Source of the DNA: a virus
Virus record (IMG/VR): IMGVR_UViG_3300032308_001297
Coordinates: 64,001 to 128,000 of that record
Reading direction: 5' to 3' (one strand)
DNA: 64,000 nt
This document shows positions 1 to 64,000 of this stretch, piece by piece (within the stretch, counting starts at the first letter, position 1; every line of letters starts with the position of its first letter). The notes below the pieces were generated by a model. It saw nothing but the letters and a program-made list of their open reading frames with translations. It did not search any database and had not been told where the DNA came from. The translations under genes were made by a program, and so were the position numbers.

Positions 1-99
1 CATATCACATTTGGATACGAATCTCTTAGCGAATCTATCTTCTTTTTTATCTGTTAGATGAGCAACAAATTCCTCACGACTGGTTTGTCGCAACTTCAT
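1..99 (-). CDS. Partial CDS (N-terminal 33 aa, runs off the window edge); next gene of the putative modification cluster, function unassigned
   Basis: Read manually: ATG at 99 gives MKLRQTSREEFVAHLTDKKEDRFAKRFVSKCDM..., open to position 1; overlaps the 3' end of the amidoligase gene. Confidence 0.55.
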   Translation of the reverse strand, partial: MKLRQTSREEFVAHLTDKKEDRFAKRFVSKCDM

Positions 100-961
100 G
101 GAATTCACGCTGCTTCTTGCCTCTTGATTTGTCATACTTTGTCTTTTCCCAAGCAAGATACATTTCGTGATCATATTTAAATTCTGGGAAAGTATATTTG
201 TCGTTCATTAAAATTTCTTGAACGTCAGGTCCACCATTAAGAGCAGCATCAATAAACTTCTCAACAAATTTAAACGAGTCTTCTATTTCCTTGCGTTTAA
301 TAGAAGAACGGAAACAACGGAACTCAATTGTTCCTGTGTGCTTCATACAATATGTATTGATTGCATGCCGGAAAGGACGACCCATAGAAACGCCATCTTT
401 ACCAGCAGCATGCAAACGAATAAAATCTTCAAAATTATTTGCTAGATTAATAATATTAGCGCACATATAATCTGGCATAGGACGACCGCCATCCCATTTC
501 AGATAAGTCTTAGCAGTCTTAGAACGAGACATATTTGAATCTTGTTGAAACTGATAACAACGATCAATAACGACGTGCTGATTTTCCTGGATATATTTCA
601 CAAGACGTTTTAGCGATTCAATGTCGTCTTTTAATCCTGGAACGTATACGTGAAGATGACCATGGTTGACGCATGAAGCAGTAGGACTATCCCCGTTTTT
701 TTCAAAAACATTGTATATATCAAATATACGATCGACCTGCTCCTGCCACGTTTTAGTTGGTTTGGTATTAACCTCTCCACCAACTGGTGGTTGCAACCCT
801 AAAGGATCGCAAGCAAGACCACGATAATCACCATTAAGATTTACAATATCCGTTTCTGCATATTCCCATTTACCAAGATGTTCTGGTATAACTAGATCTC
901 TTGATATATCACCCCATTCAATTTCAAACCCCCATGTAAAATTCTTTGGGTCATACTTCAT
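74..961 (-). CDS. Putative amidoligase (COOH-NH2 ligase, glutamine synthetase/GCS-like fold)
   Basis: Motifs TWGFEIE, GGEVNT, HGHLHV and GTIEFRCF match the ExE...E...HxH...EFR pattern of the putative amidoligase family; adjacent to a GATase. Confidence 0.75.
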   Translation of the reverse strand: MKYDPKNFTWGFEIEWGDISRDLVIPEHLGKWEYAETDIVNLNGDYRGLACDPLGLQPPVGGEVNTKPTKTWQEQVDRIFDIYNVFEKNGDSPTASCVNHGHLHVYVPGLKDDIESLKRLVKYIQENQHVVIDRCYQFQQDSNMSRSKTAKTYLKWDGGRPMPDYMCANIINLANNFEDFIRLHAAGKDGVSMGRPFRHAINTYCMKHTGTIEFRCFRSSIKRKEIEDSFKFVEKFIDAALNGGPDVQEILMNDKYTFPEFKYDHEMYLAWEKTKYDKSRGKKQREFHEVATNQS

Positions 962-1641
962 TGTAAATCCTCAACCATTGGAAATTCATACTTATTATAG
1001 CTTATTAATTTAAATTTTTCAACAATAAAAACTTCATACATAGGAGCAGCTACTTGAATAGTCAGTCCACTTCTTTTAAGAATATCTTTTGTAGAAGCAA
1101 ATATAATACCATTTTCTCCATATGAATAATGCAATGGCCTAGCTTCGTTACGAAAAGCAGTAATTACTTTATCTTTATCTAAAGTGCATACAGACATACT
1201 TGCTGGACGAAACTTATGTAAAGGAATTTCTCCAGCCTCTAAACATCGAAGAATTAATTCGCTATCATTCTTTGTGATAACATCATATCCAAAAGTTCCT
1301 TTCCAATTTTCTGGATTTTCTTGAGAAATAACTCCATTATGAGCAATAGAAAGTTCTTCTGACGCCATTGGTTGATTGTAAGCAAGATCGCTAGTTGAAT
1401 AACGAACATGACCAATACAATAAAGATTACCATCTTCATTGACCCAACTAGGAATGTCTTGATTGTTTATAAATGTGCAAGCATTAACAGGTTCTTTAAT
1501 AGTGTGAACCTTGCCACCCTTAACATAAGAAACTCCAGTGGCATGTTTACCACGGATCATTGATTGAATAAAGAGCCGACGAACAAGTTCGAACTCTTGC
1601 TCGCTCGGTTTCTTTATCGCTATTCCTAGCACACCACACAT
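958..1641 (-). CDS. Class II (Ntn) glutamine amidotransferase
   Basis: N-terminal MCGVLG (Cys nucleophile), RGKHATG, GHVRYST, NQP, AHNGVI, NDSE. Confidence 0.9.
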   Translation of the reverse strand: MCGVLGIAIKKPSEQEFELVRRLFIQSMIRGKHATGVSYVKGGKVHTIKEPVNACTFINNQDIPSWVNEDGNLYCIGHVRYSTSDLAYNQPMASEELSIAHNGVISQENPENWKGTFGYDVITKNDSELILRCLEAGEIPLHKFRPASMSVCTLDKDKVITAFRNEARPLHYSYGENGIIFASTKDILKRSGLTIQVAAPMYEVFIVEKFKLISYNKYEFPMVEDLQ

Positions 1642-3014
1642 TAGAAAAATGACTCCAACGAAGCTATCTCAGTTCCACCGTATGGATCTTTCATATCATG
1701 AGCAGTAAGATAGTCATACCATTCTTTATCTTCCCACATTCCTGGTGAAACTCCATTCCACAACGGACGATGTAAAGGATGATCTTTATTGGTACGACGA
1801 TCTTCTACAAATTGTTTACGTAACATTTCGTAATTATAAGATTGTAATTCTAACATCTTTTCTCGGAAATAGCAAACTACAGATATTCTTTCATTAGTAA
1901 CATCGTCCGGATTGTTAAGAACAATAGGAGTATTACCATGAATGATTTCGTGGTTGTTAACAAGGAGCAAATCGCCGGGACGAACATTAACAGCAATACG
2001 ATATTCAGGAAATACAAGATAGCCTCCAGTGTATTCTCCAGTCCCAAGAACTAGAAGATTTGATAGACCTGCATCAAGATCACCAGCATCTCGATGACAA
2101 GCAGTGCGGAAAGTTTTATTTACTGTAATAGTAGTGAATACTGTTTCAGGAACTAAGAAACGTGGATCAAGTTTATCTGCTGCTGCTTTCTGATTACCCC
2201 AACGCCAAGGTAGTAAATCCTTGAAACCTCTATTTAATGATTGGAGGAATGGATATGCAAGTTCAAATAATTCTGGATGTTTTTCAGTGTATGACGTTGC
2301 ACGCCCGTAAGGAATGCGAGGGTAACGATCGTACCAACCAGCAACACCTGAGAATACTGACTTTGCATAGTTAGTTGTTGATGCCCATTTTTCTGCAACC
2401 ATTCTTGCTTCTTCATAGACATCCTCCTTAGATTTATTAGATAAACCATCAACCCATTTATCAAACCAACCATGATATTCTGGATATACTTTCTGAACTT
2501 CTGAACGTAGCCAAACAGTGCCACGTGTTTCGTCAACTGGTTTATATTTAGGATCGTTATACTTTGCGCGAATACTTTCAATTGAATTATCTTCGAATAA
2601 CGAAGCACCATCATTCATCAAGAACTCAAGAACTTCCATTTGATATGGTGAAACCCAATCTCTGCCACCACGTCCTTCAGTGGAAAGCATTTCACCACGT
2701 GGACCAGCAGCAAGACCACGATTCTGACTTTCTGTTGCAGCGCCTCTCAGACCACGATAAGCACTATCCTGTTCTTCTTTAGTGAAGTAATTTTTACGAA
2801 ACTTGAATGCAATACGTAATTCATCATTACCTTTATCACAATCTTCACAATCCTTCATACCACAATCTGCTTTCTCAAGCGGATCGCAAAGCGGAGGCAT
2901 ATAACAATCAGTATCTTCCTCGATTAATTTATCGTAATGACTTTCATCGACGAAAGTACCTAATAGATGTTCGCAATCATGTTTTGTCTTTGCTACAATG
3001 CGTCTTACCATCAC
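1641..3014 (-). CDS. TET/JBP-family 2OG-Fe(II) nucleic-acid base dioxygenase
   Basis: FTTITVN-x3-RTACHRDAGD (HxD), GGYLVFPEY, RPGDLLL, HEIIHGNT, ERISVVCYFRE: the TET/JBP signature set. Confidence 0.85.
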   Translation of the reverse strand: MMVRRIVAKTKHDCEHLLGTFVDESHYDKLIEEDTDCYMPPLCDPLEKADCGMKDCEDCDKGNDELRIAFKFRKNYFTKEEQDSAYRGLRGAATESQNRGLAAGPRGEMLSTEGRGGRDWVSPYQMEVLEFLMNDGASLFEDNSIESIRAKYNDPKYKPVDETRGTVWLRSEVQKVYPEYHGWFDKWVDGLSNKSKEDVYEEARMVAEKWASTTNYAKSVFSGVAGWYDRYPRIPYGRATSYTEKHPELFELAYPFLQSLNRGFKDLLPWRWGNQKAAADKLDPRFLVPETVFTTITVNKTFRTACHRDAGDLDAGLSNLLVLGTGEYTGGYLVFPEYRIAVNVRPGDLLLVNNHEIIHGNTPIVLNNPDDVTNERISVVCYFREKMLELQSYNYEMLRKQFVEDRRTNKDHPLHRPLWNGVSPGMWEDKEWYDYLTAHDMKDPYGGTEIASLESFF

Positions 3015-3391
3015 TCATCCCCATAAAGAATAGATTTAATATCAGGCGGTCTCCAACCATCTGGTTTTAAAATCTTACCATCAGCACGACGAACTGGTTT
3101 TCCATCAACTAATTTTGCCATGTTTGATTTATGCACTTCGGCGAACACTTTATCGAGGGGAATACCGTAAGATGCAGCAGTGCCACACACAATGTAAATA
3201 ATATCAGCGAGCTCTTTAGCAATATTCTCCACATCGTTTTTGCACTCTCCTTGAATGTATTCTTCATATTCTTCCTTTAGTAATCTAAGTCTAAGTTCAC
3301 GTTCTGCTGGATCAGGAAGTTCTGGCTTTACACCAATATTCTGACCAACTGCTGTTTGAAAATCTTTAACATCTTGAAACATATTACTCAT
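3011..3391 (-). CDS. MazG-like / PRA-PH nucleoside triphosphate pyrophosphohydrolase
   Basis: LLKEEYEE...KELADIIY...EVHKSNMAK...RADGKILKP. Confidence 0.85.
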   Translation of the reverse strand: MSNMFQDVKDFQTAVGQNIGVKPELPDPAERELRLRLLKEEYEEYIQGECKNDVENIAKELADIIYIVCGTAASYGIPLDKVFAEVHKSNMAKLVDGKPVRRADGKILKPDGWRPPDIKSILYGDE

Positions 3392-3947
3392 TCATCCACT
3401 CCGGAGGGTTGCGTTTCTTCCAACTATGAAGATGAGTTTTACCCATCTTATAATAATTACGATAATTTGTTATGGGATCTGATGAAATAATATATTCGTC
3501 AGCCATACAAGAAGGCATAGTTGTCATATCATACTCTTCTAGTTTCTTAGGCGGAGACTGAAGCATATAAGATATCTCACCAAAACATTTATGTTGCTTT
3601 TCATAACGATGAGTGTATTCTTGCATCAATGCAAAGAAATGATCAACTAACCAATTATAATTCTCGATACTTGTGCGAGCCCAGACAGCACTCGGATGAT
3701 TAATGTGCGTAGCTGAATATATAACTTCTTCACGTGCATCTCCTAATAGCCACCATTTTTTCTTGCGAGTTTTTATAGATCCATCTTCTTGTTCAACCTG
3801 GACTTCTAACTGTATTTCTCTACCATCGAGAATACGATGCGCAGTAGAAAGAAGCTGAGCAGATTCTAAGATCATCTTCACAACGTGACGATCTACCATC
3901 CACTCTGCTGCTGTTACAGGATTTTTATCAAGATAAAAGATGTTCAT
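3384..3947 (-). CDS. Pyrimidine-dimer DNA glycosylase / endonuclease V-like protein
   Basis: MNIFYLD...DRHVVKMILESAQLLSTAH...THINHPSAVWAR...YRNYY, typical of the DenV-like family. Confidence 0.7.
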   Translation of the reverse strand: MNIFYLDKNPVTAAEWMVDRHVVKMILESAQLLSTAHRILDGREIQLEVQVEQEDGSIKTRKKKWWLLGDAREEVIYSATHINHPSAVWARTSIENYNWLVDHFFALMQEYTHRYEKQHKCFGEISYMLQSPPKKLEEYDMTTMPSCMADEYIISSDPITNYRNYYKMGKTHLHSWKKRNPPEWMNE

Positions 3948-4090
3948 ATATCGTATTTCTCAAACAATTTATATGCAGTATAAACCATTAACAGAATAAT
4001 AGCAAGCCAAATATAATCAGAGATAAGTTCTAGAGCTTCTTGATAGTGTTTATTAAGCATATCAAAATCAAAGTATTTAACATGCTTCAT
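3944..4090 (-). CDS. Small membrane protein (48 aa), not in the ORF track
   Basis: MKHVKYFDFDMLNKHYQEALELISDYIWLAIILLMVYTAYKLFEKYDI*; overlaps both neighbours at start and stop; one hydrophobic helix. Confidence 0.6.
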   Translation of the reverse strand: MKHVKYFDFDMLNKHYQEALELISDYIWLAIILLMVYTAYKLFEKYDI

Positions 4091-4587
4091 CATAATTTAA
4101 TCCTCATTTCCACTTTCTCTCCTTCGCGCCATTTCTTTAGAGCTTTATCTCTATAATATCTATTTGCTCTATCATAAAAACGAATACCATCTAGATGATC
4201 CATTTCGTGTTGAAACACTCTAGCAGACATACCTGTGAAAGTTTCAGTTCTAGTATCTCCGTTTGGAGTTCTGAATCTAACACGAATGTGTTGAGATCTT
4301 TTTATTTTAACTAACATTCCAGGATAAGACAAGCATCCTTCTTCTAAAGATACTTGAGCTTCACTTGGCTGAATAATTCTAGGATTAAAACAAACAAAAT
4401 TCTCAGGAGCACCTCTCATAGCAAAAACTCTAAAAGGATATCCTACTTGATTTGCTGCTAATCCTAAACCATTTTTTTCATACATTGTCTTTACGAGTTC
4501 TTGAGCAAACTCGATAGGTTCAACTTGTGGTTGATCGAAATTAAAATCGCTGCATTTTTTATGCAGATATCTATCTTGAAGTTCCAT
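4090..4587 (-). CDS. def: Peptide deformylase
   Basis: GLGLAANQVG, EGCLS and QHEMDHLDG motifs; start revised to ATG 4587 (MELQDRY), which has GAGG upstream. Confidence 0.93.
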   Translation of the reverse strand: MELQDRYLHKKCSDFNFDQPQVEPIEFAQELVKTMYEKNGLGLAANQVGYPFRVFAMRGAPENFVCFNPRIIQPSEAQVSLEEGCLSYPGMLVKIKRSQHIRVRFRTPNGDTRTETFTGMSARVFQHEMDHLDGIRFYDRANRYYRDKALKKWREGEKVEMRIKL

Positions 4588-4594
4588 AATTACC

Positions 4595-5314
4595 TCAGAG
4601 TAATGATTTAGCGAACGCTTCTCTGTTTGCCCAGCCATGTCCAGCACGTGGGTTTTGTGGAGTGTAATGAGCAGGACGTTCGTAACCAATAGCAACTTCT
4701 AATGCTTCGTCAATATTCTTAGAAGCAGAAAGTCTTTTACCAGTTCCTCTTTCAGAACCTTTACGTAGTTCCCAATCAGCAAAACGAACCTGCGTATCAA
4801 GATCATGAATTGGTCTGTTACGATCAGCAGCAAATTTCATAAGATCAGTTAGTCGTCCTGGTGAATGTGCGCCAGTTTTTCTATCATAGTTGTCACGCCA
4901 CTGGCCTATACCAAATGCTGTCTTTTGATCGCCCCAAACATTTGTGCGAAGATCAGAATATGATTCCTGCATAAACTGTCCAACCATAGCAGCTGCCTGA
5001 TAATCTTTCCAACCAAGATCCATTAGAACTTTTTTGGCATATAATGGACGATCTCTACCTTTTAACGTATTAGCATCAATCTCTACAGATGGCGGAGGAG
5101 CAACTTTTTCCACTGCTACTTTAGCAACATCTTTTGCTTTCTCAACAACAGGAATTGTTTTAGCAACAACTGTTTCTTTTACAACTGTGACATTGGCAGA
5201 AAGAAGTTTCTTCATTGCTGCAAGAGTTTTTGGTCCAAGATCACCATCAATCGGTCCTGGATCATATCCTCTTTCCTTGAGTTTCTGCTGAATTTCTTTT
5301 ACAATCTTATCCAT
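4595..5314 (-). CDS. Peptidoglycan-binding domain plus phage-tail-lysozyme-type muramidase (candidate endolysin)
   Basis: N-terminal QQKLKERGYDPGPIDGDLGPKT (PG_binding_1-like); C-terminal AAAMVGQFMQES...AFGIGQW...YERP. Confidence 0.8.
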   Translation of the reverse strand: MDKIVKEIQQKLKERGYDPGPIDGDLGPKTLAAMKKLLSANVTVVKETVVAKTIPVVEKAKDVAKVAVEKVAPPPSVEIDANTLKGRDRPLYAKKVLMDLGWKDYQAAAMVGQFMQESYSDLRTNVWGDQKTAFGIGQWRDNYDRKTGAHSPGRLTDLMKFAADRNRPIHDLDTQVRFADWELRKGSERGTGKRLSASKNIDEALEVAIGYERPAHYTPQNPRAGHGWANREAFAKSLL

Positions 5315-5317
5315 TTT

Positions 5318-7024
5318 TTACCTCTGCATCTGTGAAAAGTTTTTATTCTTAACGAATTTAACTACATTACTAAATTTCTCATTCATATGTTCCTTATGAG
5401 AAATAATAAAGATATTGTTATCCTTAGCAACGTCGTTAATAATATTAAACAAATAATCAGTAGAGTTTTGATCTAGAGAAGAATCAAACACTTCATCCAT
5501 AATTAATAGATTAGTGTTAATAGAATTACGTAATTTGGCTATTGATCTCCAAGTAAACAATAGAGCCAAATCAATCTTTTGTTTCTCTCCTTCTGAGAAA
5601 GAAGCATACGTAAAGTTATCTCTATATCTAGATTTAATAGTTTCGTTGAACTCTTCATTCAATTCAAACGACACAAAAAAATCCATAGCCGAAAGATATT
5701 TGTTAATTAACTTATTAATAATAGGAATATATTGTCTAATAATTTTAGATTTAATACCACCATCTTTCAATAATGTTCCAGCTGCCATAAGAATATGTTT
5801 ATCTTCAACCAGTTCATTATAACCAATTTCAATATATTTCAACCCGTTTTCAAACTCTAACAATTTATTATCAGATTGTTCTGTTTGTGATTGTATTAAA
5901 CCTTTAATTTCAGAATCTAATTGTTTGGCGTATTTAGTTAATGAATTCATATTTGTTTTCGCCTCGATTTTTTTCATCTCGAGATTTTGTATATCTGTCA
6001 TGACAGACATGATTTCATTCAATCTTACATTCGCTGTTTCGTATTCCTCAGATAATTTATCCAATCCATCTTCAATTTCTTTAATTTGATCATGCTTTTC
6101 TGAAACAGATTTTTCTCGGAAATCTTTTTCAATTTCTTGTTTACAGGTGGGACAGCTTGTGTGATTGTTGAGGAACTCAACGTCCTCATTGAGAACCGCC
6201 ACCTTCGCCTGAATTTTGTGCCGTAGTTGCGAGAGTTTATTGATCTTCTTGGATATGATTTCATTATCTTCTACTTTAGATTGTAAATCTTCTATTTTTA
6301 CGATTATATTACTATGTTCTTTTTGTAATTCTAGAATATGTTTATTTGTGTCATCCAGTTGAGATTGTTTTTCTGCAACAAACTTATCATTATTCTGTTG
6401 GAGCTCTTTCATATGCTCTTTTGTCATCTCAATTTTAGATTCGATAAGTTTTTTCTCTGCATATTTACTGTTAATAGCTTCGTTATTAATTCCTACTTTA
6501 TCTTTTAATAATGAATTCATAACAGTAAAAATCTGCAGATCTAATAACTCTTCAATAATTTCTCTACGTTGACCTGCAGGTAATTGCATAAAAGGTTGAA
6601 AGGTCGCCGATCCAAGAACAACGACCTGACAAAACGATCTCTGATTTACTTTTAAAATTTGTTTTTCTAAAATCTCCTGATAATCTTTCATTTCAGCAGA
6701 CTGATTTAACAGATTACCGTTCTGGTATACTTCGAAAACATTTGGTTTCAAACCACGAACAATTTTATATTGAACTGTTCCAATAGAAAACTCTAATTCC
6801 ACTAAACAGTTTTTCTGCGTAATACTATTAACCAATTGTGGTTTATTAATCTTTCGAAATGGCTTACCAAAAAGAGCAAATGTAAGAGCATCAAGAATAG
6901 TAGATTTACCAGCACCATTTGTTCCAATGATGAGGGTCATATCTTTTGCTTCTAGATCAAATTCGGTAAATACATTACCTGTTGATAGAAAATTTTTATA
7001 ACGAAGTTTTCTGAAATAAATCAT
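5318..7024 (-). CDS. gp46: Recombination endonuclease subunit (Rad50/SbcC-like ATPase)
   Basis: KNFLSTGN, Walker A GTNGAGKST, CPTC zinc hook, FSEGEK signature, LLIMDEVFD. Confidence 0.96.
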   Translation of the reverse strand: MIYFRKLRYKNFLSTGNVFTEFDLEAKDMTLIIGTNGAGKSTILDALTFALFGKPFRKINKPQLVNSITQKNCLVELEFSIGTVQYKIVRGLKPNVFEVYQNGNLLNQSAEMKDYQEILEKQILKVNQRSFCQVVVLGSATFQPFMQLPAGQRREIIEELLDLQIFTVMNSLLKDKVGINNEAINSKYAEKKLIESKIEMTKEHMKELQQNNDKFVAEKQSQLDDTNKHILELQKEHSNIIVKIEDLQSKVEDNEIISKKINKLSQLRHKIQAKVAVLNEDVEFLNNHTSCPTCKQEIEKDFREKSVSEKHDQIKEIEDGLDKLSEEYETANVRLNEIMSVMTDIQNLEMKKIEAKTNMNSLTKYAKQLDSEIKGLIQSQTEQSDNKLLEFENGLKYIEIGYNELVEDKHILMAAGTLLKDGGIKSKIIRQYIPIINKLINKYLSAMDFFVSFELNEEFNETIKSRYRDNFTYASFSEGEKQKIDLALLFTWRSIAKLRNSINTNLLIMDEVFDSSLDQNSTDYLFNIINDVAKDNNIFIISHKEHMNEKFSNVVKFVKNKNFSQMQR

Positions 7025-7282
7025 TTAATCCATGTTCCCGAAGTCATTGTTCAAACGAGATGCTGGAGCAGAACCTCCACCACCACTTCCGGCTGACGTG
7101 GAACCAGAAACAGGAAAGTTATGATGGCTGGCATTGAAAGATGTAGAACCTTCACTCCAACCAGGGTTCTCCCATGAGAAAGCAGGAATATCCGTTACAG
7201 GACCACCACTCAGAGAATGATACTGAGCACTAGCAACCGTGGGGAATACCACCATTGAGATTATCATCAAATATTTCATCAT
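7025..7282 (-). CDS. Small hypothetical protein with signal-peptide-like N-terminus
   Basis: MMKYLMIISMVVFPTVASA followed by a Ser/Gly-rich region. Confidence 0.6.
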   Translation of the reverse strand: MMKYLMIISMVVFPTVASAQYHSLSGGPVTDIPAFSWENPGWSEGSTSFNASHHNFPVSGSTSAGSGGGGSAPASRLNNDFGNMD

Positions 7283-7287
7283 ACATT

Positions 7288-7431
7288 CTAAAACCCAAAC
7301 TGCGATTTAACAACCTTAACAACTTCGTCAATAGTTTCTTTTAAGTCTTGATCAGAAACAGTATCAACAGGCAAACGATCTCTTAATACAGCAATTATGT
7401 TAGCTTTTGTTTCTTCTGAAAGTTCAAACAT
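7288..7431 (-). CDS. Small hypothetical protein (47 aa), not in the ORF track
   Basis: MFELSEETKANIIAVLRDRLPVDTVSDQDLKETIDEVVKVVKSQFGF*, with an AAGGAG Shine-Dalgarno upstream. Confidence 0.65.
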   Translation of the reverse strand: MFELSEETKANIIAVLRDRLPVDTVSDQDLKETIDEVVKVVKSQFGF

Positions 7432-7453
7432 GTTATTCTCCTTCATTCAATTG

Positions 7454-7852
7454 TTAACTTTTCGTGATATAATTCCATCCACCATCTAATTGATATTTTA
7501 TATTATGCAAATTACCTCTAGCGTATTCCATAAAAAACCAAGATAAAACTTTTGCGTCTAATTTTGATCCAGCTTCAGTTATTTCAATATATTCTTTTTC
7601 GTTTTCGATTCTTTTGTATATTATAGCGTTTATTATATTTGGTTTAAACCATTCTGGTAATTTATCATTTATTAACCATTCACACTTAAAACTTTTACAA
7701 GGGGTTTCTGGTCTATTATTGTATATAGAACATCCTTCTTTATTCATAAAATGACAAGGTCTTCCTGGCCAAAAATCATGATCGTAAGCCTTGCCCCAAA
7801 GCCAACCTTCGCAACATTTAGTACATCCTTCGCAAGATCTCATATTATTCAA
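7454..7852 (-). CDS. YkgJ/CxxCxxCC-family Zn/Fe-S cluster protein
   Basis: CEGCTKCC...PCHF...GCSIYNNRPETPCKSFKCEW. Confidence 0.75.
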   Translation of the reverse strand: MNNMRSCEGCTKCCEGWLWGKAYDHDFWPGRPCHFMNKEGCSIYNNRPETPCKSFKCEWLINDKLPEWFKPNIINAIIYKRIENEKEYIEITEAGSKLDAKVLSWFFMEYARGNLHNIKYQLDGGWNYITKS

Positions 7853-8903
7853 TTGTTAATGCCTCGTGATATAATTCTATTATTTTATTTTCTAACTTTT
7901 CTTTATTAATACCTTTCGATTCAGTATTACGAATATACTTTTTAAATATATCAATCGTAGATTCTGCTTCGTCGACAATATCTTGATCGTCCTCTAAATT
8001 TAAGTTTAGATGATCTTCTACGATTTGAATGTCGATTGGATTTTTCTTTTCTATATTCTCAATAAATTTTTCGAACCAATAAGGGTTATTTTTTTCGGTA
8101 ATAATAATTTTAATTATTTTACCTTCAAATTGATCATAGTCAATGTCGGAGTCCACAAACTTTGGATCCCCGTCGTTATACCAGAACTTATGAAACATCT
8201 TATATGGGTTTTCAATAAACTTTAGTTCTCTCGTTTCCGTATCAAAGACATGAAAGCCTCTTGGATCATTATAATCAGACCAAGTGAATTCAGCAGGAGA
8301 CCCGAGATAATAAATGTTGTCGCGAGTAGACTTATGGTGATAATGACCACTAGCAACGATATCGAATCTAGAAAACAGTTTAGGATCATCGCCATGCGAG
8401 ATGATGGATCCTTTAAACATTTCGAAACCCTGTAGTTCAAGATGTCCAAAACAGATTTGAGCATTTGTTTCCTTAATTAACTTGATAGCGTGTTCTCTGT
8501 TCTCATCATTAATCCATGGCATAAGAAGAATATTACAACCATCAAAGTCAATTTCAGTTGCTTCTTCATAAATATTTAGCGGAAACTTATTAAAAAGTTC
8601 AATAAAAGAACTGATACTATTAGTGTTCTTATGCATGACATCATGATTACCTAGGATCTGATGCCAGGTAATATTACGATCTAATGCTGGTTCGATCAAG
8701 TCTTTTCTGAGACGATAAGCAGTATTAATATTAATATACTTACGACGGTCAACAATATCCCCACAATGAACCACATTTCGAATGCCGTTTGTATCGAGGT
8801 ATTTGAAAAACACATCATCATAAAACCTTTTCATATAATCGTGAAATGCAACAGAGTCGTTACGAACTCCTGCATGACTATCGGTTAAAAGTGCGATTTT
8901 CAT
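7845..8903 (-). CDS. gp47: Recombination endonuclease subunit (Mre11/SbcD-like)
   Basis: TDSHAG, GDIVD, GNHD, GHLE and SGHYH metallophosphoesterase motifs; next to gp46. Confidence 0.95.
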   Translation of the reverse strand: MKIALLTDSHAGVRNDSVAFHDYMKRFYDDVFFKYLDTNGIRNVVHCGDIVDRRKYININTAYRLRKDLIEPALDRNITWHQILGNHDVMHKNTNSISSFIELFNKFPLNIYEEATEIDFDGCNILLMPWINDENREHAIKLIKETNAQICFGHLELQGFEMFKGSIISHGDDPKLFSRFDIVASGHYHHKSTRDNIYYLGSPAEFTWSDYNDPRGFHVFDTETRELKFIENPYKMFHKFWYNDGDPKFVDSDIDYDQFEGKIIKIIITEKNNPYWFEKFIENIEKKNPIDIQIVEDHLNLNLEDDQDIVDEAESTIDIFKKYIRNTESKGINKEKLENKIIELYHEALTIE

Positions 8904-9054
8904 TATGTACTTTCACAACAGCTGCTGTAACGTAATCACAAATAGCGTCCAGTCTAATTAATAGATTAGCTTTCTCATTTTCTCGAATGTTTTTGTCATT
9001 CAATCTATTAACGATGTCCTGAATGTTAACAGGAACTAGATGATTATTCTTCAT
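8878..9054 (-). CDS. Small hypothetical protein (58 aa) between gp55 and gp47
   Basis: MKNNHLVPVNIQDIVNRLNDKNIRENEKANLLIRLDAICDYVTAAVVKVHNENRTFNR*; fills the gap between the two genes. Confidence 0.55.
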   Translation of the reverse strand: MKNNHLVPVNIQDIVNRLNDKNIRENEKANLLIRLDAICDYVTAAVVKVHNENRTFNR

Positions 9055-9601
9055 CATTTTCTTCTACCTCTGAAAATTTTTCTACTCCAACAAGTTTACT
9101 AGGTTTTTTGTTTTTAGTCAACTTATCTTCATAAGAACGTACGATGTCTGCTGAATAGTCGTTTGATTTCAAATGTGTAGCGTGATTAGCGTCTTCGGAA
9201 ATCTCAGAGAATAAATGAGAGTTCTCGAAATTTTTATGTTTAATATAAGTCTGTTTCTTTTCTTTCTGAATTCTACGAAGAAAAGCGTTCCATGCTATCT
9301 GAGTAAAATAAGCGAATGGGTTATTTGTTTTATCAGGATTAAAATTGTCCACGGCTGCAATACAATCCATGATGCCATCGCTAATCATATCTTGTTTGTA
9401 TGTATAACCAGAGAAATTTGGTTTCTTTGCAAGGTTATTACAAATCAAAAGAATAGATTCTCCAATATATTTCGGGACTATCGGTTCCTCTTTTTCGGAT
9501 TCAATAGCCTCTTTCAATTCATTTTTATAATGAATCATCGCTCCATAGAGAGTTTTGTTATTGATATAATTGGTTTTTCTCTTTGGTTTTGTCTCGCTCA
9601 T
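9044..9601 (-). CDS. gp55: Late-transcription sigma factor
   Basis: NYINNK...YIGESILLICNNLAKKPNFSGYTY...MISDG...NPFAYFTQIAWNAFLRRIQKEKKQ. Confidence 0.95.
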   Translation of the reverse strand: MSETKPKRKTNYINNKTLYGAMIHYKNELKEAIESEKEEPIVPKYIGESILLICNNLAKKPNFSGYTYKQDMISDGIMDCIAAVDNFNPDKTNNPFAYFTQIAWNAFLRRIQKEKKQTYIKHKNFENSHLFSEISEDANHATHLKSNDYSADIVRSYEDKLTKNKKPSKLVGVEKFSEVEENDEE

Positions 9602-9611
9602 AATATAGTCC

Positions 9612-9639
9612 TTGACTTTTTTTGGAACACAGGTATAAT
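9612..9639 (+). promoter_or_regulatory. Sigma70-like promoter facing antisense into uvsW
   Basis: TTGACT-N16-TATAAT in the gp55/uvsW intergenic gap. Confidence 0.4.
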
Positions 9640-9659
9640 CACTAGTGCCCCAGTTGAAA

Positions 9660-11114
9660 TTAAATCTTCAATTCTATCTTATACAGTTTATACTTAAACT
9701 TCTCTTCGTTATAGATCTTTACTCTCTCCATGAAATGTAAAAGAGTAAAGTTTTTCTTACTTTTCCAAGTAAGATCATCTGCTATATCATATAAGGTAGC
9801 AGAATTCTTCGTATCAGACTTGCGTAGTCCACGACCAATTGACTGGAGATTCCGTACGCGAGACTTGCTTGGGCTAGCAAAAATAATAGAATGGAGATTC
9901 TTAATATTGACTCCGGTAGAAAAAGTACCAACACTAGCGACAATAATAGCATTTGACTCATTTTCAACAATCCTTCTAATTTCTTCTCTTTCTTCGCCAT
10001 CAACTGCTCCATGAACGAAGAAAATCTTACGATCTCCTGCTTCTGATAATATTTTATTATAGAGATCTTTACCATGTTTTTCAACAAATTGAAATAGAAT
10101 TAGAGTGTTACCATCTAAAGAAAGAGCAAGGTTCTTGATAAAATTATTTCTTGCATCGCATCTTACAATGTAATCTAATTCAGATTGATAATCACCAGAG
10201 CGAGCAATCATCTTTCTAATATCGTCTGGATAAGTTAAGACGATACCTTTAATAGAAAAGTCTGCTAAATGTTTTTTCTCAATTAGCTCTGCTGTTGAGA
10301 TGACTTTTCTGACTGGTCCGAATAACCCTTCAAGAACGAGGCGGTGGGTTTGGGTACCATCCAATGTTCCGGTAAGTCCAAAACGGTAGCGGCATCCGGA
10401 TAGTTTAGTAAGTATAGAAGTAAGAGATTTTGCTTTGAAGAGATGAGCTTCGTCTCCGATGACAACATCAAACGAACTAAAAAATTCTTTAGGTAGCTTG
10501 TATATACTCTGCCAAGTGGTAATTGTGATTGGTCGTTTTGTGACCTTATCTTTTCCAGCGTACACACGATGTACGTAAGTGGAAGAGTCGAAACCATAAT
10601 CAGCAAAATCAGAGGCAAGCTGACTAACAAGAGAAGTAGTTGGTACAATAATGAGAGTTCTTTTCGCATAATACCTCACAAGCAAATAAATGATAAACGA
10701 TTTACCAGAAGCAGTTGGTGAAAGTAACAAAGCTCTACGCTCTCTTACTGCATGAACAAAAGCGTCTAACTGATAATCTCTTGGTTGAAAAGTAGGTTTA
10801 ATTTTATTAACAAAATCTTTTGCTTCTTTAATAGAAAATTCTTCTGTAGAAAAATCTGACAGGTATTCTATTTGATATTCTCTTTTATGACAGAATTCTT
10901 CAATGTATGAAAGCAAACCATAATATATTAATCCAGTCATAGTGTTGAGCATACGAATCTTACCATCCCAAAACTTATTACGATAAGCGGGAGTAAACTT
11001 CGCTCCAGGAACAGTGAATGTAAAGAACTCACTCATTTCCATCATAAGTCCAGGTTCACATTTAACCTTTATATAAGTCTCGTCGAATTTCTCAACCTGA
11101 ATTGTTTCTGTCAT
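9660..11114 (-). CDS. uvsW: RNA-DNA/DNA-DNA helicase
   Basis: PRDYQ, SPTASGKS, GDEAH, GLTGT, QSIGRGLR; start likely 11114 (TAATG overlap with uvsY). Confidence 0.95.
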   Translation of the reverse strand: MTETIQVEKFDETYIKVKCEPGLMMEMSEFFTFTVPGAKFTPAYRNKFWDGKIRMLNTMTGLIYYGLLSYIEEFCHKREYQIEYLSDFSTEEFSIKEAKDFVNKIKPTFQPRDYQLDAFVHAVRERRALLLSPTASGKSFIIYLLVRYYAKRTLIIVPTTSLVSQLASDFADYGFDSSTYVHRVYAGKDKVTKRPITITTWQSIYKLPKEFFSSFDVVIGDEAHLFKAKSLTSILTKLSGCRYRFGLTGTLDGTQTHRLVLEGLFGPVRKVISTAELIEKKHLADFSIKGIVLTYPDDIRKMIARSGDYQSELDYIVRCDARNNFIKNLALSLDGNTLILFQFVEKHGKDLYNKILSEAGDRKIFFVHGAVDGEEREEIRRIVENESNAIIVASVGTFSTGVNIKNLHSIIFASPSKSRVRNLQSIGRGLRKSDTKNSATLYDIADDLTWKSKKNFTLLHFMERVKIYNEEKFKYKLYKIELKI

Positions 11115-11548
11115 TATGCTCCCATAGTGAACTTCTGCCAATCAATTGCATTACGAATGATATAATTCCTATTCATTATAATTCTAACAATCGACTCAAG
11201 TAGTTCAATTTTTTCTTGCTGAAGTCCAATCTTCAAAGATATATTAACAATATCATCATCAGCGTCAAGATACATTGGAATGTCTCCTTTTAGAACCATT
11301 CCCCTTGCAGGTAAACGCCAACCTTTATCTTTTGTTTCTTCGTTTGGGCCTTGAGTTAAAAATTCATATTTGTCTAGTTTAAGTTGTTTTAACTCTGCCT
11401 CAAACTTGCGTAGAGTTAATCTTTCCTTAACTAAGAACTGAAAATATTTATGATGTAGTTTAGGGGTATCTAAAGATGCATCCCCTAGTTCCGTTTTATC
11501 AACTTGAACGTCTTTTTCCCAATGCTCAAAAATCTCATCAATCTTCAT
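11114..11548 (-). CDS. uvsY: Recombination mediator protein
   Basis: WEKD...PKLHHKY...YLDAD...RNYIIRNAIDWQKF; canonical position next to uvsW. Confidence 0.9.
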   Translation of the reverse strand: MKIDEIFEHWEKDVQVDKTELGDASLDTPKLHHKYFQFLVKERLTLRKFEAELKQLKLDKYEFLTQGPNEETKDKGWRLPARGMVLKGDIPMYLDADDDIVNISLKIGLQQEKIELLESIVRIIMNRNYIIRNAIDWQKFTMGA

Positions 11549-11577
11549 GGTTCATCCTTGACTTTTAAACTGTCAAT

Positions 11578-11606
11578 AGTATACTATATTTTTAGGAAAA
11601 AGTAAA
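11578..11606 (-). promoter_or_regulatory. Sigma70-like early/middle promoter for uvsY-uvsW
   Basis: Minus strand TTTACT-N17-TATACT, about 30 nt upstream of the uvsY ATG. Confidence 0.6.
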
Positions 11607-11611
11607 GATCT

Positions 11612-12133
11612 TTATACGTTATTAATGTCGTAATAAGTATATTTGAAAGTAGCAGAGGCTTCGACATAATTAACGTCGTCGTCTGTTGTATTAAAAACAG
11701 CGCCAGATAAACTGATCGGATGAGCGTCTGTAAAGATAATTTCGTAATTAGCCATTTTTGTTGATGAAAGAATCATTAAAGAAATATCAGAAGTTTCACC
11801 ATCTCCAGTATAAGAAGGTTTTTGCATGATAGCTTTTCTATCAACAAAATCTTTTGGTTTACCAAGAGCCTTAACCCAGTTGTGAATTTCTAAGTAGTTT
11901 TGTAAATCTTCGTCAACTTTAAAAGTAATATTAAGTAAACCATAATCCAAATGATCTCCAATCTGAGGAATATTAACCATAGGATTTGGAGTGATTACTG
12001 GTTTCAAAGAAAGATCTGGTATATTAACTTTTTGAATAAAGAAGTTGACATGCGGTGCTTTCTTAATCGTGAATTTAAAATTCAGAGGACTTAGAAAGTT
12101 TTTATTAGACGGTGTATTATCTATCGCTGTCAT
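11612..12133 (-). CDS. gp3: Tail completion / tube terminator protein
   Basis: NFLSPLNFKF...FFIQKVNIP...FKVDEDLQNYLEIHNW...ATFKY; canonical position between gp23 and uvsY. Confidence 0.88.
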   Translation of the reverse strand: MTAIDNTPSNKNFLSPLNFKFTIKKAPHVNFFIQKVNIPDLSLKPVITPNPMVNIPQIGDHLDYGLLNITFKVDEDLQNYLEIHNWVKALGKPKDFVDRKAIMQKPSYTGDGETSDISLMILSSTKMANYEIIFTDAHPISLSGAVFNTTDDDVNYVEASATFKYTYYDINNV

Positions 12134-12149
12134 ATTAACTCCTTTCTAC

Positions 12150-12157
12150 TATTTATA
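12150..12157 (-). promoter_or_regulatory. T4-type late promoter upstream of gp3
   Basis: TATAAATA on the minus strand. Confidence 0.8.
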
Positions 12158-12169
12158 TTGGGGTAAATC

Positions 12170-12781
12170 ATGGATTATAAACATATCAAAACCACAGAAT
12201 TTTCATTTATTTTATTTGAGAATATTTTTAATTTTGAAGAACAAAAAAGTATTTTCAAAGAATGTATGTTTCTTTGTGACCCTATCAAATTACAACTAAC
12301 AGAAAGATCTTCAGCTGCTCGTAGAAAAGATGGAAAATTGAAAAAATCTAATAAAGGTTTATTTCTCGAGGAAATTTATAAAGATAGGAAATATTCTAAT
12401 TATCTCGCTTTATATAAGAAACCGTTTGAATTATTAGATATGAACACCATAGCGAAACAAGACGATAACTTTTTACCTTATACAACAACTAATGTAGATA
12501 ATACTTTATTCAGTTATTATCAAGATGGAGACTATTACGAATCTCATATAGACGATGCAAAATTTACTTATTTATTTTGGGCTTGTTCTGAGCCAAAACA
12601 ATTTACAGGCGGAGAATTGGTTTTAGACGATATCAATTATACAGTAGAAATAAAAAACAATTCTGGTATTTTATTTCCATCTAAAGCTAGACATACTGTT
12701 AATAAAATTGCAATGGAAGATAAAACACCATTTAATTGTAGAGGAAGGTTTTCTTTCTCGACGTTTTTCGGGGTAAAATGA
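12170..12781 (+). CDS. 2OG-Fe(II) oxygenase (prolyl-hydroxylase-like)
   Basis: YQDGDYYESHID (HxD), FTGGEL, FPS..RHTV, GRFS; lone plus-strand, AT-rich gene. Confidence 0.85.
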   Translation: MDYKHIKTTEFSFILFENIFNFEEQKSIFKECMFLCDPIKLQLTERSSAARRKDGKLKKSNKGLFLEEIYKDRKYSNYLALYKKPFELLDMNTIAKQDDNFLPYTTTNVDNTLFSYYQDGDYYESHIDDAKFTYLFWACSEPKQFTGGELVLDDINYTVEIKNNSGILFPSKARHTVNKIAMEDKTPFNCRGRFSFSTFFGVK

Positions 12782-12812
12782 AAAGGGGGAGCCGAAGCTC
12801 CCCCAAGTTTTT
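12781..12812. terminator. Rho-independent terminator after gp23, probably bidirectional
   Basis: Minus strand GGGGGAGC-TTCG-GCTCCCCC-TTTT (UUCG tetraloop); a T-run also follows the hairpin on the plus strand. Confidence 0.88.
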
Positions 12813-12834
12813 TGCCACCTTGCTTATGTGGTTC

Positions 12835-14223
12835 TTACATAAGGTTGTTGACGATAATTCTGCGATAGTACTTGTTAGTAGTAATCGCACGACGTCCAAG
12901 ACCTGGGTTAGTACCTTCGGCGAATGGATTTGCAACCATGCCGTAACGAGTCTTAAAGCCGATCTTTGGCTGGAATGAGCTCTGATCAACTGCACGAACC
13001 ATCTGTAGTGGAACGTATGGGCAGTAGAAAAGGCCAGCGTCGAAGGCTGATGAACCCTTATAGCCAACAGTGAGATAGTTACCACCGAGAGCGTAAGGAT
13101 CGATATAAACCTTTAGACGACCATTGAGAACACCAGCGAAAGTGTTACCAGTATCATCAACCTGAAGGTTGTTTGAGTTAAGGGCAGGAGCGTAGTCGAG
13201 AACACCAGCCATCTGTAGAGCAGAAGCAACGTCTGAAGAACAGATAACGATGTTACCTTTACCACGACGAGTCTGCTTAGCAATAGCGTTAGCTTCGCGT
13301 TCTAGCTGGAACATAAGACCCTTGAACTTCTCAACTGACCAACGACCGTTTGAATCAGTGTCAAGATCGAAGACACCAGCAGTAGTTGTATTTTCCTGAG
13401 CGCCAGCTTCAGCAGTGATGTTGATAGTACGAACAACTTCACGGTTGATTTCGGCTAGGATTTCAGCTGAAAGAATGTTAGCTAGTTCTGTCTCAGCGTC
13501 TAGACCATGGATTGCTTTAAGATCCTGAGCAAGTTCCATAGTGTACTCAGCTTTTAGAGCACGAGTGTTAGCAGAAACAGTAACCTTCTCGATTGAGAAA
13601 GCCATTTCTGGGAATGCAGTATTAGCATCAGTTCCGAGAGCTTCAGCCTGGAAAGTTGACATACCATAACCAGTGTTATAAGTGTTAACAGCAGTTAGTG
13701 GTGATGTGTTAGTAGCACCTGGAATAGTTCCAACGTGCTTCTGACCAAGAGTGTTAGCTCCTGAAGTAACAGAAGAGAACTGAGTGTTAACTTCGTTGTA
13801 GAAAGTTTCTGCACCAGCATTGTTGAATGACTGAGTAGCAGCATTTCCGCCAGTAGCATAACGTGAACGCATTGCGAAGATAAGGCCAGTTGGGCCAGTC
13901 ATTGGCTGAACGCCGCAGATATCGTAAGCAATTAGGTTAGGCATTGCACGACGAACTAGGGAGATAAGAACAGGATCGAAAGTATCGATACCGCCAGTTC
14001 CCTGAGTTGAAGATGAAGCGCCCATAAGGTTGTTATGAACGAATGATGATGTCTCAGTTAGAGTCTGATAATCACCATGAGCGGATGACTCACGAAGAGC
14101 CTTTTCTGTGTTCTCAAGCATAACAGCAGTTACTGAACGGCGATGCTGGTCCTTAATAGTACCAAGAGCGTCGTGGTCAAGAACTGGTGCCCACTTGTTT
14201 TGAATTTCCTCAGCTAGATACAT
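12835..14223 (-). CDS. gp23: Major capsid protein
   Basis: KWAPVLDH, DPVLISLVRRAMPNLIAYDICGVQPMTGPTGLIFAMRS, RALKAEYTMELAQDLKAIHGLDAE, FYCPYVPL, FQPKIGFKTRYG. Confidence 0.99.
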   Translation of the reverse strand: MYLAEEIQNKWAPVLDHDALGTIKDQHRRSVTAVMLENTEKALRESSAHGDYQTLTETSSFVHNNLMGASSSTQGTGGIDTFDPVLISLVRRAMPNLIAYDICGVQPMTGPTGLIFAMRSRYATGGNAATQSFNNAGAETFYNEVNTQFSSVTSGANTLGQKHVGTIPGATNTSPLTAVNTYNTGYGMSTFQAEALGTDANTAFPEMAFSIEKVTVSANTRALKAEYTMELAQDLKAIHGLDAETELANILSAEILAEINREVVRTINITAEAGAQENTTTAGVFDLDTDSNGRWSVEKFKGLMFQLEREANAIAKQTRRGKGNIVICSSDVASALQMAGVLDYAPALNSNNLQVDDTGNTFAGVLNGRLKVYIDPYALGGNYLTVGYKGSSAFDAGLFYCPYVPLQMVRAVDQSSFQPKIGFKTRYGMVANPFAEGTNPGLGRRAITTNKYYRRIIVNNLM

Positions 14224-14256
14224 TTGTTTTCCTTTCTTAAGAAATAATATCTTTTT

Positions 14257-14264
14257 TATTTATA
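14257..14264 (-). promoter_or_regulatory. T4-type late promoter upstream of gp23
   Basis: TATAAATA on the minus strand. Confidence 0.85.
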
Positions 14265-14269
14265 AAATA

Positions 14270-15421
14270 TTACTTTTTAACTGTTCTTGCGAGAGCCTGA
14301 ACGTAACGATTGACTGATGGGTCAACAGTTACAGTTGATTCAGTAATCTCGCCTTCAAAAGTTTCTTCTTCAATGTTTGAAGAGCCGACAGTATTGTCAC
14401 TCTTGAAATAATTTTCTTTAACGATCATAAGTTTCTTAGCATAAGTTTCTAGATCGCCGTCAAACTCAATACCTTCAGCAAGCGCCGAAAATTTTTCTTT
14501 CTGAGTCAGTGCAAGATCAGAAGAAATTTCTTCGAAAATATCAGTTGCTTTTGATTCTACAATAAGGTTCTTTAGTTCAACATTTTCAGAAATTACTTCA
14601 TCCATTTTTTCTTCTAGAGCAGCAACTTTTTCTGCCATTGCTTCTAGAACTTCAACCTTATCCTCTGGAACATTGATGTAATGCTCAGCGAATAAGCTCT
14701 TCAATCCATCAATAAACTCTTCAGCGAGTTCATTGCGTAGAGTTGATTCGATAGCTACTTCATTTTCTCTCATCCATTGTTCAACACAATAATCAAGATA
14801 AGTGTCGAGCTTTGATGTTACGCTTTCACCGAAGTTAGCAATTTCTTCTTGTAGCTTTGTTTCAAACTCTTCTTCGAGACGAGTCTGTTCAGCAATAACT
14901 CTAGCTGATACAGCTGCTTCGAATAGTGTTGAAACGTTTTCTTTAAATTCTTCTGAAAGATCTTGTCCGTTAAACATTTCTTCGATGTCTTCTTTGACAT
15001 TTAGTTTTGGCATTGGATCTTTAGTCTTTGGACCTTTACCAGTTTTCATATCAACTGTTGCTTGATTGGCGGCTGACTTATCGCCAACACCCCAATCCTT
15101 ACCAGGACCATATAGTGACTGAACCTGATTGAAGAAACCAGTCCATTCATCTTTGTTCATATTAGCAATCATGTTTGTTACATGAGAGATAGCGCCAATC
15201 TTTGAAATTGGATCTGACTGACGAGCTTTTGGATGAAGTGAAGATGCAGCGAGTGTTTCCTCGTCCATTTTTTCTTTCTTCTCTTTCTTTTCTTTTTTCT
15301 CTGATTTAGAAGACTCTTCCTCTTCTTCCTCTTTTTCCTCTTCTTCTTGCTTTCCACCAGACTCGTATTTTGCTTCGTCTAGGTTAGCAACGTCTTCGAG
15401 ATCGAATTCTTGGTTATCCAT
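14270..15421 (-). CDS. gp22: Prohead core scaffold protein
   Basis: LSEEFK...LFEAAV...YLDYCVEQWM.ENEVAIE..LR.EL.E.FI.GLK.LFAEHYI; acidic; between gp21 and gp23. Confidence 0.92.
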   Translation of the reverse strand: MDNQEFDLEDVANLDEAKYESGGKQEEEEKEEEEEESSKSEKKEKKEKKEKMDEETLAASSLHPKARQSDPISKIGAISHVTNMIANMNKDEWTGFFNQVQSLYGPGKDWGVGDKSAANQATVDMKTGKGPKTKDPMPKLNVKEDIEEMFNGQDLSEEFKENVSTLFEAAVSARVIAEQTRLEEEFETKLQEEIANFGESVTSKLDTYLDYCVEQWMRENEVAIESTLRNELAEEFIDGLKSLFAEHYINVPEDKVEVLEAMAEKVAALEEKMDEVISENVELKNLIVESKATDIFEEISSDLALTQKEKFSALAEGIEFDGDLETYAKKLMIVKENYFKSDNTVGSSNIEEETFEGEITESTVTVDPSVNRYVQALARTVKK

Positions 15422-15453
15422 TGAAATAGTCTCCTATTAGTGAAATTTACATA

Positions 15454-15461
15454 TATTTATA
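15454..15461 (-). promoter_or_regulatory. T4-type late promoter upstream of gp22
   Basis: TATAAATA on the minus strand. Confidence 0.8.
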
Positions 15462-16128
15462 ATAATTTAGATTTTGCTGTTAGAGAAGCTAGATAGTCCT
15501 CAAAAATAGCAAGTTTCTGTTCTTCTAACTGTGCTTTTGAAATTTTATTCACAGTCTTTTTAATTTCATGAAGTTTTTCTTCATGCCAAGTGTTCTTAAC
15601 TGGATCAAAAATCCATTCAACGTTTTCCATAATACCATTTACGAAACATCCAGGACCACTTGGGTCTGAAACAATATCAACTGTTGATAGCTTGAAGTCT
15701 GATTGAACGACCATGACACCTTTTTCTTCTTTCAAAGAACCCATGCCACGTGTTGAAACGCCAAGCTGACCACCTGATTCTAGGAGACCTCTAGCAATTT
15801 CACCCATTGGTGTTGATGTAATTTTAGCCTTACCGTTTACATAATTACCATCCCATGACAGTTCTGTGATGATATGTGAAACACGGTCTAGGTTAATTGT
15901 TGGACCAGAAGGATGATTCAATTCGCCGAAAGCTCTTTTAGCTTGAACAACTTCTCTAAGATATCTAGAAACTTCGTTTTCTAGGATATCTTTTTTATAC
16001 ATTCTGCCGTTCTTATTTTTTTCTTCTGCAGTCATAAAGCGACCAGTAATATAATGGTGCTTATTACCGTCTTCAGATCTCTCAGTAATATATTGAGTAT
16101 CTTCGTTTAATTCGGCGATGAGTTTCAT
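15457..16128 (-). CDS. gp21: Prohead protease
   Basis: NKNGRMY, GELNHP, INLDRVSH, LGVSTRGMGSL, DIVSDPS. Confidence 0.96.
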   Translation of the reverse strand: MKLIAELNEDTQYITERSEDGNKHHYITGRFMTAEEKNKNGRMYKKDILENEVSRYLREVVQAKRAFGELNHPSGPTINLDRVSHIITELSWDGNYVNGKAKITSTPMGEIARGLLESGGQLGVSTRGMGSLKEEKGVMVVQSDFKLSTVDIVSDPSGPGCFVNGIMENVEWIFDPVKNTWHEEKLHEIKKTVNKISKAQLEEQKLAIFEDYLASLTAKSKLL

Positions 16129-16131
16129 CTC

Positions 16132-16377
16132 TTATCCTCTGTATGCTACTGGAGTTGCTAATAAACCAGTACCTTGAAGTGTATCTGTTAAATCTTTAAC
16201 AACAAAGATTGGTGCTGTATTTGTAACAGTAGTGTTAGCATATACAACTCCGTTAGCATAAGCGATATTTAAAACAGCAGCAGTAGTTGGGTTTACAACT
16301 CTACAAAGATTTGCAGTGTTGCCAAAATTATTTGCTGTTGTAATTGCTCTTTCGGCGCTAAGTAATTTAATAAACAT
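16132..16377 (-). CDS. Small hypothetical virion protein
   Basis: 81-aa ORF within the head operon, coupled to its neighbours. Confidence 0.6.
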   Translation of the reverse strand: MFIKLLSAERAITTANNFGNTANLCRVVNPTTAAVLNIAYANGVVYANTTVTNTAPIFVVKDLTDTLQGTGLLATPVAYRG

Positions 16378-17183
16378 TATAGAGTCCCCACATCGTGTCT
16401 ACCAGTTGACCATCCAGCAGCACCTGGACCAGCATAATCTGTTTCAGTAGCTGCACCTGATTCTGACTGACCATGCATTTTCCATGCTTTGGCATAAAGA
16501 ACCTGAGTACCTTTTTCTTTACCGTATTCTTTAACGAAACGCTCTTTATTAGCTTTAATCCATTTTTCGATTTTTGGATTTGGTGGAGCAACTTCATCAA
16601 GAATTTCTTCTTTAATACCTTTTGCTTTACCAGCTGGTAACTTTGTAATTGGTTTATCCTCAATAGCTTTTGATACAATAGATCTTAAATCTGATTTTGA
16701 AGGAGTTCCTGGCTGTTTAAAACTTTTTGGGTATTCATTTGAAAGGCGTCTTGGATTATCTTTATAAGCAGTATCTTTTCGCTTCATATCACGTATGCCT
16801 TCATCAACAATTTCTTCTGCTACTCTTTTCTTATCGAGAAGAACTTTCTGTCCTTTTTTTGGCATGTCTTTTGGTTCTGAACCAGGGCATGCAGCCATTT
16901 CATGAGTTGGACAACTTACGCCTTCGCCGGATTTATTACATTCGGCGGCTTCATAAACTTTTTGATCCTGCTTTTTATATGGAGCAGTTTTGATCTTTGA
17001 GGCGTTATAGATTTCATCGCCGTTACCAGCAACGTCGTCTTTTCTCTGGATCTTATGCTTTTTAGCAAATTCGATTTCGCCCTTGTTACCTTCGGGAGAC
17101 ATGGCGAGATTTGTTAGATCGTTTGGTACTTCTTTGCTGGAATTTACTCCATGCTTCGTAATATCTCTAAGCGGTTTCGCCAT
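16377..17183 (-). CDS. Probable prohead core / internal head protein (gp68 position)
   Basis: Charged and Lys-rich, with repeated hydrophobic-x-E motifs; between portal and protease. Confidence 0.55.
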   Translation of the reverse strand: MAKPLRDITKHGVNSSKEVPNDLTNLAMSPEGNKGEIEFAKKHKIQRKDDVAGNGDEIYNASKIKTAPYKKQDQKVYEAAECNKSGEGVSCPTHEMAACPGSEPKDMPKKGQKVLLDKKRVAEEIVDEGIRDMKRKDTAYKDNPRRLSNEYPKSFKQPGTPSKSDLRSIVSKAIEDKPITKLPAGKAKGIKEEILDEVAPPNPKIEKWIKANKERFVKEYGKEKGTQVLYAKAWKMHGQSESGAATETDYAGPGAAGWSTGRHDVGTL

Positions 17184-17418
17184 TTTCCTCTTCCTCTGAG
17201 TTGTCGATTTCTAAGTCACCAGCACCAAACTCGTCATCATTTTCAACTTCTGGTTCATAATTATAAAGTTGCTGAGCGACTTCTATTTTTTTATTTTCTA
17301 CTGCGGCTCTAATTCTATCAATAACAATATCATTGAAAGCAGCTTCAAAATTTGAAGGTTTTTGTTCAACGGCTGCAGAAATTAAATCTTCTATACCATA
17401 TTTATTATATTCTGACAT
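17167..17418 (-). CDS. Probable prohead core protein (gp67-like)
   Basis: Small acidic protein directly after the portal; start revised to 17418 (GAGG SD). Confidence 0.6.
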   Translation of the reverse strand: MSEYNKYGIEDLISAAVEQKPSNFEAAFNDIVIDRIRAAVENKKIEVAQQLYNYEPEVENDDEFGAGDLEIDNSEEEENGETA

Positions 17419-17428
17419 TATAATTACC

Positions 17429-19240
17429 TCACTGTTGTTGTGTTTGAGGAGCACCACCAGCTAGCGCCTTTGATGATAATCCTGGATTTTTGGCTATAAC
17501 TTGAACAGCTGCTTTGTATTTGGCTTCGTCAGCCATAGTTCTGTTAGCTTTTGGCATCTTTTTCATTTGATCTACAATAATTTCAGCTTGTCGAACTTGT
17601 TCCATTTTTTGCTGAGTTTCTGGATCAGGACCACCCATTTGACCTTCAACTCCAGGTTGAAGTCCTTGTTGACCCTGTTGACCCTGTTGTTCCATCGAAT
17701 CAGTTTGCATTGCCATCTGTTCATTACTAAGAATAGTTGGATTAATCCATCTAGACTCACCTGAATTTTGTTCTTTGTCGATTTTACTGTCTTGTTCCTT
17801 CATATCAGTATCAGTCTGTTTAAGGATATTCTTACGAATCCACTGATGACTATAATACTGTCCGGCCAATGGCTGAATTTGCGCAGCTAGCTGAATTCTA
17901 CCATTAGTTATCTCGGCATCTTTTAGCTCGCCAAAATAATTATCTGAAGAGAAATCAAAACGAATATTAGCTGACATAAACTTCCAGTCATCAAGAGTGG
18001 TAACACCTTTGAGGACCAACTGTTTTTCAAGTAACTTTAAGAATAACTGAGAAAATCTATTTCTAAGTCTTGTGACAAACTTTTCAAATTTAAGTTCGTC
18101 TCTTGTAATTTCTGTAGCTCTACCGATTGAAAATAGAGCATCTGAATTAAGTCTTGACACTGGAACATTAAGCGCCTGTAAAAACTTCTTTTGGAAGTAT
18201 AGGACGTCGTCCATTTGCCCCAGTGTCTGGCCACCTGGTAGGGTAGTAACCTCCGTACCTCTACCACCTTCACGGCGTGGTAGCCAATAGTCTTCAAGCA
18301 TAGTCATGAACTTACGATCGTCACGAATATCGCCAGTCTGTGCGTCGTAAATTAGACGGTTCTTATGCTTAACCATAATGTCGCGAACATACTGCTCTGC
18401 CTTCATCTTTGGCAAATTGCCAACATCAATATACCAAATACGACGTTCTGGTGCACGAGCAAGACGATAGATAACTAGAGCGTCTTCTAATGTTCTTAAC
18501 TGGTTAAGTGGCTTGATTGCTTTATGTAGATATGAGAGAACCATTGTTCCCTGATTGTCAGTAAGACCTGACACAATATGTAGAACTGAATCTTTAGCGA
18601 TTTTCAAACCAGTGGTTGATGGTCCAACTGATTTGTTACCAAAATTAAAACCCTTTTCATTGAAAATAAAATATTCATTAGTTGTTTTAGTAACAACTGC
18701 ATCGCCTGGATTATTTGCTTGAATTCTTTTCTTTTGCACTTCTCTAATTTTACGGATCTTACGTGGATCAACGTAACGAAGTTCTTGGATGCCTAATTGT
18801 GGAGCCTTGTCATCAATAACGACATGATAATAAAGTCGACCATCGATATACCAACGACGATAAACTTCATAAGCGTATTTGTTAAACTCTAACAAATTAA
18901 GACAATAATTAAATTCGTCTGTAATTATTTTCTTAATATTATCATTAACTTTCAAATCATCTAAATTAATTGTAACTACGTGTTCTTCGTCAATAGCAAT
19001 AGACTCGTTAACAATTTCATCAATAGCAGCATCGCATTCTGGCTGTAATGACATTTCGCGATATTTTGTAACAAGTTCTGCTTCTGATCTTACTGTGCCA
19101 TCAAGGTCAACATAAGTTCCGAATGCACCGCCAGCAGATACGACTACTGCTCCGTCATCCGTATTACTTGGTGGTGTAAAGGATGGGAGCTCTTGATCTT
19201 TAAGTTTTTTACGGAATTCGAAACCGAATAATTCTGCCAT
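17429..19240 (-). CDS. gp20: Portal vertex protein
   Basis: MAELFGF, RWYIDGR, LEDALVIYRLARAPERR, EDYWLPRREGGRGTEVTTLPGGQ; Gln-rich C-terminal extension. Confidence 0.98.
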   Translation of the reverse strand: MAELFGFEFRKKLKDQELPSFTPPSNTDDGAVVVSAGGAFGTYVDLDGTVRSEAELVTKYREMSLQPECDAAIDEIVNESIAIDEEHVVTINLDDLKVNDNIKKIITDEFNYCLNLLEFNKYAYEVYRRWYIDGRLYYHVVIDDKAPQLGIQELRYVDPRKIRKIREVQKKRIQANNPGDAVVTKTTNEYFIFNEKGFNFGNKSVGPSTTGLKIAKDSVLHIVSGLTDNQGTMVLSYLHKAIKPLNQLRTLEDALVIYRLARAPERRIWYIDVGNLPKMKAEQYVRDIMVKHKNRLIYDAQTGDIRDDRKFMTMLEDYWLPRREGGRGTEVTTLPGGQTLGQMDDVLYFQKKFLQALNVPVSRLNSDALFSIGRATEITRDELKFEKFVTRLRNRFSQLFLKLLEKQLVLKGVTTLDDWKFMSANIRFDFSSDNYFGELKDAEITNGRIQLAAQIQPLAGQYYSHQWIRKNILKQTDTDMKEQDSKIDKEQNSGESRWINPTILSNEQMAMQTDSMEQQGQQGQQGLQPGVEGQMGGPDPETQQKMEQVRQAEIIVDQMKKMPKANRTMADEAKYKAAVQVIAKNPGLSSKALAGGAPQTQQQ

Positions 19241-19256
19241 TTAATTCTCCAATAAT

Positions 19257-19277
19257 GGGAGAGGATTAACCTCTCCC
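19257..19277. other. Stem-loop between gp19 and gp20 (attenuator or stabilising hairpin)
   Basis: GGGAGAGG-ATTAA-CCTCTCCC, between a TATAAGTA late-promoter variant (19287-19294, minus) and the gp20 SD. Confidence 0.6.
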
Positions 19278-19298
19278 TTCATGTTATACTTATAATTA

Positions 19299-19913
19299 TT
19301 AAGATGGACCGTTTGGACCGTCAATAATTGACTGTGGTCCGTAAATATTGATTCCACCAGCCTTCTTATCAGATGCTTCAACCACTGGAACCCAGTAATC
19401 GTATGCAAAGGCAACAGTGAATTCTTCAATGTTATTTGCTGAATTCCAATCAACGCCGATACCGCTAACTGCAGTTGGGAAAGCTCCAACTAGAAGATAT
19501 GAACGGATGTCTGAACCGTCAACACTATATTGGATGATCTCAAGATCAGCTTTATACTGTTCGGCAGCAACAGCAGGATCACGAACGTTAGCAACCATAC
19601 GATTAATAGCGTTTGACCATGCTTCGAACATTGAACGAACAGCGAAATCTTCGTCGTTCATTACAGTTACTGACCAATCAGCAAAAGTTCTTTCGCCAGC
19701 AACCTTAACCTTACGGCCAAAGTATGGAACGTCGATTGAGCTTATTGTTGATTCTGGAAGTTCCGCTGCACGACAAACGAAGCGAAACTTGTCTACTGAA
19801 ACCAAATCAATGCCAATACCAGCAGGAACTGATAGAAAAACATTGAAGAGGGATGGTCTGGCGCCACCATACACCAGACCGTTTGATTTGAAAGCTGCGA
19901 TATTAAAAGGCAT
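19299..19913 (-). CDS. gp19: Tail tube protein
   Basis: GGARPSLF, CRAAELP, VPYFGR.VKVAGERTFADWSVTVMNDEDF, IEEFTV.FAYDYW. Confidence 0.95.
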   Translation of the reverse strand: MPFNIAAFKSNGLVYGGARPSLFNVFLSVPAGIGIDLVSVDKFRFVCRAAELPESTISSIDVPYFGRKVKVAGERTFADWSVTVMNDEDFAVRSMFEAWSNAINRMVANVRDPAVAAEQYKADLEIIQYSVDGSDIRSYLLVGAFPTAVSGIGVDWNSANNIEEFTVAFAYDYWVPVVEASDKKAGGINIYGPQSIIDGPNGPS

Positions 19914-19943
19914 CTATGTACTCCTTTGAGTTTTATCTATTTA

Positions 19944-22514
19944 TTAAAACTTGCCAACAACTTCGGAGAACTGAACGCCAGATGGAACAGCCACGAAATT
20001 AAGTTGGATGAAGTTGATGCTTCTCGCAGGTTTAATATAAATGTCGCCAACAAACTGGTTACTGTCGATAATCTGTGGAGTGTTATTGGTGTCGTCACAG
20101 ACAACCATGAAGTCAGTAATACCACGACGACCTTGAACAGTTCTTAGGTATGGTGTTACAAGGTTCTTGAACTGTGCTCTAGTGAATGCATCGTTGAACT
20201 CGAATAGTGAGTATTTAGCAGCAGTAGAGATAGCTTTTTCAAGAACAATGAACAGACGACGAACATTGATTCGATCGAACGCTGATGGTTTGGCCTGTAG
20301 AGTTTTATCTCCGAATAGGACAGTTCCCTGACCAGGAGAAGTAATAACAGGGTTAATACCATTGGAGTAGATTACATCACGTTCAGACTTGCGTGGATTC
20401 CAAGCAAGTTTTATAACGTTTTTAATCTGACCACGGTTATAACCAGCTGGCGACCACCAAGCATCGTTTGTATTATCAGTGCGTACGCATGTACCAGCGA
20501 TATCACCATTAAGCGGAATCCAACGGTACAGATCGTTATACTTATCGTATTGATACTTATAACCAGAATCCAATACAGCGTAAGAAGTGCTACGTAGAGC
20601 TCCTCTCCAGTTTTTGAGACTTGTAGCTTCGTTTCCGAGATTATTAAGAACCATGTTCTTGTCTGGAGAAATTAAAGCAACGCAATCTTTTCTTGTTTCA
20701 ACTAGGTTATCAATGATATAGTTAGCTAGTTGATAATTCTGTATTGTCTGACCATTAACAACAGTAGTACCACCGATTGGTTTACCTTGAAGAACAAGAG
20801 AAATATCAATATCTTCAGCTGACTGGAACATATCATAAGCTGAACCCAAGATAGATAGGGTTGCTGATGATTCGTTCAGACCGTCTGCACCGCATGTGAA
20901 GTTTGCGTTCAACGGAGCAGTAGCAGAAGAGCTAGTTAAGTTTAGAGCGTTATTTGAAGTAGCCTGTGAGCGATCACGAGCCCACCAAACATATTCAGAA
21001 ACCTGATTGATAACATCTTTATAATAATTACTTGAACCATCATCAGTCTTAGCGTCTGTTGCGCGAGATAGACCTCTGAATGTTTCAAGAACAGTTCCTG
21101 GAGTGCCGGAGAATAAACCGTCCTCATCAACTACAACAACGTGAAGTTCGTCGTGTGCAGAAGTATTACCACTAAAAAGCTGGTAATTAGACTGACCTGG
21201 AGCAGTTTCAACAACGTTAAAGAACTCCCAATAACGCTGAACAGTGTTTGAAACATATCCTTCGCGAAGTCTATATGGATCTTCGAAGTTAATTTTCAAC
21301 ACGTTAGTGTTTGAAACAAAAAGACCATTGGCGCCAGAAGTAGCAATTACACTTATTTCTGAGCCGTAAGGAGTAGTGGATAGTTTGAAACCAGTGCTAT
21401 TAGCAGCAACGATATAATAATTTGTTCCAGAAGTTAGACCAGAAACAACAGAATTACCCGCAGCATTACTATAAACAACTGTTTCGCCGTTGCTGAAAGG
21501 ATGACCAGAAGCAGTTATGAATCCAGTATTACTGTTAATATCGCTATTACCATTAAAGGTGGCGTTAGCAGCAACATTTCCGTTTAACACAAAAGTGTTT
21601 GAAACAGATACGCTTGTAACTTGTAGGTACTGCATTCCAATAGAAGCATTTCCTGATAGAATCTGATCGCCTGTTGAAATTAGACCAGCAACAACGTTGG
21701 CTGACGCATTAGTTGTTCCAGAGAACATTACTAGCGCTGCATTAGATCCAACACGGAAATCAACCATAGCAGTTATAGAAGAGTTTGTAACTGCAACATT
21801 TGACTGATATGAGGCAGCGTTATCGCAAACGCCGATACGTAGAGAGTTACCCATAGCTCCTGGATATTTTGCAACCCAAGCGATATCTGCGTCGAAAGTT
21901 CCGTCTTTCTGGGTGTAAGTTTCTGAATTTTTTACAATCTGATTTACTAGATTTGCAGCAACTCCACCAGAAGTAGAAGTATTTGAGTCGAAAGCAATAG
22001 CAGTATAAACTGTTTGTGGGCGACCGAAATATAAAGAAACTGCACCGTTAGTAGAAGGATTATATGAAAGAACAATAGCTGAAGAGTTCTTCGAAAGAAC
22101 AGTAACATTTTCTCCAGCAGTTCTAATTGATGCATTTGAAGTTTGAGTTACATACATACCAACTTCAATAGCAGCCAAAGCTGTAGAATTAGCAACTATG
22201 TAAGCGTTAACAGAAGTGTTTCCTACTGCAGAAACCCATGGCGTTGAACCGCCAGTATTAGCAGCACGAGAAATCCACAAACGATTAGCGTATGATAGGA
22301 AGTTAGCAGCAGTAAACCATGTTTCTGGGTTGAAATTTGTTGGTTTAGCGAATCTATTAACAAGCTGATTTTCGGAATCAACGAGAATTCTTTCGCCAAT
22401 CGGACCCCAACGGAAAACGCCAGCAAAAGCGCCATCTGATGTGGCAACGGCTGGAACTACCGTAGTAAGATCGATTTCTGAAACGTTAACACCTGGGCTT
22501 AATTGAAATGCCAT
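19944..22514 (-). CDS. gp18: Contractile tail sheath protein, enlarged by inserted domains
   Basis: MAFQLSPGVNVSEIDLT, FRWGP, WWSPAGYNRG, FDRINVRRLF, IKPARSINFIQLNF; 856 aa. Confidence 0.97.
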   Translation of the reverse strand: MAFQLSPGVNVSEIDLTTVVPAVATSDGAFAGVFRWGPIGERILVDSENQLVNRFAKPTNFNPETWFTAANFLSYANRLWISRAANTGGSTPWVSAVGNTSVNAYIVANSTALAAIEVGMYVTQTSNASIRTAGENVTVLSKNSSAIVLSYNPSTNGAVSLYFGRPQTVYTAIAFDSNTSTSGGVAANLVNQIVKNSETYTQKDGTFDADIAWVAKYPGAMGNSLRIGVCDNAASYQSNVAVTNSSITAMVDFRVGSNAALVMFSGTTNASANVVAGLISTGDQILSGNASIGMQYLQVTSVSVSNTFVLNGNVAANATFNGNSDINSNTGFITASGHPFSNGETVVYSNAAGNSVVSGLTSGTNYYIVAANSTGFKLSTTPYGSEISVIATSGANGLFVSNTNVLKINFEDPYRLREGYVSNTVQRYWEFFNVVETAPGQSNYQLFSGNTSAHDELHVVVVDEDGLFSGTPGTVLETFRGLSRATDAKTDDGSSNYYKDVINQVSEYVWWARDRSQATSNNALNLTSSSATAPLNANFTCGADGLNESSATLSILGSAYDMFQSAEDIDISLVLQGKPIGGTTVVNGQTIQNYQLANYIIDNLVETRKDCVALISPDKNMVLNNLGNEATSLKNWRGALRSTSYAVLDSGYKYQYDKYNDLYRWIPLNGDIAGTCVRTDNTNDAWWSPAGYNRGQIKNVIKLAWNPRKSERDVIYSNGINPVITSPGQGTVLFGDKTLQAKPSAFDRINVRRLFIVLEKAISTAAKYSLFEFNDAFTRAQFKNLVTPYLRTVQGRRGITDFMVVCDDTNNTPQIIDSNQFVGDIYIKPARSINFIQLNFVAVPSGVQFSEVVGKF

Positions 22515-22558
22515 TTTTATATCTCCCTGTATGCGAGAACTTGGTTATTATTTTCTTA

Positions 22559-22566
22559 TATTTATA
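22559..22566 (-). promoter_or_regulatory. T4-type late promoter upstream of gp18
   Basis: TATAAATA on the minus strand. Confidence 0.85.
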
Positions 22567-22578
22567 AAATGACCTTCT

Positions 22579-24219
22579 TTAGAACATGTCAGGAGTGTTC
22601 CACATCCAGGCGTCACCAACGTATTTTTCATATTCTTCTTCATAAAATTCTTCTCTTCCAGAATCCACAAACCCAAAAGGAGCCAGATCTTGCTCCATAT
22701 CATCTTCAGTTTTATCCCTCAAAGAATTTAGGGTGTTGATATTAGTATAATCTTTAAAATATTGCTGGTCTGACAACCAAGCAAAAAGAACCAGACACAT
22801 CACCAAGTCATCATGTTTTCCTGGCTCTGCCTCGTAAGAAGTTCCTTTTTTAGAAAAAGTTCCTAATTCGCTAATTGTATTAATTTCATTCACAATAAAT
22901 TGGTTTTGTTCGATCAAAAGTTTTAGAATTGAACATCCAACCGATTTGACTATTTTAGTAGTTCTAATGCCTTTATCAACATTAGTGCCGCCAAACCCAG
23001 CAGTAATTCTTTTCCCTGAACGACCAGCGTTTTCAGTAAACAAAACATGTTCGTAGCCGAAATCGTAGTGAAGAGAGTGTGAAACCTGTTCGCCAATGTC
23101 GTTTACCTCTACTAGAACTGAAGCGTTGTTATATGCTTTGGCTATTCGGTGAATAACATCGGCATAATCAACAGGAGTAATATTATTGTTCCTATAAACC
23201 CCGACCTGATTATATGGCATAGATGTAACATCAACTAACTGAAACGCTGAATAATCTAGACCTTTACCACGAGAAACGTCGCAAACCATCATATAAACAC
23301 GGTTTGGTTCTGGTTGAATGAATTGTGTAAAACCTTCTTTTTGTAAGACAGGAGCTCGAGCTACCAATTCTTTTAATTTCCAACCAGCAATAAGAGTGCC
23401 CGACGAACCTAAGAATTCGCAGTTATATTCCTGATCGAACTTCTCTAAGTCGAAGTTCATACCAGCCAGAGTATCAGCTTTCCACTTTTCGTCTCTACCA
23501 GGAACAGCTGTCCAATGAACTAGAATTGGATGATAACCATTAGTTCCCTGTTGAGCGTTTGCCCAAGTAGCATGGAAATGGTTCAAACCATTTGGAGTGG
23601 AAACGAGAATAATCTTTGATTCTGAACCTGATGAAATTGTAGGATAAACCGAAGTAAAGAATTCGTCCCAGTTCTCAATGAACGCCGCTTCGTCGATGAA
23701 TAAAAGGTTGATAGAATATCCACGGATGGCAGAAGCTGACGTTGCAGCAGCCAAAACACGGCTGTTATTTTCAAGAACGAACGAACCTTTGTTCCATTCA
23801 ACCACACCTTGCTGTAACCATTTCGGCAGATGCTGATAAGCAAGCTGAATACGACCCAAAATTTCTCTAGCCGTATCGCCTTTATTGGCTAGTAGAGCGA
23901 CTGTTTTGTCTGGGTTGAATATGATATACCAAAGAATAAATGCACAGGTTGTAGTCGACTTACCTGCCTGACGAGCGGTTGTAACAATAGAATAACGATT
24001 GTCTTTGAAAGAACGAACCATCTCTTTCTGATATTCATACATATCAAAACTAGTGAGACCCTCATTAATCGAGATAATTTTCATATAGTTTTCGGTAAAA
24101 TATACAGGGTCTTGTTGACACTTAACATATTCTTGAACTAAATCTTCAGTCCATTCAATGTTTTGATTAGTTTTCTTTAGAAGAACATTACCCTTATAAC
24201 CACCAGTCAAATCATTCAT
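22579..24219 (-). CDS. gp17: Terminase large subunit
   Basis: ARQAGKST, LFIDEAAF, STPNG, DVSRG.GLDYSAF, HDDLVM. Confidence 0.97.
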   Translation of the reverse strand: MNDLTGGYKGNVLLKKTNQNIEWTEDLVQEYVKCQQDPVYFTENYMKIISINEGLTSFDMYEYQKEMVRSFKDNRYSIVTTARQAGKSTTTCAFILWYIIFNPDKTVALLANKGDTAREILGRIQLAYQHLPKWLQQGVVEWNKGSFVLENNSRVLAAATSASAIRGYSINLLFIDEAAFIENWDEFFTSVYPTISSGSESKIILVSTPNGLNHFHATWANAQQGTNGYHPILVHWTAVPGRDEKWKADTLAGMNFDLEKFDQEYNCEFLGSSGTLIAGWKLKELVARAPVLQKEGFTQFIQPEPNRVYMMVCDVSRGKGLDYSAFQLVDVTSMPYNQVGVYRNNNITPVDYADVIHRIAKAYNNASVLVEVNDIGEQVSHSLHYDFGYEHVLFTENAGRSGKRITAGFGGTNVDKGIRTTKIVKSVGCSILKLLIEQNQFIVNEINTISELGTFSKKGTSYEAEPGKHDDLVMCLVLFAWLSDQQYFKDYTNINTLNSLRDKTEDDMEQDLAPFGFVDSGREEFYEEEYEKYVGDAWMWNTPDMF

Positions 24220-24628
24220 TGTTCTTCATATCCTTGAGAACTTTTTGTAATTCTGCAGTTGAACCAACGAATAGATTATTATTGATGGTTTGGGCTTTTT
24301 CATTGATTGGAGAATCTTTAGCGTCTATCTCGCGGATTTTGGTTTGTAGCTCCAATAGTTCTTTATTGGTGTTTACCATTGTATCCATAAGTTTAGCCAA
24401 AACTTCGAAAGCTCTCGGATGTTGCGACTGGCCAGCTATTTCTGATAACTTGTCCATAGCCTCTTGACCTGTTTGGATTACTTCGTATAAATTTGCACGT
24501 GCTGCTTCGAAATCATTTCGAGCAGAATCATCATGCGCTTTAGCAATTAAAGCATCTATTTGTTTTTCGTTGACCAATGGAGCAAGATCTAGAGCTTTGC
24601 CGATTGGATCCTTTTCGTCATCATTCAT
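24212..24628 (-). CDS. gp16: Terminase small subunit
   Basis: DFEAARANL...HPRAFEVLAKL...NNNLFVGSTAELQK. Confidence 0.92.
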   Translation of the reverse strand: MNDDEKDPIGKALDLAPLVNEKQIDALIAKAHDDSARNDFEAARANLYEVIQTGQEAMDKLSEIAGQSQHPRAFEVLAKLMDTMVNTNKELLELQTKIREIDAKDSPINEKAQTINNNLFVGSTAELQKVLKDMKNNE

Positions 24629-25493
24629 TCAACTCATCTGAATTGTATATCATGGTAATGTATCCATAATCATCATCAGCCTCAATTTCAGTATATGGTA
24701 TAGTTCCGGTGCTTGTATTTGGGCCACCCGTCCAGTTTATCGCCACTCCTGTGTTCGATAATCCTGGTTGTATCGTGACCTTTTCTGCGATTTCAGTGTT
24801 GCCAACCGCATCTGCGAGTTTACCATCAGCGACCGAAGGGATATAAAAGTTAGTATTGATAAACTTAATAATACCAGATTTTTTAACAGGTCCATAGAAA
24901 TATCCTTTCAATAAGAAATCCAAAGACCAGATAATCATTCGACGATCTTTGTAATCTCCATCGTATTTATCTTCATAATTAATATTAGTTAATATGATTG
25001 GTATGTCCATTGTAATTTCCATTTCTGGAATAAGATTACAAGTGGTTGTCCAATCTGGAGTAAAATACGGAAGTATTTGCTCCATAATTTTAGTTCCATC
25101 TTCAACATTTTTTACATATATAAACGCTTTAAATGATATATTATAAGGAACTGGGTTATATTGATATTTTAGTTTACTTGGGGAACCAGTAATAGCAGTG
25201 TTTACTACACTTTTTCCAATAGTGTTTAACTTACGTGTTCCATCATATTTTATTTCTCCCATTTCGAAAGAAATCATAGGTAGCGGTCCAACAGCTGTTC
25301 CTTTATCTAATGCTGGATCTTGAAAGACACGAGCAAGCATTTTGTCTTTTGGACCATATGTAATCGGAACCTTTAATAACGCTGTTACATTTCCCGAACT
25401 ATCTGTTCTGGTTATACGAATATTATTGAGCAAAGTTCCCATGAGGATAACATATTTGCGCATTAAACTGAAATAAAATGGAGCGCCAAACAT
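24621..25493 (-). CDS. gp15: Tail sheath stabiliser / terminator
   Basis: RKYVILMGTLLNNI, VPITYGPKDK, EQILPYFTP, DIPIIL. Confidence 0.92.
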   Translation of the reverse strand: MFGAPFYFSLMRKYVILMGTLLNNIRITRTDSSGNVTALLKVPITYGPKDKMLARVFQDPALDKGTAVGPLPMISFEMGEIKYDGTRKLNTIGKSVVNTAITGSPSKLKYQYNPVPYNISFKAFIYVKNVEDGTKIMEQILPYFTPDWTTTCNLIPEMEITMDIPIILTNINYEDKYDGDYKDRRMIIWSLDFLLKGYFYGPVKKSGIIKFINTNFYIPSVADGKLADAVGNTEIAEKVTIQPGLSNTGVAINWTGGPNTSTGTIPYTEIEADDDYGYITMIYNSDELNE

Positions 25494-26218
25494 TAAATGG
25501 TTCCTTCGCTAAATGGATCTGCAGAACTGAAGTCGACAAATAAATCGGATTCTCTTTGAATTTCGTCGCTATCGTCTGCGATAACTAAGTCAGAAGCAGA
25601 TTTACCTTCTAGAATTAGATAATCACCATCTTCTGTTTTAATTGGACCTCCGTCCGAATCATCATCAATAGACCAATCAAGAATATTAGTGCTATAATTC
25701 TGTTGAATGATATCTATTTCTGGTATGCCTGTGCTGAATTTTTCTCCAGCATATTCGAATACTTCGCAAGTCATTTCCCAAGTTTGTAGAGCGCCCAACT
25801 GATAAAACATTTCATACTTATTAACATAACGAATAACAAATGCTCTTTGGTTTAATGGGAAATAAATTATATCTCCTTCGTTTGGTCTAACCTGTGTTGT
25901 ATATTCCCCGACGTCTTCATTAAATCTTCTTCTTGCAATAGAGAATACAACTTGATTACGAATTTCCACACCAAACTTAGAAAGAAACTCGCCATCCCCA
26001 GTAAATCCATCAATAGATTTGATATACATTTCTACAGGATATGAAGATTCATAGCTAGAAATATCATCTGAACCATAAACATCATCGTAATTATTAAGTT
26101 TACGAGGAAGGTAATAAATGTCATGTCCATAAATTTTGATAGCTTCAATAACCAGATCTTCCAGAAGAAGCTGCTCTTGAGATGCTTGAAAGTTATTGAA
26201 GAAAAAATTTGTGGCCAT
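25493..26218 (-). CDS. gp14: Neck protein
   Basis: EQLLLEDLVIEAIKIYG, FLSKFG, RPNEGDIIYFP, FYQLG, DPFSE. Confidence 0.93.
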   Translation of the reverse strand: MATNFFFNNFQASQEQLLLEDLVIEAIKIYGHDIYYLPRKLNNYDDVYGSDDISSYESSYPVEMYIKSIDGFTGDGEFLSKFGVEIRNQVVFSIARRRFNEDVGEYTTQVRPNEGDIIYFPLNQRAFVIRYVNKYEMFYQLGALQTWEMTCEVFEYAGEKFSTGIPEIDIIQQNYSTNILDWSIDDDSDGGPIKTEDGDYLILEGKSASDLVIADDSDEIQRESDLFVDFSSADPFSEGTI

Positions 26219-26220
26219 GA

Positions 26221-26961
26221 TTATCCAATCATATCAGTTGCTGGCAAGCTGTATGAGTAGATCATTTCTTTTTCGAGTTGTTCTCTTTCGGCTGTTGCCT
26301 CGTCATAAATCTGTTGGCCGTTGAATTCAATTCCACCAGGAAGTTTCATTCCACGGAACTTCTTCATGTTCTGACCCCATTGCTGTTTAATCAAACAAGA
26401 AGCATAACGTCCTAACCAACGATCACCCCAAGCATCTGTATAAACGTCAGGATCAACGACTTGATATGCTTCAACAATAAGATAATTATTAACAGAAACC
26501 TGATCCCAAGACATATCAATATAAAGTCTATTAATGTGTCTATTATATCTTAAAGGTTGTTTACCAACTAGCATCTGTTCTAAGAATTGAACATGATTCA
26601 TAGCCATATAATATGGAACCATGGAAACTGATGTTAGGGTATAAAGGTCATTAAGAGCAATTTGATAACGAATATTGAATAAATTATTCAAACCTAAAGC
26701 AGAACCAAGGTCAAAAATATTTACAACGCCGATAATGTTTTCTGGCATTGTGATATATTTGTTATCAATATCTGATTGCGTTAACAATCTTTTATAATAA
26801 GTTTTCTCGGAACCATCAAAATGATAATCCCAATAATATCTTAATGCTTCGTCGATACGATCACCTACTTGGTCCTCGTCGACATTAATTTCAATAACTG
26901 GTTTACCTAATTTTCTTAGGCAAAATTCTGTAAATTCTGCTCTTGATGTTGGTACTGCCAT
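26221..26961 (-). CDS. gp13: Neck protein
   Basis: CLRKLGKPVIEINVDEDQV.DRIDEAL, KQQWGQNMKKF.GMKLPGG. Confidence 0.94.
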   Translation of the reverse strand: MAVPTSRAEFTEFCLRKLGKPVIEINVDEDQVGDRIDEALRYYWDYHFDGSEKTYYKRLLTQSDIDNKYITMPENIIGVVNIFDLGSALGLNNLFNIRYQIALNDLYTLTSVSMVPYYMAMNHVQFLEQMLVGKQPLRYNRHINRLYIDMSWDQVSVNNYLIVEAYQVVDPDVYTDAWGDRWLGRYASCLIKQQWGQNMKKFRGMKLPGGIEFNGQQIYDEATAEREQLEKEMIYSYSLPATDMIG

Positions 26962-26971
26962 TTTCCTGTCC

Positions 26972-27937
26972 TTATTGGATCTTTTTATTTAATTCTTTAA
27001 TAGCTTCAATCAACAGAGCAACAATTCTATCATATTTAACAGCTTTAGTTCCATCATTTCTTGTAACAACTACTTCTGGTAGAACCTTTTCGAGTTGGTC
27101 GGCGATAACACCAACGTCATGTTTACGAATAAAATAACCATCTTCGCCGCCATGCTCTTCGATGTATTGGTCAGTCCAATCGAACTCAACGCCATCAAGC
27201 CACAGAACTTTATCAAGAGCGTTTGGAATTGGTTTAATGTTTTCTTTAAGAGAAGCATCAGAAGAATAGTAAGCAGTAATATTATTAACAGCACGAATTT
27301 CGCCAGATGTTCCAGAGGCTGGAGTTCCAACACCAAGAGATTGAATCTGCGAAACACCAGTTGTTACTGCAGTGTTCATTGTTGTAAGACCAGAAACAGT
27401 AAGGTTATTACTCATGTTAACAAGTCTAAGATTAGTTGTAGAGCTTACAACATTAAGAGTTCCGCCAATAACAGCGTTTCCTGTAACAGATATACTAGAA
27501 CTGAAATTACCATTACCGCTGAAACTCATTTGATTAGAAAAAGTAGCTGCGCCCGTAATCAATACAGTATTAGAAAAAGTAGCTGCGCCATTAACATTTA
27601 ACGGTCCATTGAAAGTACCATTGCCACTAAAATTCATCTGGTTGGAAAAGGTAGCAGAGCCAGTTACTAAGATTGTATTGGCGAATGTAGCTGCACCATT
27701 TATATTAAGACCACCAGTAGCAGTAATAGTGGAGATCGTAGCAGTATTAACGTTTAATGTTCCAGTAATTTGACAATTACCGATAACGTTGGCAAACCCT
27801 GTTATTTCGGTGTTACCGTTTACTGATAGAACTTGACCTGGAGTTAATGTGTTTATACCAACCTTTCCGTTTCTTACAGACAGAAGGCTGGTATTTACTA
27901 TAAGACCGTTCTTTACGATAAAATCTGAATTTGCCAT
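26972..27937 (-). CDS. Fibre protein with C-terminal intramolecular chaperone (peptidase S74)
   Basis: N-terminal DFIVKNGL motif, beta-repeat shaft, SSDASLKENI...GVIADQLEKVLPEVV...VKYDRIVALLIEAIKEL; start revised to 27937. Confidence 0.82.
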   Translation of the reverse strand: MANSDFIVKNGLIVNTSLLSVRNGKVGINTLTPGQVLSVNGNTEITGFANVIGNCQITGTLNVNTATISTITATGGLNINGAATFANTILVTGSATFSNQMNFSGNGTFNGPLNVNGAATFSNTVLITGAATFSNQMSFSGNGNFSSSISVTGNAVIGGTLNVVSSTTNLRLVNMSNNLTVSGLTTMNTAVTTGVSQIQSLGVGTPASGTSGEIRAVNNITAYYSSDASLKENIKPIPNALDKVLWLDGVEFDWTDQYIEEHGGEDGYFIRKHDVGVIADQLEKVLPEVVVTRNDGTKAVKYDRIVALLIEAIKELNKKIQ

Positions 27938-27968
27938 GGTTCCCTTTCCCCTATGTCGTTTTAAGTAT

Positions 27969-28595
27969 TTATTTAAATTTTGGACCCTCAACCCAAATCA
28001 CTAAAGATTTTCTTATACCACGAAGAACAGGAGTAACTTTATGAATAAGAAAAGAAGGAAATGCTACTATTCTGCCTTTATGTAATGGTACAGGTAAAGC
28101 GTTATTTTCCATACCCATATTCATCAATAAATCGCCGCCAACAAAATCAGTACCAGATTCATTTAACAATAGGATCAAAGATAATTTTCTTGTGTCTTCA
28201 GTTTCGTTGATATTTTTTCCTAAAAACGTGTCCATATGCCAATCATAAGTTCCTTCGTTCTCAGAATCGTAAACTGTAAACTGAATTTTTTCGTAGCCAT
28301 TCAAATCAAAACCATAAAAATTATCGTTTATACTTTTAATGATATTATTAAATCTCTCAAAAATCCATCCAGTTTCTTTGTTTTTAGAAAAAAAATTAAC
28401 TTTTGATCTTCTGATATTATTATTTTCCGACAACCCATTTTTATCAAAAATTTTAGAATCGTCAAAAGAAAAAGTTTTTTCTAAATTTTGTAATTGAATT
28501 ATTTCTTCTTCCGAAAATCCATTATCCCAGAACACATAAGGATAAGTTGTTTTTTTCCTATCAGTAGGATTATTATGTATAGTAGTATAATTCAT
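27969..28595 (-). CDS. 2OG-Fe(II) oxygenase (PKHD/prolyl-hydroxylase-like)
   Basis: YDWHMD, RKLSL, FVGGDL, FPSFLIHKVTPV.RG.RKSLVIWVEGP. Confidence 0.9.
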   Translation of the reverse strand: MNYTTIHNNPTDRKKTTYPYVFWDNGFSEEEIIQLQNLEKTFSFDDSKIFDKNGLSENNNIRRSKVNFFSKNKETGWIFERFNNIIKSINDNFYGFDLNGYEKIQFTVYDSENEGTYDWHMDTFLGKNINETEDTRKLSLILLLNESGTDFVGGDLLMNMGMENNALPVPLHKGRIVAFPSFLIHKVTPVLRGIRKSLVIWVEGPKFK

Positions 28596-28608
28596 GACAA
28601 AAACTTTC

Positions 28609-28959
28609 TTAAATATTTGCTTCGAAACTATTAATTTTTCCTAACAATTCTTTGACTACACTAAGATCTTTTTTAATAAAAGGATCTAAAACTTCTTCTT
28701 TATGTTTTAACCAAACAGTTGGAGCGCTACGAATAACAAAATATTCCAATTCTTCTAAAGTTGGTATAGGTTTGTCGTAAAACATCAAATTATAATCAGA
28801 AGCACATCTTGTAGGATAACCATATTTTGTGGTTCTGATTTTTCCATTTTGTTCAAATTCAGTGGCTAACATTTCTTCGGTTACAATATCAGTCCAATAT
28901 CTAACAACCATAGAATGTTGCATTTCATCAACAGAAATAATTCTATAATTAATTTTCAT
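28609..28959 (-). CDS. Hypothetical protein (possible adhesin chaperone)
   Basis: 116-aa ORF directly downstream of the glycine-rich protein. Confidence 0.6.
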   Translation of the reverse strand: MKINYRIISVDEMQHSMVVRYWTDIVTEEMLATEFEQNGKIRTTKYGYPTRCASDYNLMFYDKPIPTLEELEYFVIRSAPTVWLKHKEEVLDPFIKKDLSVVKELLGKINSFEANI

Positions 28960-28960
28960 A

Positions 28961-30313
28961 TTATACCTTTGGACCGTTAATTGTTCCTGAGTTCACGTAA
29001 ATAATATTTGAGTTTCCACTGATTGCAGAACCTTGTGGTCCTGTTGCTCCTGTTGGACCTGTTGCACCTGTTGATCCTTTTGGACCGCTAGATCCTGGTG
29101 CGCCCGTTGGTCCTGTTGCACCTGCTGCTCCGTTTGGTCCTTTTGGTCCTGTTCCACCAGCACCACCACCTGAGCCGCCAGCAGCACCATCACCTCCATG
29201 AAAATGAGAATGTCCATCATACCAAGAAGATTGGCTGTGCGTCCCACCTGCGCCTGGATTACCAGCACCACCGATATTGCCACCAGAACCACCAGCACCA
29301 CCATGACTGTGATAACCATGATCATTAACGTGGTTGTGTGCTCCACCACCACCAGCGCCTCCACTGTTACCACTACCAGCACTACCTGCTCCGCCGCCCT
29401 CGACAGCACCACCACCGGCACCAACAGGGCTTCCACCGCCACCACCACCACCGCCGCCGCCAGTGTTGTGAATATGACGACCACCGCCACCACCACCACC
29501 GCCGCCACCGCCTCCGGTGCCGCCTGGACCCCCTGGACCTCCTGCACCGCCTGATCCTCCAGGACCTCCTGGACCGCCAGTACCGCCAGTACCTCCTGGA
29601 CCACCAACACCTCCGGCGCCACCAGTTCCGCCAGTGCCACCAGTGATAGTATTAGCGTTGTTTAATAGAATTCTAATACCTGAAACTGTATCTGCTTGTA
29701 GAGAAATACCACCAGAACCTCCGGTAGCGCCTGTACCACCAGCGTTGCCTATGCCACCAGGTCCACCAGCATTACCTGTGCCTCCAGTGCCACCAGCATT
29801 ACCTGTGCCTCCAGTGCCACCAGAACCTCCGGTAGCACCACCACCACCAGCATTTCCTGCTTGAACGTCAGTGTTATGGTTATGACCTTCCCAATGATCG
29901 CACCAATGATGGCCAGTTGGACCAGCCCAACCACCCCATCCACCGCCACCACCAGCACCTACGCCACCAGTAGAACCTGTACCACCAGCATTTCCTGCTG
30001 TTCCTGTAGTTCCTGTAGTTCCAGCAGTTCCTGTGGTTCCAGTAGTTCCGGAAGATCCAGTATTTCCTGTTGTTCCTGTAGCGCCTGTGATTACTGCATT
30101 ATTTTTAATATAAAGCCATGATCCACTTTTCCAAGAAGTTCCTGTTTTGAACGCTGCAGTTCCTGAACTTGTACTAGCAACATTCGCATCAATAAAACAG
30201 AAAACTGAAAGAGGATAGGCAGGATTAGATGCTTTGGCGTACAAATCTACGTTGTTTTCAGAAGCACTAATCTTAACAATTTTGGTTGGTCTTGGTAAAG
30301 GTACAACAAACAT
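28961..30313 (-). CDS. Glycine-rich (Gly-X-Y / polyglycine) putative receptor-binding adhesin with His-rich loops
   Basis: Long G-x-x and GG-x runs interrupted by GHHWCDHWEGHNH, HNHVNDHGYHSH and DGHSHFH; coupled to the upstream fibre gene. Confidence 0.7.
   Translation of the reverse strand: MFVVPLPRPTKIVKISASENNVDLYAKASNPAYPLSVFCFIDANVASTSSGTAAFKTGTSWKSGSWLYIKNNAVITGATGTTGNTGSSGTTGTTGTAGTTGTTGTAGNAGGTGSTGGVGAGGGGGWGGWAGPTGHHWCDHWEGHNHNTDVQAGNAGGGGATGGSGGTGGTGNAGGTGGTGNAGGPGGIGNAGGTGATGGSGGISLQADTVSGIRILLNNANTITGGTGGTGGAGGVGGPGGTGGTGGPGGPGGSGGAGGPGGPGGTGGGGGGGGGGGGRHIHNTGGGGGGGGGGSPVGAGGGAVEGGGAGSAGSGNSGGAGGGGAHNHVNDHGYHSHGGAGGSGGNIGGAGNPGAGGTHSQSSWYDGHSHFHGGDGAAGGSGGGAGGTGPKGPNGAAGATGPTGAPGSSGPKGSTGATGPTGATGPQGSAISGNSNIIYVNSGTINGPKV
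29763..29823. repeat. Exact 27-bp tandem duplication (about 2.3 copies) in the glycine-rich gene
   Basis: Unit ccaccagcattacctgtgcctccagtg, encoding a 9-aa T-G-G-T-G-N-A-G-G repeat on the minus strand. Confidence 0.85.
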
Positions 30314-31869
30314 TATTTCACGTCCGTTAAGTAAGAGCCATATAAATTATTTCCGTCAGAGATAAACGAGAACACGTCTCTGGCATTAGCTGTGGTAGTC
30401 AAAACAGGTGCTACACCAGCTGGCCATTTGAAAACTGAGTTCCAAGTCAAAGTTCTGCTTCCCGTTGCATCCTGAACCACATGTAATATATAGGTTCCTA
30501 TTTTAAGGTTGGATGGAGCAGCCATAGTTCTATTTCCACCAAGAGTAACAGTAGCAACCTGACCGGAAGCTGTGTTCCAAGAAACAGTAACGCCATCTGT
30601 TAGAGTCTGATTAAGAACGTTAGATGAAGCAATATCAATAGTTCCTGCAACTTTTAACGTTGTGGTGTTGGCAATAAAATTAGAACCAACAGTATAAGAA
30701 GCAGCATTAATAGTTCCAGTGGTATATACACCAGAAGTATTAGCAATAAACCAGTTAGTACTAGTGTTACCGCCAAAAAGAGTGTTAGCCTGAAAGTTAG
30801 CTACTTTAAAAGAAGTATTGGTTGTATCAATATAAACGTTGGCATCTGGCTCAGGAAGATAGCTATCAAAAACTTTCCAAATGCCATCAGATGCGTCTCT
30901 AAAGAATCCTGTATGACGGTATGTTCCATCATTATAATTACCAGCGAATCCAAGATCTGGGTTAGCAGTATTATTATTAGCATTCAAATAAATCATATTA
31001 TCGATGACAGAAAGATTGTTTGCACCGATAACATTAACATTAGAACCAACATATAGATTACCAGTAAGGGTAAGGTTTCCTAAAGTAATACTATCTGTCG
31101 ATCTTATATCTTGATTCATTCTATATGGAAGTCTGGCTTCGGCAAGAGTTCCACTAGAAATATTAGTAGCATTGGCTGCAAAAGTAGTAGCATTAGTATA
31201 AGTGTTTGCCGCTTTTAAATCAGTATAAGAACTAGAATTTGAGTATGCAGCGCCAGCGTTTGAAGTGATCCAAGAAGCAACATTGGCTACAGTGGCAGAA
31301 GAATTACCGAGATAAGTTGCTACGTTAGCAGTACCAGTAAAGTTAGTAGCAACAACAGTGTTACCGACTGTTAATGTATTAGAAACTTTGTCAAAAGTAA
31401 ATCCAGCAGAAGCATTAGAAAACTGCTGGTCATTAAACTGAACCTGTGTGTTTGAACCTGCAACCGAAGTAACATTTGCCCAATAAACAGAAGATCCGTT
31501 AGACTGAAGCGCCTGACCAGCAACACCAACACCACCGTTGGCAATCAAACCACTTGAAATAACAATATTAGCACTATAAGTGTGGATACCAGAGATTGTA
31601 TAATCTCCAGCAGTATTTACATAAGAGGCTGCAGCAACACCGCCTAAGTTGTTAGCATTATTCGCTGTTCCTGGGTAGGAAGAAGAACTAAGAGGCAATC
31701 CATCAATAGTAACACCAGTTGAATGTACTGAAGTATTTCCTATTGTGAAACCAGTGGAATGCACTGTTGAATTACCAACAGCAATCTGGCTAGTAAGAGT
31801 TACCGTATTACCAGCTGTATTAACTGTAAGATATTGACCTAAAGTACCTAACTGTTGGTTCTGAGCCAT
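30313..31869 (-). CDS. Tail fibre protein
   Basis: Asn/Ser/Thr-rich shaft; modules shared with the 965-, 575- and 588-aa fibres. Confidence 0.8.
   Translation of the reverse strand: MAQNQQLGTLGQYLTVNTAGNTVTLTSQIAVGNSTVHSTGFTIGNTSVHSTGVTIDGLPLSSSSYPGTANNANNLGGVAAASYVNTAGDYTISGIHTYSANIVISSGLIANGGVGVAGQALQSNGSSVYWANVTSVAGSNTQVQFNDQQFSNASAGFTFDKVSNTLTVGNTVVATNFTGTANVATYLGNSSATVANVASWITSNAGAAYSNSSSYTDLKAANTYTNATTFAANATNISSGTLAEARLPYRMNQDIRSTDSITLGNLTLTGNLYVGSNVNVIGANNLSVIDNMIYLNANNNTANPDLGFAGNYNDGTYRHTGFFRDASDGIWKVFDSYLPEPDANVYIDTTNTSFKVANFQANTLFGGNTSTNWFIANTSGVYTTGTINAASYTVGSNFIANTTTLKVAGTIDIASSNVLNQTLTDGVTVSWNTASGQVATVTLGGNRTMAAPSNLKIGTYILHVVQDATGSRTLTWNSVFKWPAGVAPVLTTTANARDVFSFISDGNNLYGSYLTDVK
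30824..30880. repeat. 57-bp exact direct repeat, copy 1 (copy 2 at 35783-35839)
   Basis: gtatcaatataaacgttggcatctggctcaggaagatagctatcaaaaactttccaa is identical in two fibre genes. Confidence 0.85.
31607..31641. repeat. 35-bp exact direct repeat, copy 1 (copy 2 at 35495-35529)
   Basis: ccagcagtatttacataagaggctgcagcaacacc (GVAAASYVNTAG). Confidence 0.85.
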
Positions 31870-31924
31870 AGCATTCTTTTCCTAATGTTTTATTCTTATT
31901 TAGTTAAACGGGATTTGATCCTAT

Positions 31925-32167
31925 CTATGTTGTAAATATGTCTGGCCAGAATGCTTTGAGTTCTTCAATATTAGAAACATTATCAAGGTCTGAATGAGTT
32001 GTAACATCTCTGAGTTCTTGTTTCTTAGCAACTATCTCAGTTGTATCTCCACCTTGTTCTAATGTTCTCATATACTCGACATCAAGTTTTTCTAATAGAG
32101 GTTTTCTTGCATCCCTTAGTTTGTTTTTGTGTATCTCTTTTGCTTTGTCCATATTGATAGTAATCAT
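31925..32167 (-). CDS. Tail fibre assembly chaperone-like protein
   Basis: KAKEIHK..LR.AR.PLL..LDVEYM...KQELRDVT...ELKAFWP. Confidence 0.7.
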   Translation of the reverse strand: MITINMDKAKEIHKNKLRDARKPLLEKLDVEYMRTLEQGGDTTEIVAKKQELRDVTTHSDLDNVSNIEELKAFWPDIFTT

Positions 32168-32418
32168 TGTTTCGCCTCCTGTTCTGCAAACCAGGCTTCG
32201 TGTCCAACACCATGTCCATGCGGATTAGAGAAATCTGCTTCCCATGCATTAAAATAGCTATCATCTTCTGGCAAATCTTGATCATTGACAATTAGATACG
32301 GAATACCAGGCGGCACATCTTTTCGAGCAATCTCCTCGATTGATACTCCACAATTAGATGCGGGTATGATCATTGCAATTGAACCGTTTTCTTGTGGATA
32401 TATAATCTTTTGCGACAT
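32164..32418 (-). CDS. Tail fibre assembly chaperone-like protein
   Basis: IEEIARKDVPPGIPYLIV...LP.D..YFNAWEADF. Confidence 0.7.
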   Translation of the reverse strand: MSQKIIYPQENGSIAMIIPASNCGVSIEEIARKDVPPGIPYLIVNDQDLPEDDSYFNAWEADFSNPHGHGVGHEAWFAEQEAKQ

Positions 32419-32427
32419 AATAAAATC

Positions 32428-33084
32428 CTATCTAACTACTATTATGTTGAGATACTTAGCATCTTGGCCGCCAGAGCCATTATTCCACACACAGGTAGCA
32501 AATCTAAAAGTAGTTGTGGTTGGTGCAACTTCTGCGTTACCTATTGTTGAATTAAACATAGGAGTTGCTCCTAGCGTAGTGCCGCCGACATAAGATGATA
32601 TTCCAATAATATAAGAGTAGTTTATATCTGGCATAGTAAAGTTAAGATTTACGGTGTAATCACCTGTAGCATTTTTAGTAATACTTGTAACACCTTGACT
32701 GGCACGAATAGAATTTGCTTGTGCATTGTAGTTTACCCATGCACGACAACCATAAGCATTACCTACAGAACCAAAACCGGAGTTAAAGGCGAATAGACCA
32801 TTAACGTCAATGCTTGCTCTGGCTGTATTATTTGTACCTAAAATCAATGATGAATTATCAACATTAATAAGATGTAGTCCGCTATAACCATATGGTGAAG
32901 CGGATTTCCAACCAATATATGATCTACTACTACCAGAAGCGTCTGTAGAGTTGATAAGACCAACAACATCAAGTTTTTGTTGAGGATTGGTTGAACCAAT
33001 ACCTACATCACCAGTATTAGAAAAAGTAATATTATTACTGGTTGCTGTAGGGTGTTTTAGATTAATTATCTGTAATGTTGACAT
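32428..33084 (-). CDS. Short fibre / tip protein
   Basis: MSTLQI N-terminus, GDVGIGSTNPQQKLDVVG repeat, C-terminal CRAWVNY...GDYTVN...PDINY tip domain. Confidence 0.7.
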   Translation of the reverse strand: MSTLQIINLKHPTATSNNITFSNTGDVGIGSTNPQQKLDVVGLINSTDASGSSRSYIGWKSASPYGYSGLHLINVDNSSLILGTNNTARASIDVNGLFAFNSGFGSVGNAYGCRAWVNYNAQANSIRASQGVTSITKNATGDYTVNLNFTMPDINYSYIIGISSYVGGTTLGATPMFNSTIGNAEVAPTTTTFRFATCVWNNGSGGQDAKYLNIIVVR

Positions 33085-33086
33085 TA

Positions 33087-33437
33087 TTAACCCTTTGGAT
33101 ATTTATCTTTGACTGCTTGTATTTGCGCAGACATTTCAGGCGAAAACGCACCAGCATGAAAGAGATCGTCTAACTGGTCGCCAATTGGTGGATATTCTGT
33201 TTTTCTTAAACGCTGATATTCTGTGTTATTGTATTCTTGTGTAATTCTATTCAACTCTGCTGATACTTGATTCCAAGTAATATCAAAGGTAGAAACATCA
33301 TCAGATAGAATGGAGCTTTGATTTTCGTCTTCACCAACAACTTTTCTGAACATAGAGTTGAACTCCTGTTCGTTTTTTGGATCACCCAGTAATACATAAT
33401 CCCATACTCCTAAGTTTTCTAAAGCCTTACCTATCAT
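33087..33437 (-). CDS. Fibre-tip chaperone-like protein
   Basis: YQRLRKTEYPPIGDQLDDLFH...VKDKYPK; paralogue of 34081-34383. Confidence 0.7.
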   Translation of the reverse strand: MIGKALENLGVWDYVLLGDPKNEQEFNSMFRKVVGEDENQSSILSDDVSTFDITWNQVSAELNRITQEYNNTEYQRLRKTEYPPIGDQLDDLFHAGAFSPEMSAQIQAVKDKYPKG

Positions 33438-34081
33438 GCCGCTACCTCCATAACAGTTATAGATGATGTTGTTCTTTGCGCCCAGTCAGAATTATCGGCG
33501 TCATTGACAGAACGGTTGAGATACGCTGTTGCACTACTCTGCATTTTTAATTGTATTCTATACGTCAAAGCGGATGTTGTTCCTGGTGAATCGAGATACT
33601 GATAATTCCATGGAGTAAACTGATGGTTACCGTCACCAATCGTCTGAAGGCCACCGAAAGTAGAAAGGACTCTTGAACCTGCGGCAGCAGCAATTCCGAT
33701 AGGTGTGTCATTTCTAGTAAATCTCGCCTGCATCGTTACGTTATAGACGACAGCCTGCATCGAAACCATAACTAATATGTTACTAGTCGCAGATGTTGGC
33801 GTGATTGATACAGATAAGTTTGGATGATTGGTAAAAGAGCCTGCAGCAAGAGTTGCTGTACCATTCCACCATGTTTGTTGAACTTGAAAAATACAACCTG
33901 CAAACATTCTTGCTCTAGGAATTGTTCCTGCAGACAAAGCTGAGGCGTTAATTCCAGAAGCCGAAACAGATGTAATAATTGCTGCAGTTTCAGCAGGAGC
34001 AGTAAGCGTATAAGTAGATGCCGTCGAAGGAACATCAATTGTTACTGCTCCTCCACCCGAAGATTGTAATTTAATTGGCAT
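33434..34081 (-). CDS. Short fibre / tip protein
   Basis: GCIFQVQQT...SITPTSATSNILV...LDSPGTTSALTYRIQ...SSITVMEVAA; paralogue of 34449-35093. Confidence 0.7.
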   Translation of the reverse strand: MPIKLQSSGGGAVTIDVPSTASTYTLTAPAETAAIITSVSASGINASALSAGTIPRARMFAGCIFQVQQTWWNGTATLAAGSFTNHPNLSVSITPTSATSNILVMVSMQAVVYNVTMQARFTRNDTPIGIAAAAGSRVLSTFGGLQTIGDGNHQFTPWNYQYLDSPGTTSALTYRIQLKMQSSATAYLNRSVNDADNSDWAQRTTSSITVMEVAA

Positions 34082-34383
34082 TAGTTACCCTTTGGAAACT
34101 TGTTCTTTACTTCGTCAATAGTTGCTTTCCATGCGTCATAACCACCGTGATACAGTGTATCAAACTGATCGGCGAATGATGGATATGCTTTTGCTCTATC
34201 TCTTTGATACTGGTTATTTAACCAAATCTGATGAAGACGATCACATTCATCTTCCAACTCTTTCTGAGTTGGCTTTGGTTTGTCATTACCTTCTAGCCAG
34301 TCTAGCCCAGAGTATTCTTCACCGTTGAGAACCCACTGTGCTCCTGGATATAATGATGTAAGTGCTTTTGATAAATCTCTCAT
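34081..34383 (-). CDS. Fibre-tip chaperone-like protein
   Basis: ALTSLYPGAQW...YQRDRAKAYPSFADQFDTLYH...VKNKFPK. Confidence 0.7.
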   Translation of the reverse strand: MRDLSKALTSLYPGAQWVLNGEEYSGLDWLEGNDKPKPTQKELEDECDRLHQIWLNNQYQRDRAKAYPSFADQFDTLYHGGYDAWKATIDEVKNKFPKGN

Positions 34384-34398
34384 AATTTCCTCTTATTG

Positions 34399-34449
34399 CT
34401 ATTGTGCTATTTCCATAACTGTGATATTTTGAATGCTAAGGGTTGACAT
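34399..34449 (-). pseudogene. 16-codon remnant of a deleted fibre-tip gene (MSTLSIQNITVMEIAQ*)
   Basis: Start resembles 32428-33084 (MSTLQI); end resembles 33434-34081 (ITVMEVAA); TAATG-coupled to the upstream gene. Confidence 0.7.
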
Positions 34450-35093
34450 TATACGGCAATTTCCTTTGCTATAAACGTTGAGGTCATTGTACCACCTAAG
34501 AAATTATCCGAATAGCTGATTGATCTGTTGAAATGATAAGTTGTGCTAACGTCTTGACCAAACTGTATTCTATAAATTATGGATGATGTGGTAGCTGGAC
34601 TATGTAAAAGTTCCATACTACATGTATTAAACTGGTTAGTATCACCATTAACAGCGTATCCAAAGTGACCACGAGAACGATTGCTATTAGCATCACCAAT
34701 TGGTGTCACATCGCTCCATGAGGATCCACCATTGGTGCTAAATTGAAACTTATAACGAACTGTACCTGTGTTTTGAGCACCAGTAATACAAGCTGTTAGT
34801 AATATTCTACTACTGCTTAAAGTTGGTGTTATTGTTACTCGAAACGCACTATCAAACTCATTCCAACTATTTCCACTAACCGCAATACTTGTAGTGCTTG
34901 TCTTAGCTGTTTGAACAACCTGTAAAATAGAACCAGCAGGCATAGATCCTGTTGTAATACCCCTCGAAGAAGTAGATAATGTGTTTGAACCAGAAATAGC
35001 GCCAGTAACACCTAAAGTTCCGCTAAAAGAAGCATTAGAAGAAAACGCTGAAGCTCCAGTAATAGTTCCAGAACCGTTAATTGTAATTGGCAT
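34449..35093 (-). CDS. Short fibre / tip protein
   Basis: GSILQVVQT...TITPTLSSSRILL...LHSPATTSSIIYRIQ...FIAKEIAV. Confidence 0.7.
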   Translation of the reverse strand: MPITINGSGTITGASAFSSNASFSGTLGVTGAISGSNTLSTSSRGITTGSMPAGSILQVVQTAKTSTTSIAVSGNSWNEFDSAFRVTITPTLSSSRILLTACITGAQNTGTVRYKFQFSTNGGSSWSDVTPIGDANSNRSRGHFGYAVNGDTNQFNTCSMELLHSPATTSSIIYRIQFGQDVSTTYHFNRSISYSDNFLGGTMTSTFIAKEIAV

Positions 35094-35103
35094 ACGAAAC
35101 TCC

Positions 35104-38001
35104 TTAAACGATAGTCCAAGTTGAACCAGAAGGAACTGTAACAGTTACACCACTATCTATTGTTACTGGACCAACAGTCAAAGCATTATAATTGTTTGAC
35201 ACTGTATAATTAGAACTTATGTTTACTGTCATTTCTATGAAAGGACTAGAAGACATTTTAATAGGCGAATTCACAAAACCATTCAAAGCAACATTAGCAC
35301 TAAATGTGTGATTATTAGTCCAAGTATATTGAGCAGCTGTATTAGTTCCGACAATTGTTGACCAATAAACAGCTGAACCGTTAGATGTTAGTGCTTGACC
35401 GTTTGACCCGAAACCACCATTAGCAGAAACACCAGCACCAGAAGAAATGACAACATTGGCGTTATATGTATGCACTCCTGTGATGGTATAAGCGCCAGCA
35501 GTATTTACATAAGAGGCTGCAGCAACACCACCAAGATTGGTAGAATTATTTGAAGTTAATGCGCTATTAACATTCAGATTACCTTCAGTTTTACTATAAG
35601 CAGTTGTGGCATTATTAACGTTTAGGCTACCTTCAGTTTTACCATAAGCGCCAGTAGAATTACCAACTAAAGTTGAGCCAGCAAAAATACCACTAGTGTT
35701 AATAACTGCCCAGTTAGTTGAGGTATTACCAAGAGCGATAGAATTGGCTTGGAAATTAGATAATTTAAAAGAACTGTTTGAAGTATCAATATAAACGTTG
35801 GCATCTGGCTCAGGAAGATAGCTATCAAAAACTTTCCAATATCCGTCTGATGCATCTCTAAAGAAACCAGCATGACGATACGTTCCATCATTATATCCAG
35901 CTGCTAAACCAATATCAGGATTAACATCGCTTTTACCTCTTGCTGTTCCGCCTGAAATATATGAAGCAGTATTCGTATTAGCAACAACGAAATGAGTGCC
36001 ATTTGCAGATATAATATTTTGATAATCACCATTATAAGAACTGGGGTTTACATTAGTTACAGATACGTCCCAACCAGCTGAATAGTTATTATTGGCTGTG
36101 AATATTATCTGAGTTCCATTACCAGATATATTAGTTATATTCGCAGATACGCCTTGATTAAGAAATAACATATTATCTGTAAAAGTAATATTATTTCCTT
36201 GTAATACAGTAGAAGTTCCTGATACTGTCAGATTACCAGTCAAAGTAAGATTTACGAAAGTAACATTGTTAGATGATGTCACATTCTGATCCATACGATA
36301 TGGAAGTCTAGCTTCTGCAAGAGTTCCAGTATTGATATTGGATGCATTAGAAGCAAATATTACAGCATTAGAATAAGCGTTTCCAGCTTTAGCGTCAGTA
36401 TAACTTACAGCATTAGAATAAGCATTGGCTGCTTTATTAGTAGCATCTGTAGATGCATCAGAAACAGCATTAGAATAAGCATTAGCAGCTTTATTGTCTG
36501 CGTAAGTTTGAAGAGTTGTTACGTTGCCTTGTAATTGAGCATTAGAAACAACATTAGCAGCAGCCACCGTACCAACGAAAGAAGTATTATTGGCAGTAAG
36601 TTTAGCAACGTTAGCTGATAGTCCAACAGAAGTCTGATAATTTGCTAGATTAGAACTTAACTGAGCATTAGAAACAACATTGGCTGCTGGTAGAGAACCA
36701 ATAAACAACGCTGAATTTGATGTTGCGTTAATAGTTTGTGAGAATGTAATGGTATTGGTAAATGTTTGGGTATTGGTCCAAGTATATCGTGCAGATGTAT
36801 TAATTGTTGCTACAATATTTCCACCAATAGCAACACCACCAACATAGATAGAAGAAGAATTAATGAAAACGTTTACGCTGGAATTACCAAGAGAAATTAC
36901 AGAACTGTTTACTGCAGCGCCAGAAGTTGTTGAACCCCAATAATGATTATTAGTCCAAGTATAAGTGTCTGCAGTGTTAACAGCTGAAGTAGATGGAACA
37001 TATATTCCATAAACGTCAATGACAGAATTTAAAACAGGAGGAACAACAAAGACAATATCTACACCATTGATGATAGAAACATCATCAGAGCTCATTCTTA
37101 CGCCATTAAGATATACATTCAAACGTTCTGGATTATATGGAAGAGTTGTAGAAAAAGTGTCAGTGGCACCATCGCCAATAAAAGATTCTATTACGAAATT
37201 AGCTTCTGGATTTAGATTCTTAACACCAAAAACGTCAATATTTGTTCCATTTGCAGGAGCAACAGCGAATACGATATTAGCTCCTGAAGCTGTATTTACT
37301 TCTGTTCCTGTTGCTCTAACACCGTTTAAATAAACGTTTAGTGCATTGGAAGTATATCCATTAGCAACAACAAACGAAGTATTTGAACCATTACCTATAT
37401 AAGATTGTTTTACATAAACGCCGTCTGAAGCGTCTAATTCATACCCAATAAAATCAATATTAACTCCGTTAGCAGGAGCAACAGCAAATACTACGTTGGA
37501 ACCCGAAGAAGTATTAGCTTCGCCGCCAGTCATTCTTATGCCATTGACATATACATTCAAATAATCGGCATCATAACCGCCAGTAATAGCATAAGACGTT
37601 CTTACACCATTTCCTGTCGCTGATCTTATAATATGAGGAATATTAATTTCTGTTGAAGTAGAAGCCCAATAAACAGCCGAACCATTTGATGTGAGGAATA
37701 GTCCAGAATTGCCATAAGATCCACCAGCTGACACGCCACCATTAAGAACCACGTTCCCGAAAAATGTAGCTGTATTATGTGTAGTGGTATTTCCGATAAG
37801 GTTTGCGCCATGTATTACAGCGTTGCTTTGGACGTGCAAAACATCTAAATTGGAACCAAGCACGAAAACATTGGCACCATCAGAACTAAAAAGTTTTCTA
37901 TCAGTGAGATTGATTGCTAGCTCAGCAATGGAGAGCGTTGATGTGTTAGGGTATTTCCCAGCGACAGATGAACGTCGCAGTTTGAAAACAGTATTTGCCA
38001 T
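35104..38001 (-). CDS. Long modular fibre protein
   Basis: N-terminal KLRRS...ELAINLTDRKLF attachment motif; three ~70-aa repeats (LNVY.NG.R); KAANAYSNAV heptads; C-terminal GPVTIDSGVTVTVPSGSTWTIV. Confidence 0.8.
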   Translation of the reverse strand: MANTVFKLRRSSVAGKYPNTSTLSIAELAINLTDRKLFSSDGANVFVLGSNLDVLHVQSNAVIHGANLIGNTTTHNTATFFGNVVLNGGVSAGGSYGNSGLFLTSNGSAVYWASTSTEINIPHIIRSATGNGVRTSYAITGGYDADYLNVYVNGIRMTGGEANTSSGSNVVFAVAPANGVNIDFIGYELDASDGVYVKQSYIGNGSNTSFVVANGYTSNALNVYLNGVRATGTEVNTASGANIVFAVAPANGTNIDVFGVKNLNPEANFVIESFIGDGATDTFSTTLPYNPERLNVYLNGVRMSSDDVSIINGVDIVFVVPPVLNSVIDVYGIYVPSTSAVNTADTYTWTNNHYWGSTTSGAAVNSSVISLGNSSVNVFINSSSIYVGGVAIGGNIVATINTSARYTWTNTQTFTNTITFSQTINATSNSALFIGSLPAANVVSNAQLSSNLANYQTSVGLSANVAKLTANNTSFVGTVAAANVVSNAQLQGNVTTLQTYADNKAANAYSNAVSDASTDATNKAANAYSNAVSYTDAKAGNAYSNAVIFASNASNINTGTLAEARLPYRMDQNVTSSNNVTFVNLTLTGNLTVSGTSTVLQGNNITFTDNMLFLNQGVSANITNISGNGTQIIFTANNNYSAGWDVSVTNVNPSSYNGDYQNIISANGTHFVVANTNTASYISGGTARGKSDVNPDIGLAAGYNDGTYRHAGFFRDASDGYWKVFDSYLPEPDANVYIDTSNSSFKLSNFQANSIALGNTSTNWAVINTSGIFAGSTLVGNSTGAYGKTEGSLNVNNATTAYSKTEGNLNVNSALTSNNSTNLGGVAAASYVNTAGAYTITGVHTYNANVVISSGAGVSANGGFGSNGQALTSNGSAVYWSTIVGTNTAAQYTWTNNHTFSANVALNGFVNSPIKMSSSPFIEMTVNISSNYTVSNNYNALTVGPVTIDSGVTVTVPSGSTWTIV

Positions 38002-38015
38002 ATGGCTCTCCCAAA

Positions 38016-38031
38016 CTCAGTATATACTGAG
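38016..38031. other. Perfect 16-bp palindrome upstream of the 965-aa fibre gene
   Basis: CTCAGTATATACTGAG. Confidence 0.7.
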
Positions 38032-38032
38032 A

Positions 38033-38560
38033 TTAAAATTCGTCAACCGATTTAGGGGATTCCTTAATCTTAGGTTTGCCCTTTTTTAATTCTTCATTCT
38101 CTTTGAATAATATATTTAGTTCTTCTGTTTGCCTTTTATATTCTTCTTTTAATTGTTTTAATTCTGAAATAAGATTGGCTCTCTCTTCGTTACAAGAATC
38201 CCACTCATTTCTTTTGTCCATTATCTTTTTATTCAAATTATCATATTCATTCTTTTTATTAGAAAGCATCTGTTCAAGGTTTTTAATAGTGTTCTCAAGT
38301 TTTTTCTTTTCAAGAGTAACAGCTTCGACGCCATTAGCAGCTTGCTGCATCATTTCGTTTTGAATATCGACTTGTTTCTGAGATTCCTCGTACTTACCAG
38401 AAAAATCGTTAACCGAATGAACCAAACCTTCTATTTTTATTTCATATTCTAAGTTTTTTCTAATATGATCCAGAAGCAATTTTTCTTGTTTCTGGATATA
38501 TTTTTGTAAATAATTAACAGCTTCTTCTAATTTTTTAACTTGACTATCATCAATTTCCAT
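38033..38560 (-). CDS. Coiled-coil protein
   Basis: Glu/Lys/Gln-rich heptad pattern over most of its 175 aa. Confidence 0.7.
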   Translation of the reverse strand: MEIDDSQVKKLEEAVNYLQKYIQKQEKLLLDHIRKNLEYEIKIEGLVHSVNDFSGKYEESQKQVDIQNEMMQQAANGVEAVTLEKKKLENTIKNLEQMLSNKKNEYDNLNKKIMDKRNEWDSCNEERANLISELKQLKEEYKRQTEELNILFKENEELKKGKPKIKESPKSVDEF

Positions 38561-38588
38561 AGTATAATTCCTTTGTCAACGATTAATA

Positions 38589-40316
38589 TTAGAAAGAACC
38601 ACCATCTAGTACGTCATAGACCAATGCTGTTCCGTTAGACTGTAGAACATATCCACTGGTGCCAAGAGTTAGTTGGTTATATCCGTTTGTTGAATTACCA
38701 ACAAGTAATGCATTATTTGTAGTTGTCTTATAACCAGTACCACCTTCTGTTCCTGCAAGAGCAGTAGATAGAGTTAGAGTATTAGCAACGATACTTACAG
38801 AGAAAGTTGCATTAGCTGTTAGATTTGCAGCTGTTGAATTAATGGATAGCCCACCGGATTTTATATAAGTGTGTAGAACTGCTAGAGTAAACCCGTTAGC
38901 AGCTGTGTTAACGTGGTTATTTCCTGCTAGTTCTTGCTCAGAACCTGTAAATAGCTTATACTCTCCATCGGTAAAATCTCTGAATAGACCAGTATGTCTT
39001 GCTTTGGCGCCATCAAAATAATTAGCAGCAAAACCAATATCCACAAGATCGCTGGTGTAGTTATTACCAGCAAGATAGATCATAGGATCAGAAATAATGA
39101 CTGACTGAACGTTAGTTGTTACTAGGTTACCAGTAACGAAAATATCTCCGCCAATATATACAGAACTATCGAAATGACCTTCTACGCCATGCACGTTACC
39201 GGCATGCATTTCATTCCATCTAAGCGTGTTGTTACCAACGTTATATGTTAGATTAGCAGAAGGAATAATGTTTGTGTTAACTGCAGCGACAATTGAAAGA
39301 ACGTCTGAGAACGAATCGCCAATTACAACGTTACCAGTTGTTGATAATTTACCAGTTACAACATTAGCAAAAGTTACGTTATCCGTTGTTCCAACTGGCT
39401 GACCGATGCTAACTCCTGTGGAGTTAACTGTAACACCAGTACCAGCGTCAACCCAAACTCCTGAAGAGTTAGAAATAAGACCGCCATCTAGACCAGCCTT
39501 AACAGCAACTGTTGTTGCGTTTACTTCAATACCGTTACCAGCACCAACATCGATAGTAATATCACCAGTGTTTCCGCCACCATTTAGACCGTCGCCAGCA
39601 GTGATAGAAGAAATATCACCAACGTCGTTGTCCCAGTAAATACTAGAACCGTTAGATCTAAGAACCTGATTAGCTGAACCAAGAGAACCGTTAGCAGAGA
39701 ATCCGACACCTGAGCCAACAGTTACTTGAGTTGTATTAGCTCTAAAGTAAGATCCAACAGCTAAGATATCGGCGTTAACAATACCGCTAGTATAAACACC
39801 ACCATTATTGGCGATAACCCATCCACCAACACTAAGAACAGAAGCGTTGACTGTATTGGTTGCAAAAACATTAGCAACGTTTAGAGTATTTGCAACAGAA
39901 AGATTGTTTGAAACTTTATCGAAAGTAAATCCAGCCGAAGCATTAGCAACGCCAGAATCATTAAACTGAACTTGGGTGTTAGAACCAGAAGTACCAGTTC
40001 CCCAATAAATTGCAGTTCCATTAGTAACAAGAACCTGACCATTCGACCCTGCGGAACCGTTAGCTGTGATCGAAGTAATAACAGCGTTGGCTACGATAAC
40101 TTTATCAATACCACCAGTAGCATTAGCTACTAGAGCATGACTATTAGTCAGGGTTCCTGGGTATTGAGCGCCTCCAATACGAAGAACGCCAGAACCATCA
40201 GGAAGGCCAATGTGAAGAGTGTTTGAGGCTTGTGTAAAAGCTAATTCGCCGTTAGACAGACCTGAAACAACAGCATTAGCTACCGATCTCTTGATTTGAA
40301 TTTTATTATTAGCCAT
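38589..40316 (-). CDS. Fibre protein
   Basis: N-terminal IQIKRS...GELAF motif; Asn/Gly-rich shaft; C-terminal LDGGSF. Confidence 0.8.
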   Translation of the reverse strand: MANNKIQIKRSVANAVVSGLSNGELAFTQASNTLHIGLPDGSGVLRIGGAQYPGTLTNSHALVANATGGIDKVIVANAVITSITANGSAGSNGQVLVTNGTAIYWGTGTSGSNTQVQFNDSGVANASAGFTFDKVSNNLSVANTLNVANVFATNTVNASVLSVGGWVIANNGGVYTSGIVNADILAVGSYFRANTTQVTVGSGVGFSANGSLGSANQVLRSNGSSIYWDNDVGDISSITAGDGLNGGGNTGDITIDVGAGNGIEVNATTVAVKAGLDGGLISNSSGVWVDAGTGVTVNSTGVSIGQPVGTTDNVTFANVVTGKLSTTGNVVIGDSFSDVLSIVAAVNTNIIPSANLTYNVGNNTLRWNEMHAGNVHGVEGHFDSSVYIGGDIFVTGNLVTTNVQSVIISDPMIYLAGNNYTSDLVDIGFAANYFDGAKARHTGLFRDFTDGEYKLFTGSEQELAGNNHVNTAANGFTLAVLHTYIKSGGLSINSTAANLTANATFSVSIVANTLTLSTALAGTEGGTGYKTTTNNALLVGNSTNGYNQLTLGTSGYVLQSNGTALVYDVLDGGSF

Positions 40317-40353
40317 TAATGATGGTCCTTTGTTATTTTTATCTATTTATTAT

Positions 40354-40632
40354 TTAAAAAGTTCCACCGTCTAGATCGCCTATAACGTCTGCCATTTCAA
40401 GAGGTTTTACAAAATATTTATCAGTAACTAAATCATAAACTAGGGTCGAACCGTCGTTTCTTTGTGATAAATCTATATCTGTTAATTCATCTATAGCAAC
40501 GTTTCCCGAAGTCGAAAGACTAGGCGTGTTTTTAAGAGTTACTGGAGTTTTAGTGTCTAATACTCCAGCAGTCCCGTTTGCAGAGACCTGAACATTTCTT
40601 TTTCTGCCTACGACTACGTTTATTGTACTCAT
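40354..40632 (-). CDS. Small fibre adaptor protein
   Basis: DELTDID...DGSTLVYD...C-terminal LDGGTF. Confidence 0.65.
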   Translation of the reverse strand: MSTINVVVGRKRNVQVSANGTAGVLDTKTPVTLKNTPSLSTSGNVAIDELTDIDLSQRNDGSTLVYDLVTDKYFVKPLEMADVIGDLDGGTF

Positions 40633-40633
40633 T

Positions 40634-40960
40634 TTATCTTGTTGCGTTTGGTGTTACCGTTATAATACCCTCTACCACTCTAGAAATAACTCCGCTCTGG
40701 GCGACTTCAACATCGTAAACATATCTTCCTGCCACAAGATTTGCAGTCTGGACAGCAGTAAGAGAAAGAGTTATAGTCCCAGTAGAAACATTAATAGCTG
40801 TAGAAAAGGTAGTTGAGTTTGATGAAGTATACCACTTCCTCATTTGAGAATTTGCTGTATATCCGTTAAGGTTCATAACATCGCCATTGTCGTCTGTTAA
40901 CGATAAATCGGCGGAAAAGGTCGCTCCTTGATCTATGACTAAATTAGCTTTTGTTGCCAT
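40634..40960 (-). CDS. Virion adaptor protein (BppU-N-like beta sandwich)
   Basis: NLVIDQGATF...LNGYTANSQMRK...GRYVYDVEV...RVVEGIITVTP. Confidence 0.7.
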   Translation of the reverse strand: MATKANLVIDQGATFSADLSLTDDNGDVMNLNGYTANSQMRKWYTSSNSTTFSTAINVSTGTITLSLTAVQTANLVAGRYVYDVEVAQSGVISRVVEGIITVTPNATR

Positions 40961-41550
40961 TATGCTGTGAACCTTGTGAAAGTAACAGATAAAGGAGTAA
41001 CGGATGTACTAATATACAATCTCACAGAACCAGCACTAATATTAGCATTGAATGTTGCAAATGTAGTATTAGAACCAAGAATTCCGTATTCTGTATTATA
41101 AGTGCTTGAACCGTCTTGAGATAATAAAAATTTAGTGGCCAATACTTTGGTATTAGCAGAATCATTGACTGCAATTAAATATTCTGCAGCGCTGCATTCG
41201 GAAACAGAAAAGGTGTCTAAAAGAGTTGATCCTGAAGAAGAAACAGAAACAGATGTTCTAGATCCTGGAGTTTCAACCCACGCTCCGTTAGCGTTTAGGT
41301 AATATTTTCCAGCGCTCTGTAATGTGGAATTTGCTGCTGTGATGGCAACATTAACAGAAGAATTACCTATAGAAATTACATTAGCAGAAAACGTACCGCC
41401 TAGAACAGCATTGCCAGAAGTAACGTTATTATTTCCAGTACCATCAGAGGTTAATACAGCCCCAGAAGTGTGATACGCTAATTCGTTTACTCTGTTAATG
41501 AAATATTCCCAAGTATTCGTATTAGCTGTATTTGCTATTGTAATTGTCAT
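40960..41550 (-). CDS. Virion structural protein
   Basis: C-terminal DTF...AEYLI...QDG...TEYG...VRLY domain, a pattern familiar from T4-like cyanophage structural proteins. Confidence 0.65.
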   Translation of the reverse strand: MTITIANTANTNTWEYFINRVNELAYHTSGAVLTSDGTGNNNVTSGNAVLGGTFSANVISIGNSSVNVAITAANSTLQSAGKYYLNANGAWVETPGSRTSVSVSSSGSTLLDTFSVSECSAAEYLIAVNDSANTKVLATKFLLSQDGSSTYNTEYGILGSNTTFATFNANISAGSVRLYISTSVTPLSVTFTRFTA

Positions 41551-41553
41551 TTA

Positions 41554-41754
41554 TTACTTTCCGTTTTCTACTAGCTGTAATAATAGAGACTTTACTTCAT
41601 CTATACTCGATTCAATCTTTTTAATTCTTTCTTCATGAGTGGAAAGATTTCTTAAAGTTTCTCTTTGACGTTTATATGCTGTCAACCCAGCATTATCGAC
41701 GTTCAATAAAGCCGCTTTATTATTTGGTTGTCGAATATACTCTTTAGTTTCCAT
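41554..41754 (-). CDS. Small coiled-coil hypothetical protein
   Basis: 66 aa, ALLNVD...Y...IESSIDEVKSLLLQL; directly follows the giant structural gene. Confidence 0.7.
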   Translation of the reverse strand: METKEYIRQPNNKAALLNVDNAGLTAYKRQRETLRNLSTHEERIKKIESSIDEVKSLLLQLVENGK

Positions 41755-41755
41755 T

Positions 41756-44700
41756 TTACACCATTAAGGCTATGCCACGAAGATCGTCGATCTTAGGTAC
41801 AAACACTCCGCTTGTACTTAGTAGAACAATCTTGATAGCAAAAGTTTTGTAATCTTGGTATCTAGCGCCAGATTCGCTGTTATATTCAATGATTCCGAAA
41901 TTAGAAGCATTGGCGAAAGCTCTATGAACAACTGGTCCAGTAATAGTATGAACTTCACCAGCGCCAGTTCTTGATTCAGTGATATTTACATTAGCACCAC
42001 CAGGAGTGTTTGCAACAGCAATTGCCGAAGAATTAGCAAACGAAACGTAATAATAACTATTAGCCGTCAGACCACCAATAGCTGTGTTTGAGGCTGGTAC
42101 AGCGTAATAAACTTTATTACCAACGCTGAATATAGAATTAGCTGCTTCGATAGCAATAGTTTCGGAAGTGTTACTTACACCAGTTGTATTGGCGGTTACA
42201 TTATATGAACTGTAACCTACAGATGATGGAAGAGTGTAAACAAATTCCTTGAAATCATAACGATCGATTGGGCTACAATACAGTTCAGAACTATCGTTAT
42301 TAAGTTTAGTCCAATCTTTGTCAACTAATGTTTCAGGATCGGAAGCGGATAGGAACTTAGCGTAAACTTCAACATCAGTGTTATATGGGCGATATGCAGA
42401 TAGATAAATCTTCATATCTTCTGAGTCTTGACCATCAGCAAGAACGATTGGTTGACTGATATATCGGCATAGTGCATTACCGTTTCCAGTGTCTTCGCCG
42501 AAGCTACTGAAATTAATTGTGTTATTAATAACTTTAGCTCCCTTTCTCGAAATATCAATAGCAGGAGAAACGTATTTCTGAACACAAGTTAATTGGTTTT
42601 TAATAGTTAGAGATTTAGTATTTCCACCAAGAATTCCAGGTTCGTTAGAACGACTGTAAATCTTTCTCTCGTAATCTAACATTTCTCTTTCGATATCAAA
42701 TTCTAATTCGCTGTATGTTGTATCAATTATGCCCGAATTCGAAGAACCTACGAATTCAGTAGTAATAGCAGTGCCAAGAGGAGTAATTGTCGAGAATCTT
42801 GGAACTATAGCATGATATGCATAATCATCGATACTCACAACATTCGCAGTAGCAATTAGAGTGTTTAAGTTAGCAGCAGCTTCCGCTGTATTACCAGCAG
42901 TTCTAAATCTAAAGAAACCAATTTTTTGCGCTGGTGAGAAATTACCAGTTGAACTGTCAAGAATCAATTGATTATTTGCAAGATCGATAGACTGCAGAGA
43001 ACCATGAATAGTGGCTGGAGAGTTAATAATTGCATTTGAAGATGCATTAATAACATAAACTTCGTCTCCACTAGCCGACGAAGGAGTGACCAGAGAATTT
43101 GCTAGTGCTATACTATTATAGGTAATGAATTCGTCGTTTTCATTATCGAAATATGCCTGACCTGTACCAACAGTAAAGTTAGCAACATATAGGTTAAACT
43201 TGACGTCTTCTCTTGGTAGAGCAGTCCAAGTTCTGGCGTTTGACGAACGGAAAGATTCTCCAGTGTATGGGTTTGAACCAATTTGCGAACCAGTAATTGT
43301 ATCAAAATCGCCCATTTCAGCGACCCACATATTATAATCTGGAGTGCTTGATTCGGGTTCAACCCAGAATGCATATTCTGTGTTTCCTGCAAGATAAATT
43401 GGATCGTTGAAAACAATTGTTGTTGCAGCGTTTGCAATATCAGAAATACTGACATTGTTTGCGTCAACACGACCCCATCCGAAAATCTTATTGTTGTCTG
43501 GGAGTCCTGCGTTCATTCCACAAATGATTGCTCTTATACCAGTGTTTGCGTCTTTAGATTTGAAGAACAAATCAATCTTAGTTGCGAACACACCGCTTTC
43601 TTGTTGTGGAGATTCGACTTTGAACGATTGGGCGATAGGGTCGCGGAAGTATGTAGTCGTATAATTATAACTGTAACATGTTCTTACATCAGGGGTGATT
43701 GTAGTAATTGTTGCTTCCTGAGAAGTAGTTGTAATGTTACTTGCGACATAAGTTCCAACAGCTTTAGAGAGAGCAGCATCATCGCCGTAAACCAAACTAT
43801 CGGCGTCCATGATCATGAATCTTCTTTCACCAACACGGAACTGTCCTTGTGGAATATTGAATACACCAAAAACGTTTCCGAATTGATCAGAGAAAATTGG
43901 ATCTCCAAAATTTCCAGTTCTATTTACAGCAGTATCTGGGCGTCCAGTTCTAGCGGCTGCTGAAACAATAGCAGAAGCAGTAGCGCCAAGAGAAGTATTT
44001 AATGATCCTGGAGCACAGTAGGCGCTAACTGGAGTTTCATCAAAATAAGCATACATTCTTGAAGATGGCTTAACACCCGTAGCAATAAATGCGATAGTTT
44101 TAGATTTAATATATGGTTGAACAGCAATATCAGTCAAGAACCTTCCTAGTTCTACTGTATTAGTCATTGGAACATACCAATGAGTTGTTACAAGCTGTTG
44201 CCAATAAGTCCAAAGACCACTATAAACGTTACCTGATTGCGCATAAACCTGCCATGGTCCATAATGAGAACCCCAAATATTACCAGCTTCGCCCAATTCA
44301 ATGAATGGTTGCATTAGGTCTAGCACAGCATCAGCGTTTGGAATGGATGTTTCGTCTTTATTCATATCATAGTTTGGATAAAGATTTAGCGTTCCGTTCC
44401 AAGTCCAAATGTCTTGGTTGTTGTTTCTATATTTTGTAGCGTATGGCTGGAAAATATATTGCTCGTGACTATAAGGACGAGTAACAAGTTTACCAGTTAA
44501 TGTTACACCAGTGCTTGTGGTGTTATTAAACGCTAGATCTATATCTTTTGTAGTGAAGGTTGGACGACCATGACCTTGACGAATATCAATACACCATCTA
44601 TAACCTTCATCGCTTGCTTCTGCAAAAAGATGGGAGGTCATAGGATCAGCAAAAATACCGTTCTTGAAACGATTTAATCCAGATGCATCAGGAACCTGAA

Positions 44701-47700
44701 TGCTCTGAGTTTTCTGTTCTAATTGATTAAGAGTTGTGTAATATTCAAGCCTTTTAATTCTTTGATCTAGCTGACCAATATCTTTCATTGTATAAACTCT
44801 ATTAGAAAATAGAGATGTTCTTACAGCAAGATCTTTACGTCTATAAGTTTCAAGTTCTCTAGCATTTAGAGTTGGGAATGGTGCAACATTAGCTGCAGCG
44901 ATAACCATGGAATCAACGTCAGGGTTTGGCGCTTTTGGATCTTCAGTAGGAACGCCTTGAATAACGCCAAGCTGTCCTTGTTGACTGATTGTAACGAGAT
45001 CCATACGACCTAAGAAGTATTCAATATCAGCCTGGAAGTTTGAATCTGGTTCTGAAAGATATGAGAAAGTTCCGGAAACAAACGTATTTGTTATTGATGG
45101 GTTAACAGTCGCACCAGCCATAGTAGTTGAACTATTGGCAGTGTTAGCTTTATATGCACGGAAATCTACAGAGTCTCTTAGATCGTAAGTAATATTTCCA
45201 GTTGTATATGTTGGTATTTCAGCCCAAGAAATTGTTGTATTAGTAACAGCTGAATTTATGGTTGGATACGAATCAACGGAGAAAAACCCAACGCCATTGT
45301 TCAAGTTAGCTGTAAAATGATCAACTTCAACTGTTAAATATGGAATTGAAGAAAGATAACCTCTATATTCAGGTCTTAATGCTAATGTTCCGTGATCGTA
45401 GTAGTCGTCTTTTTGCCCAGAACCGAAAACGAAAAATCTAGTTATATTTTCAGCTGTTGTGTTTGAGTATGAAGAATTCGATGAACCCCAAACATTTCTT
45501 AACTTCAACAAATCAGGAAGACCAAGATTCCATGGCCCATTAAAACCGCCAGAATTGTTTGCTAAATTTAATTTAACATATCTATTTTTCTTTACGTCTT
45601 TCCTAGCCTGTGTAGCTTGGCTTCTTCTCATTTTATATTGAACAGACATAGCTGTTGACGTGGTGGTTAATGGCAGAGAAGAATTGGCAGAACCAGTGCT
45701 AATATCAAAAGTAGTAGAGCTAGTAATGTTTACATAACGACTGCCTGGATACGTAGCGTCAAGCGGAACTTCATAACCAACTGGATAGAACTTAGCAACG
45801 TTAGCAGAAGCGTTAGTGAACGCACAGTTTGCATCCATAAACATGACAGTGCTGTTTGTGGAAACAATACGACGATAGTCCACAGTTCCACCAGAATTAA
45901 AAATCTTAACATATTCGCCATTAGCAAAATAAGTTGTTAAATTTGTTCCAGTTAATCTGTTATTTGAAGTGCTTACACCAAAAGAACCACCAACATTTAC
46001 AGTAGCAGCGTTTGCTCTAAAAGTAACAATGAATTCGTTTTCTAAAGTGTCGCCTAACTGAAATGGATAAGAACCACTATACCCTAGAGTATCAGAACCG
46101 CCAGTATAAGAAGAATTTGATGTTACGGATAGAATGCCTAAATTTGAAAGGTTAGAAGTAGATGTTGCTCTGAAATAAAACTCAGTAGCATTTACAGAAC
46201 CATTAGAACTACGTAGAGTTCTTAATGCTTTCTTACCAAACGGGAACACAAGGTTTGTTCTGCCGCTCTGGTTAAGAATTGCAGTAGTAGAAGAATTAGC
46301 AATATCGGCTCTGAATTCACCATAAGTGTTAACTGCAGAATTAGCAACGATAGCTTTAGCGTCGTTTAGGAAACTTTTGCCGCTATTCATTGTAATATCA
46401 GTCAAGTAAACACGATAAGTTGTTCCTGGTAGACCTGGATCTCCTTCGTCATGAACAATCTGTTTTACTTTGGCTGTACCAATTTTACTACCATTTACTG
46501 TATAATCAGCAACACCAACAGAGATAGTTGATTGTTGAGTGTCGTATAGATCAACAGTAATAAAGTTGGAGAAATCAAGAGCTCCCATGACTTCGTTAGC
46601 GTATACGAAGTTGCCATAATTTGTGGTAATTACCTGAGAATTGGCTTCTCTAGTTGTAATAGCTTTGTTTGTATCGATTTTAAGAGAAGAAAGGAAATCT
46701 ACTCTCTTACCGTGCACATAACCTGTACCAGAAGAAACTTCGTAAGAAAAGGCGTCAGTGTTTGAAGTGTTAGATGGATATGTTGCTTCGACTTGGAATG
46801 GCTTAATTACATAGTCGCCAGACTCTTCATAAGTTCTTTTATCAATATGATCGCCTAATTTTGAGTACGGATCATCTTGTCTGTTTAATACAATCTCATT
46901 AGTGATATTCGAGAATTCGAATACAATAAAGAAAGATTCGTTGTTAGCAATACTTGTTCTTAAACGAGAAGTTAAAGATGGAACCAATTTCAAACGATGA
47001 GCGCCAGGAGCGTTTTCGTTTGAATAACCTAGAGCGTTATCTAGTAGGCTTTCGTCTTCGGTTTCAGTAACAATTGACTCGGTTGTTTCAAACCCAACAA
47101 CATAATTCGCGACATTTGTATTATAATGATTAACTACGATTGTCTGACCATCAACTTTCTGGAAGAAACCTTTCTGGAAACACCATCCCTCTTCGATAGT
47201 TAATCCATAACCTTTACCGATGGCGTTGATTGTTGCATTAGTTGATATTACGTAAATAGAGTTAATTAAATTATTAGAATTTATAGCCCCTAGTTTAGAC
47301 TGATTTTGATTGTAGATTCTAATAAGTTCGCCATTAGCAAATGTAGTATTACCATTAACTCCTGTGTTTAGATATTTCACATGGAAGTGGTTAGTATCTG
47401 GATAATTTACCTCTAGACCTGCAGTTGTAACGAGAGCAACTGCACGAACATTTGAAGTTTGACCAACTAATAGACATTGGTTGTTTACGGCTGCGAATAC
47501 ACCATTAGCGTTAGCTGTGAAATTATCAACAACTCGAACGAAATCGAAACTTTTAATTGTGGTTGGAGAGCAACCGCTAATAACGCTACCATCGGTGAGA
47601 ATTTTTGTACCAAATTTATCAATTTGGTTCTGGAGCATAGTCTGAAGCTGGGTTAATTCTCTAGCCTGAACTGCAACTGTTGGGCGAAATAAAATTCTAT

Positions 47701-47767
47701 AGAATTTTTTGTTTTCGTCGAAATCATCAAAATAAGGGGATGTATTAAAATCAGTTTCTAAAGGCAT
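41756..47767 (-). CDS. Large virion structural protein (VrlC/DUF4815-like), 2003 aa
   Basis: SPYFDDF...YRILFRP..AVQARELTQLQTMLQNQ, APGAHRLK, RTYEESGDY, RLEYYTTLNQLE, RFKNGIFAD, DPIAQSF. Confidence 0.88.
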   Translation of the reverse strand: MPLETDFNTSPYFDDFDENKKFYRILFRPTVAVQARELTQLQTMLQNQIDKFGTKILTDGSVISGCSPTTIKSFDFVRVVDNFTANANGVFAAVNNQCLLVGQTSNVRAVALVTTAGLEVNYPDTNHFHVKYLNTGVNGNTTFANGELIRIYNQNQSKLGAINSNNLINSIYVISTNATINAIGKGYGLTIEEGWCFQKGFFQKVDGQTIVVNHYNTNVANYVVGFETTESIVTETEDESLLDNALGYSNENAPGAHRLKLVPSLTSRLRTSIANNESFFIVFEFSNITNEIVLNRQDDPYSKLGDHIDKRTYEESGDYVIKPFQVEATYPSNTSNTDAFSYEVSSGTGYVHGKRVDFLSSLKIDTNKAITTREANSQVITTNYGNFVYANEVMGALDFSNFITVDLYDTQQSTISVGVADYTVNGSKIGTAKVKQIVHDEGDPGLPGTTYRVYLTDITMNSGKSFLNDAKAIVANSAVNTYGEFRADIANSSTTAILNQSGRTNLVFPFGKKALRTLRSSNGSVNATEFYFRATSTSNLSNLGILSVTSNSSYTGGSDTLGYSGSYPFQLGDTLENEFIVTFRANAATVNVGGSFGVSTSNNRLTGTNLTTYFANGEYVKIFNSGGTVDYRRIVSTNSTVMFMDANCAFTNASANVAKFYPVGYEVPLDATYPGSRYVNITSSTTFDISTGSANSSLPLTTTSTAMSVQYKMRRSQATQARKDVKKNRYVKLNLANNSGGFNGPWNLGLPDLLKLRNVWGSSNSSYSNTTAENITRFFVFGSGQKDDYYDHGTLALRPEYRGYLSSIPYLTVEVDHFTANLNNGVGFFSVDSYPTINSAVTNTTISWAEIPTYTTGNITYDLRDSVDFRAYKANTANSSTTMAGATVNPSITNTFVSGTFSYLSEPDSNFQADIEYFLGRMDLVTISQQGQLGVIQGVPTEDPKAPNPDVDSMVIAAANVAPFPTLNARELETYRRKDLAVRTSLFSNRVYTMKDIGQLDQRIKRLEYYTTLNQLEQKTQSIQVPDASGLNRFKNGIFADPMTSHLFAEASDEGYRWCIDIRQGHGRPTFTTKDIDLAFNNTTSTGVTLTGKLVTRPYSHEQYIFQPYATKYRNNNQDIWTWNGTLNLYPNYDMNKDETSIPNADAVLDLMQPFIELGEAGNIWGSHYGPWQVYAQSGNVYSGLWTYWQQLVTTHWYVPMTNTVELGRFLTDIAVQPYIKSKTIAFIATGVKPSSRMYAYFDETPVSAYCAPGSLNTSLGATASAIVSAAARTGRPDTAVNRTGNFGDPIFSDQFGNVFGVFNIPQGQFRVGERRFMIMDADSLVYGDDAALSKAVGTYVASNITTTSQEATITTITPDVRTCYSYNYTTTYFRDPIAQSFKVESPQQESGVFATKIDLFFKSKDANTGIRAIICGMNAGLPDNNKIFGWGRVDANNVSISDIANAATTIVFNDPIYLAGNTEYAFWVEPESSTPDYNMWVAEMGDFDTITGSQIGSNPYTGESFRSSNARTWTALPREDVKFNLYVANFTVGTGQAYFDNENDEFITYNSIALANSLVTPSSASGDEVYVINASSNAIINSPATIHGSLQSIDLANNQLILDSSTGNFSPAQKIGFFRFRTAGNTAEAAANLNTLIATANVVSIDDYAYHAIVPRFSTITPLGTAITTEFVGSSNSGIIDTTYSELEFDIEREMLDYERKIYSRSNEPGILGGNTKSLTIKNQLTCVQKYVSPAIDISRKGAKVINNTINFSSFGEDTGNGNALCRYISQPIVLADGQDSEDMKIYLSAYRPYNTDVEVYAKFLSASDPETLVDKDWTKLNNDSSELYCSPIDRYDFKEFVYTLPSSVGYSSYNVTANTTGVSNTSETIAIEAANSIFSVGNKVYYAVPASNTAIGGLTANSYYYVSFANSSAIAVANTPGGANVNITESRTGAGEVHTITGPVVHRAFANASNFGIIEYNSESGARYQDYKTFAIKIVLLSTSGVFVPKIDDLRGIALMV

Positions 47768-47784
47768 ATTTTGCTAACCCTATC

Positions 47785-49341
47785 TTATAACTTGATTACC
47801 AGTCTAAAAGTTTCCGACTGTGTGTTTGATCTTACTGTATTATTTATGTTCTGGATATACATTGTATAGATGTCTTGAGAGAAGATATCGCCTCTATCTT
47901 GTAAAGCAAAAGAAGTTACGACAGCGCCATTGGAGTTTTTAATATATTCTCCATCAACAAAATATTTGTCTCCAACAAAATGTGCAACAGAGCCGTTTGA
48001 CCAAACTATTGTGGCTCTAGCGTTACTAGTAGCGCCGATAATAACATCAGTATTAGTAAATGTATAAGCTGGGGAACATGTTGCTATTCCAATCTGACTG
48101 AAGGTATTTGAACTATATCTTGAACCCTTAGATTGATTGTTTGCAATCAATGCGTATGGATTCTTAACTAGACCAATTTTATTATATGTGACATTTGAAG
48201 ATATAGCGTTTGATTCAGTGTTTGAAAATGTAAAGGAAATCGATAATCCCTGCATATCCAATTCAATCGCAGGATCTTTACCATGACCTCCTGGTGGAGG
48301 AACGATAGGATAAACAGTAGCCCCCGAACCATATGATGAATTACTAACAACAACTGCATTAGCCCATGTAATAGAGGATCCTCTATCTAAACAAACCACA
48401 GAAGCGATAGAATTAGTTACAGCGTTAACGACTGTATAAGCTGTTGGGTTATTACCGCTAGCAGAATCACTGGTGAATAAAATTCTTGGAGAAATTTTAT
48501 ACAAAGAAGCGCCAGCAGTAATAGCAGCAGTGTTAGCTGCTGAATCTAAAGAAACTGTTCTTACTGGTCCAGAAACTGTATAGTCTGTAATATTGAAAAT
48601 TTGATATGAATTATTACTTGAACTGTAAATATAAATGCTGTTATTTACATAATGGCCTGGAATCGAAGAAGCATTAGCTTCAATAACCAAAGCTGTAGTA
48701 TTTGTTACGCCCTGGATTGTGCCGTTATGATATGTTTCATACCCAGATCCACCAGTATTAACAACAACAGTTTCAATTCCAGAATATGTTAAAGAAGAAG
48801 ACTGAATAGTAGTGTTAGGGTAAATTGGACAATAATTAATAGTAGAAAATCTATCAAAATCTTCTGTTGAAACAGAAGCTACATATCTCCATTTATAACC
48901 ATCTTCGGTAGTCTGGAAAGTTGTTGATTGAGTTGGAGTTCCTATGGATGCTGGATTTTTTATAGAAGCAGCGCCATTTGCATTGTCAATGCATTTGTAA
49001 AAATGATATGTTCCACCAATAGCTGTTGGAGGAGCGACTACATAAAACACACTATTAGACAAGTCTTTGGTGTTATCGTATCTATCATAAACTGTATTAG
49101 AATTCCAAACATACTTTTTTACTATAGGTGCGAAATTATTTGCTAATAATTTTTTACCAAATAACATTTGCCAATCATTTATGAAATATTTTTCATAATC
49201 GTTATTTTCTATAGATGGTGTATCTCCTGGCCATGGTTCAGCGCCAGCTGCGAATGCATAATAATGAGAAGTATTAGTTGAAACATTATCAACAATCTCG
49301 TCGTAAATAGCTTTTTTGAAAGACGGCGTTAGTTTTCCCAT
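47785..49341 (-). CDS. gp8: Baseplate wedge subunit
   Basis: W...VYDRYD...FYV...YKCIDN...DGYKWRY...PPPGGHGKD...RSNTQSETFRLVIKL. Confidence 0.8.
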   Translation of the reverse strand: MGKLTPSFKKAIYDEIVDNVSTNTSHYYAFAAGAEPWPGDTPSIENNDYEKYFINDWQMLFGKKLLANNFAPIVKKYVWNSNTVYDRYDNTKDLSNSVFYVVAPPTAIGGTYHFYKCIDNANGAASIKNPASIGTPTQSTTFQTTEDGYKWRYVASVSTEDFDRFSTINYCPIYPNTTIQSSSLTYSGIETVVVNTGGSGYETYHNGTIQGVTNTTALVIEANASSIPGHYVNNSIYIYSSSNNSYQIFNITDYTVSGPVRTVSLDSAANTAAITAGASLYKISPRILFTSDSASGNNPTAYTVVNAVTNSIASVVCLDRGSSITWANAVVVSNSSYGSGATVYPIVPPPGGHGKDPAIELDMQGLSISFTFSNTESNAISSNVTYNKIGLVKNPYALIANNQSKGSRYSSNTFSQIGIATCSPAYTFTNTDVIIGATSNARATIVWSNGSVAHFVGDKYFVDGEYIKNSNGAVVTSFALQDRGDIFSQDIYTMYIQNINNTVRSNTQSETFRLVIKL

Positions 49342-51107
49342 TATTTGACATCCATTAAATATGAACCATAAAGATTTGTGCCATCTGAAATGAACATTAC
49401 AATATCTCTGGCGCCAGCAGTCGTAGTAAGTTCAGGTGCAACACCAGCAGTCCATTTAAATACAGAGTTCCAACTAATAGTTCTACTTCCAGGACTATCT
49501 TGAATCACGTGAAGAATATAATTTCCTATTTTTAGATTAGTTGGTGCAGCCATAGTTCTGTTACCACCAAGAGTAACTGTTGCTACCTGACCCAATGCAG
49601 TGTTCCAATTAATAGTTGAACCGTCTGTTAAAGTCTGCGAAAGAACATTAGCTGCTGCAACACTTACCGTTCCGCCAAAATTAGTATTGGCGTTGAAATT
49701 GGCAACACCGTTACAATTAACTACGCCAGTGAAAGCAGAATTACCAGTAACATTCAAATTACCGCCAACGTTTGCCGTGCTAGATAAAGTGGCAGAGCCA
49801 GTAACAGAAATAGTGTTAGCAAAAGAAACATTTGATGTAATTGATGGTATAGTAACATTTGCATTAAAAGATACAGTATTATTAAATTGAAAAATACCAT
49901 AAACATTAACAGTAGCAGTATTGGTTATTGTTACGTTTGCTGCGAAAGAAGAAACATTTGATACATATGTTGGACCAAGAATATACAGATTAGTATTTGT
50001 AATTACGTTTGCGAAAAAGCTCGTGTTTCCAGTAAAAGTGGCTGCATTACTCCACGAGTAAAATGCGCTCGTATTTACACCTGGAACGGTCGACCAATAC
50101 ACAGTCGATCCATTAGAAGTTAATAGCTGTCCAGCTGAACCTGTGGATCCATTGGCTTCTAGGAATTTTGTATTAGGGATCACAAACCCAGAAGAGTTAA
50201 TAACAAAACTATTAACAGAAATAGTATTGGCTTGAATTTCTTTATTAAAGATATGAGTATTGGACCATATGAAATAGCCAGCTGTATTAACAGAGGCAAC
50301 GCCAGGAGAAGACCAGTAAACTCTTGAACTACCGTCAGAAGTCAAATATTGACCAGCTGTACCGAGAGAACCATTGGCTTCAACAGGAAGAGCGTCGCCG
50401 AAAGAAAGCTGTGTGCTATTTACAACAAGTTTTCCACCAACTTGAACGACAGCTGCATTTACTGTTCCTGTGAAAACACCAGTGCTGTTTGCTACAGTAC
50501 TGGTTCCAACAGTGTGAGAAGAAGAGTTTATAACTCCGGTATGATAGATACCAGTAGAATTAGCAATGAGATCAGAACCAACAGTATGCGCTGCAGAATT
50601 GACCGTTCCTGTATGGTACAAGCCAGTGCTATTCCCAATAAGGTTAGTGCCGACAGTATGAGAGGCTGCATTAATTACTCCTGTGTGATATACTCCTGTA
50701 GCATTACCAACAAGGTTAGATCCAACAGTGAAAGAAGCGGCGTTAGCAGAACCATTAACAGTAAGGACAGTAGAATTTACAAATAGGTAATTAGCGACGT
50801 TTGCAGTACCACCAACATTCAAGTTAGCCGAAGCGTTAACAAGGGTTGAATTAACGATTAAGCTATTTGCTAAGTTTAAGAGGCTATTGTTGGCTGTAAA
50901 TCTGACAGTAGAATTACCGAAATAGAAACCAACTGCATTAGATACAGAAGAATTTACAGTTGAATTACCAACTGTGATCATACCAGAAGCTATGTAAGTG
51001 GTATAAATTTCTGTAAAATTATTATTGATTTTGATCATACCGTTTCGAACGGTATCACCAGTTCCATCGTTTGGCGCTGAACCTACGTTAACAACCTGTT
51101 GAGCCAA
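49341..51107 (-). CDS. Baseplate-anchored fibre (gp9/gp10-like N-terminus), TTG start
   Basis: VNVGSAPNDGTGDTVR...KINNNFTEIY; 24-aa repeats; C-terminal domain shared with 30313-31869. Confidence 0.8.
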   Translation of the reverse strand: MAQQVVNVGSAPNDGTGDTVRNGMIKINNNFTEIYTTYIASGMITVGNSTVNSSVSNAVGFYFGNSTVRFTANNSLLNLANSLIVNSTLVNASANLNVGGTANVANYLFVNSTVLTVNGSANAASFTVGSNLVGNATGVYHTGVINAASHTVGTNLIGNSTGLYHTGTVNSAAHTVGSDLIANSTGIYHTGVINSSSHTVGTSTVANSTGVFTGTVNAAVVQVGGKLVVNSTQLSFGDALPVEANGSLGTAGQYLTSDGSSRVYWSSPGVASVNTAGYFIWSNTHIFNKEIQANTISVNSFVINSSGFVIPNTKFLEANGSTGSAGQLLTSNGSTVYWSTVPGVNTSAFYSWSNAATFTGNTSFFANVITNTNLYILGPTYVSNVSSFAANVTITNTATVNVYGIFQFNNTVSFNANVTIPSITSNVSFANTISVTGSATLSSTANVGGNLNVTGNSAFTGVVNCNGVANFNANTNFGGTVSVAAANVLSQTLTDGSTINWNTALGQVATVTLGGNRTMAAPTNLKIGNYILHVIQDSPGSRTISWNSVFKWTAGVAPELTTTAGARDIVMFISDGTNLYGSYLMDVK

Positions 51108-51121
51108 TTTCTATCCCCTTA

Positions 51122-53899
51122 TTATGAAATTCTGTCTGTAGTGGTCGAAGAATCACAACGTAATATCGCACTCGAACACAAAAATTGATAACCAATTATG
51201 AGCGTGTCAGCCTGAGATGGTTCTTCTAGAATACCTAAAAGTTCTTCTTCTAGATTAATTAGTAGAAATTTACCAAATAATTCCGATCCAGAAGAATGAA
51301 AAGTTTCGTATAAAATATTCTTATATTTATCTAATGTTCTGGCGACTTGAATTTCGTAAGAATAATCTTGATAATAATAACTGTCTTGGATATATTTATT
51401 TGAGTTTAAAAACCCTTGAGTGTTTATCCAATATCCTCTACCTCTACCAGATCCTCTTAGATTAACTCTGCCTGTAATTTCTGCAGAAACATTAAAAGGA
51501 GCCAATGTAGCTTCTAAAAACGCTCCAGAACCATTAACTGTTTGGATAGATATTTTAGGAATAACATCATAACCAGCGCCAGTTTCAGTTAAAGTTGTAG
51601 ATATAATAGAACCGTTAGCGTCAGTGGTGATATAACCTTGAGAAGTCACAGAAGGGAAACCGCCCGAAAATATCAATTTTTCATTGTTAGCGTAACCCTG
51701 ACCTGTTTGTAAAATACTAATAGTATTAGAAACCGCACCATAGAGGTAAGCCTTTACGTATTCTCCTTGAACGTAACCTTTACCAGAAGAAAACAATTTT
51801 ACTTGTGCAACAACGCCAGCGCCGCCAGTATAGTTAGCGTCAATACTTGCATTCTCGCCGTATGTTTCACCTGCAGGGTTAGCCATTAAAGATTCGTAAG
51901 TTGCAAACTGCGAAGGAAGAATAGTTGGCATAACTCTATAGTTCGCAGAAGGTGTAGAATTTAAAGTTGGTTTTCCATACAAAAACATACTAGTAGAGTT
52001 AACAACTTGTCTTACAACTATTAGCTGTTTAGAGCTAGAAAGCGAACTATTGGCCTGAACCTGGATAACACTATTACCGCTGAAGATAGTAGTAAATGCA
52101 GTATTGACACCAGTTATATAAGGTAAAAATGTAGCTTCAAATGCAGCACCAGAACCAGCAGAATTACCGCCAGTAGAATTAGAAACAGTAATATTTGAAG
52201 TTGGTGCAGAGAAATTTGCTCCATAGTTTGATAGAATTATAGAAGTAATACCACCTGTAGCATTTGTAGTGACATTTGCTACGGCGTTTGTTCCAGTAGG
52301 ATTGACAACAGTAACATAATCCGTGTTACTATAACCTGACATAGTTCCAGCAGCACCAATAGAGAAAACTCGAGTGTTTGTAGAACTATAAGAAACATTG
52401 CCTCTCATAGTGTTCGAAGCAAGAGTTGATCTTACGAATGTATTAGCTCTCTGTACGTAACTGTTACCAATACGAATGCTTGCAAGAGAAGAAATTTTAC
52501 CAAAAACACTATTTGTGAAAGTTAAACACCCATTAGTAGTATTAACTGTATAAGAGAGTATTGATGTATTTGTATTACCGTAAGCAGAACCATAAGCCAC
52601 ATTAGTAATCAATACAGTAGGAGTTGCGTTAACAAAAGCAGAACCATTATTAGATATAGTAAAATAAAGAGCCCCACCAGTTGTATTTGTTACCATAGTT
52701 ACTGTGGCATTAACTCCTCCTGGTTGATCGCTAACAAATACGATAACATCGTTATTGTTATAACCTAATGGAGTTCCAGTGTATGAAATGGCGTTCAAAC
52801 TTATGTTAGAGCCAATGGCGGAAACTATATTAGCTCCTGGATTATTAGGGAATCCATAAGAAGTAGCGTTAATAACTTTGTTAACATCAACCATATTACA
52901 AATAAGATCGGTGTTATAAGTTATGGTCTGAGGAGAAATAACAGAACCAATTTCAAAAGAAGCGCCTTGACCATAATTATCACGGAGACCTCTATATGTA
53001 AATGTAGAAGCGTTTGCAGTGTAACCCCAACCACCATCTAAAATATCAAAATAGATAGATCCATAGCCAATAGCAATTTCACTGGCTTTAATTAAACCTT
53101 CAACGCCCTCTGAAATTCTTTGACCTGTTTCTAAATCATTTGATGCGATTTTAAATATCGATCCAATTTTAAAACCTTGACCGCCAGAGAAAACCTCAAT
53201 GTTATCTAAAGAACCTAAATTGCGTGGAGCGGCGACAGTAGCCGAAGTATTAGCTTCTTGACCTTTTAAAACGATTGGTTCATCGATAGTAAATTCACCA
53301 CCATATGGTCTTACATTAGTGATATAAAGAATACTAGAATTTTTACCGGAAAAATTTTCTCTTACATAATTTTCCACTACAGCGGTTGTGCCTGATGTAA
53401 TGCCTATGATAGTTTTTCCAACATAATCAGAAAGAACCAGAGAATCAGAAAGTTCTAGATATCTTGGTTCAACCCAAATACCATCTGAAGCTCTAAGAAT
53501 ATCTTTACCTGGAAGATAAATTTCAACGTCTTCTCCATAAACAAGTTTGAACAAAAGACGATAACATTGAATTGTACCTTTTGAGCGGTAAACGTCAAGA
53601 ATATGTTTTAGAAGGAATCTTTTACTTGTAATAGTTTTGAATGGGATACCATAAAGATATTTTTGTTGAAAGTGAGAAAGAAATTTAGTAAGAGTTTCGT
53701 CAATATCTCTGTAGCTTAAAAGTTCTCTCGTTTCTGCAATAGGTCCACCATCAGGAGTTTGATGTTCAATACTCTCTGTTTCCATCCATTCATAATATGC
53801 TTTTAAGAATAGGATAAAATTCTCGCCCTCTTCTTGATAGAAACGAGGTAATTGAGATTCAATAAAATTTGATATAAATTTTTCTTGTGAAAAATCCAT
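51122..53899 (-). CDS. gp7: Baseplate wedge initiator
   Basis: IESQLP.F...FLKAYYEW, YRSKGT, ASDGIW, IQDSYYYQDYSYEI; between gp6 and gp8. Confidence 0.75.
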   Translation of the reverse strand: MDFSQEKFISNFIESQLPRFYQEEGENFILFLKAYYEWMETESIEHQTPDGGPIAETRELLSYRDIDETLTKFLSHFQQKYLYGIPFKTITSKRFLLKHILDVYRSKGTIQCYRLLFKLVYGEDVEIYLPGKDILRASDGIWVEPRYLELSDSLVLSDYVGKTIIGITSGTTAVVENYVRENFSGKNSSILYITNVRPYGGEFTIDEPIVLKGQEANTSATVAAPRNLGSLDNIEVFSGGQGFKIGSIFKIASNDLETGQRISEGVEGLIKASEIAIGYGSIYFDILDGGWGYTANASTFTYRGLRDNYGQGASFEIGSVISPQTITYNTDLICNMVDVNKVINATSYGFPNNPGANIVSAIGSNISLNAISYTGTPLGYNNNDVIVFVSDQPGGVNATVTMVTNTTGGALYFTISNNGSAFVNATPTVLITNVAYGSAYGNTNTSILSYTVNTTNGCLTFTNSVFGKISSLASIRIGNSYVQRANTFVRSTLASNTMRGNVSYSSTNTRVFSIGAAGTMSGYSNTDYVTVVNPTGTNAVANVTTNATGGITSIILSNYGANFSAPTSNITVSNSTGGNSAGSGAAFEATFLPYITGVNTAFTTIFSGNSVIQVQANSSLSSSKQLIVVRQVVNSTSMFLYGKPTLNSTPSANYRVMPTILPSQFATYESLMANPAGETYGENASIDANYTGGAGVVAQVKLFSSGKGYVQGEYVKAYLYGAVSNTISILQTGQGYANNEKLIFSGGFPSVTSQGYITTDANGSIISTTLTETGAGYDVIPKISIQTVNGSGAFLEATLAPFNVSAEITGRVNLRGSGRGRGYWINTQGFLNSNKYIQDSYYYQDYSYEIQVARTLDKYKNILYETFHSSGSELFGKFLLINLEEELLGILEEPSQADTLIIGYQFLCSSAILRCDSSTTTDRIS

Positions 53900-55761
53900 T
53901 AGTTTCTTTTCTCTTCTACATTAATCGTAACATCATTTGGATCAATCACAATAATATTTTTAGGGCCAGCGAAAATATCTCTATCAGCTGTTTTAGCATA
54001 AACAGAAACATGGCTATTATAATCAGCTATATTAATATTCACAAATATGACTTTGCCGGAAGTGTAATCTACTGTTCCAATAGTGTCTATTTTAGTAACT
54101 TGGTTACCAACTAAAGAATAAACATCGATATTGCCGTTTGAATCGTCTTCGAAATAACTAAATGGATAAGCGACACCATCAGTGTGATTATATGTGAATA
54201 AAGAAGAAATTATAGAAGCATGCACGTAATGTGTATTGTAGTTTGAACCATGAAAATCAATATGACTTTGCGAGTATACTGGTTGATTTTCCAGATAAAT
54301 TCTATTATTAAAGTATAAAGTTTCTGTGTAAGTTCTATTCACCAGAGGTGATATTCTTTTAATAATACGGAAATCGGTTTGGTTACTTACTATACCTGGA
54401 TCGCTATCGTCAATATGAGCGACCAAACGACTATAACGTAAATCTTCCGCAAACAAACCCAAATGGTCACTGTTATAATTATCAATAGCAGTTAAAACAA
54501 CATTTTTAAGTTCTGAAACTGTTTTATCTGTTAAATATTGATCGTATTGGACTTTTGAATCCAAACGAACATAAAGGTAATCGGGATCAGCAGTTTCAAC
54601 TCTATTAGGTAAAGCGATATAATCTTGTAAATATCTTATGATACTCTCTTTAACATAATTAGGAGCGATATCACCAGCCGAAGGTTTCAAACAAATAATA
54701 ACTCTACCGTATTTCTTTTCTGGTAGTGTTTCGCCGCCGAACACAGCAACGTCAGAAATTTCCCCTTGGAAATTAGATCTAACAAGAGAAGCATAATCGT
54801 CAGAAGAAACCGCTCTTTGCTGTGTAGCAAAATATCTAGGCGCATTGAAACGGATAGAATCCAAGTTTTCTGAATTTGCTCCACCAGCAGAGTTAGCTGA
54901 AACCGTTACCGGAGCAGAAACGATTGTTCCGCCGTTTGATGGTCCAATATCGTCGGATAAAGTTAATTCAGAAATACCATTTCCATCTGAACCATTGGTT
55001 ACAATGTATTTCACCAAAACAGTTGAAGCGTTTAATGGTTTTCTTCCGAAATTACCATCTCCGAATAATATTTCATACTGACCATTTTGGGTTGCTTGTA
55101 GAAAGTAAACATTAGAAGTGGAATCTAAACCAAATAGTGTTGGCTTTCTAGAAAATAAAGTATTAGAAGCCCCAAAATTTTCTACAACATTAACGTCTAT
55201 GGTGTCAATATCAACTTTAGGATCCGAAATAACAAATCTCTGATTTTCAATATCATAATTTACTAGGTAGGATTCACTAGCATATGTTCCTTCTTTTACT
55301 TGAAGGTTAGCTACTTGGAAAGTGTCGTTTGTTGAAGCATATGATTGCGTATCAGTTGTAACGAACTGATATGTTCCATTCGAATTTGTACCGAAAAGTC
55401 TAGTTCCTCTAGGAACTGAAAGAACACCAGTAGTCGTAGAAATACCTGTAGTTTCGAATACAATATTAACGTTTGCTACTGCACCACTATATGATATTGG
55501 AACGTAGTTAAGTTCTTTGGCGTGAGAGATAACTGAATCTAGCTTCTGTGCTGAGTCCAAGAACATCTCGGAAGCAATCATGTTCAAATAAAATGCATTC
55601 AAATATGAATTGTATGATAGAACGTCAAGAAGGACATTCATATTTGAACCTTCATAATTATAGTCTTTCAGTGCAGACTGAGACTTTAAGAAGGTTTTAA
55701 GGTTTTCTTTTAGCGTATCAAAATCAAGAGAGCTAAGATTTAGTGAACTATTTGCGGCCAT
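53899..55761 (-). CDS. gp6: Baseplate wedge subunit
   Basis: LDFDTLKENL, DYNYEGS, EMFLDSA, FGDGNFG, QQRAVSSDDY. Confidence 0.93.
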   Translation of the reverse strand: MAANSSLNLSSLDFDTLKENLKTFLKSQSALKDYNYEGSNMNVLLDVLSYNSYLNAFYLNMIASEMFLDSAQKLDSVISHAKELNYVPISYSGAVANVNIVFETTGISTTTGVLSVPRGTRLFGTNSNGTYQFVTTDTQSYASTNDTFQVANLQVKEGTYASESYLVNYDIENQRFVISDPKVDIDTIDVNVVENFGASNTLFSRKPTLFGLDSTSNVYFLQATQNGQYEILFGDGNFGRKPLNASTVLVKYIVTNGSDGNGISELTLSDDIGPSNGGTIVSAPVTVSANSAGGANSENLDSIRFNAPRYFATQQRAVSSDDYASLVRSNFQGEISDVAVFGGETLPEKKYGRVIICLKPSAGDIAPNYVKESIIRYLQDYIALPNRVETADPDYLYVRLDSKVQYDQYLTDKTVSELKNVVLTAIDNYNSDHLGLFAEDLRYSRLVAHIDDSDPGIVSNQTDFRIIKRISPLVNRTYTETLYFNNRIYLENQPVYSQSHIDFHGSNYNTHYVHASIISSLFTYNHTDGVAYPFSYFEDDSNGNIDVYSLVGNQVTKIDTIGTVDYTSGKVIFVNINIADYNSHVSVYAKTADRDIFAGPKNIIVIDPNDVTINVEEKRN

Positions 55762-56187
55762 TTATCGGACTCTTTTTAAGACTAGATTAAGAGTAATCGG
55801 TTCTATGTTATTTATTACTCTATAGATAATAGTGATCTCTACAGAAGTTTCATCGAAAGTTTCTGGGAATAATACCTGTTCAACTTGAGCTCTTGGTTCG
55901 TGGTTTTCTATAGTGCTTCTGACATAAAGTTCGATTTCAGATGCATAATCTCTATAATTAGGTTCAAATAACATGGCTGTGATATCAGAACCAATAGTTG
56001 GTTGGAACAATCTTTCTCCTAATTCAGTTAAGATCAAGTTTTTTAAAGATTGAGTTATTGATTTCTCATTTATAATTTTAGTAAGCTCGTTGCCAAAAGG
56101 AGTTTGTGCAAAACTATTAGGAATATCTGAATAATATTCTGTTTTCTTTGATGAACTTGTTAAAGTTTCTGCTCTTGTTACTGCCAT
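55762..56187 (-). CDS. gp25: Baseplate wedge subunit (sheath initiator)
   Basis: SLKNLILT..GERLFQP.IGS...LFEP...EPR. Confidence 0.92.
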   Translation of the reverse strand: MAVTRAETLTSSSKKTEYYSDIPNSFAQTPFGNELTKIINEKSITQSLKNLILTELGERLFQPTIGSDITAMLFEPNYRDYASEIELYVRSTIENHEPRAQVEQVLFPETFDETSVEITIIYRVINNIEPITLNLVLKRVR

Positions 56188-56198
56188 TTATCCTACTC

Positions 56199-57197
56199 TT
56201 ACGTAAAAGTTACTGGTGGCGATGGTAAGCCGCCATTTTGTACCTTAGTGGTTGCGCCCTTAGTTCTAACGTCACCAGTTGCAGTAATATCAACTTTTCC
56301 ACTACCTGCATCAATAGTAATACCGCTTGAAGAAATTTCTATCTTATTGCTACCAACTTTTAAAGTAATTTTTGTATCTGCTGTAATTGTTATTTCTTGT
56401 GCTGTAATATTAGCTGAACTACTAGCAGTTATCATAACCTTTGCTTGAGAATTTACACTATAATCTTGTTGTGATTTAACGCTATATTTTGCACCAGAAT
56501 TAGCAGTCATGTCTTTATCAGACTGCATAAGCATAGTATCTTGAGAAAACGCCTGGAATGCTTGTTTCGACTCAAGTTTAAGTTTTTGTTTGGCGAAAGC
56601 GTCCCAGTTTTTATCGAAATAGAAAGCAGCATCGTCATTGTTGAGCATAATATGTTTGCCCTCGTGACCAGTCACCGTATCGCCTTCTACCTTTGTATAT
56701 TTTTTACCTTTAATAGTTGTTCTATAATCGCCATTAATACCAAGTTCGTGAGTTCCAGAAGAACCACCAGCAATAACTTTGGCCGATCCATCTTTGACTA
56801 GTTCAATTTTTTTACCACCCATTCCAAACAAACCGTCCTGAGCAGTAACAAAAGAAGCGTCTCCTCCTGCTTCGATTCTACAAGTAGATTCAGTGTTAAA
56901 ATCGTAATGACCATCAGCATGAACCGACATTCCAGCACCAGCATAAAAATGTTTATTACCTGGACTTACTTCGAAATGTCCTTCTTTAACATCGTCGTCT
57001 GCTTCTGTGACTTTATAACCACCAGAAGGTTTCAATTCTTGACTGAAAGTTTTCTTTCCTTCTTCGGCGTTTCTATAAACCCATTTATGACCACCACATT
57101 CGTCCCATTCTCCATGGACGTGACCATATTTTGGTTTGGTTTTTTGATTACAAACCTTAGTTTTTGGAACTTTTTTATTATAATCTTTATGAGCCAT
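56199..57197 (-). CDS. Baseplate spike C-terminal (beta-helix) part of gp5
   Basis: KYGHVH...GGH...PSG, followed by 8-residue beta-helix-like repeats (ITLKVGSNKIEISSSGITI); directly upstream of gp25. Confidence 0.65.
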   Translation of the reverse strand: MAHKDYNKKVPKTKVCNQKTKPKYGHVHGEWDECGGHKWVYRNAEEGKKTFSQELKPSGGYKVTEADDDVKEGHFEVSPGNKHFYAGAGMSVHADGHYDFNTESTCRIEAGGDASFVTAQDGLFGMGGKKIELVKDGSAKVIAGGSSGTHELGINGDYRTTIKGKKYTKVEGDTVTGHEGKHIMLNNDDAAFYFDKNWDAFAKQKLKLESKQAFQAFSQDTMLMQSDKDMTANSGAKYSVKSQQDYSVNSQAKVMITASSSANITAQEITITADTKITLKVGSNKIEISSSGITIDAGSGKVDITATGDVRTKGATTKVQNGGLPSPPVTFT

Positions 57198-58788
57198 TTG
57201 TAGTCTCTTCAATTCCTAGTAATGTTAATAGTTCTTGCATGTCTGAGATTTCGTTATTCGATAATCCACTATTGCTTGCATCATTCCATGCTCCGGATCC
57301 GCCAATTGTTGCATCTGGAAATCCAGATCCAGCGCCTCCGCCTCCACCACCAGAATTGCCTCCAAGAAATCCAAAACCTCCCATCAATCCACCAAGCATT
57401 CCACCAATATCTCCACCACCTAAAATACCACCAAGAGAACCAAATCCTCCCATACCACCGATCTGAGCAAGACTACTTAAACTTCCAAAAGCTCCACCAC
57501 CAAGAGCAGACATACCCATATTTAATATTTGACCACTCATTCCCATTTGTTTCTGAAAATCTTGAATTACGTTTGATACGCTACCAACTACTGTTCCGTT
57601 TTTAGAACCAATTTGTTCTTGTTGAAACATTTGAATAAGCTGCATCAATAATCCAATAAGCATACCCATCATTGCAGCCATATTTCCGCTGCCTCCACCA
57701 GAACCTACATTATTACCAATCATAAGATTACCTTGATATACTTCTATTTGTTTAATCCATTTATCAAGAACATCGTTTAGGTAACGTGGGAATAATGGTT
57801 CAGCGCCTTGAGCCATAGTGTATTGTGTTGGATCAACATAAAAATATTTGTCTAGATCGGCAGCAATACCACGCTCGACTTCAGAATAAATTTCTTCAGA
57901 AGCAGAAGTAAAAACATAAGTACCAAGTTCTCTTCTAACATAAACTATTTTTGTAGCATCGTTTGGATCAACCCATTGATCATAACCTGGATATGGTTCT
58001 GCAGAAACTCCATAATATTGTTTAACGTAAAAGTCTGGAACTTCTTCTTTAGTTACCAAATTTGTTGGAACAATATCACCATAATAAGTCTCATCATATG
58101 ATGAAACAGGAATGTTCAATGGCCCATAATAAATGGCTACTTTTAATAAAGTGGCAATAGCTTTTGTAACAATTGGTTGATACCAACTATCAAGTTGTGC
58201 CAATCCGCCATTTGGCAATGTAATAAGAACGAACATTTTTATTACTCGTTCGAAACCAAATTTTCTAACAAGGATAGCAAGAGCTCCAACAAAACCATCC
58301 GTAAGAACAATGTTCATACCTGATGGAGTTCCAGTTATTGTAAACGGCGTAGTTCCATTTCCTCCAGATCCACCACCAAGTCCAGCGCCCATGCTCAAAA
58401 TGCCCATAATCATAGACATTTGTTGATAGAGTTCTGGTAATTGTTGGGCCTTTCTTCCTGGATCTACTTCTTGAATAGTTTTTGGTAGTTTTTTGCCACC
58501 CTTTTTAGCAGATGCAGTTGTTGGCTTATCGCCACTGGGCGCAACTTTTTTTCTTACGTCTTCCAGTTCTTTTGATTTGCTTTTTTCAACACCAGGAGAT
58601 TCTGGATATTTTGGATCTTCAGTTTTTGGTTTATCTTGACCAAGAAACTGATTGAATAGAATAGTTTTTGCTTGTTCAAAAAAATCTTCTTCGTTTGTGC
58701 TAGTGAAACCTGGAGTGTCTGGACCAGCTGCTTTGGCTTCAATTTTTCCACCAGTTTTTTGATCTTTTTGTTTAATCTTGTTAGCCAT
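57187..58788 (-). CDS. Hypothetical Gly/Met-rich protein inserted between the two gp5 parts
   Basis: 533-aa ORF with a charged N-terminus and hydrophobic Gly/Met-rich segments. Confidence 0.7.
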   Translation of the reverse strand: MANKIKQKDQKTGGKIEAKAAGPDTPGFTSTNEEDFFEQAKTILFNQFLGQDKPKTEDPKYPESPGVEKSKSKELEDVRKKVAPSGDKPTTASAKKGGKKLPKTIQEVDPGRKAQQLPELYQQMSMIMGILSMGAGLGGGSGGNGTTPFTITGTPSGMNIVLTDGFVGALAILVRKFGFERVIKMFVLITLPNGGLAQLDSWYQPIVTKAIATLLKVAIYYGPLNIPVSSYDETYYGDIVPTNLVTKEEVPDFYVKQYYGVSAEPYPGYDQWVDPNDATKIVYVRRELGTYVFTSASEEIYSEVERGIAADLDKYFYVDPTQYTMAQGAEPLFPRYLNDVLDKWIKQIEVYQGNLMIGNNVGSGGGSGNMAAMMGMLIGLLMQLIQMFQQEQIGSKNGTVVGSVSNVIQDFQKQMGMSGQILNMGMSALGGGAFGSLSSLAQIGGMGGFGSLGGILGGGDIGGMLGGLMGGFGFLGGNSGGGGGGAGSGFPDATIGGSGAWNDASNSGLSNNEISDMQELLTLLGIEETTNGS

Positions 58789-59081
58789 TATTCGTCCAAC
58801 TCTCCACGTGCAATAGATCCCAATACAATAGGATATAATTCTTCATGATCGTGTTCAAGATAACCAACAATCACTCTTGAACCAACTTTTAAACCAGAAG
58901 GCGTTGGACCAATTTTATGAGTTGCTGCATGAGTTACTGGCTGCATCAATATAGCCCAAGGAAGATCGTCGTCTTTCACTTGTTGCGTGTCATCTTGACG
59001 ACCATGTAATCTTATTTTCACACGTCCTGATTTAGTTGGGTCTTTTTTGTATTCAACAACATAACCTGTTCTTAATTTCAC
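58788..59081 (-). CDS. gp5 N-terminal OB-fold domain as a stand-alone protein
   Basis: GYVV...DPTKSGRVKIRLHG...DDLPWA...GSRVIVGYL...PIVLGSI. Confidence 0.8.
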   Translation of the reverse strand: MKLRTGYVVEYKKDPTKSGRVKIRLHGRQDDTQQVKDDDLPWAILMQPVTHAATHKIGPTPSGLKVGSRVIVGYLEHDHEELYPIVLGSIARGELDE

Positions 59082-60325
59082 GGTTGACCTCCACCACTCT
59101 GATCAAACGCACCACCTTTAATAACTCTAAGAATCATTGTTGCTCTTGGAGTTTGTCCTAGTGGTTTGATCTTTGTTCTAATAGCAACTACACAAACTTG
59201 ACCATTAAATTGTTTTTCTTTTCCTGTACCATCAGCTGTTCTTGCAGGAATATCTAGTTTTATCATAGAACCTAATTTAATTTTTGGATTGAAATAAGTT
59301 TCTAACTCAGCAGAATTTTGAGACAAATATGAAAGAAAATTTGCTCTGCTATCTCTAGCATCAGCTGTTTTATGTTTTTCTTTGTCGTTTGCTTTATCAA
59401 AAGTTGTATAATGATGAACAGCGTTAGCGTGTTGTGCCTGACCTGAATATTCTGGTTGTCCTGGCAATTTAAATTGCTGTGGTTGTTCGGGGTCTGGCGA
59501 AGAAGGTTTATGTGTTGTTAAATTAAAAGTCTTTTGAGCCGATTTGGTTAAAACACGACTTGGTGTGAAAAAAGAATCAGAAGCTCTAAACCAAATAATA
59601 GAATTTTGTTTTTCTTGATCGCCACCTTTCGAAGCGTCAAGAGTAGTAGTCTGTTTTAAAGTAACTACTGATTCCTCTTTAAATAATTTCTCGAATGTAG
59701 AAAACACATATTTCTGTTGATCGCCAGTTTCTTGAAAAAGAACGTAACAGGAAGATTTATCCTCTTGAGAAACATGTAAAGTATTTAAATGTTTTATTGC
59801 ATCCAAAGGATGTTTATTATTGAGAATAACTCTTCTCTTACCATCGGTTTTACTTTTTTTGTCAATCTGAAGTTTGGTTTTGAACCCCTTTTTAACAACG
59901 TCTTCTACGATATTATCAGTCGTGTCATTATAACTTTTTTGCATAAAATTACCTTGAGCGTTTAATAACTCAGGCGAAACTGCACGAATATCATAATGCT
60001 TGTGTTTTAGATTACCAGCATTATGCATAGATCGATCATTGAGGTTTTTGTTTTGATACATTTTCAATTTAAATTTTTTCTGACCGCCACTGAAACCAGA
60101 ATCAGCCCCAGTTAGAGAAATTTCAACATCTTTGTCAAAAGATCCTTGGATATTGTTTTGACCAAGAGCGTCTTTATAATCAAGCACTCTTATTTCGGCC
60201 ATGGGTCCATATGGGTTTAAAATATCTTCGTAGATATTAAAACCAATGTAAGTGGCTTCTTTTGAATTGGTGAGATCTAAATCCCCAATTTTAAGAGAAG
60301 AAATTTTAATATCACCAACTGGCAT
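59078..60325 (-). CDS. Baseplate hub protein (gp27-like)
   Basis: FNIYEDI...YVLFQET...FSTFEKL; position between gp53 and gp5. Confidence 0.6.
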   Translation of the reverse strand: MPVGDIKISSLKIGDLDLTNSKEATYIGFNIYEDILNPYGPMAEIRVLDYKDALGQNNIQGSFDKDVEISLTGADSGFSGGQKKFKLKMYQNKNLNDRSMHNAGNLKHKHYDIRAVSPELLNAQGNFMQKSYNDTTDNIVEDVVKKGFKTKLQIDKKSKTDGKRRVILNNKHPLDAIKHLNTLHVSQEDKSSCYVLFQETGDQQKYVFSTFEKLFKEESVVTLKQTTTLDASKGGDQEKQNSIIWFRASDSFFTPSRVLTKSAQKTFNLTTHKPSSPDPEQPQQFKLPGQPEYSGQAQHANAVHHYTTFDKANDKEKHKTADARDSRANFLSYLSQNSAELETYFNPKIKLGSMIKLDIPARTADGTGKEKQFNGQVCVVAIRTKIKPLGQTPRATMILRVIKGGAFDQSGGGQP

Positions 60326-60326
60326 A

Positions 60327-61304
60327 TTAGAAAGGTTCCTTCATAAGATTAATTAAATTATCAACAGCAATATCAGAAAGATTTTTTTCCATAACTCTGA
60401 TAGTTTTATTGTATTCGTTTTTCTCATTTTCAACATCAAAATAAGTAACACCTTCCCAGTAAATTTCTTCATCTGCTGGAATATTATTAGATACAACTAA
60501 TACAGCATCATTAGTGGACTCGTTTTCCACAATAGAGATAGCTACGTTTACTTGGCTTTCTGTTCCATAAATATAACTATTTCCAGTGACAACAATACCA
60601 GAAGTATTATTGGTTTCGTATTGCCCTCTCATGTGTCGTAGAAACACGAAATTCAAATTTGTGTTTGTTGTTAACGAAGTATTAACATAAACATTAATAG
60701 TATTTGTCATGACAAATTGACCATTACCGCTGTTCATATTATCAAACACAATTTCTACTATCTCATTATTAACAAAAGAGCTTAATTGATAAGAATTAGC
60801 AGAAACAGAATATCTAACTATTTTATTAGTCTCTTTATTCCAATCATTTTCTTTTCTTTTATATCCATAAACAGAAGAACCTTGATAAATTGGTTCCCAA
60901 TAATATTGTTGTGCAACTGTTAATGAATTGTATTCTGCTGATTTTATATTTTCGTTTTTATTCACTTCCCAGTTGTTTCTATAATATTTAATTTTTTGTT
61001 GAGAATCAGGAATAGAATCATATTTTTTTGTTATAAAATCTGTAAACTGTTGATTGTTAAGATACCATTCATAGTAAGGATCTGTAATTCTATTAGAAAG
61101 ATAAACAATCCAACTTCTATATTGATCATCATAATACCTAAAAGAAAATTGATCTGCTCTTTCACCAGAAGTAATTTCATATGGATAAAATACGTATGGG
61201 TTTTCTGAAACTCTATCTAATAGAGTTACCCTTTTAGTTATATCAACAACTTCATTGTTGCTATAAGTTATTTTTGGAAACTTTTCGAAATATCTTTCTG
61301 GCAT
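60327..61304 (-). CDS. gp53: Baseplate wedge subunit, with an Asn-rich insertion
   Basis: YFEKFPKITY, YEI..GERAD...YY...W...NRITDPYYEW, ENEKNEYNKTIRV. Confidence 0.85.
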   Translation of the reverse strand: MPERYFEKFPKITYSNNEVVDITKRVTLLDRVSENPYVFYPYEITSGERADQFSFRYYDDQYRSWIVYLSNRITDPYYEWYLNNQQFTDFITKKYDSIPDSQQKIKYYRNNWEVNKNENIKSAEYNSLTVAQQYYWEPIYQGSSVYGYKRKENDWNKETNKIVRYSVSANSYQLSSFVNNEIVEIVFDNMNSGNGQFVMTNTINVYVNTSLTTNTNLNFVFLRHMRGQYETNNTSGIVVTGNSYIYGTESQVNVAISIVENESTNDAVLVVSNNIPADEEIYWEGVTYFDVENEKNEYNKTIRVMEKNLSDIAVDNLINLMKEPF

Positions 61305-61967
61305 TTATTGTCCCGTCTGCAGATCTTCGCGAGTCCATAATTGGACTTCTTTTAATCTTAGTACTAAACCTACTACCACTGGAGCTCCGCTTTTATAAAA
61401 CGATGGCCCACCAGCGGCTGTGTAATCAATAGTAACATTAATAACAGCACATGGTTTTAATTTAAACAAATAATCGCCTGGATGAAACGAAACTTGACAA
61501 ATCTTAGGATACTTATAAGCCAAACCACCCAACCCTAAACTTGGTGCAGAACTAGCTTTGAATTCGTTTATTATACGCTTTAGCGTGTCTGATTCTTCTC
61601 TATTAGCAGCTGTCAAAGACCATTGAAGGTCGTGTTCTTTATATGCTGGTCTTTTATAGGTCATAAATTGCAAAGGACTTAAGAATGAAGTTCCGCCACC
61701 AATTGCTCCACCTATTTGAGCCAACTGTGGAACTATCGAAGAAGCGTCTACTTCGCTCCATATTTGTGTGTTAACGTCATTAATTCTTCTCGGTAAAGGT
61801 AGTTTATAACCGCCACCAAAACTGAAATTATAACCCCCAAACCCTGCAGAATAGTCTGAAAATGAAATACTGGTATAATACTCTCTTCCGTTTTGTAACA
61901 GATCCGAAGGAAATTGACCTCCTGACCTTTGTTTCTGAGGAGGAGTAGGAAAGGTAAAATTTGCCAT
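61305..61967 (-). CDS. gp48: Baseplate tail-tube cap
   Basis: LPLP...P...YKEHDLQW.L...NREES...YP...VINVTIDY...L.LKEV. Confidence 0.7.
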   Translation of the reverse strand: MANFTFPTPPQKQRSGGQFPSDLLQNGREYYTSISFSDYSAGFGGYNFSFGGGYKLPLPRRINDVNTQIWSEVDASSIVPQLAQIGGAIGGGTSFLSPLQFMTYKRPAYKEHDLQWSLTAANREESDTLKRIINEFKASSAPSLGLGGLAYKYPKICQVSFHPGDYLFKLKPCAVINVTIDYTAAGGPSFYKSGAPVVVGLVLRLKEVQLWTREDLQTGQ

Positions 61968-61979
61968 TTGGTCCCTTTA

Positions 61980-62007
61980 GATAAATAAGTTTTTATATCT
62001 ATTTATT
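61980..62007. promoter_or_regulatory. Pair of oppositely oriented late promoters for the gp48 and gp4 operons
   Basis: GATAAATA on plus (61980-61987) and AATAAATA on minus (62000-62007), in a 53-bp gap. Confidence 0.65.
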
Positions 62008-62020
62008 AGAAAAATATCAA

Positions 62021-62467
62021 ATGGCTTTACGACAAGGATTTTTTAAACCTTCTAATCCAATTAAATACAAAGGCGACCCGACAAAGATCGAGTACCGTTC
62101 TGGGTGGGAATTGAAATTGATGTCTAGGTTAGATAGGGATCCTAATGTAATTTGGTGGCAGAGCGAAGAAACCATCATACCATATAGATCACCCATTGAC
62201 AATCGCATTCACCGTTATTTTGTGGATTTTACGGTTAAATCAAAAGACATAAACGGCGGGACCAAAACTAGGTTAATTGAAGTGAAACCAGCTGCACAAT
62301 GTCGACCACCAGCTATTATGGAGGGTCGAAAAACAAAACGATATATAAATGAGGTAATGCGTTGGGGCATAAACTCTGCCAAATGGAAGGCTGCTCGTGA
62401 ATACTGTAAAGACAGAGGATACGAGTTTATTATTATGACCGAAAAAGAACTAGGAATCAAATTTTAA
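62021..62467 (+). CDS. gp4: Head completion nuclease
   Basis: GFFKPSNPIKYKGD, YRSGWE, WQSEE..IPY.SP.D..HRYFVDF, IEVKP, NSAKWKAA. Confidence 0.93.
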   Translation: MALRQGFFKPSNPIKYKGDPTKIEYRSGWELKLMSRLDRDPNVIWWQSEETIIPYRSPIDNRIHRYFVDFTVKSKDINGGTKTRLIEVKPAAQCRPPAIMEGRKTKRYINEVMRWGINSAKWKAAREYCKDRGYEFIIMTEKELGIKF

Positions 62468-63030
62468 TGTCAAATAGATTTACTAAACTTCTGAGAGCCA
62501 CCGCTAGAGATTTGTCCTCTAAGTCCTCAGAATCTTCACAATGGTATAACGACACTGTTCAAAATATGGGCAAACGAGACCCAAATAAGATTTTTGAAAA
62601 AAGTTCCAGCCCTCAAATCGGGGCATTGATGTTATTTTTATACGATCCAAAATACAAAAACACCCTTCCGTTTTATGACGCCCATCCATTAGTTTTTCCT
62701 GTAGAAATGTATCACGATGGTTTTTTAGGGATCAACCTTCATTACCTACCACCTTTGGCCAGAGTTAATATGATGAAGGGGCTAGTGGATATTAACGACA
62801 ACGATAAATACATACAAAATAAAAAATTGGTTCTTACATATAGTTTATTGAAATACTATTCTAACCAATTAAGAGGCGTTGATAATTGTATAAAAAGATA
62901 CCTTTTAAGTCACGTTAGAAGTTCTTTTTATCAAGTGGATCCGCAAGATTGGGAAAAGGCTGCATTATTGCCTCTACAGAGATGGAATGTTAACCCAAAT
63001 AGGCGATATGCAGGTTCGCCTCCATATTAG
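62467..63030 (+). CDS. gp2: DNA end protector protein
   Basis: YDPKYKNTLPFYD..PLV, GFLGINLHYLPP, CIKRYL.SHVRS. Confidence 0.92.
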   Translation: MSNRFTKLLRATARDLSSKSSESSQWYNDTVQNMGKRDPNKIFEKSSSPQIGALMLFLYDPKYKNTLPFYDAHPLVFPVEMYHDGFLGINLHYLPPLARVNMMKGLVDINDNDKYIQNKKLVLTYSLLKYYSNQLRGVDNCIKRYLLSHVRSSFYQVDPQDWEKAALLPLQRWNVNPNRRYAGSPPY

Positions 63031-63038
63031 GATCAGAA

Positions 63039-63728
63039 ATGCCATTTAATATACAAGGTTTCAAAGAGAATCTTAATTCTTACGGTTATTTGGATAATAA
63101 CAGCTTTGAAGTTATTGTTCAAACTCCACCAATCTTACAGAACGCTGTATTAAATAATCAGGGCACCCCTACTGACACTTACAGAATTGCAAAAAACCTA
63201 AAATTGAGAGCCGATCAAGTTAGAGCTCCTGGAATCAACTTGATGACATCTCAACAGCAACGTTATGGTATTGGTTCTGTTCAGAATATGCCAATTAATG
63301 CGCAATTTCAAGACGTTCGTATTTCGTTTCTAGTAGATCATTTTAGCGAAATTTGGCAATATTGGTATAATTGGACAAACCTTATTTTTGGGTTCAATGG
63401 ATTAGCTTCTGCTAACGGACCAGTAGTAAATTCATTACCAAGTTACCAAGCAGAATATAAAGAAAACTATTCAACTATTATACAAATATACATATACGAT
63501 CATTTTGGTAATAATATCCAAAAAATAAACCTTTACGAAGCCTTCCCTACAGCGATAGCAGACATGCCTTTGGCTTGGGGAGATGGCAATTTAATGAAAT
63601 TGAATGTGACTATTTCATATACTAGCTATGCTATTGTTGGTAGCTCCGTGCAACCACAACCAGCCCCACAACCACAAAGACCATTTAGATCAATAAGAAA
63701 TTCAACAACAATAAGACCTGGCGTTTAA
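63039..63728 (+). CDS. Tail-tube-fold baseplate protein (gp54-like)
   Basis: MPFNIQGFK N-terminus like gp19; LYEAFPTAI..MPLAW...KLNVTISY; between gp2 and gp26. Confidence 0.7.
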   Translation: MPFNIQGFKENLNSYGYLDNNSFEVIVQTPPILQNAVLNNQGTPTDTYRIAKNLKLRADQVRAPGINLMTSQQQRYGIGSVQNMPINAQFQDVRISFLVDHFSEIWQYWYNWTNLIFGFNGLASANGPVVNSLPSYQAEYKENYSTIIQIYIYDHFGNNIQKINLYEAFPTAIADMPLAWGDGNLMKLNVTISYTSYAIVGSSVQPQPAPQPQRPFRSIRNSTTIRPGV

Positions 63729-63744
63729 ATAATGGAGATATAAT

Positions 63745-64000
63745 ATGTCAGAATTGCCAAAACTTGACCACCCTATTCATAACATTTCAATACCTTCTTT
63801 AAAGAAGAATTATAAATTCAGACCATTTCTGGTTAAGGAAGAGAAACTTCTTTTGATGGCCAAGGAAAGTGGAATCGAAACCGACATTTTGGCGGCTATT
63901 AAACAGATAGTTAATAATTGTTCATTAGATCCAAAACTTGATATAAACAAATTATCAATATTCGATCTTGAATATATTTTCTTACGTCTTAGAGCTTTTT
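63745..64000 (+). CDS. gp26: Baseplate hub assembly protein (partial)
   Basis: MSELPKLDHP...FRPFLVKEEKLLLMAKES...FDLEYIFLRLRA; GGAG SD; runs off the window edge. Confidence 0.88.
   Translation, partial: MSELPKLDHPIHNISIPSLKKNYKFRPFLVKEEKLLLMAKESGIETDILAAIKQIVNNCSLDPKLDINKLSIFDLEYIFLRLRAF

Follow-up and report, generated by a model that had tools for sequence, protein, structure and literature searches.

A phage operon of the thymine-hypermodification type in which a class II glutamine amidotransferase is linked to an amino acid:DNA transferase

The gene cluster at the start of the window (the whole stretch of 64,000 nucleotides analysed, from an IMG/VR virus record) very probably encodes a thymine pathway that runs through 5hmU, a kinase and an amino acid:DNA transferase (AADT). 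Within this cluster, the class II glutamine amidotransferase (GATase) is tied to the AADT rather than to the neighbouring ligase. We also favour, with some reserve, an order in which amination is followed by acylation and then by acetylation. Our complete model is a tentative one: GATase and AADT may form a two-subunit glutamine-dependent amidotransferase acting on a base of polymeric DNA, on which the ligase then builds an amide. The resulting nucleoside would be 5-(N-acetyl-gamma-glutamyl-aminomethyl)-2'-deoxyuridine (~428 u by arithmetic), while sister cassettes would swap in a phosphorylated acid, a phosphatase and a glycosyltransferase, giving further bases.

The cluster is carried by a 98%-complete T4-like phage genome of 162 kb that contains pmoC. 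All ORFs named in the earlier note were recovered on the minus strand at the positions given there, and they are coupled by stop/start overlaps (TGATG for MazG/TET, TAATG for TET/GATase, ATGA for GATase/ligase and 26 nt for ligase/GNAT); a contig from a separate study covers window positions 20-3802 in one piece. Profile searches and predicted folds agree with the identities proposed there, namely a MazG-like protein, a TET/JBP dioxygenase, a class II GATase and an amidoligase, and no cassette protein is named above cut-off by NCBIfam. The cluster extends beyond window position 1, where the earlier note had recommended reading on from a truncated ORF. This ORF is the 5' end of a GNAT acetyltransferase gene (1..99, minus strand, continuing to genome position C1:63569; Acetyltransf_10, 2.7e-13; probable ATG at 99). 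Next, beyond the window's edge, come a GIY-YIG/ParB-like ORF of 431 aa (C1:62232-63527), the AADT (C1:61265-62266; ADDT, 2e-23) and a P-loop 5-hmU kinase (C1:60726-61265; Ploopntkinase3, 5e-13). The operon order is TET/JBP, GATase, GS-fold ligase, GNAT, GIY-YIG/ParB-like ORF, AADT and kinase. The assignment of the 431-aa ORF is weak, both for the ParB-like PHROG (1e-4) and for GIY-YIG at its N-terminus (0.016), with no Pfam ParB match and Atlas leads below 0.9; it was recognised in 14 of 42 TET loci and is absent from many relatives. A 5hmU source, a 5-hmU kinase and an AADT, which together mark post-replicative thymidine hypermodification, are all present here, and the occurrence of the last two in the same operon indicates a thymidine pathway via 5hmU and not via 5-carboxy-U.

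The TET/JBP Fe(II)/2OG dioxygenase (1641..3014, minus strand, starting at GTG 3014 or ATG 3011) scores 79.9 bits against the Tet_JBP profile (PF12851; cut-off 34.9; 1.6e-22), and its catalytic residues H307-x-D309, H359 and R376 are conserved in 55 homologs. We infer from the genome context that its substrate in DNA is T, converted to 5hmU, and not 5mC: no C5-methyltransferase was found in the 98%-complete genome, and the kinase and AADT are adjacent. The same genome has no ThyA-family gene, while ThyX is present. The dioxygenase ends in a sliding-clamp-type tail, SLESFF (1641..1661, minus strand), which resembles the tail of the genome's gp43 polymerase. Among 210 ORFs of at least 100 aa, the tail pattern matches gp43, TET, GNAT, AADT and one other ORF; such a tail occurs in 46 of 62 TET homologs and is nearly absent from ligases (2/124). 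Upstream, the MazG-like/PRA-PH nucleotide pyrophosphatase (3011..3391, minus strand; PRA-PH, 1e-17) adjoins and is coupled to TET. Since MazG accompanies only 9 of the 42 TET-bearing ligase+AADT loci and none of the 24 others, we rejected it as a pathway member and consider it a passenger instead of the proposed sanitiser of the nucleotide pool.

The stand-alone GATase (Ntn type; 958..1641, minus strand; GATase_6, 8.5e-11; nucleophile Cys2) has a predicted fold that superposes on PurF (Z 24.9, rmsd 2.9 A, 218 aligned), the GlmS glutaminase domain (Z 22.7), EgtC (Z 21.5) and TsnB9 (Z 19.8). On fold alone, the enzyme could be a glutaminase or an EgtC-type gamma-glutamyl amide hydrolase. Residues C2, R30, R80, Y81, N102, G103 and D126 are invariant in 73/73 homologs, and a PDB sequence search returned nothing useful. 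In RIO-1/phiEco32/LUZ24-type amide-ligase cassettes, an ATP-grasp ligase and a gamma-glutamyl cyclotransferase accompany the GATase and ligases. The present cassette is not of this kind: every contiguous ORF is assigned to other families, and LUZ24-type GATases are only 25-30% identical to the window enzyme.

We propose the GATase as the ammonia-supplying subunit of the AADT. GATase-seeded loci contained an AADT in 40/40 cases and a ligase in 10/40, so that the GATase is tied to the AADT and not to the ligase. Conversely, AADT-seeded loci contained GATase in 34/35 cases and a ligase in 3/35, with a search pattern (NEFPD) that sits in the predicted interface and is thus biased toward GATase-linked AADTs. 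In a predicted complex, the GATase as AADT partner scored 0.72 (best of three controls, 0.00), above a mark reached by 58/80 solved pairs and 2/110 mismatched pairs; the prediction was a three-chain job, which the calibration was not, its runs share at least 72% of contacts and partner pLDDT is at least 84. The active-site face of the GATase is predicted to dock on the AADT, with confident contacts between GATase residues 28-33, 81, 83, 104, 107, 166-169 and 183-186 and AADT residues 41-47, 70-77 and 277-283. On the AADT side, R41, E43, N45, E47, N70, E71, P73, D74, G278 and I279 are conserved in 60-68 of the 68 enzymes linked to a GATase, neither R41 nor G278 is retained in ViI gp247 and Cr30, and the interface segments are mostly absent from flavin-linked AADTs. 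No confident GATase-ligase contact appeared in the one three-chain prediction, which is not evidence against binding. The AADT residues D29, E239, T240 and C243 match D24, E243, T244 and C247 of gp46, while Y156/F160 stand at the gp46 glycine-pocket columns W146/K150, outside the glycine:DNA transferase type of PaMx11 gp46 and M6 gp51; the alignment has 14% identity overall and is reliable only near the FGxW/FGRY motif.

The ligase (74..961, minus strand) falls below the Amidoligase_2 (PF12224) cut-off (19.3 against 22 bits), which several homologs exceed. Its AlphaFold model (pLDDT 91) has a glutamine-synthetase/glutamate-cysteine-ligase (GS/GCL) fold, closest to YbdK-like 1tt4 (VIA Z 10.4, rmsd 4.8 A, 219 aligned); the top 19 matches are all of the GS/GCL/PafA-Dop family, GmaS included. 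Foldseek gave matches only at E > 0.001, all GS/GCL, and a PDB sequence search returned nothing useful. The COOH-NH2 ligase motif set ExE, E, HxH, R, ExR is present (E13, E15, E63, H102, H104, R198, E213, R215; 97-99% in 128 distant homologs), consistent with an ATP-dependent carboxylate-amine ligase. The protein is not basic overall (pI 6.2), giving no sign of DNA binding. Homologs are fused to 5-hmdU kinase, GNAT, GATase, LMW-PTP or TAGT. The residues E36, D38, H100, Y153, D157 and Y204 of GNAT-linked ligases are replaced by D, T, N, R, S and R in phosphatase-linked ones; the existence of two pocket types implies more than one acyl donor across the family, so that glutamate is not assured.

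Aquatic viromes commonly contain the cassette: one IMG/VR scan yielded 220 ligase-encoding stretches, and 596 protein clusters were counted. The phage Simon ligase as sole query found no loci. Among 80 IMG/VR ligase loci, the co-occurrence that the earlier note had asked about was confirmed, with GATase-ligase-GNAT-(ParB-like)-AADT-kinase found wherever the contig reaches and TET directly upstream in most. Moreover, across 66 ligase clusters with AADT (80% identity, flank at least 4 kb), three slots are filled by alternative genes that never coexist: GATase (47) or flavin oxidase (16), TET (42) or a thymidylate-synthase (TS)-family gene (20), and GNAT (32) or LMW-PTP (31). Cross-combinations of the three exist, and the swaps follow phage lineage in part, so these counts are not independent events; the absence of TET in five records was judged from local neighbourhoods. 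Most of the flavin enzymes share 35-51% identity with PaMx11 gp47, and the AADTs beside them keep the glycine-pocket W146/K150, so the ligase there most plausibly acts after 5-aminomethyl-U. In the isolated phage Simon (PQ683277), which carries the oxidase, ligase and phosphatase occupy the slot of the PaMx11 5-NmdU acetyltransferase gp48. Minimal TET-GATase-AADT-kinase cassettes also exist, and 8 of 74 ligase clusters lack a nearby AADT, as in Vibrio phage 2.275.O, beside queuosine genes.

Taken together, these data suggest a wholly post-replicative pathway from T through 5hmU, 5-phosphomethyl-U and 5-aminomethyl-U to N-acylation and N-acetylation. TET/JBP would oxidise T in DNA to 5hmU, as characterised phage T-dioxygenases do, and the kinase would give 5-phosphomethyl-U, like characterised 5-HMUDKs. 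The GATase seated on the AADT would then hydrolyse glutamine, and ammonia at the AADT site would replace the phosphate, yielding 5-aminomethyl-U directly; co-occurrence, pocket residues and the predicted complex point to this step. With ATP, the ligase may next join an amine-bearing acid to the primary amine; this acid is most likely glutamate, linked by its gamma-carboxyl. The gene swaps argue for the order, while the donor, hinted at by the fold, is the weakest step. Finally, the ligase-linked GNAT would acetylate the amine of the added residue. TET, AADT and GNAT, with their clamp tails, probably act behind the replication fork, and the modification would likely protect DNA from host nucleases.

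Other readings of the same genes were considered. The AADT might attach an amino acid, such as glutamate by its alpha-amine as in SP10 alpha-glutamylthymine, after which GATase and ligase would amidate its carboxylate. GATase and ligase are indeed adjacent in most T4-like loci and fused in P0198, and GS-fold enzymes amidate gamma-carboxylates; we nevertheless find this unlikely, because the GATase follows the AADT and not the ligase, in flavin-oxidase loci the oxidase would strip the carboxylate and yet the ligase persists without GATase, and the glycine-binding positions are changed in the window-cassette AADT. Alternatively, the ligase could turn a small amine into a free gamma-glutamyl amide; the Ntn enzyme would cleave this on the AADT surface, and the AADT would install the amine on DNA, to be capped by the GNAT. 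EgtA/EgtC and GmaS chemistry is a precedent for such making and cleaving. EgtC and TsnB9 are about as good a fit to the GATase fold as glutaminases, GmaS is among the ligase matches, the ligase has no clamp tail and the predicted GATase-AADT contact is compatible too. The GATase without ligase in 30/40 loci is at odds with an obligate make-and-break pair, however, as is the ligase without GATase beside glycine-type AADT and flavin oxidase in 16 clusters, and we regard this scheme as quite improbable.

We assign a comparably low probability to a branched ending, in which the steps to 5-aminomethyl-U are unchanged and GNAT and ligase compete, so that the known 5-AcNmdU would occur alongside an acylated base. 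PaMx11 gp48 does acetylate 5-NmdU directly, and many ligase-less cassettes have GATase and AADT plus a GNAT. The window-type GNAT clade, however, is found only beside the ligase, sometimes fused to it, and is distinct from the other GNATs, including a gp48-like group, of ligase-less cassettes; our preferred model predicts that the latter cassettes arrive at 5-AcNmdU by another route. The original proposal, that TET oxidises T or 5mC as far as the carboxyl, from which GATase and ligase form a 5-carboxamide or aminoacyl amide, draws on the adjacency and coupling of these genes and on iterative oxidation to 5caU by phage T-dioxygenases in vitro, but is highly improbable given that kinase and AADT act on 5hmU, TS-family genes replace TET beside the same downstream GATase/AADT/ligase/GNAT/kinase set (L094, L507, L608), a characterised enzyme of the GATase/AADT-linked subclass yields <3% each of 5fU and 5caU, the genome lacks a C5-methyltransferase and characterised GS-fold ligases activate aliphatic gamma-carboxylates.

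The literature has left the roles of GATase and amidoligase in phage thymine-modification clusters open since 2021 or earlier. If true, our model would place glutamine-dependent amination and ATP-dependent amide ligation, as two additions, among the enzyme activities that act on DNA; it would also bring a new base of natural origin and allow amine-tagged thymines, usable in DNA labelling, to be made in one step. A computational prediction of these systems by Iyer et al. in 2013 may already hold part of it. Our searches found no cultured phage with the present cassette (TET, GATase, ligase, GNAT, AADT, kinase) and, in literature with few subscription papers, no product that had been characterised for the pair of GATase and ligase. 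The locus is an uncharacterised hypermodification pathway, as first proposed, but its gene combination had already been published as unsolved. Lee et al. (NAR, PMC8989533) describe metavirome clusters joining TET_JBP, 5-HMUDK and aGPT-Pplase2 with amidoligase and glutamine amidotransferase, the same gene families in one cluster, and state that TET replaces the dUMP hydroxymethylase. Their account of these clusters leaves the amidoligase and GATase roles open, with no order or product in the passages found.

Phage T-dioxygenases of the ParB-linked clade C1 (O'Toole et al., PNAS 2026, PMC13229309), assayed only for T to 5hmU, are defined by placement with 5mYOX176, a variable insert and a C-terminal extension. 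They share with our locus the linkage to GATase, P-loop kinase and AADT, without a C5-methyltransferase; here, the assignment of the ParB-like ORF is weak, its N-terminus resembles GIY-YIG and many relatives do not have it. In the 5-AcNmdU pathway of Pseudomonas phage PaMx11 (PMC8989533, PMC11472151), gp46 is the AADT, the flavin oxidase gp47 makes 5-aminomethyl-dU, the GNAT gp48 acetylates 5-NmdU directly and gp49 is the kinase. Both pathways would share 5-phosphomethyl-U, probably 5-aminomethyl-U, and a terminal GNAT. However, 5hmU comes from a hydroxymethylase in PaMx11 and would come from TET here, and the amine derives there from glycine and an oxidase and here, as proposed, from glutamine via GATase-AADT; our locus moreover adds a ligase step and has a GNAT of another clade and an AADT without W146/K150. 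Compared with PurF, GlmS, AsnB and EgtC, the window GATase shares the Ntn fold and all glutamine-site residues but stands alone as a domain, with a DNA base transferase as its predicted partner. Likewise, the ligase shares its fold (Z 8.4-10.4) and its metal, ATP and carboxylate motif pattern with YbdK, GshA, glutamine synthetase, GmaS and PafA, at 8-16% identity, whereas the amine that it is proposed to acylate sits on a DNA base.

The window covers bases 64001-128000 of its source contig, a viral sequence of 162,364 bp (CheckV completeness 98%), which carries T4-type replication genes on both sides of the cluster, recognised from their translations: gp46/47-like genes upstream, and gp45, gp44, gp62 and regA downstream. 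The four minus-strand ORFs and truncated fifth reported in the earlier note at window positions 1-3391 lie as described, with overlapping stop and start codons. Past window position 1 the operon continues with the GNAT, a 431-aa GIY-YIG/ParB-like ORF, an amino acid:DNA transferase (AADT; ADDT profile, 2e-23) and a P-loop kinase of the 5-hmU kinase type (profile match, 5e-13). The 431-aa ORF (L001:12232-13527, equal to G000:C1:62232-63527 on the source contig), with weak matches to a GIY-YIG-like N-terminus and a ParB-like middle, could be a mobile endonuclease instead of the TET activator, since it is variable and often missing among relatives. A 288-aa glycosyltransferase-like ORF before gp45 (L001:9252-10118, G000:C1:59252-60118; phrog_1574, weak Anp1), present also in Caulobacter phage Cr30 and many relatives, seems to belong with the replication block, not with the cassette. 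The upstream neighbours, a pyrimidine-dimer-glycosylase-like protein (window 3384-3947), a peptide deformylase (window 4090-4695) and a peptidoglycan-binding lysozyme-family protein (window 4595-5314), are unconnected with the cassette. A pmoC gene lies elsewhere in the phage genome, outside the window (G000:C1:2301-3062; AmoC family, 3.7e-110), as in freshwater pmoC-phages of 159-527 kb (PMC7674155); the phage's host is probably a methanotroph.

Pfam searches of the window ORFs identified PRA-PH/MazG, Tet_JBP (1.6e-22) and GATase_6 (8.5e-11), with an Amidoligase_2 match below threshold for the ligase; structural models, described below, decide the GATase and ligase assignments, the weaker two. 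The catalytic motifs of TET, GATase and ligase are invariant or near-invariant among homologs. TET most likely makes 5hmU from thymine, because the source genome (98% complete) encodes ThyX and contains no ThyA-family hydroxymethylase or C5-methyltransferase. The C-terminal tails of TET, GNAT and AADT resemble that of the genome's gp43 polymerase, a pattern matching 5 of 210 ORFs. T4 proteins have clamp-binding tails, and by analogy these tails suggest that the three enzymes work on DNA near the fork. Phage TET/JBP enzymes of the subclass that occurs with GATase, kinase and AADT convert T mainly to 5hmU (O'Toole et al., PMC13229309). The cultured phage Cr30 (L004:8001-14474) encodes a 47%-identical TET with AADT, kinase and inositol-1-phosphate synthase, and neither GATase nor ligase nearby; its thymine modification would differ from that of the window cassette.

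About 440 ligase loci were collected and grouped into 135 clusters at 80% identity, their neighbours being labelled by profiles built in this analysis, and counts were made on the 74 clusters whose flanks reach 4 kb or more on each side. AADT was present in 66/74, as was the kinase. Among the 66 AADT-bearing clusters, TET (42) never occurred with a thymidylate-synthase (TS) family gene (20), GATase (47) never with flavin oxidase (16), and GNAT (32) never with an LMW-PTP-like phosphatase (31), counts that are shaped by shared ancestry, the clusters not being independent events. MazG was rejected as a core gene, as only 9 of the 42 TET loci have it.

Given that the GATase occupies the flavin oxidase slot, it is expected to yield a primary amine. 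Its model adopts the class II Ntn fold, matching PurF with Z 24.9, the GlmS glutaminase domain with Z 22.7 and EgtC with Z 21.5. A GATase-seeded search recovered AADT in 40/40 loci and ligase in 10/40, and an AADT-seeded search GATase in 34/35 and ligase in 3/35. The minimal TET-GATase-AADT-kinase cassettes found without ligase, whether or not a small gp48-like GNAT is present (L525, L463, L561, L579, L582; L541, L568, L462, L569, L572), may yield 5-aminomethyl-dU or 5-AcNmdU via a glycine-free route. A three-chain prediction (AADT and ligase, with GATase as partner) scored 0.72 (best control, 0.00), a mark reached by 58 of 80 solved pairs and 2 of 110 mismatched ones in a calibration on two chains rather than three. 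At least 72% of contacts were shared between runs, and partner pLDDT was 84 or higher. Confident predicted contacts lie between AADT 41-47, 70-77 and 277-283 and the GATase surface bearing R30 and Y81, whose counterparts in GlmS (R26, W74) line and gate the ammonia channel. Most predicted-interface residues are near-invariant on both sides; R41 and G278 of AADT are not kept in the proteins of ViI and Cr30, and oxidase-linked AADTs largely lack the contact segments. To our knowledge, no comparable complex has been solved that the prediction could have drawn on; the model supports rather than proves binding of GATase to AADT.

In Pseudomonas phage PaMx11, gp46 (AADT) and gp47 (flavin oxidase) make 5-aminomethyl-dU, which gp48 (GNAT) then acetylates, according to Lee et al. 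(PMC8989533). The gp46 glycine-pocket residues D24, Y47, Y51, E92, W146 and K150 (PMC11472151) are retained by AADTs of oxidase loci; GATase-linked AADTs fall in a separate clade that has Y/F at the W146/K150 positions. Flavin oxidases of ligase loci are mostly 35-51% identical to gp47. The isolated 61-kb phage Simon (L007, PQ683277.1, unannotated) encodes AADT, flavin oxidase, ligase, phosphatase, kinase and a TS-family protein; its gene order is that of PaMx11, but ligase and phosphatase occupy the gp48 slot. Since the ligase sits beside a glycine-type AADT and oxidase in gp48's place, it would most simply be an acylase for 5-aminomethyl-U. In its model the fold is that of glutamine synthetase/glutamate-cysteine ligase, with YbdK-like 1tt4 matched at Z 10.4 and rmsd 4.8 A over 219 residues. 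Some homologs are fusions with 5-hmdU kinases, GNAT, phosphatase or TAGT, which links the family to thymine-modification chemistry; for example, P0131 (L089:8001-10829) reads ligase-GNAT-(unassigned region)-kinase and P0144 (L094:8001-10097) GNAT-ligase-kinase.

GNAT-partnered ligases carry E36/D38/H100/Y153/D157/Y204, where phosphatase-partnered ones have D/T/N/R/S/R. We infer that the window type takes an amine-bearing donor, and the phosphatase-linked type a phosphorylated acid. Our best guess for the donor of the window type is glutamate, given that the gamma-glutamyl carboxylate is what characterised members of this fold activate and that R198 is invariant or nearly so. The second type lies with the phosphatase at L007:7980-9393, L088:8001-10331, L136, L160, L129, L288 and L266, the CX5R motif being intact there and in 56/57 phosphatases overall. 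It is sometimes accompanied by, or fused to, a TAGT glycosyltransferase, which suggests ligation of a phosphorylated acid followed by dephosphorylation and glycosylation. Two tandem ligases with an inverted phosphatase gene (L320, L164, L316/L397) may assemble a longer side chain. In Vibrio phage 2.275.O (L006:7890-13098), a distant ligase homolog adjoins a queuosine/7-deazaguanine gene group of QueF, a QueC-like gene, an Ntn hydrolase and FolE, with no AADT nearby, and possibly acts in deazaguanine tailoring. The window-type GNAT clade was seen only beside ligase, including 11 members found without ligase as bait; ligase-less cassettes have other GNATs, one group being gp48-like.

From the observed genes, folds, motifs and co-occurrence, we infer every reaction of the following pathway. 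TET would convert T to 5hmU, the kinase would form 5-phosphomethyl-U, GATase and AADT would use glutamine to give 5-aminomethyl-U, the ligase with ATP would N-acylate it, probably with a gamma-glutamyl group, and GNAT would perform a final N-acetylation. That the locus encodes a 5hmU/kinase/AADT thymine pathway is hardly in doubt; the order amination, acylation, acetylation is moderately favoured, and the exact glutamyl-acetyl product is tentative. Amidation of an already attached amino acid is unlikely, and slightly less likely still are a free gamma-glutamyl carrier and, equally, a model in which GNAT and ligase compete for a single amine. The earlier note proposed TET oxidation to a carboxyl group amidated by GATase and amidoligase; this is very improbable, as a TS-family gene stands in for TET with the same GATase, ligase and GNAT at L094, L507 and L608, and if TET is so replaceable, the pathway is fed with 5hmU, which defeats the carboxamide proposal. 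TS-family genes also accompany oxidase, ligase and GNAT (L089, L424). These proteins are 30-53% identical to PaMx11 gp51 (thymidylate-synthase family), that of L094, the most distant, being a candidate rather than a proven hydroxymethylase.

Protection from restriction would be the expected role, by analogy with, for example, alpha-dapT; limited, sequence-selective oxidation could be regulatory instead (PMC13229309). The cluster is real and conserved, and its type is already published: Lee et al. (PMC8989533) describe metavirome clusters in which kinase and AADT are joined by an amidoligase and a glutamine amidotransferase, both of unassigned function, and in which TET takes the place of dUMP hydroxymethylase. 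Our literature search found no product reported for this GATase/ligase/AADT cluster type. To these known systems the present analysis adds a tested modular grammar, a predicted interface between GATase and AADT, and specific masses against which candidate products can be checked.
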